Part shown: in pieces, positions 1 through 64,000 of the stretch
Layout: each line of letters begins with the position of its first letter
How positions within the stretch are numbered: position 1 is the first letter of the stretch
NCBI GenBank assembly: GCA_951406725.2
Contig: OX597816.1
Location: forward strand, 60,884,001-60,948,000
Direction: 5' to 3'
DNA: 64,000 nucleotides
Origin: Octopus vulgaris
Lineage: Eukaryota
Program-made: the position numbers and the translations under genes
Notes under the pieces: generated by a model
What the model saw: only the letters and a program-made list of their open reading frames with translations
Database searches by the model: none
Told to the model about the DNA's origin: nothing

Positions 1-90
1 TTCAAGCAACACAGGTAGATGTAGCTTAAAACAGCCAGTTTGTTTTGTGACATCAGACAGAGACTGCTCTTATTATAATATAGATTGTAA

Positions 91-463
91 GGCAGTGAGC
101 TGGCAGAAATGTTAGCATGCCGGGCGAAATGCTTAATGGTATTTCGTCTGCCATTACGTTCTGAGTTCAAATTCCGCCGAGGTCGACTTTGCCTTTCATC
201 CTTTCAGGGTCGATAAATTAAGTACCAGTTACACACTGGTGTCAATATAATCGACTTAATCCGTTTGTCTGTCCTTGTTTGTGGGTAGTAAAGAAATAGG
301 TATTTCCTCTGTCATTATGTTTTCAGTTCTAACTCTGCCAAGGTTGACTTTGCCTTTCATCCTTTTGGGGTTGATAAATTAAGTACCAGTTGCATACTGA
401 GGTTGATCTAATCGACTGGCTCCCACCCCAAAATTTTCGGGCTTTATGCTTAGAGTAGAAAAG
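91..463 (+). mobile_element. tRNA-derived SINE family A (Deu/Nin-like central domain), dimeric copy
   Basis: Head ggcagtgagctggcagaa, B-box-like gagttcaaattcc, and gcctttcatccttt.ggggt.gataaattaagtacca present twice. Flanked by a 12-bp near-perfect TSD aatatag(a/g)ttgt at 77-88 and 464-475. Confidence 0.8.
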
Positions 464-469
464 AATATA

Positions 470-660
470 GGTTGTTCAGCCATAGGCCAGCTCTGATTAA
501 GCAAACCTACAATCAAAGCATACCATCTTATTTTCAGACACAAATCTATCTAGACTACATCATCCCCTGTGTCCTTCCATTTTTTAAAGATAGTAAGATG
601 TGATTCGAGTGAAATTTAGCTGTTACTTTTAAAAGATCATGTAACTAAATTGAGACTACT
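470..660 (+). repeat. Old dispersed repeat family (representative copy)
   Basis: Consensus-like gttgtt.agcc..aggtcag..ctgat.aagca.acctatgatcaaagg...gtgtgatttgag.gagattt.gctgctattt. Diverged copies recur near 930-1030, 3700-3885, 14215-14410, 15480-15580, 16380-16580, 41900-42070, 42650-43070 and 63820-63940. Confidence 0.6.
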
Positions 661-2708
661 TTTTGCTTCACTTTTTGCCTCTGTATCTCTTCTCTGTCAA
701 GATTCCAATGCTATTAATATATCTCCAAGTTATCTCACCATTATCACAATCACCCTTAACTCTGTCAAATTTTCTACACTCAACCCATTCTATTTAAAAC
801 AACACACAAACATCTTTGTTACTTCCAGTCATCTTTTGCTGATATGAACTCTTTGTTGCTATCATTGTCAACAGCACAATTACATTCTAAATGTGATGGG
901 ATTGCCTGTAAAAAGGGAAGTATTGCCTAATGTAGTCAGATAAAAAAAAGGCATGATGTCCATGGCAGGAACACCTTTGATTATAAGCCTGCTCAATAAG
1001 ATCTGCCTTAAGTCAAAGCAACAACAATACCCACTATCCTTGACAAACAAGTTTATAATATAATGTTCTTAATCTGATGAATAGTTTATTGAATGATTCC
1101 TAACTGAATTATTACTATTAGAAGAAAAACTGCCTTGCAAGTCATTATGATAATTATGATAGACTCTTAGATGAAATATGATGTATAAGTGTCCAGTTGT
1201 TTCATCAACTGGACAACCTGCTCATTGAATTAGTATGTGAAGTGGCTGAATACACAAAGAGATGTGTGTTTTTCATGTAATTCTCACGTAAAATCAGCAT
1301 GTCACAAATGCAACAAAGCTGGTCTTTGAATTAGAGATTCACTCCATTTGAAAAGCCTCTATACAGTTCCCATTTATTTAGATTCATTCACATGGCTTGA
1401 GTCGATCTAAAGCTGTATGTATAGTAATTATCATCTTGTCAAGGGTCACCTTAGCAGCATTTTGGGATCCCAGGCAAAGCAATGCACTGAGATCTCTATA
1501 TACATAAATTAGCATTTGGTCCCTTAGTTTGTGAGGCCCTCCCTGGGCAACTGACCAATGTGTCCATGCTAAAAGATATCACTGCATCTTGATTATATAT
1601 ATAGGACTACACGTTTCAATATATGTTTGCTTAATTCAAAATGGTAGGGTGTGATTTGACTGCAGTTTCCAACAGACTTAGCAACAACTGAATTGTTGTG
1701 TGTGAGTACTGAACTCTTTCATATCTGATGGTAAAAGTATTTGGTGTTAAGAAGAGTGTTTACAAAAACTTCATTATGACTATTCAATTATTTATGTAAA
1801 CATTTAGATTTCAGACAAATCTGAAACTTGTAAAATAAAAGAGTAAAATTGTATAAATATACGAAAATGGGTTTCATTTGGTATAAAATACAAAATATTT
1901 TCATTTTAATAACAATAAATATATATTACTACAAATTTTGAAGCCATTCAAAATAGCTTAGTTAAAAGAGTTTTTAGATTAAAGATCTAATGCTCCCTGG
2001 TTCAATGTCAGCTTTGATATATTGACGAGATTCTGTTTTGTTCTGGGAATTATTACTGACCAAAATTTTAATAATTTAACTTACTTAGTGAAGGAATGTG
2101 AAAAAAGGGAACATTACTGCCACAAACATACATATCAGCATATAATAATCATGTTTGAATGACTTAATAATGTTTAATTGTTTCTGATATGTTAGCACCT
2201 TAATTAGGACAATGGCAATAGCAATAATGGTTATGATGTCAATGATGATGATGGTAATAATGATGAGAAATACAATGGAAACAGCAACTACAACTGGCAT
2301 GGCAGTGTGGTTAAAAAGTTTGCATCACATCACATGGTTTCAGATTCAGTCACAGTGCAATGTGCTTTACATAAATATCATTTGCCATTGTCTCAAGTCA
2401 GCCCCAAGCCTTGTTAGTGAAATTAGATAGATCAAAACTGCACAGAAGCCCATTGGATGGACTGTATATTATTGGGTGATTTTAGCAAAGTCGTCTCTGT
2501 TGCAAGCATTCAATTTAGATCTCAGAAAAATGTCTTTTCTTAGACTGATCTCAGAAGTCCTGCAAAAAGGCAACAGGTACAACAGTTTTTACCCTGACTA
2601 AGCTATTAAAAAAAAAAGCAAAATCAAATATCAGTCCCTTGCAACTATAAGAATTTGAGCCACATCTACCCAAACTAAAAGCTGCATAAGATATATATTT
2701 AAAGGTAA

Positions 2709-3161
2709 TCTATACATATAAAGCTGAAGTTGTCTGTGTGTGTGTTTGTGTGTATGTGGCAGGTTTGGTAGCCTTCAACTAACACTATCTCCTCTGAGAC
2801 CCTGCAGTGCAAGTTGACCAAAATTGAGAGTATGATAGAAGAAGACTTGTTCTTCATTTCATAGAAGAAAAAATTCAAATCGGACCATGTTAAAACCAAA
2901 AATTATTTACATCAAAAAGATGCTTTTGTTCTATGAAAATCCCTATTTTTTACGATTTTTTTACTGCTGTGTCGCCATTTTTCGGTGTATTTCAACCAGA
3001 AAAATTTTTACTTAAAGAGAATAACAAGCTATATAATGCAAAATTCTTACTTTTCAAAAAAGATTGAAACTATGTCAAACCTTTGTTAATGCAACATCAA
3101 AGTCTGCCATTTTAAGCACAACTAAAAAACAAACCTGAGCAACGCCAGGCTATACTGCTAG
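2709..3161 (+). mobile_element. Non-autonomous Helitron
   Basis: 5' TC start (a|tctatacatataaa), then a (TG)n tract, a subterminal hairpin cctgagcaacgccagg and a 3' CTAG end. Inserted between A and T with no TSD. Confidence 0.8.
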
Positions 3162-4967
3162 TCATTATATTATAATATATAATGTTATATTTTTAAAGGT
3201 AATCATACTACTCTTCTAACTTATCTGAAGAAATTTTTGTGCCAGAAATCTTGTCCAAATATTGAACTTGAATTCTCCAATATCCCTGGTGGAGTGCCAG
3301 TGAGGAATGTTAAAGAGGGAATAAAAAATCATACCATATCAATGTTTGTAATGAAAAGCTGGTGTAGAAATATGAGATGATATATTTCAAAGAAAAGAAA
3401 GTAATGATTTCTTATATATAGGCACAAGGCCACCAATTTTGGAGAAAGATAGGGATAGTTAAATCAATGTCAGTACTTGGCTGATAATTATTTTGCTCAC
3501 CCCAAAATGACAATACAAAATTGACCTTCTCAGAACATAAAAGGACATAACTAAGTATAATATACCACTCTATCATTCCTGCCATCCAAAAATAATAATA
3601 ATAATAATTTATTACTATATATTATAATAATATAAAGTATATTAGCATTCCAAGGAGTAAGCAACATCAAGTAAATATACAGATGGAAAATAGCTTCTTG
3701 TTCCATCTCACATCAGCTGAGATAGAATAAACCTATAGCCAAAGGCATTCCAGCTATGGTCATTCTACCTGCTTTTTTTCTTTCTTCAAACTTATGTTCC
3801 TTGTGTAAGATGGTAAGATCTGATAAAGGGGAGATCTGGCTGCTATTTTTAGCCAGCCAAACGACCACAAGGAGGTTCCCTCATAGGTGAAACTGATATT
3901 TTGATAGATGACTTCCACATAAATGGGGGTGCTGAAGTCAATGACTAACATCATATTCACTTCAAACTGGATACATATTACTTTTAAGATCTGGCATCAC
4001 AGCTGGTAGAGTTGTTAGGGTACTGGCTTACAAAAGAAAGGATCAATGACTCCCTCTTTATAATACAAGTATGGCTGTACAGCTAAGAAGTTTATTTCAC
4101 TATGTGGTGTCAGCTTTAATCCTTTAGCATTTGGATTACTCTTTTGAAAATAATGCTTATTTATTCACTATGGCTTTCTGGGGTGAATGGGAAAATGAAA
4201 AGATCTTCACGACCACCCTCAGACAGTTTTGAAAGCCCATAGAAAACTGTGGATTTGTATAAAGGACACACAGATACACAGACATTTTACCATTTATAGA
4301 TACAGGGATAATATCTCTGAAAAGGACACAACAATGGTAGCTACTATTTTTCCACTGAAATCTTAAGCTTCTGTTGGTCTGCTCCTAGTAGATCCAAGCA
4401 ACACTAAAACCTTAGGACCACGATTAAGACAATAGGAAACTACTTTAGAGTATTTTATTAGAGATACTATGAGAGGTATGCTAAAGAGAGAGCACGAGAG
4501 AGAGAAAGAAATTAAAGTAAAGCAGGTTAACAGTTCAGTTGATATCACAACCAATGCACAGTACCCATGACCATCCAGAGATTTTACTAGATAGTACCAC
4601 AAGGTCATAAAATCTGCTACAAAAAGCAGTAGCAACACTATAAAATCGACAAGTATTATGTTTACTTGCAGTACTGCATTCAACATCACTTAAAAGTATG
4701 GAACGTTTTTCAGGAATGCTGGAAGACACTCAGAAACTGCAGGAATCAATGAAAAAGAAACGTGTGGGCTTGCATGTTGTTGCTACTGATGATTAACTTC
4801 AAGTCAGATCCAATCAAGAGGTATTACCATCCAATATTTTTTTGAAAACAGTATATCAAGGACTACATTATTTTTAGCCAGAGGAATGTACCATCACTGG
4901 CTTATGTGGCTCAAGGTAAATGATGATAATGTTGATTGATAAAATATATTAGAGTAGAGTACAAGAG

Positions 4968-4973
4968 TGCACG

Positions 4974-5047
<74 letters not shown>
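4968..5047. repeat. (CA)n microsatellite
   Basis: About 35 CA units directly visible. Confidence 0.95.
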
Positions 5048-5048
<1 letters not shown>

Positions 5049-5688
5049 GGTGTTTGGGCTAAATTTGATAATATTTTATGCCACTTTTTTCAAGAACAGC
5101 TTGATGTATTAGTAATCAGTCAATGGCATCAGGGAGCATAAAGGTTGAAGTCATAGTTGAGAAAAAGTTAGCTGATATGGATTTCTGAAAGTCATCTGAA
5201 TACTGAAAAAAAGTTACCTGTATCATTAATTGTGCCTGGTATCAAACTACCAAAGACGTGACATGGACAGCAGCAATGGAGATTATGAAACCATGGCCAG
5301 TAGGAATGGACAGACATAGTAGCCATTCTAACTGCATCTGTCAATCAGAAGTCACCCCCACACCTTTGAACAGGGCTTTAGGCTCAATTAAGACAGTTAT
5401 GTAAAGCTGCTGGAGATTGTGGTAAATCCCTGGCTGGAGAGGGCTGCTGTTGGAAGGCCATATGTGTGGTAGCAGGATTCAGCTCTGTCCCATACTTTTG
5501 GAAAGAGTCAGAAGTAGCTTCCAGAGATACAATACAAAGACCAAGCTGGTGACCAAGATCAAGTTGTTCAATGATCTTTCTAGGGACACTGTAAAGAATG
5601 CATGGGCCAGTTTCCAGAGCCATCTTGACGTTATGGTGGAAGCTGAGGACAGCTACCTTAAGTAAACTGTTTTCTCCCAACCATAATC
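5047..5688 (+). pseudogene. Internally deleted Tc1/mariner-superfamily (maT-like) transposon with transposase remnant
   Basis: Translates FEQGFRLN*DSYVKLLEIVVNPWLERAAVGRPYVW*QDSALSHTFGKSQK*L, a decayed form of the second catalytic Asp motif QQDxAPxH. C-terminus is ...RDTVKNAWASFQSHLDVMVEAEDSYLK*. TIR-like start ggtgtttgggctaaatttga. The segment with the third catalytic residue is deleted. Confidence 0.75.
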
Positions 5689-5885
5689 TATTGGGTTGTC
5701 TGGAAAGTTCATGCCAATTTTCAAAGAAAAGAAAATGGTCAATAAATACTTGCCATTACATTTTTAATCAACCAAATATGAACCATTTTGTTGCACAATG
5801 CGTCTCCATCTTTCCTTTAACTTGAAAATACCCTCTTCCCAGAATTGAGGTGGTTTCATGGCAAAGAATTCATCAAGGTATCTAA
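5689..5885 (-). mobile_element. mariner transposon 3' end
   Basis: 5764-5880 translates YLDEFFAMKPPQFWEEGIFKLKERWRRIVQQNGSYLVD*, a typical mariner C-terminus. TA followed by TIR ttgggttgtc.ggaaagttc at 5689. Confidence 0.85.
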
Positions 5886-5942
5886 CCTGGTGTTAGAACT
5901 CAATATTCATACTCTTCAGAACAAGGAGTCAGTCAAATACTT

Positions 5943-6136
5943 TCTTTTACTTGTTTCAGTCATTTGACTGTGGCCATGCTGGAGCAACGCGTTTAGTCAA
6001 TCAAATTGACCATAGTAAGCCTAGTACTTATTCTATCGGTCTCTTTTGTTGAACTGCTAAGTTACGGGGGACGTAAACACACCACCATTGGTTGTCAAGC
6101 GATGTTGGGGGAACAAACACAGACACACAAACATAT

Positions 6137-6169
<33 letters not shown>

Positions 6170-6276
6170 ACGGGAAGCTTTATGAAAATAAACAAAAGAC
6201 GAAGGCAGGTGGAAAACAAACGAACAATTGTATTAGTATGGCGCTCAGGAAATATAAATAAAACAAGTCTTTAACG

Positions 6277-6310
<34 letters not shown>

Positions 6311-6468
6311 GACGGGTTTCTTTCAGTTTCCGTCTACCAAATCCACTCACAAGGCTTTGGTCAGCTTGAGGCTATAGTAGAAGACACTTGCCCAAGGTGC
6401 CACGCAGTGGGACTGAACCCAGAATCATGTGGTTGGTAAGAAAGCTACTTACCACACAGCCACTCCTA
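5943..6468 (-). mobile_element. tRNA-derived SINE family B (CORE-like, internal TA/CA microsatellite)
   Basis: Head ggagtggctgtgtggtaag...gggttcagtcccactgcgtggcaccttgggcaagtg and tail ...actgaaacaagtaaaag. A foreign 110-bp module is inserted in its (TA)n at 6170-6280. Confidence 0.85.
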
Positions 6469-6615
6469 CACACACACACACATATATATATTTATATATA
6501 AAGCCTTAAACTATGTCGATGTAATTTCTTATGTAATACAAATTGATCAATACTAGCATAGAGCATACTAATAGTATAATCTAGTTGACATCCTAGAATA
6601 ACTATGTCTGCATGC

Positions 6616-6683
<68 letters not shown>

Positions 6684-7397
6684 TGGCAGTATTGGGAACA
6701 GAACTATATTTGTAAATAGCAAAATGAGTGTGTATGTGTGTCATGACTAATTGACTGAATGAACCAGAATAAGCAAGTGAAAAAGCAAGCATGATGAGCA
6801 AGCAACTGAATGAAAGAGTAGGTGAATGAATGAGTGTGTATGTTTCTGAATGAATGAGTGTGAGTGAGCTAGTAAATATACATTTTGTTGAGTATTCTAA
6901 ATGGACAGAATCAAATAATATAAGGCAATTTAATCAAGTATACTTCTGGACTTGTAACAAATATAAGAGTTTTTTCATGTAGGTAATTAGGCCAGTAATA
7001 TTCAGAGAAGGGTAGTGGTTGATTGAATAAATTCAGTAAATGGTTGGCTCTTATTTTATCAACCCTGAAGAGAGGAAGGGCAAAGTCAACTTCATGGTGA
7101 ATTGAATTCAGAACATAGGATGCTGTATCTAAATATTGCAGTATCAGTTTTGCTATCCACTAAATCTTGCGACAAAGATAGAGATGTTAATCATAATAAT
7201 GATTTTAAGATAGGCAGGAAGGCTATATTTTAGACATAAACTGGCCAATGGATGCTTTTCAGAGTCCACTCTGTTGCAAGCATTTCTGCCAGGATAACTT
7301 CTTCACTTCCTTCCACTAGCCCCTAATGCTCTGAAAAGGGGTCATGGATACTAACCTTCCTTCCCTGACTAAGACATTTTTAAAAAGAAATTATTAT

Positions 7398-8004
7398 AGG
7401 TGCAGGTATGGCTGTGTGGTAAGAAGCTTGCTTACCAACCACATACCTCCAGGTTCAGTCCAATTGCATTGCTCCTTAGGCAAGTGTTTTCTACTATAGC
7501 CCCAGGCCAAACAAAGCCTTGTGAGTGAATTTGGTAGATGGATGCTGATAAAAGCTTGTCATGTGTGTGTGTATTACATATATATATGAACTATAACCCA
7601 TTTGTCTTCTTTCTTTAATACACACACACACATATTAAAGAAAGAAGACAACTGAGTTAAGGTTCACTACAGCTTTTTCAGATGTGTTTTGTTCCTGTTG
7701 ATGAATAATTTGATTGCATCATGAAAACAGAAGTTTTCTTCTGGTGAATTACAATATAAGATTGTGTGTGTGTGTGTATGTGTGTGCGCCTTTGTATTTT
7801 TCCCTCACCACCAGTTAACAACCAGTGTTGGTTTGTTTATGTCCCCATGAATTAGCAGTTTGGCAAAGAAACTGACAGAATAAATGCCAAGCTTAAAAAC
7901 AGAAATTAGTAATACTGGGGTGAATTTGTTCAACTAAAACCCTTCAAGACAGTGCCCCAGTATGGCCACAGTCCAATGACTGAAACAAGTAAAAGATGAA
8001 AGAT
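7398..8004 (+). mobile_element. SINE family B copy with nested insert
   Basis: Same head and tail as 5943-6468 in the opposite orientation. Insert at 7585-7760. Confidence 0.75.
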
Positions 8005-9734
8005 ATCTATTATCTACCAGCCTAGTTATAATGAAGATACAGAACACATCTAAATTAATAGCAGCAGTTTATTCACTCAGTTTATTTTGACTATACATGA
8101 TGAAATTTCTTAAGACAAGTGTGTCTGTTAGAGACGAGTTTTAATTTTTGAGGCTAGGCCCTCCTTCAAAGAGGGCTCAGAACAGTACTCACTTCTCAAT
8201 ATGGCTCTCAAACTTACCTTTATTTTATATATTCTGTCAAAATACATTGACAACAAAGATCATCACAAGTTTTGTTTGTTTCTAGTTTTTATCTATAACT
8301 TTACATAGCTCTGGTTGGTATAATTATCCCTTATGGGTGTATGATTATATACTGCCTCAGAGAGTTAAACACACCCTACCTTGCATGGTTAAACGACTGT
8401 TTTGTCAATATAGTTTCTCATTAGAACTGAGAACATGCCATGCCATGTGGTAGCATTGATGGTTTTTGAAATCCACAGCATCTTCCAATCAACTGTGTTG
8501 TAATGACCACAACTGACATACTTAATGACCTGTTCATGCCACTGAAAAACAGTTACACCTATCTTTAGAAATTTTATCAAGTGAAACTGTAGTCAGAATA
8601 AATTATTATATTTCCCAATGAGTGCTTTTAGCAACTTGCAAAAGCTAGCAATGCTTACAAAAAAATAAAATACTTTTGCAAGCAGCCTTTATTGTTATGT
8701 TCACTCATACATTCAAAGGATTGTTTAGTGGGTAGTGGGTGGATAACTATGAAAGCAATTATGATCGCTAGCACTGTACGGCAGCAGAAAGAGAATTATC
8801 ACATGAAAGATAAATTTACAGTCAGAAATATCTTACAGAGATTGTCAGTAAATATAGTTTGAAACAAAAACTGACTACTAACAAAAATAAGTGGAAGAGC
8901 TGCACGATTATCAGCCAATGCTGTATGAATAGTGTGCACTCCCTCTTGCTTTAAGTTATCATGCTGAAAAGTGGGTACCATACCCACTTTATGGTTGGAT
9001 GAACATGCAACCATAAAACATTTTAGCAATTGCTGTAAATATCCACATTTACAGAACCACCCAATATATGCAAAATGTAAAATGGAAAAAAAAAGACATT
9101 TTTTTTATAGACACAACATTTAAATAATGATTTATTTATTTCGTTAATTTTAATTACCCTGGCCATGTAACCTGTTTTGTTTCTGCATGAGAGACAGACA
9201 GACAGACAAAGTGTGTGCGTGTGTGTGCATGCGTTTGTATGCATGTATGTGCATGTTTGTGTGTGTGTGTGTGTGTGTGCATGTGCATGCAGGTGAAAGA
9301 AAGAGAGATTGTGTATCTGTGTCCATACTTTTATTAGTGACTTACTGTGCAAACAACCCATCTCATTAATATGTCCGACCTATGCCTGCATAGAATAATG
9401 GTTGTTAAAGCAACAACACTACACATGGTGGTGGTGGTGAAAAGTACGACTATAATGGTGTACAATTGTATTGATGATGACAATGGTTCCATTTAATGTT
9501 AAACTATATTGCGGTATTTTCACAGAAATCTATGTAAACAAGGATGGTGTTTCACGAGCCAATTACTACTTTAAAGTTTTAATATTTTATTGGAGGAGTA
9601 GGATAGCTGCTTAGGATAGTTATGGATCTTCCCAGATTGAAGAATTCGCTATGGTTGACGTTTGAGTTACTGTAGGAAAAAGTATGGGGCTGGAGAAAGG
9701 AGTTCTAGCAGATATAGTACTGGAGTAGAAAGAC

Positions 9735-9941
9735 TAACCCTTAAGCATTCAGATAACTCTGTCAAATGTAATGCATATTCATTCACATTCTTTTGAATTA
9801 ATCTTGTATTAACTTGTAGCTTTCAGATTTGTATGATGTGACTGTTTATGATTTGAATGACATTGTCAGGTAGGTGTGAGAGGCCAAATCTGGCCAGTCT
9901 GAAAATAAAACAGGTAGAACATTTTGGGCCAGATATGACTG
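9735..9941 (+). mobile_element. TTAA-ended (piggyBac-type) MITE, interrupted
   Basis: Starts taacccttaagcattcaga; the complementary end tctgaatgctaaaggattaa lies at 10397-10416. A related copy is at 42722-42945. Confidence 0.55.
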
Positions 9942-10320
9942 TGTAGCGGCACAAGCAGCCAGCGCCATATTGGATGAGACCTCACGGCAACCGTTGCCAT
10001 CTCCGAGAATGGAGTGAGACCTCACCTGCATCCATTTGCCATGTGTGAGATCACAACGAGGCTCGCAATGGAAACTATATAAACGGAAAACCGATTCAGA
10101 CCTGTCTTTTCGGTGCACCACTACTCAGCAGCACTGGTTGAACACCACCACTGGCAGAGGCTTTCTGCCTGTCTATCTCCAGAGGCAATGTGCCCACACT
10201 ATCGGAGCTTAAGATGGTAGCTGAGAGTAGCACACTTCACCTTTCCTGTAAATAAACCAGTTGTATATAGCAGTTGTACTTAAAGTCTATTTTCTTCACC
10301 TGCCAGAAGCCTGAACTACA
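9942..10320 (+). mobile_element. Solo-LTR-like unit
   Basis: TGTAG...CTACA inverted termini, TATA box ctatataaac at 10075-10084, AATAAA at 10251. CpG-richer than its flanks. No clear TSD. Confidence 0.6.
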
Positions 10321-11179
10321 TAAAGAACAAGAAGATGATGGAAGGAGACGATATTCCTCCGATATCGTAAACCTTGCCTTCCATTATTAAAACTGCTCTG
10401 AATGCTAAAGGATTAATCATAGCATTTAGCACAAGGTTTGGAATGGGCAGAGCAGAAAAAGAATGGTGAGAAGAAATTGGGCTGTAGCAGGTGGGCTTTG
10501 GTGGAAGTGATATACTGTTCACTGTCTAACAATTTTAGAAGAGAAAATTCTTGTAGAGGACACAGGGAGCAGAAACAGTATGACGGTGTTCTAATACTTG
10601 TAGTGTTGTGGCGAATGTGTTTCCACCAATCAGTCAGATAGCAATTTTGGGAATGTAGTTAGTGTGCATAACATCAGCACAGTCTCTCATTTGTGAACAG
10701 TACTCTTATGTAACGTGGGTCACATTTGGACTTTGTCAACAACCAAAAACTGATCAGAACTGAAGTATTTTCTCATTCTAAAAAAATCTAATATCAGGAA
10801 TGCAGTTTTGGCAATGTGAGGTTACATGCAAGATCAATGTGTAAGGCTTAACATTTGTAGCAAACTGGGTTGTCTTGAATAAGCCATAACTTAACATTAC
10901 AAGCAAACATTGTTTTGTATAAATTGAAAATCATCATAAATTTAACATCCATTTTGCCATGCTTGCATGGGTTTGATAGAATTTATTGAGACAGAATCTT
11001 TTGGCCAGATACCATTCCTGTTGCCAACCCTCTCCTGTTTCCAAGCAAGGTAATATTTCCCCATGGCTGGGCATGGTCATGCAGAATATTAGAAATGAAT
11101 GACACTGTTTGTATGATAGTGACACTCACAGCTATCATACAATATCAAAACAAGGAGACTCAAACACACACATATATAC

Positions 11180-11480
11180 ATATCATCATCATCATCGTTA
11201 AACATCTGTTTTCCATGCTGGCATGGGTTGGATGGTTTGATATGGAGCTGGCCAGCTGGGGAGCTGTTCAAACTCAAATTGTCTGTTGTGACATGGTTTC
11301 TACAGCTTGATGCCCTTCCTAACACCAACCACTTAACACAGTGTGCTGGGTGGCCTTTATGTACCACCAGCATGGGTGCATTTACGCAGCATTGGCACGG
11401 GTGCCTTTTATGTGCAACTGGCACCTCAAGGACAAGCCTGTGTGCACAGAAGATGGAAGACAGTGATTTTACTTAGCTTG
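11180..11480 (-). mobile_element. RTE LINE 3'-end fragment with (GAT)n tail
   Basis: Matches the 3' UTR terminus of the RTE at 46216 (catcatc...ttttccatgctggcatgggttggatgg...gatgcccttcctaac). Confidence 0.75.
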
Positions 11481-11913
11481 ACGTGTGTGTGTATAAGAAT
11501 GACAAGTAATAAGAGGCAGTAAAAATGTTGAATTAGCAGAGTCATTAGAGCATCAGATAGAATGCCTTGTGGTATTTGTTCCAACTCTCTGCACTCTTAA
11601 TCAGAGGTTAACTTTGCCTTTAATCTTTTCAGGATCAATTAGAAAGGCAGAAGATTGGTGGAACTGTTAGAGGTTAGGCCAGATGCCATGCAGTATTTGC
11701 TCTGGCTTTTTGCATTCTGACAGTAATGCCTATGATGACACTGGTGCCAAACTTGATTAGCCCAAGTTAGCAGCCTTTCCTCTGGATAAACATCAGTATC
11801 ATGGAGAGGAGAGACCTGCATGCATGGGCCACTGTTAGTCTTCCTTAAAAAAATCTTTTCCAAGCCAGTACAATCACGTATAGATGTATGATGAACCTTG
11901 ACTGGTGGCAGCC

Positions 11914-11964
<51 letters not shown>

Positions 11965-11969
<5 letters not shown>

Positions 11970-12120
11970 CAGTATGAAGAGTTGGACATCCAGTGATAAA
12001 AATTTAGTAGTTAGCAATGAGACATTCAGTTGTAAAACTTGAGTAGTTAGCAGTGTCAGACAACAAGAAATAAAAATTTAGTAGTTAGCAGTAAGACATC
12101 CAGTACAAAAATCAATAGTT
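11965..12120. repeat. About 36-40-bp minisatellite
   Basis: Unit aaa(t)ttagtagttagca.tgagacatccagt repeated 3-4 times next to (TA)n. Confidence 0.7.
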
Positions 12121-13039
12121 CCAGCACCATGCTAATAAATACATTTGTAAAAAATAAAAATCTATCCCAAACATGCGAACAGAAAAAAACATGAATTCTA
12201 AATAGAAAGGAGAAAAGTCAGGGGAAAGAATTTGATTGTTGACTCTAACTCAGCTTTTGTTTGGTAGATGGATCATTGATTGTTTCATTAACTTCCATTT
12301 CCTCTTAGCTTAATTGCCATTTTGACAATGCTTAATTAGTCATAGTAGGAGTAATGACCATCCTAAACATACACATCAATGACCATAATGTGACCTCTAC
12401 CAATGCAGACAACCTGTGTAAAGAACAGTTACACACTTAGTCGACAGTTGATATTCTTACAATATTACCTTTCAGCATGTGTGTTTCACACACACATACA
12501 CACCTTGTATTATCTATGGTAATAATTTGTTATTCAATTTATTGTTGTTGATGTTATTTAACCCCTAATCAGCTCTGATCTATGACTAGGTATCCTAGCC
12601 ATCATGGATTTTTTGTAGATGATACAACAATTTCAAGGGCTTCTTTCATTGAGTCATTAGTTAATACTTTTGAGCAGATAATACACTATAATAAAAAAGG
12701 ATCTTCTACACTGGATACAAAACCATATTTGATGTAATCTTTGTGATATTGTCTACAGAATCTTTTTCCCAAGTTGGTGCATGGAGAATTAAGGGAACGT
12801 TTTTCCATATCACTGACAGCAAAATTTCTACAGATTACAATTAGACTAACACTTGCTCAAATATGTACATACTTGGAGAGATAATACAATATGTTGGGTA
12901 AGCTTTAAGAACTGCGGTTTCATTAGTATTCCTCAATTTAAAAGTCAGGTAGAAAACATGATTGCCTTGACTGGCTGAGAACACACAATTTTTTGTGTGT
13001 TTTTAATGCACACAAACATGGATCTGATTGTACGCATCT

Positions 13040-13271
13040 ATACCTGTCTAGTACACATCCATGTATAATTGGATAGCTAATCATCCAATAGGCAATGAAT
13101 GCACTCAGATGTGCTCACGCATATGCAATGAGGCATATTCTGTTTGCGCAACATGTGCGTGTACGGAAAAATTTAAATTCTTCAGGTGGACCACAGAAAA
13201 TTTTCCACAAACCATCTGAATTTTCCTGTGGACCACCTAGTGATCCACATGGACCAGGTTGGGAACCCCTG
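13040..13271. mobile_element. hAT-type DNA transposon end
   Basis: Ends gttgggaacccctg (reverse complement CAGGGGTTCCCAAC, an hAT-like TIR) with repeated subterminal gtggacca motifs. The left boundary is uncertain. Confidence 0.55.
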
Positions 13272-13814
13272 ATGTATACCTTATGGTATTTAGTTATTAT
13301 TTTTTAACTTTAAGCATAATGGGACATGACCCTTATTACAGTTACCTCTTGCTCCTCTGAGCTGGCTGGTCACATCTCCATTCAGGCATCCTGATTCACT
13401 CATCTCTCTCTTGTCACTCATACTGTGTCTACCCCCACCCAACAACTTACACCCTAAGCATTGGCCCTTAAGTACAATATTTTCTCCTAAGAATGTCAAC
13501 CCTCTGGAATCTCCCCTTGCAAATGTTTTTCATGAAAACATCAACTTGCCAAGGGAAATATTAATGGCCTTGAATTCACCAAACATGGATGGCCTGCAAA
13601 GATCAACCCCCTCCCTCCAGGCCTAACAACTAAAATGAAAAAAAAATCAAACACTGAGGTCAGATGAAGCAACTTTACTCTTCTCTAAAATTTGTGGTCT
13701 TCTGCCTATGTTGAGAATTCCTTAGAATTTCCTACTAAGGGTGATGGAATTGCAGAATTGGTAGGATACTCGACAAAATATCTTGCAATATCTAGTCATA
13801 TTTTAAGGCTGCTA

Positions 13815-14022
13815 GCTGACAGAATCATTAGCATGCTGGGCAAAATACTTTACAGAATTTCATCTGCCTTTATGTTCTGAATTCAAATTCTGCTGAGGTC
13901 AGCTTTACCTTTCATCCTTTTGGGGTTGATAAAATAAATACCAGTTGAGCACTGGGGTTGACATATTGACTAGCCCCAACTCCCCTGAAATTGCTGGCCT
14001 TGTGCCAAAATTTGAAACCAAT
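13815..14022 (+). mobile_element. SINE family A, older subfamily
   Basis: gctgacagaatcattagcatgctgggcaaa...cctttcatccttttggggttgataaaataaataccag. Confidence 0.75.
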
Positions 14023-17000
14023 ATCTAATCGTGTCTTGTAAAGTGAAGACTGACTTATATACCAGAATATGAAGAATAACATTTCAAGTGAGTGGTGTTA
14101 ACCATCTCATCCTACAGTTCAGTTATATTATTTGATTTTATGATAAATGTTTATTTTTAGACTGGTAATTTCTCACCAGAAGCAGTGAAAACACAACTGA
14201 AAATATAACACTAGCCATCATTGTTTAGCCTGAGATCAATCCTGAGCAAGTGTGCCTATAATCAAAACCATTCTAGCTATGACCAATTTATCACATAGAT
14301 TATCATATAGTCTAAGACTATATTATTCAATATTCCCCTTTTTTTTATTAAGACAACAAGGTGTATTTTGAGGGATATTTAAGCAACCACATAGAGGGTC
14401 ACTCCTTCACAGGCTTGCGGTCCAAGTGTGCATGTGACATATGGCAACATTACATAATACAAAGTTGAATTTACTCACATCTTTATAAACTGACAAAAGA
14501 TTTGAAGACAAAACAGAAGAAACTGCAATACATCTCTTTGCACTTCATGCTCTCCCACATTGCACAAAGCATGCACCACCATATCCTGCACAACACACTG
14601 TATATACACCTATATACCACAATACAATGCTACACCACACCATCATACATCAGGATATGCCAGTCACATTGATTTATCCTTTCATTTTAGTCTAAACACA
14701 TCACACACCTCCTCCTCCTTATCCCCACTGCCTATATTTGATATTCGACATTGGTCAGCATTAAATATGTCCTAATTTATATTCCTGCTGAGCCAAATAA
14801 GAGCACATGATCAACTATGTATCTGACATCATTGTTGACTATAGGAAACACACTGTATACACTAAGTGGAACTTGTGTAAATTACAGAACCTATCCATCA
14901 TTTTCTTAAAAAACATATACTGACATATATATATTTTTCACATAGGTACAAGCTGTAAATAACTTTTCATAATCTGTCTCTTCTGCATGCTGAAAGATTG
15001 CTTTGAATTGAATATAAATGGTTTTTCCAAGTTTATCAAGCCAATTTACGAATTCACTGATTGTCTTAAATTTGAACACCATTGATGGTAACTGATTCTG
15101 GTTTACAATTCTTATCAAGGTTTGCTGTCTTAGCTAGCTTCTTGCATCACTTTGTAAATAATTTCAACAAAGCATCTCTGAATTGCAAAATAATGCTTGG
15201 TTTGAGTTTTTAAACAGAACTTTATTCCATCTGACATACAAAGACAGTATGAAATATAAAATAAAATTTTTTTAAATCTGAAAGTATTATAGGACTGACC
15301 CTACACTTCCTATTTACCATCATATATTCTTGTTTTAAACCTTTTTACATTGGCCTTACAAGTTAATACAAAAAAAAAATGTAAATGTTCAATGCTGTTT
15401 TACTCATCTCTCTAAAAGAATAAACCAGCCTTATAATTCAAATCAAATTTTCAAAAATACTCATGTATTTAATATTACCTTATCCAATGTATACTTCCAT
15501 TTTGAAGACAGTTGTGAGTGTTTTGAGGAAGATTTGACTGCTATTTATAGCTGGTCAAGCAATCAAAGAGGTTCCCTCATTGATTCTGCTAGTAGTAGTT
15601 TAGATGTATGACATTAACATTCCTCTCAGTCTACTGGTAACTCATTTGTGAGATTTAAACTTGTTACGAACAAATCAAATTAGGAAGAGCTAAGACTACA
15701 GTCGAGAAGTATGAAGAAGCAAATATTGATTATAAAAAGATTAAGGAGCTAAAGGCATCCTGCGACAGTAATGAAACTAAGAGAAAACTGGAAGCAGAAG
15801 AACAACTCAGAAAATGTAAGAACAGTGTTGAAATAATTGACCATATATATAGAAGTCCTTCTTACAAGTGATCTCATACACACACACACACCTACATACA
15901 TACAGTCTTAACATGCAGATCTATCATAGGAAATGATGACCAACAATCATATATAGATGACAAAAATAGAATATTATTTTCATCAATGATTTAACCAGTG
16001 GATATGACTAAGAAAAAACACAGACTATAACTATAGATAACAATATAATCAGAATAAAGTAAGCCTATACATCAGAAAAGATAACATATCTCAAATATTT
16101 AGGGAAATACCATTAATATATACACCAGCTATTTCTCTGTCTCAGTATCAATTGAAGTTGACTTGATAATCTGAACAGTAATACATTTCCGACATACTGA
16201 ACAAGGAGCATATTTTCCTGTTGTGAAAAACCAATTATTAATATATTTTGTATGTTAACATTCAACTCTGCTTCTATAAACAGGTTTTAGCTAAATCTCT
16301 CTTGTAACATCTTTATTGATTCCCCAATGAAAAACCTGAGTTCTCCAAATCAATGGATTAAATATATTTTGAGCCAAAAAAGGAAACCTCTGTATGGTAA
16401 CTCAATCTGCTAGAAATATAGCTACCATATCTTCCTCAAATCACACCCTATTATCTTAAAAACAGAATACAATAAGCATGATTATAGATATGTGATAAAT
16501 AGGATTGTCATAACTAGACTAGAACACCTTTGATAATAGACCTGTTTTATTATGGTTGACTGGAGTTAAACAACAATAACCATATTAAATGTATCATGAA
16601 ATAAGTGTTAGATGAACTAATATGTAAAGTACATTAGCTATTGCATGCAAAACTGACATTTAACAAATTCGTAGAGCAGGCATAGTCAATTATAATGACC
16701 TCAGTATTTGACTGGTACTTATCATTGTTGGAAGGATGAAAAGCATAGATGACACTGCAAGGAATTTAAACTCAAAATGGAGACATAATGAAGTGCAAAA
16801 AAGCATATTATTTGATGTTTTACCATTTCTGTCAATCCACCTGGTACTTTAAAACTAATTGAATTATATTTTACTAACAAACTAAAAGGGCTAACCAGCA
16901 AAATCTGATTATGTTAAAAACATATTAGGATAAGTTGGTAAAGTTGTAAAATTGGTAAAATTGATTTCTTTAAGAACACATTTTTCTATGGTACACACCA

Positions 17001-17889
17001 TATTTACTGGTATACATGTCAATGTAGTATTCAGTGCAAACATGTAGTATTAACATTCAAACATCATTATCTTCCCAAATTATGCTGCAGTTCACATGAA
17101 ACTTTTGGTCATCTTGGTGTATAAATCAACTTATCTTTTTTTAGCTGTAGGTTTTGGTTTGAAAAATTTGACGTGCATGCCAAAAAAATATGGTGAGTAT
17201 GAGCTGATTATCCAATATTTAGATAAACAAATTAGATAGATTTAGATAAGTAATATAAAATGGTATTAGACATTGTAAATTTCAACCTGACACAGAAAAG
17301 TACAACAGACTCACTGATATCATTAGGTCATAGCTCATCATCATGTTTTCATACTAGTAACTTTCCATGCTAGCATGGGTTGGACGGTTCGACCGGGATC
17401 TGGGAAGCCAGGAGGCTGCACCAGGCCCAGTCTGATGTGGCACATTTGTTGAAAATGTTAATTGATTCATTCATAATTTAAAATGTATTTTCTAAAATAT
17501 TATTTATCAAGAATAACTTTCAAAAGTCATATGAGCATGAATAGATACAAACTTATTACCATCAGGCAGCCTTCTCTTTGAAATTGATAAAAAAAATATA
17601 TATTTATAATTTGGTAAAGTTTTAAGGTACAGCAACCTAACATGGCTACTAGCAATTGGTTGAAACCAGTGAAACTATTTTTGAATAATTCAAAGTAATA
17701 AATTTTCCATCAAGTATCCTGGCAGACTGCCATTATAATTTTTTATATTCATACCAAAAGGTTATGCTAAAGGGCTGTATGATGTAGTAAATTTTGGATG
17801 CTTGTTTATTAGGTTATTATTCCTAAGAAAATGAAAAGTTTGAATGTAGATGGAGATATCCTTCTTAAATTATAAAACCATTTATGGCA

Positions 17890-18355
17890 CATATCAGCTT
17901 GGCTTAGCTTCATGCTCTTGCTTGATGGAGCTGGGGTCATTCCAAGTTAGTGATCCCAGAGGCATCACCATGCATAGAGCTGACCAGGTCCACCAGTACT
18001 CTCCATCACTGGCAGGTTCATACCAACCCCTCTGCATCCTCTAAAGAAACATCAAGCCTCTGGAGATCTTCCCCAGTCACATCCAGCCATCTGGTGCAGG
18101 GTTGACCATAAGAGCTATTCCAGTCCACAGTTGCTACATCAAATGAGAATAAAGCCCTGGTAGGATGATCTAGTGAGAGATAGAGGACAAGTCCATACCA
18201 GCACATGCGCTACAGCGCCATCTGGAAAATGAAGCTCTGCATCGACAACACATTGGTCCTCTCCATTCTCCTTTATGGAACAGAAACATGGCCCCTCTCA
18301 AAGATCCTGACAAAGAGGATTGATAGCTCTAATAGCAGAGCCCTGAAAGACATAA
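17890..18355 (-). mobile_element. Decayed RTE-type LINE 3' fragment with inverted 5' segment
   Basis: Minus strand translates WYGLVL...GQPCTRWLDVTGEDL. The adjacent plus strand (18205-18355) translates KL..NTLVLSILLYGTETWPLSKILTKRIDS..SRAL, the ORF2 segment that normally precedes it. Confidence 0.7.
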
Positions 18356-18579
18356 TATCAGATGGTGTACCATCACGCTTCCAACAAAGTATCAAATGTT
18401 CACATTTTATATTGCTATATCACTATCTTTACTGTTCTCTTAAAAAAAAAAGCCTTGATTCCCTGTATCAAATAAACATATATTAGTAATTTTCTTATGA
18501 AGTTGATATAAAAAAAACTCACCTAAGCATGTGTTATTTTACTTCCCTGTTCTTCATCTACAATTTCCTTTAAATTAGA

Positions 18580-18710
18580 CTATACACTTCTTCACCTCTA
18601 GAGTACACACTTCTCCACCTACTATGTTCATTCTTCTCCACCCTTATGTATACACTTCTCCATTCACAATATACACACTTTTCCAACTACAGAGTGTATA
18701 CTTCTCTATT
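18580..18710. repeat. About 23-bp minisatellite
   Basis: Repeated tatacacttctcca-like units. Confidence 0.65.
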
Positions 18711-21103
18711 CATTAATTAATTCAAATTCTTTCATATAGGAGTACCTTAGATTCATTTTTTTACTTTGTTTTAGCAAACAAGATGGAGCACTGCCTGTTG
18801 TAACCTTAAGATTGAATATGATTAAAAGCTACACAGTTTGTAAATTTTAATTGTTTTCAGTAACAATATTCTAAATAATGTTGATAATTTCATACACACA
18901 CACACACAAATTCCCATCCAGATTGCTTTAACACAAAGTTTAGAACATGCATACACACACACACGCACACATTGGGCTTCTGCTTAGTTTATGTTTACCA
19001 AATTCTTCTAGTCACAAGGCATTGGTTAATACAAGACTAAAGTAGAAGACACTTGTTCAAAGCACCATAGAGAGCAGTTGAACCTGTAACCATGTGCTTG
19101 CAAAATAAGCTTCTAAACCACCCAGTCAAGCCTGCGCACATGTGTGTGTGTCTTCATGTGTTTTTGTGAATGTATATTGGTAAGGAAGGAAAGAAAAAAG
19201 ATACCCCCTCCCAAAAAAAAAAACAGTGTTCTTCAAACGAAGACACGTGTAATGCTTGTTCTGCATCAAATTCAACATTACTTTGATGTTCTCACCATCA
19301 GAAATTCAGTAAACCAATTGTGATGTAAAATAAAAGTAGACACACACATATACATACACACACACACACACGTGCATACATGCACACATTCTGTTTGTCT
19401 GTTCAACATTTCCAAGAAAGAATCACCTGTTATTACGAAGCCATTACTCTCTGTGCAATAATGCATCACTGTTTCAGTGGTGTTCAGTAATAATTCACCA
19501 ATAATTACTTCAATCAAAAGTGATTTTACAAAGAAAAGTTATTATACTTCCTCACACCTTACATCATATAAACAATGTATTTAGAAAGATTCATGTGAAC
19601 CAAGTTTTGCTACTGTATAAAGATAAATAATACATTTGTATCATGAGAAAATACAAGCTAATATGAGAAACTAAAAAAAAAGAAAGAAAAAACACAGTAC
19701 GAAAGAAAAGAATAGTGAACATTTGTTTAGAAGGTTAGATGGCTGTTCAAAAGTTAGAATGAATATTAGCATGAATTTATGGATCCGGTGACATATAGCT
19801 GTATTTCATTCTTGGTGACAGCCACTTAAGTAAAGAAGCAAGTAATACCTGCTTTTAGTTAAGTAGCAACATGAATCAAATAGTCATGTTCCTTGCCTAA
19901 GGTTCCAATATAGTAACTATTATAGAAATCAAATCAGTATATAAAACTTCCAAAATGATGCTGACACCATACTTCCATTATAGGTCTGAATAAATTTACA
20001 AAATATATAACTATTGAATAGAATTTCATTCTAAAAGCCTGTAATAATGCATAAAAGAACCAGAAATATACATCAGACTTTGATATCACTTCTTTTCAAA
20101 ATGAATGTAATCTTTCCTGAAAATGTTTCTTAAATCAATGAAGAATAAAAAGCATGACTTGTCTTTAATGGTTACATAAAACCTAAGAAAAGAATCAAAC
20201 TGTTTTGTTTTTTTTTTTTTTTTTTTTACCTTAAGTATAAAACCAAGAATAAAATATTAGAAGAAACAGGATAAATAAATAACTAGGTTAGCAGGAATTT
20301 CAAAAACATTACAACATATGGGAGAATATATTAAAAAAAGAAATTCTTGTGATGTCTAGCTAAATGAACTACACAGTTATACAGAAGAAAAAACTGCTGT
20401 GTTGACAATGTGTCATAGAAAAACTAACATTGAAACATTGAAAAAGGAAAGACGAAACTTTGTTGAGAAAAGGTTGTCAAGTGAGAAGTGATTAAAGCAA
20501 TGAAAAGATTGAACACTGACACAATTAGGTAGCTAACATAATGTAAGAGATGTAAGGTCATAAAGAAGCTTTAAAATAAACAATGGAGTTGCAACAATTA
20601 AAGATTGATGTCAATGATAAAAAGATTACAGGGTAGGAATGCCTGTCATTCATTAAAAATAAGAAGCGGGGGTGGGTGGGGTGAATAGCATGAAACAAGT
20701 ATTTCAGTAGGACAACAACTTTCCACAAAGCTAGAACTAATTAATTGAACCTTTTGTTAAGAACAATTAAGGATATTTCATTAGGTTTAGTAATATAACA
20801 ATAACAAACATCTGTTTAATTAAATAGAAATGTATCCAAATATTTCATATATATATATATATAAAATATAATTAAGATTTTGTTGAATTAGGCACTTAAA
20901 TTGAGGCACCTTGTTGGGTCGGTATAAGCCGCACACCCAAACAGTATTAAGTGAATACTGAATATCAAAACTCTGTGCATGAGTGTTTGCACCTGATATC
21001 CCTGCTGTGTGTGCAGACAACACAACCCAGCTGAGTGAAGAGATCTGATCTTGGTAGTCCAGACATGTACTTCATATAAAGATACTTTCTATAGTATCTA
21101 TAG

Positions 21104-21149
<46 letters not shown>

Positions 21150-21150
<1 letters not shown>

Positions 21151-21287
21151 TTATTTCTGAGTCCCTTTCTGTAGAAGAGTGTAGGCTCAAAACATAAAAG
21201 ACTTTTTCTATTCCTGAGCGTTATACTAATACATCTATTTGTTTTGTACACCACCTGTCTTCGTCTTCTGTTTTATTCGTAAACTCT

Positions 21288-21290
<3 letters not shown>
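21150..21290 (+). mobile_element. Short (TA)n-embedded element with minimal hammerhead-like motif (Penelope-like LTR fragment)
   Basis: cttt CTGTAGA agag tgtagg ctc (G>A)AAAC ata aaag at 21165-21200. Same family as 27413-27600 and related to 6170-6280. Confidence 0.55.
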
Positions 21291-21335
<45 letters not shown>

Positions 21336-22414
21336 TAATAATAATAATAATAATATAAATAATATATATATATGTATATATATGTATATGTACATACATC
21401 TATATGTATATATTTATATATATATATATATATATATATGCATATGTGGGTACAGGACCACAAAAAAATACGAAGCATGAGTACATGAAACATAAACTAT
21501 TCTTTCGAACAACGACACAAATGGAAAATAAAAACAACATAAAGAATGACCCCTCATCAGTTGTTGGCTGTTTTTTTAGTCTCATATTTCAAGCATTTAA
21601 CAACAATATACACTTTCATATATATATATATATATATATATATGCAGGTCACAATATATGGATTGAGCTAATCTGATGGTGTTCATGAAAAAAGCTCCTT
21701 AATGTATCATTCTACAAAACACATAGAATATATAGTATGATACAAAATAAAGCATAAGGAGTGTATAAAATTATAAATCGACATCAGATGTAGAGGATTC
21801 GTTGAACACAGTGTGAGGTGACTGTTGTTGTAGGGCCTAATTCATTGTAAAGCAAATAGCACCATGTGTGATATCCAAACTACAGTGGAAAAGACAAGCC
21901 CCTGGTTTTGGTTAAAAAGAGATGATGAGTAATGGCTAAAAGAATATTAAGCTATATCTAATAACCAGTTGATCTACCAAGCAGGGTCTCATTTCAGTGA
22001 GGGGTGCCGGTGTGCAATGATGCCATGGAGAGGTAGGCCCTGAAATGGTGCACATTTTCTCCTGATGACCCCATACATTAGCTGGCTTCTGGCATGTGGA
22101 GCTTTCGACTGGTAGCACTTGCATGGGCAAGTTGATTGCAAAACATCATATATATATATATATATATATATATGATCATTTGTAGAAAACATAAATCCGG
22201 AGAAGAAGCACACTCTAAGATGCAGAGCAGTGTATATTTAATATATATATTATATATTATATATATAACAATAATAATATTAGGGAGTATAACTCCAAAC
22301 TTACAGGGAAAGTGTTTTTACTTATTATATTATATTTATCATTCATTTTATACTTTTTGGAAAAATTAAAATATATATATAAAATATATAAAAATTTATA
22401 TATTATATTAATTA

Positions 22415-22797
22415 TCTCTCTATATATAAACGGCAGTTTGTCTGTGCGTGTTTCTGTGTGTCTGTTTGGTTGTACCCTCACCCTGACCACGGCTTTCAAC
22501 CGATTCTGATGAAACTTGACACACACATAGCTCAATGTCATAATTCAAAACTAACGCAGCGAAAATTTTGAAAAGTTCCCCCAGTTCTGAAAAAAATCGA
22601 TAAATTCGACATGGGGTCGAGAATCAGAAACACAAACCGCAAACTGTCTAGGGGACGCAACTCCACCTTTTTTACTCTCAAAAAAAATTTACCATCATTT
22701 TTTTCCATTTTTTTGCTATTTTTTGGCTATAACTCTCTAAAAATGCTTTATAGTTATTTCCCTTACAAACCTGAGCAACGCCGGGTGATACTGCTAG
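22415..22797 (+). mobile_element. Non-autonomous Helitron
   Basis: 5' TC (a|tctctctatatataaa), hairpin cctgagcaacgccggg and 3' CTAG|t. Same 3' end as 2709-3161. Confidence 0.8.
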
Positions 22798-23141
22798 TAT
22801 ATATTATTTGTTATTTATGTATTGGTTTATGTCTATCACTATTTGAGTTGCATAATAGTGGTTTTATCTCTAATTCATATTATATATATATATATATATA
22901 TATATAAATTTGAAAAGTGTCCTGGGAACTCTGAAAGTTCATCTCATGGTTGATCATAATAATTACTGTGATCAATTGCAATATGGAATTTTCAAGCTCC
23001 AAAGTTTGTAATGATTCTTTTCAGCTTAATTAATAAATATTCTCTACTCTGCTATAAGCTGAAATTGAATTCTTTAATTGAATTCTCCTGAACAAACATA
23101 TCCTTATATATATGCAAGTTATAGCTGTAAACTAGACTTAC

Positions 23142-23314
23142 CATGAGCGAAATCATCTTTGAAGGTGACATTGCCTTTTTCAATGACGTCAGTAAAGGAC
23201 GGCCAACCACACCCTGAGTGAAACTTGGTATCAGAAGCAAAAAGTTTATTCCCACACACAACACATGTGAATATTCCTTCTTCATTCCAACTAAGAAATT
23301 TGCCAGAGTAGGCC
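23142..23314 (-). CDS. MSRB3: Methionine-R-sulfoxide reductase B (MSRB3-like), second coding exon
   Basis: Acceptor tctttctctttactag|G completes AGG (Arg) with the previous exon. Translates AYSGKFLSWNEEGIFTCVVCGNKLFASDTKFHSGCGWPSFTDVIEKGNVTFKDDFAH(G), containing the first Zn-binding CxxC and the GxGWPSF MsrB motif. Donor CATG|GTAAGT at 23142/23141 (phase 1). Confidence 0.95.
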
Positions 23315-24280
23315 CTAGTAAAGAGAAAGAAATACAACACTTAAATACTTAGAAACCAGAACAACAAAATGTCAATGAAAAAAAATTCCATTTTTTTTTT
23401 TTTTACCAAATCCTTTACAATTTTTTTATATATTTCATATCCTTATTTTTTGCATCAAAGTCAACTTCAAGATCAGTCCAACCTGTTTCTCAACTCAATG
23501 AAAACTTAAACATTTTGCCATCTATAGTCACAATTTTGCATCCTTTGTGTTCCATCTATAAATCTTTGTGAGTACATAGTACAATAGACAAGTAAGTTAT
23601 AAAGAGTAGCAATAACATCCCAGCTAGAATCATTACCCATATCCTGAATGTTGAGTGTCAATTTTTGTTATCTTCCCCTTCTCTTCAAGATGATATTTAC
23701 ATCTTATTGACTCATTGGTTGTCACACCCAAATAATCATCTAGAAATGTCACCAGGAAGTAACCCAGGAAGAAGCTTTTCTGGTTAAAAAGGGAGATATT
23801 TATATGTGTTCTACATTGGACAAAATTCATATAGTTTATAAATATCTTCAGTAATGTATAAGTCAACCCAAAAACAAGTTGATATTTCTCTATCTCCTCG
23901 TATCCAATATCTTGATATCAGCAGCAAATTAACTTAGAATCAGAAATTATTTTCAGAGGATAAAGGAATAAGTCTGTTGCTTCTATTATAGCACTATTTT
24001 GGAAGGAGGAGTATCGTAGATACAGCATTTAGAGCATTTTTATTTTGAATTAAAGAACTAAGTGAAACAAATAATTAAAAAATGAATGAAATATTTCTGG
24101 ATTCAACATCATCTACACTTTAATATCAAATTTTTCATGTAAGCAATGGATGAGATAGATCTCTCTCTGTACATCGTAATCTTATTTCTATATATGTTGA
24201 ATATTTCTGATTTCATATATCATTATATATCCTGATTATTTCTGATCTCAAATATTTATATCTATCTATCAATATATATA

Positions 24281-24900
24281 TCATCATCATCATCATTGTT
24301 TAACATCCGTTTTCCATGGACGGTTTGACCGGGGTCTGGGAAGCACCAGGCTCCAGTCTGATCTGGCAGTGTTTCTACAGCTGGATGCCCTTCCTAACGC
24401 CAACCACTCCATGAGTGTAGTGGGTGCTTTTTATGTGCCACTGGCACAGGTGCCAGGGGAGGCTGGCAACAGCCACGATCGGCTGGTGCTTTTTATGTGC
24501 CACTGGCATGGAAGCCAGTCAAGGCGGCGCTGGCATCGGCCATGTACGGATGGTGCATTTTACATACCACCGGCACAAGTATCACGACTACAATTTCCAT
24601 TTGATATTTATTTTGATGTTGATGTACTTGACTCAATAGGTCTCCTCAAGCACAGCAGGTCATGTGCCACCAGCACAGAAGCCAGTCAAGGTGGCACTGG
24701 CATCAGCCACGTTCGGATGGTGCTTTTTACGTGCCACAGGCACAGGTATCACAACTACAATTTCCATTTGATTTTTTTGATGTTGATGGTGATGTACTTG
24801 ACTCAATAGGTCTCCTCAAGCACAGCAGGTCACCCTATGATCAAAGGTAAGTACAGCGGGTCGTCCTGCGATCCAAGGCACTTTGGAAGGGCTGGGGCTT
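24281..24900 (-). mobile_element. RTE LINE 3'-UTR-derived fragment with internal duplication
   Basis: (GAT)n tail and similarity to 46216-46800. A block of about 170 bp (cacXggcac...actcaataggtctcctcaagcacagcaggtca) is duplicated in tandem. Confidence 0.75.
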
Positions 24901-25059
24901 CTAATTTTTTTTCTAGTTTGAATATTTAATGCTCTGTACATCAAATATATTAACTGTGCATTCAGAGTTCCAGTCATGTCTCCTCTCTTTGGAAGCTTTA
25001 AAAAAATTTTAAATGTTTATTCTTCCGACTGGAGTTGTGATTAATGGATAGTATCAACA

Positions 25060-25480
25060 GGTCTTCACAGGTAGAGTTTAGTGTCCAATGAAGGAAAAGT
25101 ATGCATAAGTGGGCTGGTTACACCCCTGGCATAGGCCACAGGTTATGGTCTCATTTGGCTTGCTGGGTCTTCTCAAGCACAGCATATTTCCAAAAGTCTC
25201 GGTCACTAGTCATTTCCTTGGTGAGGCCTAATGTTCAAAGGTCGTGCTTCACCACTTGATCCCAGGTCTTCCTGGGTCTCTATCCACATCCATTCTCATC
25301 ACATGACCATACCAGCGCAGTTGTCTCTCTTGCACACCACATCTGATGCTTCTTAGGTCCAACTTTTCTCTCAAGGTACTTACACTCTGTCGAGTATGCA
25401 CGCTGACATTACACATCCATTGGATCATACTGGATTCATTCCTTGCGAGCTTATGCATGTCCTCAGCAGTCATGGCCCAT
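25060..25480 (-). pseudogene. RTE LINE ORF2 C-terminal fragment
   Basis: MTAEDMHKLARNESSMIQWMCNVSVHTRQSVSTLREKLDLRSIRCGVQERQLRWYGHVMRM, nearly the same as the C-terminus of the 46827-48950 ORF. Confidence 0.9.
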
Positions 25481-27171
25481 ACTTTATTTTATTGACCCCA
25501 GAAGAATGAAAGGCTAAGCTGGACTTGGCAGGACTTGAACCCAGGATATAGATGGAAATCAATCCATCACTCTACTTTGCCATGAAAGTGCACAGCCTTG
25601 TGGTTAGGGTGTTCAGCTTATAATCATTAAGGCTGTAAGATCAATTCCTGAATCTGGTAGCATGTTGTGTTCTGGAGCATTTCACATTCTCCCCTCAAAT
25701 ATAACTAAAGTCACAGAAAACCATGAACACCACCACATCAAATAGCTGTATAAATTTTAAGTATATCATTTTCAAACTAGTTATTACTATTGTCTCAATG
25801 GTCCTGTTTGTAAAGGCATACAGACATAGCAACACATATACCCCTTGCACAAAGGATCAATCTTGGCCTATGGCCTATACTGATTGTGTTTTTTTTCTTC
25901 CCCCTTTTAACACATCTCTAGAGAAAAATAAAACTAAATGAGATCATATCACTAATCCCTACCTGAGACTGAAACCTCCATCTACTCCACTGTCTGGTGT
26001 CACCAGACACCCTTATCCACTGGGCCACAGGGCCAGTAATACTACTTATACAAAATATGGGATATTTAAATCTATTCTAATGATTGGTTATTGATTACAT
26101 TAGTCTGATAGGTTTAAATACATCATTTTCAAACTAGTTATTGCTGTTGTCTCAATGGTCCCGTGGGTGGAGACAATAGCAAGCAATATAGAAGCATCCT
26201 GATACAGAGTTCAATCTTGTCCCTAGGCATGCACTGAAGGGTGGTTTTTTTTTTGCAGTTGAGTGGGGCTGACCTGGGGTACCTTCTAGAAGGTTTTAGT
26301 TAAATAAATCGATCCCTGTAATTATTTTTTTCAAGGCTGGTCCTTATTCTATCAGCCTCTTTCACTGAATCATTAAATCCAAGTAAAAATTATCCACCCC
26401 CTTCTTTTTCCCCTCCTATCTAACTAGATAGAAAACATGTAAATATTTAATAAAACTCTTTTATAATACTTGGCAGAGATTGAAACCCTCCACCTCAACA
26501 TATGCCTCTGCTTATAAAGCACCTTTACCCACAATATATATATATGTGATATTGATTATTGCTAAAAACACACCTCTCTCTACATATTGACTATTTCTGA
26601 TACTACATCTCTCCATATATCTTGGTTATTTCTGAAACCCCAAATTTTAACTTATCTACATATTTCCATAACATGTTTGGACCCATCTATAACCAATGTA
26701 CCCTTTGCCTTCAACCAACCTTTACATTTCTTTTGTACCTAGCATGTAATCAAGCCAATAAAAAAATAAGAATATGGTCACTAAACCTGCTAGAAATAAC
26801 AACAAAATCTTCTTCAAATCACAGCAAAAAAAAAAAATAGAAAAGTAATAGCTGAAATGCCTTTGTTCATTTGACTGTAAGATTAGAACCAACTAAGAGC
26901 TAAATAATGACAATTCAACATGTATCTTCTACTCATGTAGCACAGTCAAACTAGTGAAGATGTTTATCATATAAACATTGGCTACTGTCATTGATGTTCC
27001 ACTACCTTCTCAGCTGATTTGTCTTCAATTTTTCTTGTTAACAATGAACATTCAACAGATCATCAGAGAATTCTAAGCAACAGACGAATGTCACTTGTAA
27101 GTCTTCATCTCAGTTTTTAACAACTGGAATATTCCTAAGCAGCACTTGTATGTATATATATATATATAAAA

Positions 27172-27402
27172 GGCGGCGAGCTGGCAGAATCGTTAGCACG
27201 CCGGGCGAAATGCGTAGCCGTATTTCGTCTGTCGTTACATTCTGAGTTCAAATTCCGCCGAGGTCGACTTTGCCTTTCATCCTCTCGGGGTCGATAAATA
27301 AAAGTACCAGTTTCGCACTGGGTCGATGTAATCGACTTAATCCCTTTGTCTGTCCTTGTTTGTCCCCTCTATGTTTAGCCCCTTGTGGGTAGTAAAGAAA
27401 TA
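27172..27402 (+). mobile_element. SINE family A, young copy in (TA)n
   Basis: Complete ggcggcgagctggcagaa...gtgggtagtaaagaaata with CpGs retained. Confidence 0.9.
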
Positions 27403-27412
27403 TATATATATA

Positions 27413-27600
27413 TGCCATGATAGATCGTTAGCCACTACACACATTTTTTTTCTCTCCTTGTTTTTTCTATGTCCCTTTCTGTAGAAGAGCATAGGCTCGA
27501 AACATAAAAGACTTTTTCTGTTCTTGAGCATTACACTAATACATCTGTTTGTTTTGTACACCACCTGTCTTCATCTTTTGTTTTTTTCGTAAATTCTCCC
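27413..27600 (+). mobile_element. Short (TA)n-embedded element with minimal hammerhead-like motif
   Basis: cttt CTGTAGA aGAG catagg CTC GAAAC ata aaag at 27475-27510. Confidence 0.6.
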
Positions 27601-27679
27601 TATATATATATAGAGACATACATATATGTAGCTAAAAGTGAACAAAAAGTCACCAAAAGTGGTATCATAACACCTGATA

Positions 27680-27802
27680 TCCCCACTCCATACACATGTA
27701 TATCATGACTTATACACTTTCCTGACTTTTCTATATAACTCTATGTACTGTACATGCACCTTTGATGAGTTGTAGTGCACCTGAGCATTATACACAATTA
27801 TT

Positions 27803-27835
<33 letters not shown>
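27680..27835 (+). mobile_element. CR1-type LINE 3' UTR with (ATT)n tail
   Basis: gtgcacctgagca.t.tacacaat.atttcattattatt matches the 3' end of 51846-52145. Confidence 0.7.
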
Positions 27836-27836
<1 letters not shown>

Positions 27837-28074
27837 ATTATTTTAAATGGGAAGCAAAAATCTGTCTAAAAATCTTTCAGTAATGCTGTATTTAAAAGTT
27901 AATGTCCTCAGTGATGATCACAATTTGACACAAACTTCAAGCAGACCTTTTATAATCATGTTAATGTATTTTAAAGTCTGTCTACCTCTAGATGGAAAGA
28001 GGTGATGCTCCAGCAAAAATTTTGTATGAGGTATAGCTATAGATGTATATCATTATTAACTATGAGGTAAAATC

Positions 28075-28126
<52 letters not shown>

Positions 28127-28954
28127 ACTACCTTGGATATCCTTGTTGCTTATTTTAATTATAATTACCCCATTTGATTTATATGGGTAATACCATACAA
28201 AATTCTGGTGCCTTTAACTTAAGTACCATAGTCATCTGAATCTATATATATAATATAATCATTTAAAGTTCATGTTTCATACCAGCATGGGTTGGATGGT
28301 TTGATGGGCCCAAGGATTGCAAAATGCTCCAGTGTTTGTCTTGACATGGTTTCTACAGCTGGCTGTCTTTCCAAATGCTAACCACTTTACACCATGTACT
28401 AGGTGCTTTTATCATGCCACTCACACTAGTAAGGCCACCATGCAGTTTATAAGACTATGAACCCCGAGAAGGTAACTTTTTTCTACAAGATGAAGGGTAA
28501 AAGTATGACGGAAGGAACCAGAGCAGAACAGGTTTCTTGCTGCAGTGAAGTTACATGACTATTCACATTTTAGATGAGAGGGTGAGAGTGATCCAGTAGA
28601 GCTGGGAAGAGATAAAAAGATAATGGTGATGGGGTGTCAGTGTGAACCTTCAAAATACAAAGTAGGTAGAAATGATTAAAGGAGGGGGACCAGGAAATGA
28701 ATGATAGTACAGAAGGATAAAATAGTAATGATGAAACAGTAGACAAGAGAAGGATGAAATAAGGATGATGTTCAGTAGCTTGCAGGAGTGGATAGGGAAG
28801 AGATAGGCTGGCATAGTGCACAAGAGGGGTGAAGGAAGAGGGATATTTTAGCGGCTTAGTGAGTGGGAGTGATCATTGATAGTGTGGGTGGAGTATTAAT
28901 TAATGAAGAGTGGATAACAAATGAAATGGTTCTGGGTCGTAGAAAAACTTTATA

Positions 28955-29090
28955 GCAGACCTTTCTATGACATGTCACTATAGAGATATGTCTGACAGTC
29001 CCTTCTATGATATATAACCATAGATATATGTTTTTCTTGGTTCTTCTATGTATATAGTTATAGATATGTACTCATATTAGTCTCTTCTCA
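28955..29090. repeat. About 39-bp minisatellite
   Basis: ttctatga.at.t.ac.ataga.atatgt unit seen about 3 times. Confidence 0.6.
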
Positions 29091-29234
29091 ATAGTTTTGA
29101 GGGATATGTTGCACATCCATCATCATGCCAATACAAGTGCAAGTTGCAAAGGCTGTACCATCATTATTTACAATGTGACTAGCTGTACATAGGTATACAT
29201 CAGTATACTACATAGCTATGGCTATTCTTTTATT

Positions 29235-29565
29235 CTTTTACCAGGACTCATTCTTTGTAAGCCTAGTACTTATTCTATCAGTCTCTTCTACTGAACCATT
29301 AGGTTATGGGAACATAAACAGACCAACACTGTTGTCAAGTGGTGATGGGGGTACAAACACAGACACAAAGATGCACACACACACACACATAAATATATGC
29401 ATATACATGTCAAGCTTCTTTCAGTTTCCGCCTACCAAATCCACTCACAAGGCTTTGGTCAGCCTGACGCTGTAGTAGAAGACACTTGCCCAAGATGCCA
29501 TGCAGTGGGACTGGGCCCAGAACCATGTGGTTGGGAAGCAATCTTCTTACCACTCATAACTGTCC
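29235..29565 (-). mobile_element. SINE family B copy
   Basis: Matches 5943-6468. Confidence 0.8.
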
Positions 29566-30039
29566 TCATTATTTACACCATGATTGGCTAATTAGCTATG
29601 AGACAAAGCCAAAGATACAGATCCTTTTGAGTTCTTTCTAATTCCTCATGGCAAACTTTGCCCCGCCACAGAAAACATGAGTAGTCAAGTCAAAGCGGTG
29701 ACTAGGAATCCTGTCAAAGATCCTGTAAAGTATCTATAGCTAAAGACACTTAACTATCAAATGGCCAAGTTTATTTGGTTGTAAATGGGTACAGTGAGAT
29801 ACTAATAACTGACTGCTGTAAACAGCAAGAATATTGTAAAACCAATGAATGTCTTGTTAATTTGTAGTGTTGAGGTTGGATAAAGTGGGCTTCACTAATC
29901 TAACCGGTTCTGATATGAGATGCCAAAATAAAGTTTTCATTAGTTGCTATTCCTACCAGCTATGGATTATTAGATTTACCAATGCCACAAAATTAACTTT
30001 CAAATACTCTATATAAACAATTAAAATATCAAAACATAC

Positions 30040-30218
30040 CTCTCTGTGCCCTTCTCCTGAGTGACCCGATACTGTACAGAAGAAAGTTTTTCTTTCAGTT
30101 CTTCTTTGGAATATGTGACAGGGCACGTACCGCTCGCAGAGTCCTGACATGATGCCTGTAGTTTCTTGAGAGCAGGCGAACTTTCCCGCTTAGCAGTGAT
30201 AGTATGCAACAAGTTCAT
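30040..30218 (-). CDS. MSRB3: Methionine-R-sulfoxide reductase B (MSRB3-like), first coding exon
   Basis: Translates MNLLHTITAKRESSPALKKLQASCQDSASGTCPVTYSKEELKEKLSSVQYRVTQEKGTE(R), matching the MsrB N-terminus (EL++L+..QY.VTQEKGTE). Acceptor ttttgtttatag|G at 30250/30249. In-frame TAA TGA lie upstream of the ATG at 30218. Donor AG|GTATGT at 30040/30039 (phase 2). Confidence 0.9.
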
Positions 30219-30549
30219 GCAGCCAAGGAGTAGCAATTTTCATTAGCACCTATAAACAAAAAGCAACTTATCTTAATCATAGTTGGAATTACATAATTAC
30301 ATAAACAGATATAAAAGCAACAAATATAGTTACATTTAATGTTCGTCACTGAATTTTTCCTTTTTTTTCTCACTATTTAAGTCTTTGGACGGTGATTATG
30401 CTCATGTTTGTTTGTTTGTTTTTTGTTTTTTTTTTAATTGATTATATTGACCCATCATTCTTAGAAAAATATGAAAAGTATACATTGACAAATGGGGAAA
30501 AGATAACTCAGTAGGAGATGAATACAGCAGGGTATTTCAGACTGCTTGT

Positions 30550-30700
30550 ACCTTGCGTAGTTAAGAAATTCACTTCCCAACATCAGGGTTTTGGGTTCAG
30601 TCCCACTGTGCAGTATCTTAGGCAAGTGACTTCTATTATAACCCTGGGCTGATCAGAGCTTTGTGAATGGATTTGGTAGGTGGAAACTGAAAGAAATTCA
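30550..30700 (+). mobile_element. SINE family B 5' half
   Basis: gggttcagtcccactgtg...ggcaagtg.cttcta.tata...ggatttggtagg.ggaaactgaaaga. Confidence 0.75.
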
Positions 30701-31422
30701 GCATATATATGTGTGCTTGTTCACATATTCTTGAAATATTACAAGCCATAAGCAATGACGGTTTGTCCTTTCTCCTATCAATAAATCAGTAGGCTGCAGA
30801 CATAAGAAATGTCTTACTTGAAAAATGAGTAAGGTTTCATGACAGGAAGGGTATCTAGCTGTGAAACAATGTCTCAATAATACACTCATCTAACCCATGC
30901 AAATATGGAAAATGAATGAGGGGCTCTATACGGTTTTGCCAACCGCATTTCTTTCACAAAGTATCAATTAACCAGAGGCCATGGTAAAAGACCTTGTCCA
31001 AAATGCTGCATAATGGGATCAAATCCAGAACCACATGCTTTATGAAGTGAACTTCTCAACCAAACAGCTATGAATACAATCAGAAGCAACAGTTGACCCC
31101 ATATTAGCCAAAATGGTTGCAATTAGGAGTAGGGTATGATGGTAATGGTTCAAAATATTCCTGCAATACCAAGATAAATAATTAAAAAAACCTACAAAAT
31201 TAATAAGAAATTAGTCAATGAATATAATATTTACATAGCTAACAAAACTAGTACTGCAACTTTAGGTTGAGTAAAAGATGATATTAAGTCTAGAGTTTGA
31301 GAAGATGCTGCTAAAGGATAAAAGGTATCTATAAATAGGAATTACTAGGGTACCAGTATAGTGTGAGTAATATATGAATATATCAAAGATGAACAACAAA
31401 ACTCTGAAATTTAATAATATAC

Positions 31423-31463
31423 ATTGGGTCATCCCATAAATATTATTTATGGGATGACCCAAT
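31423..31463. repeat. Perfect 20-bp hairpin (collapsed mariner-type TIR pair)
   Basis: attgggtcatcccataaata-t-tatttatgggatgacccaat. Confidence 0.8.
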
Positions 31464-33191
31464 TGTATTGTAACAAATTAAAACAAAAGTTAGGATAAAG
31501 GTGTGTGTGTATAAACACACATACACACACACACACGCACATATATATAAAATAATTAAAGAGGAATGTAAAATACATTATGAAGGATATATCATAAACA
31601 ATTCATAAGTATTTACGAATATATCAATATATATCATGCTGGAATGGGTTAGACAGTTTAACTGGAACTGGGAAGCTGGAGAGCTGTATCAGGTTCCAAT
31701 CTGATTTGGCATGGTTTCTACAGTTTGATGCCCTTCCTAATGCCAACCACCAGAGAGAGAGACAGATAGAGAGACGCAGACAGATTAAAGCAGAAATTTT
31801 TAAATGGCTATCATGACAACTACTTGACAAAAGGAAATAATTCTGTACGAATGTACGTAGTATTTAACGGTATTTTACAGTACTAACACTTATATCTAAG
31901 CATGTGATAAGTATTTTAGTCTAAATTGCTCTAGTAGACAATATTAGAGCTATCAATATCTGAAAGAAATTGTGTTGTTTATAAATATACCTGAGTGTAA
32001 TCTTATTACAGCTCATACTTCTTGTTAGTAACCAATTTTAGTTTTTGTACAACTCAAATTCATTGCAGGTTGAACAGAACTAAGAACTGAATTTAAACAA
32101 AGCAAACTTCCAAAAATCAATGGTGGAGCAGGTGGGGTGGGGTATCCTTTATGCTTTGTAATCATTTATAACAGAATTAGGACTCCTTAGGTTAATGTAC
32201 CAGATCAGAAACTTCAGTAAGCATTCAAAAACAGGAAAAACAGTGGTCGCAAATCTTTTGTCGTTTGATGTAGGGCATGACGATAATGGTTCAAAATATA
32301 CCAGCAGTTCTAAGATTGAGTCAAAATTTTAAAAATCCTAGAAAATTAATAAGAAATTAGTCAATGAATGTAATATTTACATGGCTAGCAAAACTAGTAC
32401 TGCAACTTTAGGTCAAGTTAGAAATAATAAGCCTAGGGTTTGAGGAGATGTTACTAAAGGAAGGAATCTATAAATATGAATTACTAGGGTGTCTGTATAG
32501 TGTTGGTAATAAACAAATAAATATGCTGAGTCAGATCCATATGTAGTTAGTCTTTGCAGTGAAATTAGACACACATGTTAATTTCTGGTAGATTGGGATG
32601 GGGAACACACAAGCAGTTTTGTGAGCCTAATGTCACGACAAGACTAAATACATAAAGATGATTTCATATATTTAATTATTTATAACACACACTGCATTGA
32701 CAATACTGTAGCCTCTGTCAGCTGTCAACCCTGTTCTGTAATGTAAATGAGTTGAACCAGGAAAATCTTTGCTTACATTTTTAGTGTGTAATCTCCTGCT
32801 TTGTTATGTTGGTTAAGAGGAGGCACATGAATACTGGGGATAGTTAAATAGCATTGTTAAACACCCGAATCTTAAAAGAGAAACTATCTTGAAGCAAATT
32901 GCCAAGTTCTTCACTGAATACCTCAAAGCAAAATTCTTAAAAATTGTGACAATGCAATAATCATTTTACTGTACAAAAAGGGAGAGAGAGAATACCAAAC
33001 AAACTATTGAGCTGTAATCAATATCAAGTGTCACATACAAGATATCTACAAAAATCACACCAAACAGAATTTCTAAACAAATGGAAAAAATAAAAAAACA
33101 GTCGTATGGCAAGCAGGATTTGATGCAGCTTTTCAACTACTGATAATCTACATGCAATGAACCAACTAATTAATATATATATATATATATA

Positions 33192-33422
33192 TATTTCTTT
33201 ACTACCCACAAGGGGCTAAACACAGAGGGGACAAACAAGGACAGACAAACGGATTATGTCGATTATATCGACCCCAGTGCGTAACTGGTACTTAATTTAT
33301 CGACCCTGAAAGGATGAAAGGCAAAGTCGACCTCGGCGGAATTTGAACTCAGAAGGTAACGGCAGATGAAAAACGGCTACGCATTTCACCCGGTGCACTA
33401 ACGTTTCTGCCAGCTCGCCGCC
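33192..33422 (-). mobile_element. SINE family A, young copy in (TA)n
   Basis: Reverse complement of the 27172-27402 and 45948-46178 consensus. Confidence 0.9.
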
Positions 33423-33979
33423 CTATATATATATATATATCCCCACTCTCTCTCACATTTCTCTGGCTTTCTCACTTTGCACCTCACTGATTCTGTCGCC
33501 AAGCCAATCCTTGGCTCGCTCTTTCTTCTCCCCTCTTTAATTCCTTCTTTCTCTCTCTTCTCCCCCCTTTGGTGCCTTTGTCCCTCTTTTTCTCTCTCTC
33601 TTTGATTCCTTTGCCCCCTTTTTTTCTCTCTCTTCTCCTCTCACGTGACAGCTGGTCAACTAGCCTTTCGGCTTCTGACAAACGCCACGAGAACACCGTT
33701 TTCTTCTTCTTCGTCTGCCGATAAAGGCATTTTTTTCCAAATACGCCAGCTAAGCTAAGTTGTATTTGTCTATAGTCGTAAGACACCTGCTGTTTTTGTC
33801 CTGTTGTTACTATATATATATATATATATATATATAGCATTCTGTTTTGCATAGCCTTCATGGACTACTAAAAAATATTGAATACTGTACAATAACAGTA
33901 GTGATGACAGCCACAACAAAGGTGTAGAACCAGAATATTTCAATATCTTAAACATCTACCATCATGCAACATCTTTTAT

Positions 33980-34790
33980 CAAACTACACAAAGGCTTCAA
34001 ATAAGGGCATAAAACAGGATGATTCTATTCTCCCAAGCTATTCATAACCTTTTTTGAAGAAATGTTTCAAAAACTGCACTGAAAGAAAGATGAAATGGTT
34101 ATTAAAATCAATGGGAAGTTTCTCGCATACACTTGATCATGCCAGGTGTTCCATGTGAACTTGAAACTACGTTAAAACAACTGAATATAGAATGCAAAGC
34201 AGAAAGACTATGATTGAACACAGAAAAATATATAATGTTCAACTAACTGATGGCTAAAGTTTCTGATATTAAGGATGAAGAAACAACCTTCAAATAGTAA
34301 AATGTTGCATCTACATTGGCCAACTTCTAAAACAAAAGCTATGGGAAAAAATGCAAGTGACCTTGACTTAAACTTCCTAACCTCCAGGGAGGGGCAAGGT
34401 TTAATTTTAAAACCAAATTACCCAAAAGATGAGCTTACAACCAATGCATCATCCACAAGAATTTTTTTATAGTGCAGAAACCTAGAACTTAGCAAATTAC
34501 CTAACTTAACAAGCAAGCAACATTCTCACAAACAAATTATGCAAGGAATTACAGGAGGGAAAATCATAAAGCAATGAAATGACATGGAAACAGAAAGAAA
34601 AAAAATAACTAAGAGACGTTGAAAAATTCACAAAATGGTACTGAACTGGACACATCCAGAGAATAAGTGACAACAGGTTTTTGAAAAAGTAAACAGACTG
34701 GTCTCTGAGTGAGCATAAAAGAAATAGAGGATAACAATGAACAAGATGGAGGGTGGAGGCATATAAATTCAAAAAACCCAAATTTAAAGA
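33980..34790 (+). pseudogene. Ancient decayed RTE-type RT fragment
   Basis: Scattered motifs across frames: GIKQDDSI (decayed GVRQGD.ISP), KINGKFL, Y(L)GQL, AET(W), KWY(W)TGHIQR. Confidence 0.55.
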
Positions 34791-35009
34791 GCAATCTTTG
34801 TCTGACTGTGGGAGAGTAATGGCTGATATCATAAACTGATAACGCTTAAATAAATGTTTTACCTCCTTCTGACTAGTATCAATATGAAACAAGGCTTTTT
34901 TTGTGAGTTTACAAATTTATATCTAAATAATTTTGTCTAAAATATATCTGTCATATATATATGACAAATATATTTTAGACAAAATTATTTACAGCTTCCA
35001 AAAGTACAA

Positions 35010-35630
35010 CAGTATTCGTCTTTGCTTAGATAAAATAACTAAATCGTGGGTGTTAAGTCCCCTCGAAAGGGTCTTTCTAACTTCTAAGAAGATGAAATTT
35101 TATAAATATTACTTCATTTGTGTCAAATATCTATGGTTAAAATTTCATCAACAGCAAAAATATATGAATTGTCACAGGGGTTATGGCCCTTATGCATAGA
35201 ATATAATTTCCAGATTTCATAAAAATCCATTCAGTACTTTTGACCTAGTTTTGGATCATAAAAGAAATTACTAAAATTTTGGAGTTAAGACCCCCATTAG
35301 GGTGTCTTAGAATCCTCATGAGAAGTGGAAACTTTGAGAATAGTTCTTGATGTGTGTTAATTACCCATGGTTGAAATTTCATAAACATCAAAAATTTATG
35401 AATTTTCATGTGGGTTCTGCCCTCTTTAAGCCATCTGAAATCTAAGTTCCAAATATCATAAGGATCCATTCAGTAATTTTGGTCCATGAAATTGTATGAA
35501 ACATACAGCATTACCCTTCTCCCTAGGCTTGGATTTTGTGTTCCAAATTTCATTAGGATTGGTGCAGCAGTTTTCGAATGTATAAGTAACACACAAACAC
35601 ACATAAAGACATTGACTTTTATATAATAGA
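35010..35630 (-). mobile_element. Helitron/DINE-like non-autonomous element
   Basis: Minus strand begins tctattatataaaag, then (TG)n and ccaatcctaatgaaatttgg, as in the other Helitron heads. The left boundary is approximate. Confidence 0.55.
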
Positions 35631-37621
35631 TATGAATATGCACATATACATACACGTATATGTCTGTGTGTGTGTATTAAACAATAGTATTCATCATGTC
35701 TTTATATTTTATTGCTAACTTTTAGGCTTTTATTTTAGTGAATGCATTTATAACAAAATAACATTGACTGAAATAACCAAAGTACACCGATTTCAAGAAA
35801 GATCTTACAAAACACAGGGAATCAATAACAACAATCAGATCAAATTTATTTCATTATTATTAAGCAATCTGCACTTATTCTTCATGACAGCTAAATTTGA
35901 GAAAATAGAATTAGTAAAATAATGAACTAGATATGTATATATGAAAAAGAATTCAATATTTCCATTTGGACCAAATAAAAGAATTTGCCAGGTTAAAAAT
36001 AGAACCACGTAAAAATAGCTTACAAAAATAATTCAAGTTATAAATCTATTATTGTCTAGGCTTTAAGGTAAGGCTATTTGTTAAACAACTTATTTAGAAG
36101 ATATTTTGCTTTGTATTAACAAAGACACAGATAACAACTCGCAATTATCCTCAGTTGTGCAAAGTAGTTCATACATGTAATCCCTCTTTTCTTTATGAAG
36201 TAAATTGAATTCCTTGAAGGAACACAACATTTCCTTATATTGAATGCTTTTAAGATAGTACTATTAACCTTTGTACAGAACCTCTTGAACAATATGTTAC
36301 TAAGGATTTGGATCAGAGAGAGGGAGTAACCTGGGAAACAGAAATAACTCAGGCTCTCATACTCAAGATGTATCATCTAACTCTTCTAGCTACTCAAGGT
36401 ATATAGAAAAAAGCAAGAGATTAACAACTGTTTTATTGTGGCAAAAGCAATAAACTATCAAACATATTTCAAGCACTGCATTGTATTTTAAATACTCCAC
36501 TTAGCAACAATACAAATGATTGGGTGATAATGTAGTTTTGCTTCCTATTAAGTAAAAGAAATACATTCAGATATACAAAATGTCATAAGACCAGCATGAG
36601 AAAAGGAAAGACAAAATATGTCTCAAAATAGCATTGCAATGTCAGAATGGTGCCATATAATAACCAAGTCGATTGAATTTAAGCCATATTATCCTAGCTT
36701 ATAAGGATAATTATTATAAAGGAATTATTGTATTTACTCATGCATAATGCAAGAAATTTACAAAACACCATGGCCAAAATTGGTGGAAAGCATTATATTC
36801 ACAGATAAAATATATTACTGACTTTTAGGTACAAAATGCAGGCAGTCCTATTATATATGAGATCACATTGTGTTCAAGTAAATACGGTAGGCTCAAAATA
36901 AAATTATGAAAATGCACTGAAATCTCATTGCTATATGGAATCACTCAATCGCTATTGATATTTCATGATTTTCATGATAATAAATGTGAACTGAACAGAA
37001 GACAAAAATAATCCAAGCACAAACTGATCACTATTATATACCGAATGAATCTATATAAGATGATTAGAGCTTTTTACTAAATGGATCCATATATTGGCTA
37101 AAATATAAAAATTAGTATAAATGATTAAAACTTCATTGTGAATATAGCACTAGTCCATATAGTATGAAAGGAACTACTAAAGCTAGTATATTTTACAGGT
37201 TATAGTATTACAAATATAGCCAGATTCGTTTTAAAATGTAGTCCTTTGTTGTTTTCAGTTAGCAGTTGTTAACCATATTAATAATATAAAAGGCATATCT
37301 AATGTAATCATGAAATAAGTTACACTCTGATGGGTGCAGTAACAGTTTGGTGTGCAAGTTTATGTAACTGGAGTACAAGGTTTACAGATATTATTACAAC
37401 TTAATACAGAAGGAATGCAAAGAGTTATCAAATTAGATGTTAATTATATTCATCTATAAAGAATGCCTGATTCCAAAAAGTTTATTACTATTATTATGAG
37501 CACTATCATGTACTCATACCAGAAACTGTCTTTACATTTTATTACTTTTATCTTTTACTCATTTCTGTCATTGGATTGTTGCCATGCCAAGACATGGGGT
37601 TTTGTCAAACAATTCAACCCC

Positions 37622-38385
37622 TGCAGTTTAAGAGATGAGGAATTATTTGTCCTCATCTTGTTTGTTGTTAAAACATTTCGGCTGATATACCCTCCAGCCT
37701 TCATCAGGTTTATTGGGAAAATTTTGAACCTGGGTTCTCATTCCTAAGGTATTTTTCGATATTATTATTATTGAACTCAGAATGTTGGGGTTAGTAGCCC
37801 ACGCTCTTAACCACTACGTCATATGCCCATGGGCAATTATAGAGTGAATTTTAGGGTTTATAAATCTAATATTTTCCTATCCTTCTTTAATACCGGTTTC
37901 CATATGCTATTCATATCTGCACTCAGTCTGCTTAGGAGGTTGTTGTGACCTAGCTTCTTTTAGTTTTCATATTAAATAATAGACAGAACACCACTGGAAA
38001 ATATGAAAACTAAAAGAAGCAGCACATATGTTAGGATACAACAACCTCCTAAGCAGACCGAGTACAGATATGAAGAGTGTATGGGAACTGGTATTAAGGA
38101 AGAATTTGAAAATATGAGATTTATAAGCCCTAAAATTCACTCCATAATTGACCATGGGCATATGGCGTAGTGTTTAAGAGTGTGGGCTACTAAGCCCAAG
38201 ATTCCGAGTTCGATTCCAGGCAGTAATCTGAATAATAATAACAACATCAAAAAATACCTTTGGAATGAGAACCTAGGTTCAAAATTTACCCAAGACACTT
38301 GATGAAGGCTGGAGGGTATATCAGCCGAAACGTTGCATTAACAACAAGTAAGATGAAGACGACTATCTGTCAAATGTAAATAAAG
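37622..38385. mobile_element. Palindromic element: two divergent tRNA-like heads, each followed by a hammerhead motif
   Basis: Inverted arms at about 37645-37973 and 38000-38365 with a 26-nt spacer. 9-bp TSD ttcaacccc at 37613-37621 and 38386-38394. It interrupts a family-B SINE. Confidence 0.8.
38294..38339 (+). ncRNA. Minimal type-I hammerhead ribozyme motif (mutated); mirror copy at 37668-37712 on minus
   Basis: gacac (C>T)TGATGA aggctg gagggtatat cagcc GAAA cg tt gcatt. The minus-arm copy retains CTGATGA aggctg..cagcc GAAA. Confidence 0.65.
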
Positions 38386-38823
38386 TTCAACCCCTTATTT
38401 TAAAGTCTGGTACTTATTCTGTTGGTCTGTTTGTTGAACTACTGAGGTACAGGGACATAAGCAAACCAACACCAGCTGTTAAGTGATAGTGAGTGACAAA
38501 CGCAATGTAAACATACACACATATATGTATATATATTTCTTCTTTTTTTCTCTTCTTGCTTCCCTTTTGTTGTCTTGCTGTTCTTTTCTTGCTTTGCAAG
38601 GTACTTGGTAACCTCACTGTGCCATAGCTGATGTTAGAGCTTGTCATGGCCTTACAGTTTGCTGAATCCTATCAAACTGTCCAACTCATGCCAGCATAGA
38701 AAATGGATGTTCAATGATGATGATGATACACACACGTCTCATCAGTGGATCATATATCCGAAAAAGAAGCACACTCTAAAAGTTAGAAAAGTAATGTATT
38801 TAGAGGAAGTTAATTATATGGCT

Positions 38824-38879
38824 GTGACCAATGGTTTCACATCCATAAAGCCTTATAGATGATTCATCAGACTCCAATG
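38824..38879 (-). ncRNA. Type-I hammerhead ribozyme motif in a 220-bp palindrome
   Basis: Minus strand reads cattggagt CTGATGA atcatctataag gctttatggatgt GAAAC cattg GTC ac: intact core, long stem II, stem III ACC/GGT and a GUC cleavage triplet. A mutated mirror copy is at 38911-38979. Confidence 0.7.
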
Positions 38880-39654
38880 ACCATGGGCTTTGGAGTTATA
38901 TGTCAGCAGCCATTGGAGTCTAACAAGTCATCTATAAGGTTAAGCACTTTATGGATGCGAAACCATTGGTTACTTTATGACTGGCTATATAATTAACTTC
39001 CTGTAAATATACATACACACACAATGGGCTTCTTTCAGTTTCCATCTATCAAATCCACTCAGAAGGCTTTGATTGACCTGGGGCGACAGTAGAAGATATT
39101 TGCCCAAGGTGCCACATGGTGGGACTGAACCTAAGATCACATGGTTGGGAAGCAACCTACTTAATATACAACCATGCCTGCACCTGTTACACCTTTTACA
39201 ATAATGTTCCTTAATTTCTCTCCAGACCTTCCTTTAATAGAAATTAGGTATGAGGAAGATATGAAGAACAATGCAATGAGAAGTATCAACCATCTCAGCC
39301 AATCATGAACCACCAAAACAATATTTAGAATAGATAATTATATTTATAATTATATCTACATTTTTTTCTATAAATATGATGGCTTTTTCTTGCAACAATT
39401 ATTTTTGTTTATATAGCTGGGTAATGCTCCTCTTATTGCTAATCACTTAGTTGTGAAGTGGAAAATGGAACCTGTTTATGTTCAACCAGATAAATCTGCA
39501 GTAATTAATAAAATCTGTAAAATAAGCTTGTGTGCTATGAGGGCAGGCTCTTACAAATGTCAGAACTCATCTCTCTTTTTGGCACATAACATTTTCAAAT
39601 CATCCTTATTCCACTTGTATTTTTTTGCTGATGCATTTATTTATTTATTTGCTC

Positions 39655-40048
39655 TTTCACTTGTTTCAGTCATTTGACTGTGGCCATGCTGGAGTACCGT
39701 CTTTAGTCAAGCAAGTCGACCCCAGGACTTATTCTTTGTTAGCCTAGTACTTATTCTATCGGCCTCTTTTGCTGAGTCACTAAGTTACGGGGATGTAAAC
39801 ACACCACCATCGGTTGTCAAGTGATGTTGGGAGGACAAACACAAACACATAAATACACACACACATACATACATACATACATATATATATATACGACGGG
39901 CTTCTTTCAGTCTCCATCTACCAAATCCACTCACAAGGCTTTGTTCGGCTCGAGGCTATAGTAGAAGACACTTGCCCAAAGTGCCATGCAGTGGGAATGA
40001 ACCCAGAACCATGTGGTTGGTAAGTAAGCTACTTACTACACAGGCACT
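39655..40048 (-). mobile_element. SINE family B full copy
   Basis: Matches the family consensus end to end. Confidence 0.88.
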
Positions 40049-40229
40049 TTATTTACTTATTTATTTATTTATTTTACTTTGATGCCAACAGAGCTAGGTA
40101 CTTTGCTCAGAAGTACACCACAATGGCTGCCATAAGGGTTGAACTGAAAACCATGTGACCAGCTAGTTGTCCTGCTCAGTAAATCATGGTATCTTGACAA
40201 GAACAGCCACATAAAAGCCTTAATTACAC

Positions 40230-40459
40230 ATAAAAGCCTTTCATTACTGTATTTATTTTGAGGTGTTCTGTATTTCTTTCAATTACTTTAAATATAACTA
40301 AGAATTTAGTAAAATAACTTAGTTATCATTCAGCTAGTATTAAGAACATAAATTGTGACTAAGGTTTGGTGGAAGATTTTAATTCAAAATTTATGAAAAC
40401 AAGACATTTGTACTCAGAGCCAGAGCCGGTTTCAGCCGGGTTGGTAACGAAAGAGTTAA
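40230..40459. mobile_element. TTAA-ended MITE
   Basis: Ends ggtaacgaaagagttaa; the degenerate complementary start is cctttcattact. Confidence 0.5.
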
Positions 40460-41245
40460 AACATCTGCAAGGTTATACTGACATTGATAGTGGGAACTGA
40501 ATTTTTTGAAGATATTTAAAAAATCATTTTATTCACTGAAAATGTGTAGTATGGAAGTAAAATTTAAGAGATAAAAATACATTGTAAATGTTATTTAATT
40601 AACTTGTTCATTATCAGCTAATCAATATCAAATAGATATTAAACAATATAATTATCTCTGATGAGAATTAAAACTTTTTATTTTATTTCTATTTTCAAAT
40701 TAATGATGCATACTAACATGGGCTTTTAAACAATTTGTAAGAGATGAGATAGAGCTATCTGAATGAATAGCAAAGTGCTGATGATACTTGGCAGATTTGT
40801 TACTAAGGTCCAGTGTATATCCAATGACAGATGTATGTGTGTAAAGAGTTTAAAATAGGATAACTATCACACACCAGCTATTGTGTGTAGTTTATGACCA
40901 GGTTCACTTTCAATAGCAAACTTTAAAATTATTGTGGAATGAGACTTCAATGTGAATACTGGAGCAGTTTCCAGTTAACTTCTCCAGAGCCATGCACACA
41001 TTTGAATCAGAACTACGAGCTAACAAAATGTTTGTGTATTTATACCAAGCCTCCATTTATTACTATTATGTTTATTCATATTACAAATTTCCAGCTAAAT
41101 ACATCTCTCTACTTTGTAACTTATTTCAATAATCTCAGATGGATTAAATGCAAACAAGTCTCCAGTGGGAATTGAACTAAAAACAAGAGGTAGTGAACTA
41201 GATATAATAAAACATTTCCAGTTTGGTACATACTGCTGCTGCTGC

Positions 41246-41621
41246 TTGTTTGTTTGTTTGTTGAGTGAAGCGGTCTTCGTTCTGTAGTGGGAGAAGTCCG
41301 AAACGTGGTCCTTTGCTATTCGTAAGACCCACAGAAGAGAAAGCAGGTCAACCCCCGACACTGAGAGAATTGACGGATGGATGAATGCGCATCCAGGCTC
41401 AGCGGTTGCATAGGAAGTCAGGGACAAGAAACAGGAAGAAAGAGTGAGAGAAAGTTGGAGTGAAAGAGTACAACAGGGGTCGCCACCACCCCCTACCGGA
41501 GCCTCGTGGAGCTTTAGGTGTTTTTCGCTCAATAAACACACACAACGCCCGGTCTGGGAATCGAAACCACGATCCTCCGACCGCGAGTCCACTGCCCTAA
41601 CCATTGGGCCATAGTGCCTCC
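41246..41621 (-). mobile_element. tRNA-derived SINE family C with (AAAC)n tail
   Basis: A box tggcccaatggttaggg and B box ggtttcgattccc. Tail caaacaaacaaacaa, inserted in a (GCT)n tract. Confidence 0.85.
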
Positions 41622-43311
41622 ACTTATTGCTGCTGCTGTTCTATCACCAGCATCACCACAATCACTTCATCATTGAAGCTGGGATACAATACTAAGGTGC
41701 TTAACAGTATTCTTTTAGAAAATCTGATTTCAAAATAAAATTCTGTTTGAATTAACAGATGAACATAGTATGTAAGTAAGTGAAGGCAATAACATTATGG
41801 AAGAAATATAGGGGACATTTATTGTAGGTTCTGAAGCAATAATGTTCAGTGTTTGTGTGAAAAGCTGAAATGAGTAGGTAGTGACTGTGATGATGATGGT
41901 TGTATTGTTTAACTCCAAGTCAGTCCTGACTAAGCAGGCTTATGATAAAAGATATTCTATCCTATCTTTTATTACCCAATGTGTCTTTCTTGTTTAAGAT
42001 AGTATGGTGTGGTCTGAGGAAGATTTAGCTATTATTCAAGCAACTTAAACAACAAGACACTCCTTTTTTGGCTCTCAGTAGTGTAAGTATGGATGAACAT
42101 TAGGATATGGCTTGCTGAATGAACAGCTTGACTGATTCTGCTGTTAGTCACTCCCCTAACATTTCTCACTATTTTGGTAAAGGCATGGATGCCATACAAT
42201 TAAATTTCCTCCCTCTATAAAACTAGGATGTTGTGTAAACATATAAATATCAATATTTTCCTTGGATTTCACTCCCTCCATTGAAATTATGGTATAAAGC
42301 TCTCTAATTTGCAACAAAATACAAGTTTATTTTGTAAGGAAATGTAAAACAAGACATGAATTATTGAATTATTCATTAGGTCTTTTTAATTTTTGATTTT
42401 TTTAAAAATGTATTTCTATTTTTTAATGATTTATTTTAATTTTTATTTAATTTTTTTTTAAATTTAACTTATTTTTAAATTCTATTTTACTCTAGAATTT
42501 GTGCTATTTTAAGTTACAGCACTTGTTTCAAAAAAAAAAAAAAAATGTTCTGGAATGTTAGCTTATGCTAAGAGCACTGTACTTTTGAATGTATAATTTT
42601 CTATTAATTCATATACTTGCTTTTGTATCAAACAATTAAACAGGAAGAGACAGGGCTCTGAGTAATCATTTATCCTACAAGAAATATCAGCCAAATATCC
42701 TTCAAACCATACAATACTATCTTAACCCGGTTGCATTCAGATTACTCAGTGAAATATAATGCTAATTTATTCACATTGATATAAATTGGTCATGCATTAT
42801 CTTGTAGCTTTGAAATTCCAGTGACATGATTATTTATTTTTAGAATGATATTGTACAGTATATGGGAGAGACTGGATCTGGCCGGTTTGAACATAAAATA
42901 GAATATTTTAGCTGGATATGACCGATTTAAATGCTAATGTTTTAAATAAGGCAGGACATTATATAGCATGGTCCTAGAAATACTGTCTAAAAATAAGACT
43001 GATTGCTCACAACTAGAGTACCTTTGGTCATTACCCAATCAGAACAGATCAGGGGTTCAACAACTATTGAAAGTACACAAAAAAAGCATGTTTAGTTATA
43101 AGTTCAACTGAGGACATAATATTTTTAAGAGATGTCCTTGGGCAAGACACACCACTCATATTGCAATACTCAAATGAATATGGAAATGAGTACTATTTCC
43201 TATTTGAAGTTCATTTAAACATAAAATAACTGCTCCAAAAATATTGTAATCTAGGTTCTTTAGTTATCATGGCCAAGGCTATGTTTAAGAATTGTTTTGT
43301 TTCAATTACTC

Positions 43312-43534
43312 TATTACTTGTTTCAGTCATTTGACTGTGGCCATGCTGGAGCACTGCCTTTAGTCGAGGAAATTGACCCCAGGACTTACACTTTGTAAGC
43401 CTAGTACTTATTCTATCGGTCTCTTTTGCCGAACCACTAAGTTATAGGGACGTAAACACACCAGCATCGGTTGTCAAGCGATGTTGGGGAACGAACATAG
43501 ACACACACATACACACACACACACATACATATAC

Positions 43535-43567
<33 letters not shown>

Positions 43568-43734
43568 TACGATGGGCTTCTTTCAGTCTCCATCTACCAA
43601 ATCCACTCACAAGGCTTTGTTCAGCCCAAAGCTATAGTAGAAAACACTTGCCCAAGGTGCCATGCAGTGGGACTGAACCCAGAACCATGTGGTTCGTAAG
43701 CAAGCTACTTACCACACACCCACTCCTACGCCTA
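43312..43734 (-). mobile_element. SINE family B full copy
   Basis: Matches the family consensus. Confidence 0.88.
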
Positions 43735-45947
43735 TAACAAAACAAATTGATCATGGCAAAATACATTTTCAATTAGTGCAATAAGTACATACATTTGATT
43801 TTATACCTCCCTTAAAGAATGCGATTAAAATATTATATGAAATGAAGAAAAAAAAAATTAGGTGATGAAATTATTCTTAGATGGCTGACACATCTCACTT
43901 GCAATATTTTTTAGATAACTGGTATTAATAAAAAAATAAGTTTTACTTTATATTTTCTAATTGAAGTTAAGGGGCCAGTGACCAAATAAAAAAAAAATTA
44001 TTGTCATGAATATGGTACAAGCAAATCTAAAGCTCTAGTCTCCAATGCTAATCACAAAAATAATTGCAGAGGTCTTATTTTGAAAATAACACAAATTTTG
44101 CATTATTTATTTATTTGGCATTACTATTGCTAGTACATACTCAATTATAATCTAATTTATTCTCCTGAAAGGAAACTATAACAAGTGGGGTGGCCAATCA
44201 CCTATTTAAAAGTAACCTACAGACCTTATACCCAGAATAAATTGTCTGGTGAGTTGTTTAGAGTCCAGTACCCTTATTTGACCAATATTCTAGGTATAGC
44301 TATCCAACTTTTCATTAAGACTTTGCTGTCCTGAAACATATACCTTATAAAATACTTAGTTATTTTAAGAATGGTAGGTAGTTTGTTGAGGGGTATGTAA
44401 CTATTATATTAGTACAAAATCTCTCACTAGTAAGGGAATCTCCCAATTCTATGCTTTGACTAGAACCTTCCAAGATGAGTGTGGTAAATTCTGTATTTAT
44501 TTAACATGAGGAGTGCTTAAGTGACTAATGGTATGTGACTTATGAATAGGATTAAGTTCACTTCATATTACTAATGCTCCTGGTGGAAGATATAAATATT
44601 TTATTTCTATTTGAACTAATTTTATCAATAATTATTTCCTTAAATTAAAAGATCTGAAATTTAAAATGTCTCTGTTTCAGCCAAAGACTGGTTCAGTAGA
44701 CTAAACAATGAAAGTGGCTTTAAACTAAGCAAAATTGCATGCCTTGCCAATTTAATGCTACAGACAGTACAAATGAGGAGAAAGAATGTGTCAAATTCAC
44801 AATTGCAACAATTATGCAGATTTTTACAGTCAATGTTTCCATGACAACAATTTGCTATAATACTAAAGTGACAACAATATGTCATTTGAAACTTATGACA
44901 TAAGAAAATGAAAAATTCAAAGAATTTCAATAACTAAAAAAAGCAACAAAAATTAACCAACTCTAAATTTTTAATTCATAGTTTGATAACTACCAGTTTT
45001 TAAGTAGAATATCCAAACAAAATGTATTTATATAGAATTAAATCATAGTAACTAGATGGTTAGCTCTCCTGTTTAAAACTAAATAATATGGTATATAATA
45101 TTTGTAGCAGCTTCAATAAATAAATTTGTCTGGTTTAGATTCCTGATTTAGAAACTTTGTTTTGCAGTCATCAATCACCCAGCAGATCACAACACAAATT
45201 GCTAAATACAAAGTATTCATATCAAAAGGTTTGGCAGTTTTAATAAAAAAAAACTACTGAAACTATACACATTTTGAATTAACATTACTCAGTGTTAAAC
45301 TATAAAGCCACTACTCTACACTTCATTGTATTTAAGCCTTGAATATAACTCACATAGATGGCTGAGAAAAAAAAAGATATTCAAAGAGAAAATTTTTATT
45401 AGAGGAATATACCCATGATTATTTGCTCAAGTTTGAGAGGCCGACATAATAAGTCAGCTAAGACATAATAATCTCACTCTAACTTAGAAATTTTAAAAAT
45501 TAAAATGCTTCATTTACCAGTTATTGACAGCAGCACTATGTTTATGTTGAGAGAGACTAACCCGATAATTATTTATTGAATTGTACCAAATGGTCGGTGA
45601 ATGATCTCCAGGCAATGAATTATTGATGTAGATTTATTTAAAGTGAGATTAATGTAATCTGGGGCAAAGTAATATCACAAAAGTAGGACAGATAAAATAA
45701 TTTAAGCAATAAGATTGAAGCCAACAACCTATCAGTTCCTCAGTATAGGTGATAAAGTTCTCAAAGTATTTTGTAAACTAGAAAGAAAAACTTTAAACAA
45801 GTAAAATGTGGAGTTCAGAAGTTTGCTTCTCAACCACATGGTCCCAAGTCTGGTCCCACCTTCAGCATGTATCTTCTAAGTGTAAGCCTCAGATTGACCA
45901 ATACTTAGTGAATGGAATTTAGTTGACAGAAACTGCACAGATATCTG

Positions 45948-46178
45948 GCGAGCGAGCTGGCAGAAACATTAGCATGCCAAACGAAATGCTTTGCGGTATT
46001 TCGTCTGCCGTTACATTCTGAGTTCAAATTCCGCCGAGGTCGACTTTGCCTTTCATCCTTTTGGGGTCGATAAATTAAGTACCAGTTATGCACTGGGGTC
46101 GATGTAATCGACTTAATCCGTTTGTCTGTCCTTGTTTGTCCCCTCTGTGTGTAGCCCCTTGTGGGTAGTAAAGAAATA
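45948..46178 (+). mobile_element. SINE family A, young copy with 20-bp TSD
   Basis: Perfect TSD agaaactgcacagatatctg at 45928-45947 and 46179-46198. Confidence 0.92.
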
Positions 46179-46215
46179 AGAAACTGCACAGATATCTGTC
46201 ATATGTATTTGTGTG

Positions 46216-48989
46216 TCATCATCATCATCATCATCATTTAGCGTCCGTTTTCCATGCTAGCATGGGTTGGACGGTTCTGCTGGGGTCTGTGAAGCCAGAA
46301 GGCTTCATCAGGCCCAGTCAAATCTGGCAGTGTTTCTACGGCTGGATGCCCTTCCTAACGCCAACCACTCCGTGAGTGTAGTGGGTGCTTTTTACGTGCC
46401 ACCCGCACTGGTGCCAGACAGAGCTGGCAAACGGCCACGAACGGATGGTGCTTTTTATGTGCCACCGGCACGAGGGCCAGGCGAGGCTGGCAACGGACAC
46501 GAAACGGGGCGGTGCTGGCAACGGTCGCGAAACGGAAAGTTCTCTTACATGCCACCGGCACTGGTAACACATCTGCAATTTCCATTGATCGATTTCCATT
46601 GATCGATTTCGATTCTGATCCTCACTTGCCTCAATGGGTCTTCACAAGCAGAGTTTCGACATGCCACCGGCACTGGTAGCACATCCGCAATTTCCATTGA
46701 TCGATTACGATTCTGATCCTCACTTGCCTCAACACGTCTTCACAAGTAGAGTTTTGTGTCCCAAGAAGGGAAGGTATGCATACGTAGGCTGGCTCCATCC
46801 CATGTAGAAGGCCACGGGTTGTGGACTCACTTGTCCTGCCGGGTCTTCTCGCGCACAGCACACTTCCAGAGGTCTCGGTCTCTAGTCATTTCCTCAGTGA
46901 GACCTAAAGTTCGAAGGTCGTGCTTCACCACCTCGTCCCAGGTTTTCCTGGGTCTGCCTCTTCCACAGGTTCCCTCAACCGCTAGGGCGTGGCACTTTTT
47001 CACACAACTATCTTCATCCATTCTCGCCACATGACCATACCAGCGCAAACGTCTCTCTTGCACACCACAACTGATGCTTCTTAGGTCCAGCTTTTCTCTC
47101 AAGGTACTTACACTCTGCCGAGTGTGAGTACTGGCATTACACATCCATCGGAGCATACTGGCTTCATTTCTAGCGAGCTTACGCATATCCTCAGCAGTCA
47201 CGGCCCATGTTTCACTGCCATGTAGCATGGCTGTTCGTACACACGCATCATACAGTCTGCCCTTCACTCTGTGCGAGAGGCCTTTTGTCACCAGCAGAGG
47301 TAAGAGCTCTCTGAACTTTGCCCAAGCTATTCTTACTCTAGCAGTTACACTTTCAGCACACCCGCCCCCGCTGCTGACTTGGTCACCTAGGTAACGGAAA
47401 CTATCAACTATTTCTAGTTTTTCTCCCTGGAAAGTGACAGAAGTTGGTCTCAGAGCATTTTCAGTGTTTATTGTTCCTGAGCATCTGCCACATACAAAAA
47501 CCATCTTCCTAGTTAGCCTTCCTTTGACATTGCTGCATCTCTTATGTGTCCATAGCTTACACTTGGTGCATCTTATAGAGTTTCTACCTACACCTTTTCT
47601 ACAGATCGAGCAGGGCCATCTACCTGAAGGTGTTTGTGATTTGTCAACCTTCCTACTGATTACGACTTTGGTTTTAGCTAGATTGACTCTAAGGCCCTTC
47701 GATTCTAATCCTTGTTTCCACACCTGAAACTTCTCCTCCAGTTCTGATAGCGACTCAGCAATTAGAGCAAGGTCATCAGCATAGAGGAGCTCCCAAGGGC
47801 ATCCTGTCTTGAATTCCTCCGTTATTGCCTGGAGGACTATGATAAATAGGAGGGGGCTGAGTACTGAGCCTTGGTGGACCCCTACCTCTACCCGGAATTC
47901 TTCACTGTACTCATTTCCAACCCTCACCCTACTAGTGGCGTCCCTATACATGGCCCGCACAGCTCTCACTAACCATTCATCTATCCCTAGTTTTCTCATT
48001 GCCCACCAGATAAGGGATCGGGGGACCCTGTCGAAGGCTTTCTCCATGTCAACAAAAGCCAGGTACAGGGGCTTATCTTTGGCTAGGTATTTCTCCTGCA
48101 GCTGCCTTACCAGGAATATAGCATCAGTAGTACTTTTCCCTGGCACAAACCCAAACTGCATCTCATCTAAACTAACTCTCTCTCTAATTAGTTGGGCTAT
48201 GACCCTCTCCGTAACCTTCATCACCTGGTCCAACAGCTTGATACCTCTGTAGTTATTTGTATCTAGGGCATCACCTTTACCTTTGTAGCAGTTGACTATT
48301 ATACTGCTACACCAGTCATTGGGTATGACCCCTTTGTGTATCACCTGATTAACTATATGGGTGACTAGGCTATAGCCAACACTACCAGACATTTTGAGCA
48401 TCTCTGCAGTGATTCCTGATGGGCCTGGGGCTTTCCCTGTCTTCATGCTTCTAATTGCCTTAGCTACCACAGAACTATCAACTCGGATAGCTGGTCCCTC
48501 TGTTGGGTCAACATTCGGCAGACTCTCTTTATCCCATTCATTTTCTTCATTCAGCAACCTTTCATAGTGGCATCTCCAAACCTCTCTCTTTGCATCCTCA
48601 TTTAGCGCAAGTGAACCATCTTCCATGCGAACACACTTCTCTCCTACCACATCACGATTCTCTCTCACACACTGTCTTGCAACACGAAACACCTCCAGTC
48701 TTTGGTCCTCACGGCGCAGAACATTGGCAAATTTTTTCTTATCTGCTTCCCCTCTGGCTAAATAAACCTGTCTCCTAGCTTCTCTTTTGGCAGTCTGATA
48801 CAATTCTCTGCTACCCCCATTTTTCCAGACCTTCCAAGCCTGTCTCTTTTCTCTAATAGCCCTGTCTACAATGTTGTTCCACCACCACGTTATTCTAGGT
48901 CGAGAGGGGACTTTGCACCAGCCACAGATCTGGTCAGTGGCTCTCAGCAGGACCAGATCTGTGGCTGGTGCAAAGTCCCTCTCGACCTA
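46216..48989 (-). mobile_element. Young 5'-truncated RTE-clade LINE
   Basis: (GAT)n tail, a 3' UTR of about 600 bp, intact RT ORF, 5' inverted duplication, and TSD tgtgtg at 46210-46215 and 48990-48995. Confidence 0.93.
46827..48950 (-). CDS. RTE LINE ORF2 (reverse transcriptase, endonuclease domain truncated)
   Basis: 708 uninterrupted codons with no native start. Motifs KAPGPSG, NYRGIKLL, QFGF, FVDMEKAFDRV, GVHQGSVLSPLLF, LLYADD, FRYLG, HGSETW, RLRWYGHV and RGRPRKTW. Confidence 0.92.
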   Translation of the reverse strand: MLRATDQICGWCKVPSRPRITWWWNNIVDRAIREKRQAWKVWKNGGSRELYQTAKREARRQVYLARGEADKKKFANVLRREDQRLEVFRVARQCVRENRDVVGEKCVRMEDGSLALNEDAKREVWRCHYERLLNEENEWDKESLPNVDPTEGPAIRVDSSVVAKAIRSMKTGKAPGPSGITAEMLKMSGSVGYSLVTHIVNQVIHKGVIPNDWCSSIIVNCYKGKGDALDTNNYRGIKLLDQVMKVTERVIAQLIRERVSLDEMQFGFVPGKSTTDAIFLVRQLQEKYLAKDKPLYLAFVDMEKAFDRVPRSLIWWAMRKLGIDEWLVRAVRAMYRDATSRVRVGNEYSEEFRVEVGVHQGSVLSPLLFIIVLQAITEEFKTGCPWELLYADDLALIAESLSELEEKFQVWKQGLESKGLRVNLAKTKVVISRKVDKSQTPSGRWPCSICRKGVGRNSIRCTKCKLWTHKRCSNVKGRLTRKMVFVCGRCSGTINTENALRPTSVTFQGEKLEIVDSFRYLGDQVSSGGGCAESVTARVRIAWAKFRELLPLLVTKGLSHRVKGRLYDACVRTAMLHGSETWAVTAEDMRKLARNEASMLRWMCNASTHTRQSVSTLREKLDLRSISCGVQERRLRWYGHVARMDEDSCVKKCHALAVEGTCGRGRPRKTWDEVVKHDLRTLGLTEEMTRDRDLWKCAVREKTRQDK

Positions 48990-50574
48990 TGTGTGCATAT
49001 GAAAGAGTATCAAGTGGTATCCATTTATTATGTCAAAGTTTGACTTGTACATTTGATAAAATAGAAATCAATAAAAGAAGCACCAAATGGAAATAAATAC
49101 TGGGATCCTTAAAAGTCAACTAAACCCCATGCAGATGGTGTTTCAGCATAGCTGTAATACAATTATTGAAACTAGTAAAAACAAAAAAAAAAGTATCTTA
49201 CAACAAACTACACCGAGGAGAAACAGATTTTGAAATATGTCTGTACATGGTGGGAGGATATTTTACGTGCACACTGGAACATTTTGTTTTAATAATGAAT
49301 AATGAATATGAATTGTCTCTACTTTTTAAAAGAAAAAAAAATGAAAAACAAGAAAGAACTCCAGAATGTCACTATGCAATAGTAAAAGAGTGATACAAAG
49401 GGGAGAAAAAGCAGTGATGACATTGACAATTTGGTTTTATCATCAGAAATTGTGCCAGGTTGAAAAACTAATACACAAACAACATGAAAGGCTGCCCAAG
49501 GAAAGCCATCAACTGACTTTTCTTTATTTCAAGTACCTAGATAAAACCTCTGGTTAAGAAGCCCCTCCCCACAGGCCTAAGAATACTGTATTGAAAAGTA
49601 CCTTCCTGTCTCAAACCTTGAAAAAAAAAAAGAAAAAAAATTATCCAAGACATGCACTGACTGTCCTCGTTTGTCTCTTGAAGTTGCAGAAATAAAGACA
49701 AGACAAAATATTTACAAAAGATTTCACAATAAGAAAGGAAAATGTATTGACTTCCAGAAAATAAAGAAGATTTGTAATACCTATAGTTCTGAAGATATGA
49801 AGGATATACCTATGAAAGAATGTATCTGTGACTGAGAACTTAATGTGAAGTGAATCTTTGTAAAAGGATGTATTTTATGTTGGAAATGAAAGACAGGGTA
49901 TATATTTTTACAATAAAGTCTAAACTAGTTTTATGAATGAATATTCTTAACACCACCAATTTTGAAGTATTTACTTTCATCATAAGTACCTCAGAATAGA
50001 AGTTGTTTTCTATAGCTGAAGTACTTTGTAGCTATTTTAATTAATAATACCTCACAGCAGCAAGTCCTGTTTATTTTTCACCAGCAACTACATCCAGGAA
50101 TTGTTTAGAACTAGATTGTAACAAATTCTGAATGAACAAAACATAGTAAGCATCAGTAAGATTTATTATAAAACTACATTTTAAATGGTCATCCAACAAC
50201 TATTTCATTTTAAGTACTTAATATACTTTAAGTAGATAACACTTATTAAACAATTAAAACTATGCATCTAAATAAGCTTAGTGAATGATAGAATAAGCTC
50301 TCATTCAACATCTCAAAATCTAAGTACATATCCACTCAATCATAATGATAATAATAATCCTTTCTATTATAGGCACAAGGTCTGGAATTTGTGGAGAGGG
50401 GGCTAGCCAATTATATTGACCCCACTGCTCAACCAGTATCTTATTAATCCTGAAAGGATGAAAGGCAAAGTCAGCCTCAGCAGAATTTGAATTCAAAACA
50501 TAAAGCTGGGAGACATGTCACAAAGCATTTTGTCTGGCATGTTTACATTTTCTGTACTCAAATCTTACAAGCTA

Positions 50575-51485
50575 CATTTTAACAGCAACAAAATAGAATA
50601 TGTTGATTATTTTAAATTTCTAAGAAGCATTGTAGATAAAAATCAGAAATGGAAACTACATATTGATCTGACCTGCAGGCTTAGTGTTATTGTTATCTTA
50701 TCTCAGATGAAAAATTATTTTCCTAGACAAGTGTTACTAAACATATCTGATGCTTGTTAAGTTATCTAAATTATGATATTTTCTGTAAAATCACCATTCT
50801 AGTAAAGTGGAAAAGTCACAGAGCTCTGCAACTATTTAAAATAAACAATAGATCTTTAGTCTTGCCATAGTATTCAAGTTTTGAAGTTTTAGATATGTAT
50901 ACACATGCACAAATTAAATTCTAAGATGATTTTCATCTGGCATTCTGCCTAAATTTTGTTAGCTTTCAGGTTATCAAACAACTCTGATGGAGCCAAATAT
51001 GAATATATGCATATTGCACATCTTCAATCTTTTTCAAATGTTATTCCTAATAAAATAAACTCACTTAAAAATACATAATCACTAAAATTTTCAATAAACT
51101 TGCAATAAAAAAGTCTATATAGTACAATAAAGAGTCTTTAACTCCAAATCAATTCCTACACAATTATTGAATCATGTAATACCTGTTATTTCCATAAGTA
51201 TCAACCATTTTCAAATATATTATAGTTCCTGTCTTGTGTAAATCCCTATTTTGTAAATCAGTGTATTTGCTAACATTTTCTTCTTATAAATTATCTCATT
51301 TATTATTTTTTTCTCTTATTATTTTGTTATTTCAGTTATAAGAGCCACAAAGTGAATTTTATAACCTACCAACAATTTTGGATTCAAGGAACCTCAAACA
51401 TAAATGTTCTACTCTCTACATTGTCTGTACATGCAATGTTTTTCTGTAATTTTGTAGTAAAAAATAAATGGAGTTGAAATTGAAA
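50575..51485 (+). pseudogene. Decayed L2/Crack/Daphne-group LINE 3' part
   Basis: FNSNKIEYVDYFKFLRSIVDKNQKWKLHID...ILSQMKNYFPRQVLLNI resembles the IE.V..FKFLG..ID.NL.W..HI motif. Ends aataaatggagttgaaattgaaa. Confidence 0.6.
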
Positions 51486-51689
51486 ACAAATAAGAAAATT
51501 AATGCTTATGTAAAATCAACTGTTGCAGTTGGATAACAAGATAAACAGACATAAACATATTGGTGAATGTATTTTTAAAATTAAATTCAGTATAAATATG
51601 GAAGATTAAGCAACAAAAACTGTTCTTAAAAAAAGCAGAGAAAAGTTAGTAGGAATGAAATGTATATCAATTAACCATTAGCTGACAGA

Positions 51690-52320
51690 TACACTGTTTC
51701 TACTTCAATCATCAGATCATAAACACACAAGTTTGTACTTCCATCACTAGATTACAGACACACAGCTATTCCAATCACTAGATCACAGGCACACCGCTTC
51801 TACTTCAACACTAGATCACCAAGACACTGTTTCTGATTCAGCAATTATAATAATAATGAAATTATTGTATACAGTGCTCAGGTGCACCACAACTTGTCAA
51901 AAGTGCGTATAAAGCATATGCAGTAATGTACAAATGTCTGGGAAGCGAACAATGTATGAGTCAGATACATACTTGCGTGTGTATAGAGTGGGGAAAATCA
52001 AGTGTAGTTTTGGCGAATCTCAGGAAGCATGGAAGTTTTGAAGGATGCAGTGCTCTGACAACTAACAACTGATGCCGGCAATTTGTTCCATGCTTCAGCA
52101 ACTCTTAGCATGAAAAAATGTTTCTGAAAGTCATGGGAGCTGTACTCACTGTTTCTACTTCAACACTGCTTCTGCTTTAACCATTGGATCACAGACACAC
52201 CGTTTTCTGATTTAGTGATTAACTTACAGACACACCCTTTCTACTACAACACTGCTTCTATTTCGACCACTAGATCACTGACACACTGTTTCTACTTCAA
52301 CATTGTTTCTGATTCAGAAA
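51690..52320. repeat. About 33-bp minisatellite interrupted by a CR1 fragment
   Basis: Unit acactgtttctacttcaa.cactagatcacagac occurs on both sides of 51846-52145. Confidence 0.7.
51846..52145 (-). mobile_element. CR1-clade LINE 3' end
   Basis: Translates SSHDFQKHFFMLRVAEAWNKLPASVVSCQSTASFKTSMLPEIRQNYT* (FF..RV...WN.LP motif), followed by a 3' UTR and an (ATT)n tail. Confidence 0.85.
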
Positions 52321-52627
52321 TTTGATCACACATTATCTTTCTTGCTTCTATTATTATTGCAATAGTCTCTGCTTCTCCAAAATAGCTAATTACACACCTA
52401 CTCCATTCACCTTTCCTCCTTTCACCTTCATTGTGCTTCACCTGGAAGACTTTGCTTTATGCACTTATCCCAATCCTCTGGAATTCCCTCCTCACATATT
52501 TTTCTTACAGAAACTGACCAACAGATGTTCAAATTGAACATCAACCCTCAGTCTCAAATGGCCTGAAAAGATCAAGAGCACTACTCCTGCCCCTCTGATG
52601 TTATTAGCACTCTTAATATATGCTATT

Positions 52628-52689
<62 letters not shown>

Positions 52690-53022
52690 TTAAAATGAGG
52701 GTGAGAAATTACATATTAATTTAATTAACATCGATTTAACACCAGTGGTCTAGCATATAAAAAACTGAAGGTTCAGTAAAATTGTATTGTATACATATTA
52801 GAGGAAAACCACTATGTGGTTGTATTGCTCGATTACGTTTTGGTTGTTTTGCTAAATTTTTCTTGAGAACATTTCTTAGTGGTAAGACCATAGCGGATCT
52901 ATTTCTAGCATAAGGGTGTCCACATAGAGGTTTCCCTCTAATATGGATATATATATATCATCATCATCATCGTCATTATTTAACATCCATTTTCCATGCT
53001 AGCAGACGTTATTTATATATAA

Positions 53023-53054
<32 letters not shown>

Positions 53055-53129
53055 GTATATATGATATGCTGTGACTGCTAAGACCTGACAAATAACCTGA
53101 GTTCATGGCTGCTTCCTGAAGCAGTTTCG

Positions 53130-53464
53130 TATAGCCCTAGCCCATCCAAAGTACCTTGGATTGCAGAACGACCTTTTGTGCTTACCTTGGATCGTAGGGT
53201 GACCTGCTGTGCTTGAGGAGACCTACTGAGTCAAGTACATCAACATCAAAATAAATATTAAATGGAAATTGTAGTTGTGATACCTGTGCCGGTGGCATGT
53301 AAAAAGCACCCACTACACTCACGGAGTGGTTGGCGTTAGGAAGGGCATCCAGCTGTAGAAACACTGCCAGATCAGACTGGAGCCTGGTGCAGCCTCTTGG
53401 CTTCCCAGACCCTGGTTGAACCATCCGACCCATGCTAGCAAGGAAAACGGATGTTAAACAATGA

Positions 53465-53470
<6 letters not shown>
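53130..53470 (+). mobile_element. RTE 3'-UTR-derived fragment
   Basis: Reverse complement of the 24281-24900 family. Ends gttaaacaatgatgat followed by (TA)n. Confidence 0.75.
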
Positions 53471-53505
<35 letters not shown>

Positions 53506-53705
53506 TAGGTGAATGAATTATCCTATGTTTATCATCAGCATGGAAAATTCGTTTAACCGAAACCTAGGTAGCAAATTTACATCAGAAAACACGGTTGAAG
53601 CGACCTGTCAAGGGTAGAAACTCTGGGTTCATGTGCAGAAATTTCGAAACATGTGTCGAGAGTAAAGGAATTTTGTTAACATCTTCGTTCGACTCCAGTC
53701 TTTAA

Positions 53706-54670
<965 letters not shown>

Positions 54671-55151
54671 TATAAACCTATGTATATGTTATTAAAATTA
54701 TATTTTTAATCCAAGAGCAAAATAATTCTCATAAAAAAAGATGAAATTAGTGCTCGGCAGCACATTCAGCTGATGCGATTAATAACTCAGCATAAAACAG
54801 CTTCCATCCATTTATATTTTGATTGTTCAGTCATCCGTTTTATTTTGCATCTATACACATTCTTGCATTAGTTTCAGCCTCCTGGCCATGGCAATACTGG
54901 AGTAATGCCAAGAAACAGAGTATTCTTATGCTGAGAAACGAACCATGTGTGTGGGGGGTGGGGGTGGGGGTGTAATTTATTAACATAATAATTGGACACA
55001 TTGAAGCAAATAAATGGGGGAAGAGGAATAATATAAATAAACCAAGAACAAGAATAGTAGAATTTAAGAAAACAAACTGATGGAATAAATTTCAGGTGCC
55101 TCTACATGATCAATGAATGGACTTGCGAGAAATAACAGCTGAATCTCCCTT

Positions 55152-55356
55152 ACTCTTTACTCTTTTACTTGTTTCAGTCATTTGACTGCGGCCATGCTGG
55201 AGCACCGCCTTTAGTCGAACAAATCGACCCCGGGACTTATTCTTTGTAAGCCCAGTACTTATTTTATCGGTCTCTTTTGCCGAACCGCTAAGTGACGGGG
55301 ACGTAAACACACCAGCATCGGTTGTCAAGCAATGCTAGGGGGACAAACACACACAC

Positions 55357-55387
<31 letters not shown>

Positions 55388-55560
55388 CATATATACGACA
55401 GGCTTCTTTCAGTTTCCGTCTACCAAATCCACTCACAAGGCATTGGTCGGCCCGGGGGCTATAGCAGAAGACACTTGCCCAAGATGCCATGCATAGGGAC
55501 TGAACCCAGAACCATGTGGTTGGTTAGCAAGCTACTTACCACACAGCCACTCCTGCGCCA
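55152..55560 (-). mobile_element. SINE family B young copy
   Basis: Full length with CpGs retained. TSD ctccctt at 55145-55151 and 55561-55567. Confidence 0.9.
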
Positions 55561-56599
55561 CTCCCTTGAATCATATTACACTTAAAATAGGAAACATTTG
55601 ATAATGTAAATACTGATATACAAAAAGACAGGATGGTCACAACTAGGGTATATTGATCACAGCTAATCTAGAGCTAAACACCAGCAATCAGAACTAGCCT
55701 AGAACTAAACACCAGCAATCATATCAGTCAGTTAATATTTAAAACAATACTTAACAGCTATTCCTTTAGCTTACAGTTTTGTGTTCCAGTATTTCTATGC
55801 ATTTAGTTTAAAGATTGATTGATGACATTAACAAGACATTCTGTATTTATTTTAGCAACTGAGAACTCTTCTAATTATGATTCATTAAATTTCTGAATTT
55901 TAATTAATCCTTTCTCACAGTGAACACTATATTTTGTTTATCTAACATATTCATAATCCTTGCTACAACAAACAAGGTTAAGGTGATAGTGATTTCTTAC
56001 ATAGGTACAACGCCAGAAATTTAGTAGTAGGGGGTTAGTTGCTTATATCAACCCCAATACTTGAATGGTACTTTATTTTATTGACCCTGGAAAGATAAAA
56101 GGCAAACCTAACACTGGGTGGAATTTAAACTAAGATATAAAGAGCCAAAACAAATACTACAAGTCTGACACTAATAATTTTGCCAACATAGTATAAAGAA
56201 ACAAAGTATTTTGTTTACCATGGGACAGAAGCTTATCATTTGCAACAAGGCTAATTCAGTTCCCAGGAAACCTCAACTTTCAAATATTTCTTTATGATTC
56301 ACATTTCTGATTCAAATTCAGCTGCAGTCAACTTTTGTTTTTTCTCATTCTAGTATCAAAATACAATAAATTTCTATTAAAGGATTTGTGTCCATGGAAG
56401 TAATACATTATCTAAACTAATGAAATATAAACATTTAAGGAGTACTCCAAATCAGAAAGTTGAACTTCGTTTATTATCATTTTAAAAACTGTGGTTTCAT
56501 GCTGTCATACATTGGATAGATCTGTCATGCAATACATTGCGATTTGTCTGTCTGTTGTCATCTCCTTTGGTGAGATCCTATTCACCCAATCCATTTTTC

Positions 56600-59546
56600 T
56601 TTTGCGATGCAAATTATCTTATGGTTTATAATACTAACTTCAGGAAACCTGCCAGCCACCTATTCACCTACTGATCCGGTGGACACGCTAGTCAAATTGA
56701 TTACACTCTCACCGTGAAACGAGAAAGATGGCTACTTATAAATGCCAAAACCTTCCCAGGTGAAGAATACACTCCACAACATAGATTAGTAGATTAGTGA
56801 CTTCAGGATCAGAGCTAAATGGATGCCCAGAAGATGGCCAGCATGGAGAAGAAGGGTCTGGAAACTTAAAGATCCTGCAAATGGACAGAGAATTAGAGAT
56901 GTAGTACTCGAAGCTTTTGACAAAATATAGGGGGATACAGCATCATATGATGTGGATGACAACTGGAGGTTTCTACAGGATAACCTGTTGAGGGCTACTG
57001 ACCAGATCTGTGGATGGTGCAAAGTCCCCTTTCGACCCAAGGTAACTGGCGGCATGATGGAACAATATAGTTGACAGGGCCATTAGGGAAAAGAAGCAGG
57101 CATGGAAGGACTGGAAGAATGGTGTATCTGAGGAGAGAACTGTATCTGACTACCAGAAAAAAGAGGAGATGTTTTACTTAGGCAGAAGGGAAGCAGGTAG
57201 GAAAAAATTTGTCAATATTCTGCAATGTGGGGACCAAAGACTTGAAGTGCTTCATGTTGCAAGACAGTGTGTGAGAGAGAATCGAGATGTCATAGGAGAG
57301 AAATGTGTCTGCATGGATGATGGCTTACTTGCATTTAATGAGGCTGCAAGGACAAGGAGAGAGACTTGGAGACACCACTATGAATGGTAGCTAAATGAAG
57401 AGAATGAATGGGAGAAAGAGAGTCTGTTGAATGTTGCACCAACAGAGGGACCAGCTATCTGAATTGATAATACCTTGGTAGATAAAGCAATTTAGGGTAT
57501 GAAGACAGGGAAAGCCTCCTGTCTATCAGAAATCACTGCAGAGATGCTTAACATATCTGGTGGTGTCGGCTGTAGCCTAGTCAACCATATAGCCAATCAG
57601 GTGATACATGAAGGAGTCATACCCAATGACTGGTGTTGCAGCACCATAGTCAACTGCTAAAAAGGTAAAGGTGATGCATTAGATATGGATAATTACAGAG
57701 GTATCAAGTTGTTGGATCAAGTAATGAAAGTCATGGAGAGGGTCATAGCCCAACTAATTAGGGAGAGAGTCAGTTTAGACAAGATGCAGTTTGGGTTTAT
57801 ACCAGGGAAAAGCACGACTGATGCTATATTTCTGGTAAGACAGCTGCAGGAGAGATATCTAGCCAAAGATAAACTTCTGTACCTGGCTTTTGTTGACATG
57901 GAGAAAGCCTTTGACAGGGTCCCTGATTCCTTATCTGGTGGTCAATGCGGAAACTAGGAATAGATGAGTGGTTAGTGTGAGCTGTACAAGTCATGTACAG
58001 GGATGCTGTCAGTAAGGTGAGGGTTGGCAATGAGTACAGTGAAGAATTCTGGGTAGGGGTAAGGGTCCACCAAGGATCAGTCCTCAGCCCCCTCTTATTC
58101 ATCATAGTCCTCCAGGCAATAACAGAGGAATTCAAGACAGGATGCCCTTGGGAGCTTCACTGTGCTGATGGCCTTGCTCTAATAGCTGAGTCACTATCAG
58201 AACTAGAGGAGAAGTTTCAGGTGTGGAAACAAGGTCTAGAATCAAAGGGCCTTAGAGTCAACCTAGCAAAAACCAAAGTTTTAATAAGTAGGAAGGCAGA
58301 CAAACCACAAATCCCTTCAGGTAGATGGTCCTGTTCGATCTGTAGAAAAGGCATAGGTAGAAACTCTGTAAGATGTACCCAGTGTAAGCTATGGACACAT
58401 AAGATGTGTAGCAATATCAAAGAAGGCTAACTAGGAAGATAGTTTTTGTGTGTGGCAGATGCACAGGGACAGTAAACACTGAAGATGTACAGAAAACAGC
58501 TTCTGTCACATTGCAGGGGGGAAAAACTAGAAGTAGTCAATAGCTTCCGTTAACTAGATGACCAAGTCAGTATCCAGAGGGGTGGGGGTGCACTGAAAGT
58601 AGCTGCTAGAATAAGAACAGCCTGGGCAAAGTTCAGAGAGCTCCTACCTCTGCTGGTGACAAAGGGCCTGTTGCTCAGAGTAAAAGGTAGACTGTATGAT
58701 GCATGTGTGCAAACAGCCATGCTACATGGCAGTGAAACATGGGCCATGACTGCTGAGGACATGCATAAGCTTGCAAGGAATGAAGTTAGTAAGCTCTGCT
58801 GGATGTGTAATGTCAGTGTGCATACACAACAGAGTGTAAGCACCCTGAGAGAAAAGTTGGACATAAGATGTGGTGTGCAAGAGAGATGATTATGCTGGTA
58901 TGGTCATGTGTTGCATATGGATAAGGACAGCTGTGTTAAAAAGTGTTACACCCAAGCAGTAGAGGGAATCTGTGGAAGAGGTAGACCCAGGAAGACCTGG
59001 GATGAGGTGGTGAAGCACAACCTTCAAATGTTGGGCCTCACTGAAGTGATGACAAGTGGCCAAACCCTTTGGAGATATGCCGTGCATGAGAAGACCCAGA
59101 AAGCTAAGTGAGACCGTAACCGTGGCCTATGCCAGTGCAGTATAACCAGCCCATTTAAGAGTACCCTTCAATCATTGAGCAATAAACTGCACTTGCAAGT
59201 GAAGTCATTGTCATGGCCGGTGACAGTACTGCCTGATTGGCACCCATGCTGGCGGCATGTAAAAAGAACAATTTGGGCGTGGTCGTTGCCAGTGCCGCTT
59301 GACTGGTTCCTATGCTGGTGGCTCATAAAAAGCACCATTCAAGCATGGCTGATGCCAGTACCGCCTGACTGGCCCTCATGCCTTGGCATGTAAAACGCAT
59401 CCACGACACTCTCAGAGTGGTTGGTGTTAGTAAGGGCATCTAGCTGTAGAAACACTGCCAGATTGGATTGGAGCCTGGTGCAGCCTTCTGGCTTGCCAGC
59501 CCTCAGTCAAACTGTCCAACCCATGCCAGCATGGAAAGCAGACTTT
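56600..59546 (+). pseudogene. Decayed RTE LINE (APE C-terminus, RT, 3' UTR)
   Basis: APE end NTNFRKPASHLFTY*SGGHASQIDY...QHRLV. RT fragments 57685-58889 carry stops and frameshifts, with YADD mutated to CADG. (GAT)n tail at 59531-59546. Confidence 0.92.
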
Positions 59547-60214
59547 AAACGATGATGATGATGATGTTTATAGTCTGCCTTTTGAACTCAGAAAGTTTTG
59601 TTGCTAACAGAGACAACAAGTCTTCCAAATGCTATACATAACCACTGAGTTATGTGACTGACTCTTATTTATATCATGCGATATGGAGAATAAAAAAAGT
59701 TAAAACAATAAGAAGAATTATACAAATTTTAAAAAATACTGAATAGAGTAAAAAAAAGTAAGGAGTAGAAGAAATAACCTTTAATAAAGGTGGAAATATT
59801 ATTTGGCATTAGCAAAGATAAATTACTTAAAGAAAGTACAGTTAAATGCCAAGAATATTCAACCTCTGATTATCATATAGTCATGGTTATGAAAAAAATC
59901 TAAAATTGGTTGCTATGCAGTAAAATTTTTAAAATTTTAAATTAGTTGCTGATAAAGGAGGGGGAGAATTATAAAAGTGGTGTAAACTAAAATTATAGCT
60001 GTTGCTTTGAAATTAAAAGAAACCTTTCAAAAAGGTTTTGAAATGGTTCAAGATTAATAGCTGCTAATGGATGACAAACTGTGATAAAATATTTAGTTAG
60101 ATATGAAGTATTTAAACTAAACTAGTTGACATATATTTTAAAAGTATAACAGAAAAAAAATAAGTCAAGATAGAACTCTATACCGTTAAGTATTAAGAGA
60201 ACTTCATGGTCCTA

Positions 60215-60535
60215 TGAGAGACCCCCTTCGGTCATGAATGACCATAGGATTGCACCTGGAAAGTTACCCTCCGAGGTACAAGTTCGGACAAGCAGTCGCC
60301 CATGCATACCAGCCTCCTCTCTGCACACCGCTGATGTTATCCAAGGGAAAGGCAAAGGGGCCGATACAGCTTGGCACCAGTGATGTCGCAACTCGTTTCT
60401 ACAGATGAGTTAACTGGAGCAACATGAAATAAAGTGTCTTGCTCAAGAACACAACACACAGCCCAGTCCGAGAATCGAACTCACAACCTCACAATTGTAA
60501 GCTTGACGCTCTAACCACTGAGCCATGCGCCTTCA
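60215..60535 (-). mobile_element. tRNA-derived SINE family D
   Basis: A box tggctcagtggttagagcg and B box gagttcgattctc, then tgtgttcttgagcaagacacttt. Possible TSD gtccta. Confidence 0.85.
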
Positions 60536-60846
60536 CAGAGTCCTAAGGAAAAATAAATGTGGAGATGTAATATATGTGCCTTTTGCAATAGCATTATCAA
60601 CCTAAATATAACAGTTTCAAAAGGTGATTTAAAATTTATATTAGTCTTGTTTTGCCAAGATCATACCCCACTGTTCCACAACACCACTTCCAGAAGAAGA
60701 ATTAAAGAGTGACCAGTCAGTTAGATTTAGAGCAACATAAAATAATTATTAATTGTAAAGAAAGAATTAGAAGCTTGTAAATTTTAGGAAAACAAAGAAG
60801 TCATGATGGTCGCTATCTTTCCCCAAAGATATTATTAACACAAGTA

Positions 60847-61185
60847 TTGAGACCCCCTTCAGTCACGACACTGACCATGGATTTGCACCTAGACAGTTAC
60901 CCTCCCAGGCACAAGTCCAGGCAAGGTTGTTTATGGAAGACCAGCAGTCGCCCATGCATACCGGTCTCCCCTCTCCACTCCACCAGTGTTATCCAAGGGA
61001 AAGGCAACAGCAGATACATCTTGGCACCTGTGATGTCGCAACTCATTTCTACAGCTGAGTGAACTGGAGCAATGTGAAATAAAGTGTCTTGCTCAAGAAT
61101 ACAACACGCAGCCTGGTGCAGGATTCGAACTCACAACTTCACGATCGTAAGCTCGACACCCTAACCACTGAGCCATGCACCTTCA
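60847..61185 (-). mobile_element. tRNA-derived SINE family D, second copy
   Basis: Same structure as 60215-60535. 11-bp TSD taacacaagta at 60836-60846 and 61186-61196. Confidence 0.88.
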
Positions 61186-61930
61186 TAACACAAGTAGAAT
61201 GGCTAAAAGTAGGAATCAAATAATAAAAACTGAAGAAACATTAACATATCTTATTGTAGCAGCAAGAGAATCATTGTTTCTGGGCCTAGTGTTACAATAG
61301 GATATGCAAGTGTAAAGAGAAGTCAAGTGTAATTCAGACAAAGATTAAAATTCAAAAGAAATTTTATTGTTGACATGAGTAGAACAAATCTGCAGTGAAG
61401 CGTCACTACATGTATCATGAGCCATTATTATCATCTCTGGTATACAGGCTTTTCTCAATACTGACTTCAGTTTTCCTCACCATTTCTAGAGCATCTACTA
61501 ACTTTACACTCTCACCGTCCAGTTCCGACCAATTCAACATTCACACTGACCAGTATCTACCAGCCATTATAAGCCTGTACCAAAATAGCTGTATCCACCT
61601 TATAATTGCCAATGTTATTAATTCCTAATCACTTAGTCAGCTCATCGTTTCTTGTAAGGTTACATTTAAAATTCAGCACAATGAAGTCTACTTATAAGTT
61701 TAAACCATATGTAATACTGTTGCCAAATGAATCTCAAGCAATTTGCAAATTATCAGCTAAACAGTATATGTAACAGGAAGATTAGTTTCACAATTGTTAT
61801 TCTCATTAATTTTCAATGTAGCTTTCATGTTCTTCCAAGAAAACAATACATTAGTTATTCTACAAGACAATATATATATATATATAGTGGAGGGACAGAG
61901 AGAGAGAGAGGGGGAAGAAGGGAGGAGGTA

Positions 61931-62346
61931 ACTCTCTTTACTTGTTTCAGTCATTTGACTGCGGCCATGCTGGAGCACTGCCTTTAGTTGAGCAAATCAA
62001 CCCCTGGACTTATTCACTGTAAGCCTAGTACTTATTCTATCGGGCTCCTTTTACTGAATTGCTAAGTTACGGGGATGTAAACACATCAGCATCGGTTGTC
62101 AAATGATGTTGGGGGGACAGACACAGACACGCAAACATATACACACACATACATATATAGATACATATATATACATATATATATATATATACATATATAC
62201 GACAGGCTTCTTTCAGTTTCTGTCTACCAAATCCACTCACAAGGCTTTGGTCGGCCCGAGGCTATAGTAGAAGGCACTTGCAGTGGGACTGAACCCAGAA
62301 GTGGGACTGAACCCAAGCAACTTACCACACAGCCACTCCTACACCT
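61931..62346 (-). mobile_element. SINE family B copy
   Basis: Matches the consensus, with a small internal duplication of agtgggactgaaccca. Confidence 0.87.
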
Positions 62347-64000
62347 AATATTAATATACTAGAATTTTAATTTTCATACTACAATGTAAAGAGAGTTTTA
62401 ATGTTTATATTACACACCCATAACCCACTCATTCTCCTTTAATTACAAGAGATCCTCTGCATTTACTGCCCAAGCTTATTGCTATTCAATATCACCCTTA
62501 TTACACATACCTCCAATTGTCTACCTTTTGTACAGAGAAAAAAATCCTTTGTTATAAACAAATGTGGCAATTTGTTAAGCCGCTTCCTCCCACTTTCAAC
62601 CAAATACGTTATTACAGACAGTAATTATGTCCCTAATGTTATAAATTAGTTATTACTTCTGTTCATGTTGTTAGTTTATCAAGTGAACATAAAGGTCGGC
62701 TTTCTAGCCAAACAGTCATAAAACTTTTCCATTGATAAATACAGCACTAAGTTCCTAACTATTCCCTTCCTGAAGACTATGCCAGGTTACTTTTCTATTA
62801 CTATCCTATCTATTGCTATTAACAAGTTAGTGTTTTAGTATTAGTAGAGCACAGAACTCAGTAGAGCAAAGAACATGTTACCTTGTGGTAGTTGATTATG
62901 TCACTTTACACTCCGAGTTCAAATTCTCTCTAGTTTGACTTCATCTTTAATCCCCAAAGGTCAGTAAAATATATGTTAGTCAAGTTGTGAGGTTGATATA
63001 ATCAACTATATACTTAAGGTCAGTGTTACGGTATGGCCACAGTCAAATGACTGATACCAGTTTATTCAAATTTATACTTTACAGCTTTCTAGATTACCTT
63101 ATCTAAATAGTAATACAACACTTCAATGCAATTCTCCAACTATTTTAAAATACACATTTGGTTGGAGAGTAATAAAAGAGAGAGAAATGAGAAGAATGAG
63201 GGGAAAAAAGGAGAATTATTGATATATCAACATCCAGACAACTGGAAGGAGAAAAATTTCAACAAAAGCTTGCTTGACACCAGAAGAGAAAGTAACCCGC
63301 TATCAACATGAGATTTTCAAAAACAACCTGCTCAGAAATGTTATTTCTAGACACAAAGAAAGCTTGTGTGGCAGGTAGACACTCTTTAATAAGAGATGGC
63401 AGAGTGAAAGAAACTCTGAAGTTCAGTAATTGACCAGAACTATGACTAGCACTAGGTCATTTTCACTGAAATATAAGTGACATAAATATTTTGTTTGTTG
63501 AGATTAGGTAAAATGCATTATTAATTACAAATTCTTACAATGTGTCTTGCTTCATTAGCTTATCTAAACTGACACAGTATGTCAATGCAGTTCTTCTAAG
63601 ATAGAGAGGAGACTCAGATTCCACATAACCAAGATGCACAGGTACAAATGCACTTCTGGATATGTTACAGTACTTGAGATGGTGGAGTAAGCATGTTGTT
63701 GGCAAAGAAATGGGTAGATTACTTAACTGAGGTGGTGCAATTATGCAGCACAATAATTAAGCTTAGACAGTCATAGACAACAACAGTGATTGCTGCATAT
63801 GCAGGACAACTAGAACAGAGAGATGAGTAAAAGGACCGTTTCCATGAGGTCTTCTAATAGATTACTTTGATAACAAATGACAGCTGATCACCTTGATAGG
63901 TGACTTTAAAGGTCATGCTGGGCTACAACACAATAGTTATTTTGATATATACTAATGCTATTGTGGAAGGAAAAGTGATCAAAGCTCTTGAAGGTCTGTG

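What the first reader, a model, noticed from the sequence alone, without database searches (positions are those of the whole stretch)
37622..38385. Self-contained palindromic element: two divergent tRNA-like Pol III promoters, each reading into a hammerhead ribozyme
Seen: inverted arms of about 330 bp around a 26-nt spacer, bounded by a 9-bp TSD (ttcaacccc) and splitting an older SINE, so the whole palindrome appears to have inserted as one unit. Each arm carries a tRNA-like head pointing outward (A box tggcgtagtg.tt, loop gggctactaa.ccc, B box gagttcgattcc at 38156-38228; the left-arm B box is partly deleted). About 140 nt from the start of the head is a minimal hammerhead. The two arms together reconstruct GACAC-CTGATGA-aGGCTG-loop-CAGCC-GAAA-CG-TT, with the 3' stem-I strand (expected GTGT-like) mutated in both. 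Known: minimal HHRs with a palindromic stem III (AACGTT) occur in Penelope-like element LTRs and retrozymes and are thought to cleave as dimers; inverted LTR arrangements are typical of Penelope-like insertions. Inference: this is a SINE/Penelope chimera whose Pol III transcript is end-processed by a ribozyme. I do not recognise it as a described family.
Basis: partly seen in the sequence, partly recalled or inferred. Interest (0 to 1): 0.8.

Follow-up and report, generated by a model that had tools for sequence, protein, structure and literature searches.

The report
Penelope retrotransposon with captured tRNA promoter

Summary
The palindrome, target-site duplication (10 bp), tRNA-like head and minimal hammerhead are real. 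This copy is not a stand-alone SINE. Both arms begin about 115-150 nt inside the endonuclease-coding end of a Penelope-like element (PLE) ORF, and the 26-nt 'spacer' is ORF sequence. Inverted 5' arms, a one-sided tail and a hammerhead are known PLE traits; both ribozymes here are mutated. The family is the interesting part. It has at least 1,352 copies. Its pseudo-LTR holds an A/B-box head between one unit's stop codon and the next unit's ATG. Of 55 arms that reach the head, 46 stop within 32 nt of its 5' end, where ordinary SINEs of this genome start; so do 5 of 7 arms that run on into the ORF start. No TTTT is shared among copies on the 2.7-kb sense strand, unlike six control PLE sequences. 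Best reading: a captured Pol III promoter supplies most templates, yielding a PLE-mobilised SINE-like class. Ribozyme 3'-end processing is not supported: 66 of 70 copies run past the cut site. There is no direct transcription evidence. New variant of a known kind.

The parts
37535..37612 (.). One half of an older interspersed repeat split by the insertion
37613..37622 (+). Left target-site duplication TTCAACCCCT
37623..37973 (-). Left arm: inverted, 5'-truncated PLE copy (r1421 to tail; r = position in natural copy L031:4901-6800)
37624..37644 (-). Remnant of the PLE 'tail', present at this end only
   Evidence: tail at exactly one end in 32 of 42 palindromic copies
37667..37712 (-). Left hammerhead, decayed (core intact, stem III changed, 3' stem-I strand deleted)
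37773..37828 (-). Left tRNA-like head; A box 37821-37811, B box half deleted
37858..37973 (-). Decayed 3' end of the PLE ORF (left arm)
37974..38126 (+). Decayed C-terminus of the PLE ORF (endonuclease end), including the 26-nt 'spacer'; stop at 38124-38126
38149..38160 (+). Decayed mini-palindrome at the head's 5' edge (TGCCC-AC-GGGCA in intact copies)
38156..38230 (+). Right tRNA-like head; A box 38163-38173, B box 38208-38216
38231..38243 (+). (AAT)n run after the head
38265..38384 (+). Start of the next tandem unit's ORF (ATG 38265); the frame runs through the hammerhead; has stops here
38294..38339 (+). Right minimal type-I hammerhead, decayed (C3>T, stem I broken); predicted cut after 38334
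38386..38395 (+). Right target-site duplication
38396..38504 (.). Other half of the older repeat

Best explanation
The window element is a dead, twice 5'-truncated, head-to-head insertion of a Penelope-like retrotransposon whose pseudo-LTR carries a tRNA-type A/B-box head that likely works as an internal Pol III promoter and likely supplies most of the family's templates. Shown: family identity, anatomy (stop - head - (AAT)n - ATG - hammerhead - two fixed 3' ends - rest of ORF in tandem copies), inverted arms, one-sided tail, TSDs, the 5' cliff at the head, and no shared TTTT. Inferred: (1) the head was captured from a tRNA-derived SINE; (2) Pol III starts about 11 nt before the A box and, meeting no T-run, reads through hammerhead and tail into flank or ORF; (3) the PLE protein nicks both target strands and starts reverse transcription at two internal sites about 55 and 80 nt past the hammerhead on uncleaved RNA, as shown in vitro for anole Poseidon (PMC11167929); (4) the two cDNAs join head to head, giving a palindrome with a tail at one end and a roughly 10-bp TSD. 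This copy came from a longer RNA that included the upstream ORF end (tandem read-through or a host transcript), so it is one of the minority not started at the head.
For: RVT_1 hits in longer copies. The C-terminal half aligns to a full PLE ORF with an intact YVGETGR motif and to proteins named GIY-YIG endonuclease. The 3' segment sits directly before the ORF start in 12 of 25 loci holding the ORF's N-terminal part; 121 such junctions genome-wide. In 70 copies chosen only by the hammerhead core, 39 have an inverted 5' arm; 46 of 55 arms reaching r1600 stop in r1568-1600, i.e. 0.037 stops/nt against 0.002-0.003 on either side. The cliff holds in 10 of 11 non-palindromic copies, and a like mini-palindrome at r1692-1703 gives only 0.005/nt. 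5 of 7 ORF-junction arms that reach the head stop at r1569-1580; L200 is a near full-length copy starting at r1575. An ordinary tRNA-headed SINE of this genome starts 11-12 nt before its A box (13 copies), which here would be r1572-1573; its head is 74-76% identical to this head over about 62 nt. No T4 site is shared by more than 12% of copies over 2,697 nt; 0 observed against 4.1 in synonymous-codon shuffles, P=0.005, while six control PLE sequences hold 3-12 each. TSD of 8 nt or more in 20 of 42 copies against 1.3 in mispaired flanks; tail at one end in 32 of 42, at both ends in 0.
Against: No direct evidence of Pol III occupancy or of an RNA 5' end. 24 of 54 non-ORF heads carry the TGCCCNN arm of the mini-palindrome upstream, and 6 are perfect fold-backs, so hairpin-assisted joining contributes to the cliff. 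The T4 result is moderate and was noticed post hoc: Fisher P=0.039 on T4/T3, one control reaches P=0.061, and G4 runs are also absent at the 50% level. Host tRNA-Lys genes contain an internal T4, so T4 is not an absolute stop here. The ORF-junction test rests on 7 arms. Pfam GIY-YIG does not hit this family's own EN. Pol III RNAs are uncapped (recalled), so the protein probably needs another transcript. All 70 sampled copies are from one contig.
Confidence: 0.68

Rival explanations
1. Ordinary Pol II-driven PLE. The head is an inert SINE fragment fixed in the pseudo-LTR, and the 5' cliff arises because cDNA ends fold back or anneal at the TGCCC-AC-GGGCA mini-palindrome (or because a Pol II start happens to lie there).
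For: Fold-back junctions occur (6 perfect and 18 partial of 62 heads); RNA reads leaving the head's 5' end continue as its inverted copy at 73-77% agreement (table 7). D. virilis Penelope has a TATA-less, LINE-like internal promoter (PMC2377424, abstract).
Against: The cliff persists in 10 of 11 non-palindromic copies, and in 18 palindromes only one arm ends at the head. A second 5+2+5 palindrome gives no cliff. The offset matches the host SINE start. It does not explain the missing T-runs.
Confidence: 0.2
2. One reading: a self-contained SINE/Penelope chimera whose Pol III transcript is cut by the hammerhead to a RNA of about 179 nt that is the working or transposing species.
For: Head start to predicted cut is 38156-38334 = 179 nt with no T4 in the right arm. 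Schistosome Sm-alpha pairs a Pol III promoter with an active hammerhead (PMC6765202, passages). There is a mild excess of 5' ends just after the cut site: 18 of 90 within 0 to +14 nt, four of them one duplicated event.
Against: 66 of 70 copies include 30 nt or more past the cut. This copy contains ORF, and both its ribozymes are mutated. In anole Poseidon, uncleaved RNA is the insertion substrate and cleavage needs protein (PMC11167929). No begin/end pile-up at the site, though those libraries are not suited to short RNA.
Confidence: 0.07
3. The tRNA-like head is cut by RNase P out of longer Pol II transcripts, creating the 5' ends.
For: 19 of 54 non-ORF heads begin at +1 to +3.
Against: The head does not fold as a cloverleaf (z +1.89 and +0.15; no ARAGORN or Rfam call), and 24 heads keep 7 nt upstream of +1.
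Confidence: 0.05

Closest known systems
Penelope/Poseidon-clade PLEs (D. virilis Penelope; Anolis Poseidon PAc)
   Same: Single RT + C-terminal endonuclease ORF, partial tandems forming pseudo-LTRs, inverted 5'-truncated arm, one-sided tail, minimal hammerhead overlapping the ORF start (PMC8557442 passages; PMC11167929 parts 1-2; PMC4209133 passages).
   Different: A tRNA-type A/B-box head sits just before the ATG, most copies start at it, and the sense strand has no shared T4. The one dissected PLE promoter is described as TATA-less and LINE-like (PMC2377424 abstract).
Schistosoma Sm-alpha / Sj-alpha SINE-like elements
   Same: tRNA-derived Pol III promoter followed by a type-I hammerhead, high copy number (PMC6765202 and PMC2770079, passages).
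   Different: Those are described as non-coding, often tandem, with ribozyme release of monomers, and the passages read name no autonomous partner. Here the head is inside a coding PLE, copies are dispersed and palindromic, and templates were uncleaved.
TRIMp3 elements (Cassandra, Helenus, Ajax)
   Same: A small-RNA-derived Pol III promoter captured in the terminal repeat, probably by SINE insertion (PMC10886601, passages).
   Different: They are non-autonomous LTR elements of 311-1263 bp, and that paper argues their autonomous partners must use Pol II. Here the head lies in the repeat of the autonomous element itself, in a different retroelement class.
Animal non-LTR retrozymes
   Same: Type-I hammerhead, derived from PLE pseudo-LTRs (bioRxiv 10.64898/2026.07.22.740005, part 1 of 5 read).
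   Different: Retrozymes are tandem arrays; no tRNA head appears in the part read. These copies are single or inverted.

Membership tests
EN+ Penelope-like element | RT in a single ORF | tested here: met
   RVT_1 in L031, L150, L160; ORF of about 800 codons inferred from copy lengths; no intact copy seen
EN+ Penelope-like element | C-terminal GIY-YIG endonuclease | tested here: inconclusive
   No Pfam GIY-YIG hit on this family; aligns across the EN region to L248; homologs P0091 and P0097 are named GIY-YIG
EN+ Penelope-like element | Partial tandems forming pseudo-LTRs | tested here: met
   12 of 25 loci; 121 junction matches
EN+ Penelope-like element | Inverted 5'-truncated arm and one-sided tail | tested here: met
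   39 of 70 inverted; tail at one end in 32 of 42
EN+ Penelope-like element | Minimal hammerhead in the pseudo-LTR (extra base between 9 and 10.1, G10.1-C11.1, palindromic 15.2-16.2) | tested here: met
   against features listed in PMC4209133; decayed in the window copy
Penelope/Poseidon clade | Phylogenetic placement by RT tree | not tested
   No tree built; the label is inferred from 35-42% identity to L246-L253 against 24-40% to the GIY-YIG-positive families of this genome
tRNA-derived SINE | A and B boxes at tRNA spacing | tested here: met
   38163-38173 and 38208-38216; collinear with host tRNA-Arg genes, z about 8. The box consensus itself is recalled.
tRNA-derived SINE | Copies start at the head | tested here: met
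   Family: 46 of 55 arms. Not true of the window copy.
tRNA-derived SINE | Non-coding and LINE-mobilised, with a simple-repeat 3' tail | tested here: not met
   The body is the PLE's first codons; ends and inversions are PLE-type
tRNA-derived SINE | Transcribed by Pol III | not testable with these tools
   Only indirect signs
Active hammerhead ribozyme | Self-cleavage; covariation of stems | not testable with these tools
   Single family with too little variation for covariation; cleavage needs an assay
Non-LTR retrozyme | Tandem arrays with a hammerhead in each unit | tested here: not met
   No tandem array at the locus; sampled copies are single or inverted, with only a few partial tandems

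The most novel reading that the evidence does not exclude
An autonomous, protein-coding retrotransposon switched its replication template to RNA polymerase III. After capturing a SINE head in its pseudo-LTR it purged T-runs from its whole 2.7-kb sense strand, so that Pol III makes the full-length template, and the same promoter spawns a SINE-like swarm mobilised by Penelope machinery rather than by a LINE.
Probability: 0.33. Interest if true: 0.85.

Novelty: new variant of a known kind. Interest (0 to 1): 0.62.

Why it matters
SINEs are described as Pol III RNAs that borrow LINE machinery, and autonomous retroelements as Pol II-driven (PMC10886601, passages). This family links a tRNA head physically to an autonomous Penelope-like element and shows head-started copies with Penelope insertion marks. 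That offers a route by which promoter-plus-hammerhead elements such as schistosome Sm-alpha could arise. If Pol III reads the whole ORF, it would break the assumed length and polymerase limits and raise the question of how the protein is made. The fixed RNA start also makes PLE twin-arm joining directly testable.

Tried and rejected
ARAGORN and Rfam: no tRNA or hammerhead call; the miRNA hits are artefacts of the palindrome and of simple repeats. Independent head-only SINE: rejected as the main form, since 25 of 30 head-picked loci continue into the hammerhead body. Spacer as a distinct module: rejected. RNA: no RNA holder listed. Three raw RNA runs of a related species label laid on L200 show the family in RNA with equal depth in both directions, so they say nothing on promoter or strand, and no start/end pile-up appeared at head or cut site. 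One search used the wrong end of L149 and added nothing. A pile-up at r1769 was partly an artefact of the reference copy; remapping left only a mild excess. A crude A+B box scan of 8 loci of the other PLE families gave one pair, in an unrelated SINE, and none in 8 metagenome PLE loci, which mostly lack their pseudo-LTRs. Earlier scan findings: none in three look-ups. Literature: nine full-text searches listed no paper whose title or abstract start describes a PLE with a tRNA/Pol III head. The one supplement held for PMC13282606 lacks the two motifs searched, but its repeat library was not among the files, Repbase/Dfam could not be searched, and PMC5785218 was not held, so the family may already be catalogued.

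Full report
Observation. The region holds inverted arms at 37644-37973 and 38000-38365, bounded by TTCAACCCCT at 37613-37622 and 38386-38395, its only two occurrences in the window. The flanks are two halves of an older repeat that lie together in uninterrupted copies (L257, L258), so the palindrome inserted as one unit. Each arm has a tRNA-like head and a minimal hammerhead. Neither ARAGORN nor Rfam recognises them. The head aligns collinearly with host tRNA genes (best tRNA-Arg, z about 8 against shuffles, 30 genes), but as any tRNA shares the boxes this names no parent. Intact hammerheads show the extra base after A9, the G-C closing pair and the palindromic CG in helix III listed for PLE minimal hammerheads (PMC4209133 passages). 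Both window ribozymes are damaged.

Identity. The right arm had 5,677 first-look candidates in the 2.8-Gb genome (40 scored). Many copies continue upstream into coding sequence that hits RVT_1 and aligns through the endonuclease region to a complete PLE ORF from a metagenome contig. Homologs include proteins named GIY-YIG endonuclease and an Octopus sinensis protein at 74% identity, which suggests an octopus-like host. Pfam GIY-YIG does not hit this family itself. Against natural copy L031:4901-6800 (positions r), the right arm is r1397-1811 and the left arm r1421-1790 plus a tail remnant. The 'spacer' is simply ORF. In 12 of 25 loci holding the ORF's N-terminal part, the same head/hammerhead/tail segment runs straight into it, and 121 such junctions exist: this is a pseudo-LTR. 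The frame starts at an ATG just after the (AAT)n run and passes through the hammerhead. The head therefore lies between the stop of one unit and the ATG of the next. The clade label Penelope/Poseidon is inferred, without a tree.

Family anatomy. A 37-nt hammerhead core has 1,352 exact matches (reversed control 0) and a 34-nt head motif 1,186. I analysed 70 loci around the first core matches listed, all on one contig and chosen blind to their 5' ends. 39 of 70 have an inverted arm at the 5' end. In a second set picked by the head, 16 of 24 do, after dropping 6 overlapping or duplicate loci. Among 42 palindromes with both ends visible, 32 have the 25-30-nt tail at exactly one end and none at both, and 20 have a duplication of 8 nt or more against 1.3 (maximum 5) for mispaired flanks. 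Inverted arms and one-sided tails are described PLE traits (PMC8557442 passages), and in anole Poseidon the tail equals the distance between two internal RT start sites used on both nicked strands (PMC11167929, parts 1-2 of 4). So the palindrome is ordinary for this class.

What is unusual. Of 109 arms, 55 reach r1600 and 46 of these stop in r1568-1600: 0.037 stops per base against 0.002 upstream and 0.003 just downstream; about 4-12 would be expected. The (AAT)n run gives a weaker pile (0.008), partly an alignment effect. The cliff is seen in 10 of 11 non-palindromic copies; in palindromes 9 have both arms at the head and 18 only one. Another tRNA-headed SINE in the held sequences starts 11-12 nt before its A box (13 copies), which here predicts r1572-1573, and its head is 74-76% identical over about 62 nt. 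Among 90 of the 121 pseudo-LTR/ORF junctions, 7 arms reach the head and 5 stop at r1569-1580; one continues upstream and one is rearranged. L200 is a near full-length copy starting at r1575. Along a 2,697-nt natural copy covered by 12 or more (median 37) others, no T4 site is shared by more than 12% of copies, against 31 shared A4 and 9 shared C4 sites; shared G4 sites are also absent. Three nearly non-overlapping open stretches (2,463 nt) hold 0 T4 against 4.1 in synonymous shuffles (P=0.005); six control PLE sequences, four from another animal and two from this genome, hold 8, 12, 8, 3, 9 and 8 against 8.8, 9.7, 7.6, 5.9, 7.1 and 5.9. 23 of 30 host tRNA genes have a run of 4 or more T within 40 nt downstream, but tRNA-Lys genes carry an internal T4. 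This test was devised after seeing the pattern.

Against, and limits. The head's 5' edge is a mini-palindrome, and fold-back junctions are common (table 7), so hairpin-assisted joining shapes some ends; a similar palindrome at r1692-1703 shows no cliff. The RNA runs were not strand-informative. The ribozyme does not define the copies' 3' end: 66 of 70 extend 30 nt or more past the cut. A mild excess of 5' ends just after the cut site (18 of 90, four from one event) leaves occasional cleavage open.

Mechanism. Shown: anatomy, end statistics, T-run absence. Inferred: SINE-head capture; Pol III initiation and read-through; internal priming on uncleaved RNA; joining of two cDNAs. The window copy has ORF in both arms (1 of 39 sampled palindromes is like that), so it came from a longer RNA. 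One nearby locus (L255/L292, 3.2 Mb away) has a head-started single arm joined to the same half of the older repeat at the same junction as the left arm, with one shared non-CpG variant. It may be a retrocopy of an RNA started at this locus's left head, or a local duplication; independent insertions near that site also occur (L293, L294), so it is only suggestive.

Comparison and novelty. Membership in EN+ PLEs is met on four features and inconclusive on the endonuclease profile. The short class works like a tRNA SINE but fails the LINE-mobilised, non-coding criterion. The nearest precedents are schistosome Sm-alpha (Pol III promoter plus hammerhead; PMC6765202 and PMC2770079 passages) and TRIMp3 elements (Pol III head in a terminal repeat, non-autonomous; PMC10886601 passages). 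Two cephalopod repeat papers (PMC13282606, PMC8967140; passages) report abundant SINEs and PLEs but no such link in the passages read. Nine searches listed no paper on a PLE with a tRNA head, but repeat databases and most subscription papers were out of reach. Verdict: the locus is an ordinary decayed PLE insertion; the family is a new variant with a probable Pol III promoter (about 0.7) and a possible fully Pol III-read template (about 0.33). Interest 0.62.

Noticed in passing
L255/L292 (G000:C3:64112790-64113130): Head-started single arm fused to the same half of the older repeat, at the same junction as the window's left arm; possible daughter copy of this locus.
   Followed up: partly
L293:1550-1810 and L294:1558-2094 (reverse strand): Independent insertions at nearly the same site of the older repeat, each with a duplication of about 11 bp; L294 is a complete head-to-head double-head palindrome. 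Suggests a target hotspot.
   Followed up: partly
window 38797-39009: A second, unrelated inverted repeat (three arm segments of 26-29 nt, 86-93% complementary), MITE-like.
   Followed up: no
L231-L236: Young PLE family with an intact 781-aa RT + GIY-YIG frame in many copies and a long A-rich open frame directly upstream in a different frame; used only as a control.
   Followed up: partly
L031/L032 (G000:C17): Four near-identical (96-98%) copies of a block on C17 holding this PLE next to fragments of an unrelated LINE-like RT element; segmental duplication.
   Followed up: no
L295: Cluster of three tRNA-Arg(TCG)-like genes beside a copy of the family.
   Followed up: no
P0001-P0120: A large set of 55-68% identical PLE proteins from ENA assemblies of another host; DNA unavailable, the best material to test whether the head and T-run loss are shared.
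   Followed up: no
L099, L244, L300 and three places in the window: Another tRNA-headed SINE whose head resembles the captured head (68-76%); candidate donor.
   Followed up: partly
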